Source of the DNA: Candidatus Vampirococcus lugosii
Lineage (GTDB): Bacteria > Patescibacteriota > Gracilibacteria > Absconditabacterales > Absconditicoccaceae
Direction of reading: 5' to 3'
Length of the DNA: 5,446 nucleotides
Assembly (NCBI RefSeq): GCF_018420025.1
Contig: NZ_JAEDAM010000067.1
Span: 1-5,446 of the forward strand
Shown: positions 1 through 5,446 of the stretch, in pieces
Layout: each line of letters starts with the position of its first letter
Numbering within the stretch: position 1 is the stretch's first letter
The notes under the pieces: model-generated
Seen by the model: only the letters and a program-made list of their open reading frames with translations
Database searches by the model: none
Told to the model about the DNA's origin: nothing
Made by a program: the position numbers and the translations under genes

Positions 1-462
1 TCAAAACAAGATCCCTCGACTTCGCTCGAGATGACACAAGAAGAGAAATCTTTAGACATTTGATTTAGAGTTTACAAAGTAGATTCTAGTAATATAAAAG
101 ATGTTTATTTTCATCCAAATGATATTGATCAAAAAAAATTATCATTATTGGAAAGTAATATAAAAGAAGATAGAAAAGCTCTTGATTTACTTACTGAAAT
201 TATGCTTGATTTATGACTTACTCTTGATTTATCAATAGAATCCAAAACTATTGCTTGAAATACAGTTTATTTTGTAGCTTGAAATAGTTTAGTTGCTTGT
301 TTTGATGAGTTTATAGATTTTGCAATTGTTGATGAAATAGCAAAATATGAACCTTTGAAAGTAGTTTTTAGAGATTCAAGTTTTAAAAACGATTCTGATA
401 AAATAAATTTTGAAACAAGATTTAAAAAATTGAGTCCTGAAACTGTGATTAGAGTTATTTAG
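1..462 (+). CDS. mod: Type III restriction-modification DNA methyltransferase (Mod), C-terminal 153 codons; the 5' end lies outside the window; translation table 25
   Basis: Frame 1 is open from base 1 to TAG 460-462 when the four in-frame TGA codons (61, 214, 256, 280) are read as Gly. Product: SKQDPSTSLEMTQEEKSLDIGFRVYKVDSSNIKDVYFHPNDIDQKKLSLLESNIKEDRKALDLLTEIMLDLGLTLDLSIESKTIAGNTVYFVAGNSLVACFDEFIDFAIVDEIAKYEPLKVVFRDSSFKNDSDKINFETRFKKLSPETVIRVI. From memory this matches the conserved C-terminal tail of type III Mod-like adenine methylases (GF+V+K+D.SNI ... LG..L...I......G..VY.V..N.L+ACFD ... +VVFRDS.F..D..KIN..Q.FK.LSP.T.++VI). The catalytic motifs are upstream of the window, so the call rests on this tail plus the downstream res gene. 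Confidence 0.75.
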
Positions 463-466
463 TTAG

Positions 467-578
467 TTATAAATTATAAATTTAAAAAAATGTTATTTAA
501 TTTACCAAAAACTTGTTTAGTAGATAAAACTATTCCCAAAAGTAAATTTTTTACAAAAAATCTTATAAATTATAAATT
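467..578 (+). repeat. Exact 16-nt direct repeat TTATAAATTATAAATT bracketing the DUF4391 start codon
   Basis: Copies lie at 467-482 (the mod-DUF4391 gap) and 563-578 (inside the DUF4391 gene, encoding LINYKL). Each copy is itself a tandem duplication of the 7-mer TTATAAA. Read directly from the sequence. Confidence 0.45.
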
Positions 579-1113
579 AAAAGAAAAATTTACATTGCAA
601 ATATCAAAAATTATTTGGAAATATAAATTATCTTGTAATACTTTAAATATTTCTTTTACTGATAAAATAAAAGAAATACAAATATTTGAAATAAAATTAA
701 AACAAAAAATAATACCAAAAAATATTTTAAAAATAATTAATAAAAGTATTCCTTATACTATTTTATATCATTTTAAATTTGATGATAATGAATTTTTTGG
801 AATAAAATTAGAAGATAATAAAAATCAAATTTATTATTTTTCTAATTGGAATGAAAAAATAGATTTTGATTTTAATTGATTAAATCTTGAAATTATTTAT
901 CAAAATATTATAAAATCTTTTATCAAAAATATAAATACAAAAAATAATAATTTTGAAGAAATAATTGAAAAAGATAGAAAAATAAATATCTTAAAAAAAG
1001 AAATATTAAAATTAAAAAGTAATATAAAAAAAGAAAAACAATTTAATAAAAAAGTAGAACTTAATAAAAAATTACAAGAAAAAGAAAAATTGCTTGAATT
1101 CTTAAATAATTAA
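490..1113 (+). CDS. DUF4391-family protein (207 aa) with a Lys/Glu-rich coiled-coil-like C-terminus; function unknown; translation table 25
   Basis: ATG at 490 and TAA at 1111-1113, followed immediately by a second TAA. A single in-frame TGA at 877, read as Gly, joins the 129-aa standard-code ORF to 78 further codons with no TAA or TAG. Sequence: MLFNLPKTCLVDKTIPKSKFFTKN...EIQIFEIKLKQKIIPKNILKIINKSIPYTILYHFKFDDNEFFGIKL...YYFSNWNEKIDFDFNGLNLEIIYQNIIKSF...ILKKEILKLKSNIKKEKQFNKKVELNKKLQEKEKLLEFLNN. Three regions match my memory of Pfam DUF4391 (PF14335, accession from memory): the N-terminal M..LP..T.V.K.IPK.KF, the central E+.+FEI.L......+..I.+.IPY.I+, and the C-terminal KEKQFN+KVELN tail. The start is 27 nt after the mod stop. 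Confidence 0.8.
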
Positions 1114-1152
1114 TAAACAGAATATATTACAGATTTTTTTAATTATCTAATC

Positions 1153-1232
1153 TAAAATTAATTTCATTATATTAAAATTAATGTTAATATTTTTTTAAAG
1201 AATAAAATTATTTCTGTCCTTGAAATTAATTT
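1153..1232. repeat. Cluster of short AT repeats in the DUF4391-ATPase spacer: perfect palindrome AAATTAATTT x2 and direct repeat TAAAATTAAT x2
   Basis: Read directly from the sequence. AAATTAATTT (its own reverse complement) occurs at 1155-1164 and 1223-1232. TAAAATTAAT occurs at 1153-1162 and 1173-1182, exactly 20 bp apart. Confidence 0.5.
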
Positions 1233-1247
1233 ATATTTTTATATAAT
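1220..1247 (+). promoter_or_regulatory. Candidate sigma70-type promoter for the ATPase/nuclease gene
   Basis: TTGAAA (1220-1225), a 16-nt spacer, then TATAAT (1242-1247), ending 52 nt upstream of the ATG at 1300. The 10-bp palindrome AAATTAATTT (1223-1232) overlaps the -35 hexamer and the spacer. In DNA this AT-rich, hexamer matches arise by chance, so confidence is modest. Confidence 0.35.
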
Positions 1248-1299
1248 GAGTTTATTATTTACTGTATAGAAACTAAAAATTTAGGATTTAATCAAAAAA

Positions 1300-2868
1300 A
1301 TGATAAAGAAATTACCAATATGAATACAATCATTTGAAATTATGAGAACAGAAAATCGATTATATATAGATAAAACTTCTAATATAATAAATTTAATAAC
1401 AAAATGAAGTAAATATAATTTTTTATCAAGACCAAGAAGATTTGGTAAATCATTATTAGTAGATACAATAAAATATTTGTATGAAGGAAAAAAAGAATTA
1501 TTTGAATGACTATATGCTGAAAAAAATTGGAATTTTGAAAAAAAAAATCCTGTAATAAAGATTAGTTTTTGATCATGAATTTTGAATATACAAGAATTGG
1601 AAAATAAGTTTGATTCTATAATAAATAATAATTCAAGAAATAATAATATTGATATAAATAAACTAATAGAAAAAAATTATTCAGATAAATTTTTTGAATT
1701 AATAAGAAATATATATGAAAAAACTTGAAAAAAAGTAGTAGTATTAATAGATGAATATGATAAACCAATATTAGATAATATAACAAAAAAAGAACAAGCA
1801 AAACAAATAAGAGATATGTTAAAAAACTTTTATGGAATATTGAAAGATTCAGATCAATATTTGGAATTTGTATTTATTACAGGAGTAAGTAAATTTAGTA
1901 AAGTTAGTTTATTTAGTGGATTAAATAATCTTGAAGATATAACTTTATTAAAAGAAGTATGAGATATATGTTGATATACAGAACAAGAGATAACAGATAA
2001 TTTTCAAGATTATTTGGAATGAATAGATAGACAATATATGAAAAAATGGTATAATTGATTTAATTTTTTGTGAGAAGAAAAAGTATATAATCCTTTTGAT
2101 GTATTATTATTTTTGAAAAATAAAGAATATAAAAATTATTGGTTTGAGACAGCAACACCAACATTTTTGATGAAAATATTGAATGAATCAGAAAAGTTTT
2201 ATCATATACCAGATTTGCAAAATTTATCAGCAGGGGAGGAGCTGATAGGAAGTTTTGATATAGAAAAAATAAATATAGAAACATTACTTTTTCAAACAGG
2301 ATATTTAACTATTAAAGAGAAAATAGATAAATGATTTTGAGTTTGATACAAATTACAGATTCCAAATAAAGAAATAAAAATGAGTTTAAATAAATATATA
2401 TTATATGATTATTTATGAGCAATAAATAAAGAAAATTATTTTGTATTTGCTTGAAAAATATTTTTTGCATTAAAAGATGGGAAAGTAGAAAAATTTATAG
2501 AATTATTAAAAGAATTATTTTCATGAATAGCATATAATCATATACAATATATAGCAAGTTATGAATGATATTATGTAAGTGTGGTATATTCATTATTATA
2601 TAGTATATGATTGGATATAATACAAGAAGATATAACAAATAAATGAAGAATAGATTTAACAATAAAAATATGAGAATATATATTTGTAATAGAATTTAAA
2701 GTATTGAAACAATCAAATATAAAAGAAGAAAATCAAGCAATAAAACAAATAAAAGAAAGATGATATTCTCAAAAATATAAACAAAATTGAAAACAAATAA
2801 TAGAATTATGAATTGATTTTAATTTTCAAAAAAGAAATATTGAAAATTATATAAGTTATAATTTATAA
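1300..2868 (+). CDS. AAA-ATPase-like protein with a C-terminal PD-(D/E)XK nuclease domain (PF09820 + PF08011/PDDEXK_9 architecture), 522 aa; translation table 25
   Basis: ATG at 1300 and TAA at 2866-2868. I checked the frame codon by codon: 24 in-frame TGA, no TAA or TAG. The product begins [63 protein letters not shown]. This is the hallmark N-terminus of the family ([25 protein letters not shown] at 1426-1452). Other family motifs are a Walker B-like [11 protein letters not shown] (1735-1767), [34 protein letters not shown]...[11 protein letters not shown], and the nuclease core [20 protein letters not shown] (D at 2653-2655, E at 2692-2694, K at 2698-2700) followed by IKQIKERGYSQKY. Standard-code ORF 2113-2334 is an internal fragment of this gene in the same frame. 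Confidence 0.9.
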
Positions 2869-2905
2869 TTTATTTTATTATTTTAATCTAATGGAATTAG
2901 TTTTA

Positions 2906-2920
2906 AGAAATATTATTTCT
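2906..2920. repeat. 15-bp palindrome AGAAATA-T-TATTTCT downstream of the ATPase gene (operator-like or weak hairpin)
   Basis: Seven-bp inverted arms (2906-2912 and 2914-2920) flank a single central T. It lies 38 nt after the ATPase stop codon. A 5-bp stem-loop precedes it (CTAAT gga ATTAG, 2888-2900, then TTTT). Both are AT-rich and thermodynamically weak. Confidence 0.3.
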
Positions 2921-3059
2921 AGATTAATTTTTTATTTATGATTTACATTATATTTAAATATTGAAACCAAAGATATTGTTTGAAAGTAGATGAATTAATA
3001 AAATTTTAAATATTAAAAGATAAAAAATAAATCACAATTTACAACTAACAAATAAAATC

Positions 3060-5446
3060 ATGAAACTAAAATTCAAAGAACAACAATATCAAACAGATGC
3101 TAGCAATACAGTAGTTAATTGTTTTTTGTGACAAACAAAATGACTTGATAAATCTATATGAGATAGACAAATTATTGATTATTGAGTTGCTTGAAAACAA
3201 ACTTATGTAGAAGATTTATTTTCCAACAAAAAACTTGAAATTACTCCAGAACAAATTTTAAAAAATGTAAAAAATTTACAACAAGAAAATTGACTTATAG
3301 AATCAAAAACTCTTGATTGAATGAATTTTAGTATAGAGATGGAAACTTGAACTTGAAAAACTTATGTATATACCAAAACTATTTTTGAACTAAATAAACA
3401 ATATGGTTGGAGTAAATTTATTATTATGGTGCCATCTATTGCTATTAGAGAATGAGTAAACAAATCATTGCAAATTACACAAGAACATTTCAATGAAATA
3501 TATTGAAAGAAAATTAGATTTTTTATTTATGATAATAACAATAAATCAAATCTAGTAAATATCAAAAATTTCTCATCTAGTGCAAATATAGAAGTTATGA
3601 TTATGAATTATCAAGCTTTTGCTACCAATAGTAAAGAATCTAGGAAAATATATCAAAATCTTGATACTTTAAATTCTAGAAGACCTATTGATGTTATCAA
3701 AAGAACTCATCCTATTTTGATTATAGATGAACCACAAAGATTTTGAGATAAAGCAGAAAAAACATTAAAAGAATTTAATCCACTTTTTACCATTAGATAT
3801 TCAGCAACTCACAAAAAAGATTTTAATAAAATATATAGACTTGATGCAATAGATGCTTATAATCAAAAACTTGTAAAAAAAATAAATGTAAAATGAATTG
3901 AAGTAGTAGGAAGCACAGCAACTAATAGCTTTTTGTTTCTAGATAGAATAAATATTAGCACAAAAACTTATCCAACAGCTCATATCAAGATGGAAATGGA
4001 AGTCAAAAAAGCTTGATGAATAAAAAGAATTTTAAAAAAAATTAAAGAATGAGATAATCTTTATGAATTATCGTGACAACTTGAACAATACAAACATTTC
4101 GTAGTAAAAGAAATTAATTGATTTACAAATACTGTAAATTTTACAAATGGTGTGACTATATGAGTATGACAAGCTTATGGTAATATAGATGAAGGACATA
4201 TCAGAAGAATACAAATCAGAGAAACTATTAGGACTCATATAGAAAAAGAAAGATTAATGTATAGTAAATGAATAAAAGTATTATCTTTATTTTTTATAGA
4301 TGAAGTATCAAAATATAGAAATTATGATGAAAATGGTAATACTATTCCCTGAGAATATGAAAAAATTTTTGAAGAAGAATATCAAGATTTAATAAAAGAA
4401 ACTACTTTATTTGATGAAGAATATAAAAAATATGTAGAAAAATTTAAAGTATCGCAAATACATAATTGATATTTTTCCGTAGATAAAAAATGAAAATTGA
4501 TAGATTCAAAAGAAAAAAGATGAAGTGAATGAAGTGATGATGTATCAGCTTATGATTTAATAATGAAAGATAAAGAAAAATTATTGAGTTTTTGAGAACC
4601 AACAAGATTTATATTTTCTCATAGTGCTTTGAGAGAATGATGGGACAATCCAAATGTTTTTCAAATATGTACTTTGAGAATGAGTCAATCAAGTATTAGC
4701 AAAAGACAAGAAATATGAAGATGATTAAGAATTTGTGTAAATGCAAATTGAGAAAGAATGGATTATAATAATTTGGAAGATAATTTTTTTGATTACAATA
4801 CACTTACTGTAATAGCAAATGAATCTTATGAAAATTTTGCTCGTGAATTGCAAACTGAAATACTTGATTCTATTTCAAATAGACCTATTGCAATTACTGC
4901 TGAAACATTGAAATGAAGAGTTTTCAAAAATGAATCTTGAGAAAAATATATTTTTGATGATAAAAAATCAATGGATTTGATTATAGAGTTGAGACAAAAT
5001 TGATATTTGGATAGTGAATATAAAGTTACTAGTAAATTTATTACAGATATTGAAACAAATAATTTTCAAGCACCAAAAGAATTAAAATGATTTGAGAAAG
5101 ATTTGTTGAAATTTGTAAACGATGTTTATAGTATGGATAATTTCAAAGCTGTAGAAAATGCAAAAGATGAAAATGTTTTTGAAAAAATATTAAAACCAAA
5201 TGATAATTTTTACAAAAAAGAATTTCAAGAATTATGGAACAAAATAAATCATAAAACTACTTATAAAGTACATTTTAATACTTCTGAACTTATAGAAAAT
5301 AGTGTAAATGCTATTAATTGAAAACTTGAAGTAAATCAAATAAATGTAATTATATGAACTTGAAGTCAACAAGACAATATTGATCAAGAAAGTTTAAAAA
5401 CAAATACGAGTATTAAAAGACTTGATAAACAAACACAAACTACAAA
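3060..5446 (+). CDS. res: Type III restriction enzyme Res subunit (SF2 helicase/ATPase), N-terminal 795 codons; the 3' end and the expected C-terminal endonuclease domain lie outside the window; translation table 25
   Basis: ATG at 3060 is the first start after an in-frame TAA at 3021. I checked the frame codon by codon to 5444: 38 in-frame TGA, no TAA or TAG. The N-terminus [25 protein letters not shown] is typical of type III Res. Walker A is [22 protein letters not shown] (ETGTGKT at 3342-3362, both Gly encoded by TGA). Motif II is [11 protein letters not shown] (DEPQ at 3726-3737). Further matches are [36 protein letters not shown] (4611-4676) and motif VI KRQEIGRGLRICVN (QEIGRGLR at 4707-4730). 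Standard-code ORF 5103-5321 is an internal fragment in the same frame. Confidence 0.93.

Follow-up and report, generated by a model that had tools for sequence, protein, structure and literature searches.

The closest described counterpart of the decoding discussed here is NCBI genetic code 25 (SR1/Gracilibacteria; Campbell et al. 2013 and Rinke et al. 2013, as cited in PMC8629427 and PMC8080830). The decoding signature expected in Gracilibacteria that read UGA as glycine is a tRNA-Gly with anticodon UCA together with the absence of release factor 2, which is present in Gracilibacteria-labelled genomes without UGA reassignment; in Absconditabacteria, a further reassignment of CGA/CGG to tryptophan has been described (Shulgina and Eddy 2021, PMC8629427). 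For Candidatus Vampirococcus lugosii, the genome paper (Moreira et al. 2021, PMC8080830) reported the reassignment of UGA to glycine, described the code as resembling those in other Absconditabacteria/SR1 genomes, used Prodigal with table 25 for gene calling, and counted one type III restriction enzyme in the genome as part of the organism.

The window, i.e. the whole stretch of DNA analysed here (5446 bp, 20.3% GC), is a complete contig of the published V. lugosii genome. The source organism is a predatory CPR bacterium. The table-25 translations of its four genes match NCBI proteins of Candidatus Vampirococcus lugosii letter for letter (Table 1), and these four exact matches, together with the genome paper, place the source in the Absconditabacteria/Gracilibacteria clade. 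An earlier sequence-only reading had proposed a Gracilibacteria/Absconditabacteria-type CPR lineage, which is borne out by the protein identities and by the Absconditabacteria/SR1 assignment in the genome paper. In that lineage, UGA is decoded as glycine and termination occurs only at UAA and UAG (NCBI table 25); under this code, all four window genes are ordinary and intact. We are almost certain of this reading as a whole, namely a V. lugosii contig with UGA as glycine, UAA and UAG as the only stops, and four intact genes that constitute a type III restriction-modification operon. The reassignment of UGA to glycine in this organism is already known, having been published in 2021 and being in use in public annotation.

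Table 1. Genes, motifs and the CGA codon of the window
Feature	Position	Strand	Details	In-frame TGA	Exact NCBI match
Type III methyltransferase (Mod), 3' end	1..462	+	153 codons + TAG	4 (61, 214, 256, 280)	MBS8122290.1, annotated 'Type III restriction-modification system methylation subunit, partial'
DUF4391 gene	490..1113	+	207 codons + TAA	1 (877)	MBS8122294.1
AAA-ATPase_like + PD-(D/E)XK (PDDEXK_9) gene	1300..2868	+	522 codons + TAA	24	MBS8122291.1
CGA codon, ATPase residue 20	1357..1359	+	sole CGA codon of the window; Arg in table 25 and in the deposited protein; probably Trp		
Type III restriction subunit (Res), SF2 helicase part	3060..5446	+	first 795 codons; runs off the contig end	38	MBS8122293.1, annotated 'partial'
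Helicase motif I (Walker A)	3342..3362	+	E-T-TGA-T-TGA-K-T = ETGTGKT	3348, 3354	
REGWDNP motif	4632..4652	+	R-E-TGA-TGG-D-N-P; TGG at 4641	4638	
Helicase motif VI	4707..4730	+	Q-E-I-TGA-R-TGA-L-R = QEIGRGLR	4716, 4722	

Reading frames and glycine columns of the window

A recount of the four same-strand reading frames reproduced exactly the numbers of in-frame TGA codons given in the sequence-only reading (4, 1, 24 and 38) and likewise found no internal TAA or TAG. Base composition alone predicts 0.091 TAA/TAG per codon, which corresponds to a chance probability of 1e-33 for an uninterrupted frame of 795 codons and of 2e-22 for one of 522 codons; the longest TAA/TAG-free run comprises 807 codons, whereas in 200 shuffled sequences the longest such run averaged 101 codons and never exceeded 199. 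Three of the four genes reach their stop codon within the window, at TAG (460), TAA (1111) and TAA (2866), and the recoded orthologues also end with TAG or TAA, in contrast to the standard-code Res of a member of the Melioribacteraceae (L006), which stops with TGA. TGA is the dominant glycine codon of the window genes, accounting for 67 of 83 glycines, with GGN at the other 16; this dominance and the low GC content of 20% are further features shared with code 25.

Read with TGA as a stop, the same DNA would be pseudogene debris or non-coding AT-rich sequence, an interpretation favoured by the short open reading frames that table 11 yields, of which the longest encodes 129 aa (490-879) and all others at most 74 aa. 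The 129-aa frame coincides with the beginning of the DUF4391 gene, and the claim that standard-code open reading frames hide every gene is therefore nearly, though not strictly, true. The debris interpretation is contradicted by the complete absence of TAA and TAG over 153 to 795 codons at 20% GC (P between 1e-22 and 1e-33), by the lack of frameshifts in the window genes, and by termination at TAA or TAG in all three completed genes. Conservation that extends through the TGA sites refutes it: Res is 60-81% identical to, and collinear over its full length with, orthologues of about 1010 aa. We give this interpretation practically no chance of being right.

The residues that standard-code homologues carry at the TGA sites point clearly to glycine. 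Across all 67 TGA columns, glycine is the majority residue in 49 and reaches at least 90% in 34, and tryptophan is the majority in none; the mean glycine fraction is 0.66, compared with a background of 0.045, and the mean tryptophan fraction is 0.006. The summed log-odds amount to +198 bits for glycine, -151 bits for serine as the next best residue, and -165 bits for tryptophan. This tabulation substantiates the earlier claim that TGA sits on glycine and not on tryptophan, and the feared outcome, in which TGA would fall mostly on tryptophan, gaps or unconserved columns, was not seen. The 18 columns without a glycine majority are variable sites at which S, N, D, K, T or V occur; they fit glycine at unconstrained positions and do not amount to a site-by-site proof.

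All four genes contribute to this pattern. In Mod, glycine occurs in 71 of 73 and 94 of 96 homologues at the first two TGA columns, is commonest, ahead of asparagine, at the third (G 48, N 34), and holds a plurality at the fourth (34 of 96). The single TGA column of DUF4391 contains G 68, A 40 and V 11 among 150 homologues, with tryptophan absent from the six commonest entries. In the ATPase, whose N-terminus LPI-TGA-IQSF is present as claimed (TGA at 1321), glycine is the majority in 16 of 24 columns, and in Res it is the majority in 29 of 38 and invariant in 20 of 38 among 12 named standard-code homologues. The coordinates previously given for the three Res motifs (Table 1) were all confirmed, and their TGA codons sit on glycines of the corresponding EcoP15I Res motifs, which read ETGTGKT, REGWDNP and QEVGRGLR. 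In standard-like homologues, the two TGA columns of the Walker A motif are glycine in 92 of 92 and 91 of 92, those of motif VI in 92 of 92 and 86 of 92, and the one in REGWDNP in 87 of 92. In this last motif, TGA is directly followed by TGG, the column of which is tryptophan in 86 of 86 homologues, so that the two codons are used separately side by side, as had been noted.

Orthologues exchange TGA and GGN at shared sites. The standard-code Res of L006 has GGN at 27 of 36 aligned window TGA sites, and recoded relatives use both codons there (30 TGA and 4 GGN in L001; 14 TGA and 15 GGN in L004). Curated profiles rank the translations in the order glycine, masked residue (X) and tryptophan, with scores of 316, 270 and 255 bits for PRK15483, 76, 59.5 and 56 bits for PDDEXK_9, and 56, 39 and 37 bits for ResIII. 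With TGA as glycine, the ATPase product reaches 216.6 bits for Pfam PF09820 and 76 bits for PF08011, compared with 200.4 and 56 bits with tryptophan.

The other alternative is that TGA specifies tryptophan, as in table 4, which is the code of Mycoplasma and several insect endosymbionts. It leaves the open reading frames equally uninterrupted and is the choice that public gene callers have made at this locus: in Logan and JGI gene calls of the window locus and about 30 relatives, tryptophan stands at the TGA sites (for example in the products P0124, P0126, P0128, P0002 and P0005). The column tabulation refutes this reading. No TGA column has a tryptophan majority (mean tryptophan fraction 0.006; -165 versus +198 bits), whereas all eight TGG codons of the window fall on tryptophan columns and no TGA codon does; among these, the three TGG columns of the ATPase are tryptophan in 99-103 of 103 homologues, and both TGG columns of DUF4391 are tryptophan. 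In addition, tryptophan-substituted sequences score below even the masked versions against the profiles, and the Walker A motif would become ETWTWKT. We therefore regard table 4 as vanishingly improbable, and every test run supports the reading in which TGA encodes glycine in the window genes.

The prevalence of table 4 in gene collections also modifies the prediction that table-11 pipelines would return gene-free or debris-like output. The longest table-11 frame of 129 aa agrees with it, but the failure seen in databases is the substitution of tryptophan for glycine by table 4 and not only gene-free output. Table-4 products show tryptophan for each TGA glycine, including those of the Walker A motif, and alignments and profiles constructed from such products are thereby corrupted. 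When the table-25 ATPase sequence was looked up in the contig index, no identical entry came back; the gene was listed only as the table-4 product P0128. In the NCBI record, which is already translated with table 25, the window genes are for this reason not hidden. With regard to UGA, the window adds nothing biologically beyond the 2021 publication; the correct genetic code and lineage had been inferred from the raw sequence alone. Searches for tRNA genes in the window and five related loci (L001-L005) were negative, as was an Rfam search of the window.

A type III restriction-modification operon

The window is a type III restriction-modification operon of the V. lugosii genome, encoding in order the Mod C-terminus, DUF4391, the AAA-ATPase_like/PDDEXK_9 protein and the N-terminal 795 residues of Res. 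It resembles EcoP15I-type systems (4ZCF) in that Mod precedes Res and shares its strand, the Mod C-terminus fits MTase_III, and the Res helicase core aligns with that of EcoP15I, including motifs I and VI (4zcf_C, E = 2.2e-62). In contrast to these systems, DUF4391 and AAA-ATPase_like/PDDEXK_9 genes lie between Mod and Res. The SF2 helicase core of Res carries ETGTGKT and QEIGRGLR and scores 772.5 bits with the PADLOC REase_III profile PDLC03647; its score with the NCBIfam equivalog PRK15483 is 316 bits, below the cut-off of 564, for a Res that is truncated by about 215 residues. Full-length orthologues of about 1010 aa carry a C-terminal PF19778 RE_endonuc domain, and the window Res ends at residue 795. 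The adjoining same-strand Mod fragment matches PADLOC MTase_III with E = 2.6e-41 at profile positions 482-618 of 621, and L002, a longer Logan re-assembly of the locus, encodes Mod in full length at 3778-5901 (707 aa, with PF01555). The contig break at position 1 of the window falls at a GC-rich insertion in Mod. The product of the gene at 490-1113 scores 124.6 bits with Pfam PF14335 (DUF4391); no PADLOC model matches this or the ATPase product, and only two mentions of DUF4391, both incidental, turned up in the literature. A scan of genome contigs matched only standard-code relatives, for example from Cloacimonadales and Clostridia, and these loci were used for a survey of operon order and for the examination of a Mod tryptophan column described below.

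Restriction-modification operons are often mobile, and the contig could accordingly derive from a phage or another mobile element of a recoded host and not from the chromosome. The gene order of the window is unlike that of its relatives, in which SNF2-DUF4391 lies upstream of Mod, and the ATPase gene has a synonymous preference of its own, with an isoleucine codon ratio ATA:ATT of 55:9 compared with 33:38 in Res. On the other hand, the neighbours of the operon in L002 are ordinary cellular genes, one for an M48 peptidase and one for a membrane protein, and neither phage, integrase or transposase genes nor terminal repeats were detected. When the window was searched for repeats, the only matches were AT-rich and of low complexity, with no terminal repeats around the ATPase gene. 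Since the genome authors moreover count one type III system as the organism's own (PMC8080830), we consider a mobile element unlikely and assign the operon to the V. lugosii genome.

CGA codons in V. lugosii

For UGA, the window does not differ from code 25: UGA is read as glycine, UGG still as tryptophan, and UAA and UAG are the sole stops. The assignment of the window to code 25 was thus confirmed for TGA, yet it is probably incomplete, since CGA apparently specifies tryptophan in V. lugosii, a reassignment absent from table 25. CGN codons are very rare in this organism, with CGA 3, CGG 1, CGT 0 and CGC 0 in L002 compared with AGA 66. One CGA lies in the Mod gene, in the motif LNWPGKK, at the position of its tryptophan, an invariant residue shared by all 67 standard-code orthologues. 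At the CGA of the ATPase, the homologue column contains Y 80, F 18, H 4, W 3, K 1 and R 0 of 119, and close relatives are variable. At a CGG in the M48 peptidase gene of L002, distant PDB homologues have V or I. A CGA also occurs in L002 in the gene of the 829-aa membrane protein, for which comparable homologues were not at hand. The four CGR codons thus comprise one that is decisive, one that is suggestive and two that are uninformative.

Two relatives, L007 and L008, have CGA on an invariant tryptophan of Res. In contrast, CGA encodes arginine in the L004 lineage, a relative that also reads UGA as glycine, and the change is therefore not common to all. The rarity of CGN codons and the CGA at the invariant Mod tryptophan resemble the Absconditabacteria variant of Shulgina and Eddy, a likeness that rests on four V. 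lugosii CGR codons. The V. lugosii genome paper makes no mention of CGA as tryptophan. From these codons, we infer that the Absconditabacteria reassignment of CGA to tryptophan probably extends to V. lugosii, and we think it likely that the organism uses this extended code, with CGA and perhaps CGG as tryptophan, and not plain table 25. It would follow that one ATPase residue of the window is probably tryptophan, not the annotated arginine.

To our knowledge, no NCBI table combines UGA as glycine with CGA as tryptophan. If the proposed reassignment is true, the deposited table-25 proteome has arginine where tryptophan is made, including residue 20 of the ATPase and the tryptophan of the Mod LNWPGKK motif. 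Table 25 is probably one reassignment short for V. lugosii, with an effect that would be small and systematic across the deposited proteome.

Reading frames and operon make-up

At the base composition of the window (5446 bases, GC 20.3%), TAA or TAG is expected at 0.091 per codon, and 795 codons free of both have a probability of about 1e-33; the longest such run comprises 807 codons, compared with at most 199 in 200 shuffles. Our recount of in-frame TGA codons in the four frames, none of which contains an internal TAA or TAG, agrees with the sequence-only reading, and the motif positions reported there are exact. Table 11 yields one ORF of 129 aa, at the start of the DUF4391 gene, and no other above 74 aa; in essence, therefore, a standard-code track does hide the genes, as claimed.

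Genes and motifs of the window (Mod and Res, methyltransferase and restriction subunits of a type III restriction-modification system; terminators from frame reading)
Feature	Position	Strand	In-frame TGA	Terminator	NCBI protein
Mod, C-terminus	1-462	+	4	TAG 460	MBS8122290.1, type III methylation subunit (partial)
DUF4391	490-1113	+	1	TAA 1111	MBS8122294.1, DUF4391
AAA-ATPase_like + PDDEXK_9 protein	1300-2868	+	24	TAA 2866	MBS8122291.1, ATPase
Res, first 795 residues	3060-5446	+	38		MBS8122293.1, DEAD/DEAH helicase family protein (partial)
LPI-TGA-IQSF, ATPase	TGA at 1321				
ETGTGKT, Res	3342-3362				
REGWDNP, Res	4632-4652				
QEIGRGLR, Res	4707-4730				

The same locus is present in two Logan re-assemblies of the organism's own sequencing runs, L002 and L003. 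L002 reaches further upstream and takes in the whole of Mod (707 aa), a membrane protein of 829 aa and an M48 peptidase. Neither phage nor mobile-element genes were seen at the locus, this extension included. In the recoded relatives L001, L004 and L008, as well as in the standard-code Melioribacteraceae locus L006, the order is SNF2 helicase, DUF4391, Mod, Res and a protein of about 724 aa, whereas in Candidatus Vampirococcus lugosii (V. lugosii) it is Mod, DUF4391, AAA-ATPase_like/PDDEXK_9 and Res. Of 80 standard-code loci, at least 45 have an SNF2 gene ahead of Mod-Res; none lies within 5.4 kb upstream in V. lugosii. The slot between Mod and Res holds an SLFN_AlbA_2 gene in L001, in contrast to the ATPase/nuclease gene in V. 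lugosii. Compared with these loci, the V. lugosii operon is thus rearranged and has another guest gene in the Mod-Res slot. For DUF4391, PADLOC offers no model, and the family is almost absent from the literature.

The ATPase/nuclease gene differs from Res in its ATA:ATT ratio for Ile (55:9 versus 33:38), its ACA:ACT ratio for Thr (14:4 versus 18:29) and its GC content (18.8% versus 23.5%), which may mark a separate origin of the inserted gene. Mod carries an in-frame insertion of about 120 nt that is rich in GC (45-50%) and lacking in orthologues (window 1-40; L002 5350-5480); it comprises an imperfect direct duplication of 78-79 nt and a hairpin (fold z = -2.2). The NCBI assembly has a break within this insertion: the window begins here, and another contig, of 12344 bp, terminates in Mod. 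At 1006-1007, the window has TT and both re-assemblies have CA (Leu to Gln in DUF4391), reflecting either a polymorphism or an assembly difference between the sequenced consortia.

The meaning of TGA

Every TGA was masked as X before homologues of all four products were collected, to keep the query from biasing the result. In 12 named standard-code Res homologues (from Melioribacteraceae, Ignavibacteriales, Labilibaculum, Woesearchaeota, Elusimicrobia, Planctomycetes and others), Gly is the majority residue in 29 of the 38 TGA columns and invariant in 20; Trp is absent from all 38, and all three Res TGG codons fall on invariant Trp. Across the four genes, after removal of homologues that appear to be recoded themselves, Gly is in the majority at 49 of 67 TGA columns and reaches at least 90% at 34, with a mean fraction of 0.66 against a background of 0.045, while no column has a Trp majority. 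Codetta-style summed log-odds favour Gly (+198 bits) over Ser, the next best (-151), and Trp (-165). Table 4, in which TGA encodes Trp, is excluded, and so is the pseudogene reading.

Profile searches gave the best score with TGA read as Gly, followed by masked TGA and then Trp, for AAA-ATPase_like (216.6, 205.0 and 200.4 bits), PDDEXK_9 (76.0, 59.5 and 56.0), ResIII (56.0, 39.1 and 37.3) and NCBIfam PRK15483 (316.3, 270.0 and 254.8). At the window's 38 Res TGA sites, L001 (81% identity) has TGA at 30 and GGN at four, and the more distant L004 has 14 TGA and 15 GGN; L006 has GGN at 27 of 36 aligned sites and uses TGA as its Res stop. EcoP15I Res (4zcf_C, E = 2.2e-62) aligns ETGTGKT, REGWDNP and QEVGRGLR with the corresponding window motifs. 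The observation of in-frame TGA on conserved glycines is thus confirmed, and its interpretation as glycine, not tryptophan, is supported.

Public annotation and mistranslated gene calls

The assignment of UGA to glycine in V. lugosii is correct but already known, since it is stated in the genome paper (Moreira et al., Nat Commun 2021, PMC8080830) and the table-25 translations match four NCBI V. lugosii proteins, all on one contig of the window's length (5446 bp), letter for letter. That paper used Prodigal with table 25 and reported one type III restriction enzyme; its text gives no tRNA anticodons and does not mention release factors. The expected UGA decoder in Gracilibacteria is tRNA-Gly(UCA), and Gracilibacteria-labelled genomes that lack it and possess RF2 have not reassigned UGA (Shulgina and Eddy, eLife 2021, PMC8629427).

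The expectation that table-11 pipelines would find no intact genes holds in that table 11 shatters them; however, what public databases actually show are table-4 products with Trp in place of Gly. Logan and JGI gene calls of the locus (protein records P0124, P0126 and P0128) and of about 30 relatives carry W at each TGA-encoded glycine, as in P0002 and P0005, which read METWTGKT and ALREWWDNP. Recoded Res homologues contain 2.5-5% W and under 1-3% G, compared with 0.4% and about 5% in standard-code ones. The parent contig was not among the 80 kept loci of a standard-code tblastn genome-collection scan, and those listed were all standard-code relatives.

CGA as a probable tryptophan codon

In Absconditabacteria, CGA and CGG are reported to be read as Trp as well (Shulgina and Eddy, PMC8629427). 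We surveyed CGN codons of V. lugosii in L002, which overlaps the window by 4.2 kb, and found three CGA, one CGG and no CGT or CGC, compared with 66 AGA. The Mod CGA lies 1.46 kb upstream of the window (L002 3982-3984). Its counterpart in L001, L004 and L006 is TGG, and all 67 standard-code Mod orthologues have Trp in its column (RLDWPGKK, corresponding to LNWPGKK in V. lugosii); it is the decisive case for CGA as Trp in this organism. The window CGA at 1357-1359 (ATPase residue 20) lies in a Tyr/Phe column (of 119 residues, Y 80, F 18, H 4, W 3, K 1, R 0); because the region varies in the closest relatives, a reading as Trp is only suggestive there. The M48 CGG and the membrane-protein CGA are uninformative on meaning.

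In two recoded relatives, the sole Res CGA falls on an invariant Trp: codon 527 of L007, in REG-CGA-DNP, a motif quoted in the sequence-only reading, and codon 944 of L008, in NPD-CGA-AIV (NPDWAIV). The L004 lineage (34% GC) has abundant CGA used as Arg, so CGA as Trp is not universal among bacteria that read UGA as Gly. Deposited table-25 proteins show Arg at the CGA sites that fall on Trp positions and at the window CGA, and the genome paper (PMC8080830) does not mention CGA as Trp. On the alignments considered here, we regard it as likely that V. lugosii reads CGA as Trp, and table 25 is probably not its whole code. The evidence that the CGA reassignment to Trp reaches V. lugosii is the only element of our analysis that is mildly new.

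Follow-up and report, generated by a model that had tools for sequence, protein, structure and literature searches.

The type III restriction-modification (R-M) locus of Candidatus Vampirococcus lugosii analysed here is probably derived by rearrangement from a four-gene cassette, SNF2-DUF4391-Mod-Res, and carries an unrelated guest gene as well. The cassette itself is widespread and apparently undescribed. Alignment has shown mod, DUF4391, and res to be orthologues of the cassette genes, and, to judge from gene neighbourhoods, DUF4391 is a fixed core partner of this Mod/Res subfamily rather than an insertion into a two-gene operon. The remaining gene encodes an ATPase-nuclease, which is rated an independent guest because none of the canonical cassettes examined contains it and its closest homologues have unrelated surroundings.

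The window, i.e., the whole stretch of DNA that was analysed, is an entire contig of 5446 bp. Under genetic code 25 it is read as four ORFs on one shared strand (the C-terminus of mod, DUF4391, the ATPase-nuclease, and res); translated with table 11, the same region is fragmented into short ORFs. TGA serves as a sense codon in all four genes, occurring in frame 4 times in the mod part, once in DUF4391, 24 times in the ATPase-nuclease gene, and 38 times in res, and 14 of the 24 TGA sites in the ATPase gene align with Gly of standard-code homologues. All genes are strongly adapted to the host GC content of 13-26% and to its TGA usage. The mod and res genes neither adjoin nor overlap, since 2597 bp and two genes separate the mod stop from the res start; the spacers measure 27 bp (mod/DUF4391), 186 bp (DUF4391/ATPase), and 191 bp (ATPase/res). 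A preliminary description of this DNA had proposed four genes in the order mod, DUF4391, ATPase/PD-(D/E)XK nuclease, and res, with mod and res on one strand and about 2.6 kb apart, two extra genes between them, and TGA read as sense in all four. The code-25 ORFs, the profile matches, which are well beyond chance level, and the counts above agree with this outline, the two extra genes being confirmed as regards their positions. No RNA genes were detected in the window by tRNA and Rfam scans.

Two Logan assemblies, L001 and L002, made independently from separate sequencing runs, are 99.95% identical and have the gene order of the window, and the NCBI contig agrees with both at 99.95% identity over every junction. 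L001 diverges from the window within res, at window position 4183, and then reaches a stop codon. A search for a longer assembly of this organism that would extend 3' of res found none on record.

The order SNF2 helicase-DUF4391-Mod-Res was found in 160/160 related loci. Where 1 kb or more of upstream sequence is available, SNF2 immediately precedes DUF4391 (124/124 loci); Mod is the next gene after DUF4391 in 106/106, and Res is the next after Mod in 77/77. The cassette genes are all co-oriented in loci from many phyla, and the median spacing is 15 bp between SNF2 and DUF4391 and 18 bp between Mod and Res. The linkage was confirmed for at least 522 matches from reference genomes and at least 426 from metagenomes, and the hosts span CPR bacteria, DPANN archaea, Firmicutes, Bacteroidota, and others; canonical cassettes occur, for example, in Paenibacillus or Brevibacillus (L075-L089). 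The closest relative of the window, L174, also uses code 25 and has the canonical order, with identities to the window of 85% for Res, 63% for DUF4391, and 59% for Mod, and 84-88% for mod/res DNA. No description of the cassette came to light in a literature search on DUF4391, on SNF2 with type III systems, and on COG3587 with COG0553.

Guest genes are a regular feature of these loci. At the three cassette junctions, gaps of more than 350 bp have frequencies of 7%, 25%, and 23%, and the genes in junction gaps include RhuM, ORF6N, KilA-N, Bro-N, PDDEXK_3, four-helix-bundle, and YhcG. In the closest relatives, the Mod/Res junction holds Schlafen/AlbA_2 and PDC-S46 guests, and RhuM is a further guest that relatives have just before res. 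The best PADLOC match of the cassette SNF2 is C3a139 'HKD+Snf2' (439 bits, over the full length). An 'HKD' nuclease in this protein was considered and set aside: it has no Pfam PLD match, and the first ~200 residues of the L174 SNF2 contain no histidine, so that 'HKD' is maybe only a label.

The window opens in the 3' end of mod (positions 1-462, plus strand), which comprises the last 153 codons (1-459) and a TAG stop (460-462). This part matches PADLOC MTase_III (2.6e-41, 140 bits, model positions 482-618 of 621). Full-length Mod, available in L001, has 707 aa and is a beta-class N6/N4 DNA methyltransferase by its match to PF01555 (N6_N4_Mtase, 99.9 bits) and its DPPY and SAM-binding motifs, with the sequences IYIDPPYNTG (DPPY) and DFFSGSATT (FSGSATT). 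The Vampirococcus and L174 Mod proteins are 59% identical, with 84-85% DNA identity in conserved blocks; identity to cassette Mods is about 70% in conserved blocks. Positions 1-31 (plus strand) are the 3' end of a lineage-specific in-frame insertion of ~105 nt (35 aa), which is GC-richer (42-47% vs ~23% in the flanks), is flanked by an imperfect direct repeat of 29-30 nt, and is missing from the 7 other Mods aligned. The predicted fold of the insertion is not significant (z -1.4).

At the other end, res (positions 3060-5446, plus strand) is represented by its first 795 codons and remains open at the contig end. Its product matches PADLOC REase_III (772 bits, 1.8e-232, model positions 1-755 of 989) and is an SF2 ATPase according to PF04851 (5.9e-15) and the helicase motifs GTGKT (97-101) and DEPQ (223-226). 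The NF012027 score (316 bits) falls below the NCBIfam equivalog cut-off of 564, in part because res is truncated at the contig end. Res is 85% identical to the full-length Res of L174 (1010 aa), which carries PF19778 RE_endonuc; this domain is found in relatives 70-85% identical to the window Res, and the corresponding C-terminal region lies past the contig end. Identity to other cassette Res proteins is 62-64%, and at least 12 of the best 120 Res matches come from contigs with DUF4391 loci. Over all comparisons with cassette genes, identities range over 62-85% for Res and 59-70% for Mod, placing both in the cassette subfamily.

The DUF4391 gene (positions 490-1113, plus strand; 207 aa) is a core accessory gene of the cassette, and its product matches PF14335 (2.2e-36, 126 bits). 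It is ~55% identical to other cassette DUF4391 proteins and retains 28/28 columns with a conservation of 95% or more among 163 homologues. The AF2 model (pLDDT 88, pTM 0.79) predicts an alpha/beta domain at the N-terminus and, at the C-terminus, a helical hairpin with a conserved EKQFN motif. No fold match to this model was found in PDB and BFVD, and searches revealed no functionally characterised relative, by structure or by sequence, and no recognisable catalytic motif. Neither DUF4391 nor the ATPase-nuclease matched the PADLOC v2 defence families at E <= 0.01. A speeding-up of DUF4391 evolution after SNF2 loss was rejected, because an identity to L174 of 63% where Res has 85% corresponds to the 17th percentile of comparable pairs and is unexceptional. 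We infer, with less confidence, that DUF4391 might have an adaptor or regulatory role rather than a catalytic one, normally joining the SNF2 motor to Mod-Res, because it combines a globular domain and a coiled-coil hairpin with the lack of a catalytic motif, and because its translation is usually coupled to that of SNF2. Its full conservation beside no SNF2 gene implies either direct contact with Mod/Res or an SNF2 encoded elsewhere in the genome; the Vampirococcus locus thereby hints at a possible direct partnership of DUF4391 with Mod/Res.

In gene order the window (Mod, DUF4391, guest, Res) departs from the canonical cassette, and it is the sole exception among all loci examined. The breakpoints could be mapped and fall cleanly at gene boundaries. 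One lies in the 27-bp mod/DUF4391 spacer (positions 463-489), where alignment and blastn of L001 against L174 show that the first ~20 nt are homologous to the post-mod spacer of L174, after which the DUF4391 start codon follows abruptly. Another spacer, 1114-1299, is AT-rich (12% GC), has no homology to L174, and contains no gene remnants. The third, 2869-3059, is likewise AT-rich, and its homology to L174 is confined to the 4 nt that precede the res ATG; a 32-codon ORF at 2891-2989 has no support as a gene, and no Mod or SNF2 remnants were found in this spacer. No SNF2 gene is present in the 5.4 kb upstream of mod in L001, which instead holds a bPH_2 membrane protein and an M48 peptidase. Searches of L001 (spacers and the region upstream of mod) by tblastn with SNF2 proteins returned noise only, with no SNF2 remnant, as did the search for Mod remnants in both spacers and upstream of mod. 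As a separate observation, the ATPase-containing SNF2 is missing from its usual place while an ATPase-nuclease has been gained beside DUF4391, which could mean replacement rather than unrelated insertion.

The ATPase-nuclease gene (positions 1300-2868, plus strand; 522 aa) has the DUF1703 architecture, AAA-ATPase_like plus PDDEXK_9, with matches to PF09820 (216.6 bits, 3.9e-64, residues 6-205) and PF08011 (76 bits, 2.7e-21, residues 421-515) that both exceed the gathering cut-offs. Its motifs are intact: GKS 49-51 (Walker A), DE 151-152 (Walker B), and D452 with E465-x-K467 (PD-(D/E)XK). The protein has more than 8000 homologues. The nearest (56-58% identical, also code 25) are found in unrelated contexts beside an ABC transporter, CTP synthase, or transposase, and one genome holds two copies. 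On plasmids, DUF1703 genes are solitary, with up to 5-6 copies per replicon; three metagenomic and three plasmid contexts were inspected in detail. The family, with the same domain architecture, has been described as spread by HGT and prone to expansion (PMC6387759, which cites Knizewski et al. 2007).

Searches for direct or inverted repeats around the ATPase gene, as expected of a mobile element or target-site duplication, gave only AT-rich chance matches. A promoter-like site (TTGAAA-16-TATAAT, 1220-1247) in the spacer before the gene is only suggestive, being no better than chance in this AT-rich DNA: the window holds 60 such sites vs 57 expected by chance from shuffled sequence. A plus-strand terminator scan of the window found none. 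The DUF1703 protein is most likely a lone-acting NTP-dependent nuclease of the accessory genome, with a role in defence or selfish propagation, and its gene would probably gain from its location like other guests of R-M operons, the product not being a subunit of the restriction enzyme.

A neighbourhood survey of the two extra genes, as suggested in the preliminary description, separates them clearly: DUF4391 accompanies Mod/Res in 160/160 loci, and the ATPase-nuclease gene is present in 0/164 canonical related cassettes examined. The proposal of a four-component defence module is unsupported by these counts and by the stand-alone occurrence of the family elsewhere. The other proposal, a three-component variant hosting an independent cassette, comes close as far as the ATPase-nuclease is concerned; DUF4391, for its part, is a core gene of the four-gene cassette. 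A related argument, that the poverty of CPR bacteria in CRISPR-Cas makes R-M loci their plausible main defence, does not hold for this organism, whose published genome paper reports two CRISPR-Cas loci.

Other explanations of the locus were weighed. SNF2 might have been lost and its role taken over by the DUF1703 ATPase-nuclease in a non-orthologous replacement, so that DUF4391 would bridge a different ATPase to Mod-Res within one four-component system. This would fit the position of the ATPase gene, directly after DUF4391 and on the same strand, its intact Walker and nuclease motifs, and the full conservation of DUF4391 beside no SNF2. The full-length 'HKD+Snf2' match would, by label, even make it a swap of one ATPase and nuclease-like pairing for another, but the label may be no more than that, for the reasons given above. 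We consider such a replacement improbable, because the ATPase-nuclease is missing from every canonical cassette examined, its nearest homologues and the DUF1703 family generally are stand-alone and multi-copy, it lies 186 bp from DUF4391 where the SNF2-DUF4391 median is 15 bp, and the same junction holds unrelated guests in relatives.

It is also unlikely that the rearrangement and SNF2 loss disabled the system and that its genes are turning into pseudogenes, even though SNF2 is missing here from a position that it occupies in 124/124 loci elsewhere, L001 runs into a stop after leaving the window sequence in res, and mod carries the 35-aa insertion. Under code 25 none of the four ORFs is interrupted in its visible part, Mod and Res retain intact catalytic motifs, DUF4391 combines ordinary divergence with all its conserved columns, and the host-like GC content and TGA usage argue that the genes have been long maintained. 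Common host code and composition also speak against a chimeric contig produced in assembly or binning. The contig is short and ends within res, and three assemblies break in the same region; the agreement of the NCBI contig with two independent Logan assemblies across every junction, and the clean breakpoints at gene boundaries, nevertheless make an artefact highly improbable. A rearranged three-gene derivative of the cassette with an independent guest remains our preferred reading. By comparison with EcoP15I-type enzymes, its Mod would recognise an asymmetric site and methylate one strand, and its Res, which would combine an SF2 ATPase with a nuclease at the C-terminus, would use ATP to begin sliding on DNA and cut unmodified DNA where two complexes meet.

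The window itself is a one-off rearrangement. The broader point concerns a large type III subfamily whose linkage to DUF4391 and an SNF2-family helicase is strict. This gives DUF4391 a firm functional neighbourhood and raises the question of what a type III enzyme gains from a second translocase. The locus further brings type III cases into the pattern of R-M operons as landing pads for defence-like or selfish genes, and it advises caution in annotation, since a gene lodged in an R-M operon need not be a subunit. Were replacement true after all, one motor would have been exchanged for another in nature within a four-component type III-like system, and the enigmatic DUF1703 family would have its first functional context.

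Compared with classical type III R-M systems (EcoP15I, EcoPI; mod-res operons), the locus has in common an N6_N4 Mod with DPPY and a ResIII-type SF2 Res on the same strand, strong PADLOC MTase_III/REase_III matches, and relatives whose Res has a C-terminal RE_endonuc. It differs in the 2.6 kb between mod and res, and its Mod/Res subfamily is always found with DUF4391 and, elsewhere, with the SNF2 helicase. DISARM class 1 (DrmD, methyltransferase, and DrmA/DrmB/DrmC) resembles the canonical cassette in the combination of SNF2, adenine methyltransferase, and a second helicase-nuclease, and the cassette SNF2 partially matches DrmD models (131 bits); however, its best PADLOC match is C3a139 rather than DrmD, DUF4391 has no PADLOC match, and no DrmA, DrmB (DUF1998), or DrmC (PLD) was found in the window, L001, or canonical relatives. 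The guest shares the architecture, length (about 520 aa), and motifs of the DUF1703 family, but it sits inside a type III R-M locus, for which there was no parallel among the other members sampled, including the three metagenomic and three plasmid contexts inspected in detail.

A guest gene within an R-M operon has a precedent in the anticodon nuclease PrrC, which sits inside the type Ic EcoprrI locus. The likeness consists in an autonomous NTPase and nuclease gene between modification and restriction genes, and the same slot in relatives of the window holds the candidate defence gene PDC-S46. The window guest, unlike PrrC, has a type III rather than a type I host, and it bears no sequence relation to PrrC or RloC. 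Silencing or monitoring of the guest by the R-M enzyme is not part of the likeness. Lastly, relative to the SNF2-DUF4391-Mod-Res cassette, the window is unlike in its order (Mod-DUF4391-...-Res) and in the absence of SNF2 within 5.4 kb upstream; it is like in that DUF4391, Mod, and Res are clear orthologues and that guests at the junctions are regular in the cassette.

ORF calling in the window under the standard genetic code yields short ORFs only, and under code 25 it yields four long ORFs, all on the same strand. These are the last 153 codons of mod, ending at 462 (PADLOC MTase_III, 2.6e-41, model positions 482-618 of 621); a DUF4391 gene of 207 aa at 490-1113 (PF14335, 2.2e-36); an ATPase-nuclease gene of 522 aa at 1300-2868 (AAA-ATPase_like PF09820, 3.9e-64, and PDDEXK_9 PF08011, 2.7e-21); and a type III res of 795 codons that starts at 3060 and is open at the contig end (PADLOC REase_III, 1.8e-232; PF04851; NF012027, 316 bits). 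The ORFs and family matches confirm in every detail the gene order mod, DUF4391, ATPase-nuclease, res that was given in the preliminary description. Its reading of TGA as a sense codon in all four genes also holds, with 4, 1, 24 and 38 in-frame TGA codons in the mod part, DUF4391, the ATPase and res, respectively; in the alignment, 14 of the 24 ATPase sites lie opposite glycine in standard-code homologues. The ATPase and Res match V. lugosii proteins at 100% identity on a 5446-bp contig, which the window covers in full. The same gene order is repeated, at 99.95% identity, in two independent Logan assemblies of the locus (L001 and L002). L001 reaches 5.4 kb further upstream and contains mod in full length (707 aa; PF01555 match, DPPY and FSGSATT motifs); the genes before it, for a bPH_2 membrane protein and an M48 peptidase, are unrelated.

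Several smaller features of the locus were recorded. Within mod lies an inserted in-frame segment of some 35 aa (about 105 nt; window 1-31 and L001 about 5365-5470). Its GC content is 42-47% against about 23% in its surroundings, and an imperfect direct repeat stands on either side (CAAGATCTCTCGGCAAGCTCAAGATGACA and CAAGATCCCTCGACTTCGCTCGAGATGACA). The insertion is missing from 7/7 other aligned Mods, including the closest relatives, and its fold prediction was not significant (z -1.4); it may be a small mobile insert that keeps the reading frame. The gene calls of the Logan contigs include a 32-codon ORF at 2891-2989, MELVLRNIISRLIFYLGFTLYLNIETKDIVGK, which is probably spurious because the surrounding spacer is not conserved in the closest relative, L174. 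Within res, L001 (assembled from SRR13241709) diverges from the window at 4183 and ends with 51 unrelated AT-rich bases (L001 9622-9672) that introduce a stop; the ends of the window and of L002 lie further along res, at most 30 nt apart. A strain variant in which res is disrupted, an assembly-graph branch or a repeat could account for the divergence.

The place of DUF4391 in such loci was studied by aligning 30 homologues (A1) and then scanning reference genomes and metagenomes, which confirmed at least 522 and at least 426 relatives, respectively. Gene order was scored by tblastn in the best 80 loci of each scan. In 160/160 of these, an SNF2-family helicase, DUF4391, Mod and Res follow one another on one strand, and further loci have the identical arrangement by precomputed Pfam annotation. 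SNF2 is immediately 5' of DUF4391 in all 124 scored loci whose upstream sequence reaches at least 1 kb; DUF4391 is followed by Mod in 106/106 and Mod by Res in 77/77, with median spacings of 15 bp (SNF2-DUF4391), 36 bp (DUF4391-Mod) and 18 bp (Mod-Res). The carriers of this cassette include Saccharibacteria, Gracilibacteria, Woesearchaeota, Omnitrophota, Desulfobacterota, Bacteroidota, Clostridia, Paenibacillus and Brevibacillus, among others, and it seems to be located in defence islands or mobile elements. The Paenibacillus and Brevibacillus carriers, which are cultured and use the standard code, have the canonical cassette (L075-L089). The window proteins share 62-64% identity with the cassette Res (over about 790 aa), about 70% with Mod (conserved blocks) and about 55% with DUF4391. 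DUF4391 is a core gene of the cassette and part of the system. In one gut-metagenome cassette (L006-L008), which also has a normal DUF4391 gene, a second copy is fused to DUF4116 in a 563-aa protein directly 3' of res (14058-15757).

The closest Res relatives of the window all use code 25. For example, L174 shares 85% identity in Res, 63% in DUF4391 and 59% in Mod, and the DNA of the mod and res genes is 84-88% identical. The order in L174 is SNF2-DUF4391-Mod, a Schlafen/AlbA_2 guest, and Res; in L175 the guest is an AAA_13 ATPase, L176 has the four genes guest-free, and in L181 Mod stands immediately before Res. Among the loci examined, only Vampirococcus has mod ahead of DUF4391 and no SNF2 gene upstream, and a search of L001 and the window spacers for remnants of SNF2 or Mod found none. 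The homology with L174 crosses the mod stop and about 20 nt of the spacer behind it, jumps to the DUF4391 start codon, stops at the DUF4391 stop codon and restarts 4 nt 5' of the res ATG; the rearrangement breakpoints are clean. There is no decay of DUF4391: the window protein retains all 28 columns with a conservation of at least 95% across 163 homologues, and its distance from the L174 protein (17th percentile among pairs with comparable Res divergence) is normal for this fast-evolving gene. In L174, an 11-nt unit resembling TACATGGTAAG is repeated in tandem several times in the spacer 5' of res (about 9030-9150) and is without counterpart in the window.

Guests are normal in the cassette. 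Gaps longer than 350 bp occur at 11/153 SNF2|DUF4391, 37/150 DUF4391|Mod and 24/106 Mod|Res junctions. Among the ORFs that fill these gaps are RhuM, ORF6N, KilA-N, Bro-N, PDDEXK_3, YhcG/DUF1016, a 23S-IVP four-helix bundle and unknowns. The window ATPase sits in the same pre-res slot that in the closest relatives is taken by a Schlafen/AlbA_2 protein or by a protein matching PDC-S46 (a PADLOC candidate defence gene) over its full length (786 bits). The PDC-S46 homologue lies between mod and res in L175 (3537-5726) and directly after res in L176 (13041-15215); therefore, one guest can occupy different slots around the cassette. Other genes directly 3' of res (L003-L005 and L181 3589-4419) include an OLD-family ATPase/TOPRIM protein and an ArdC-N/MPTase-PolyVal protein, the latter resembling anti-restriction proteins of conjugative elements.

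The ATPase-nuclease belongs to the published DUF1703 family, and more than 8000 homologues were found. Copy numbers are usually below four per genome but reach ten or more in about 10% of species; the family is HGT-derived, with 25 paralogues in one Cardinium genome (PMC6387759). The nearest homologues (56-58% identity, code-25 genomes, 19-24 TGA codons each, two copies in one genome) adjoin an ABC transporter, CTP synthase or a DDE transposase (six DUF1703 contexts were inspected in all). Plasmid copies are stand-alone genes surrounded by IS elements and by toxin-antitoxin and partition genes, with up to 5-6 per replicon, some in tandem. A Calditerrivibrio plasmid (NC_014749.1, 58.7 kb) has five tblastn matches, taken to be the genes annotated as 'ATP-binding protein' or 'AAA family ATPase' at 11137-12675, 14982-16511, 22734-24029, 37428-38966 and 39095-40642; two are tandem, and all lie amid IS200/IS605-TnpB and IS256 elements. 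In V. lugosii, the 126 inferred HGT acquisitions include the type III endonuclease (PMC8080830). About eleven others among them are annotated as 'ATPase AAA' or 'AAA+ ATPase superfamily' (Supplementary Data 1 of that paper) and may reflect DUF1703 expansion in this 1.3-Mb genome.

The preliminary description, which saw a type III operon split by two extra genes, was only partly right because the two differ in nature: the ATPase-nuclease is an independent guest, and DUF4391 is the cassette's own gene. We consider it probable that the locus is a rearranged cassette derivative that hosts a DUF1703 guest and lacks an SNF2 gene in the 5.4 kb 5' of mod. The SNF2 motor could instead have been replaced by the ATPase-nuclease, whose motifs are intact (GKS 49-51, DE 151-152, D452, E465-x-K467). 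However, no homologue of the ATPase was present in the 160 scored loci or in L174-L176 and L181 within the fetched flanks; in the window, 186 and 191 bp of AT-rich spacer set the gene apart, in contrast to the tightly packed core genes. We regard such a replacement as unlikely, and favor the rearranged cassette with its guest. The argument that CPR bacteria largely lack CRISPR-Cas is inapplicable to V. lugosii, for which the genome paper reports two CRISPR-Cas loci (PMC8080830).

DUF4391 marks a widespread and apparently undescribed four-gene form of type III R-M; our literature search found no paper on DUF4391 or on the SNF2-DUF4391-Mod-Res cassette. Its tight coupling to SNF2 and its lack of catalytic signatures suggest that DUF4391 may act as an adaptor or regulator. 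No Pfam PLD domain was matched in the N-terminal 245 residues of the cassette SNF2, residues 1-245 of the 1083-aa L174 protein (L174 1549-2280) have no Pfam domain, and no HxK motif is visible in that protein despite the label of its best PADLOC model. That model, 'HKD+Snf2', is matched by the cassette SNF2 over its full length (439 bits), whereas the DrmD models of DISARM are matched only partially.
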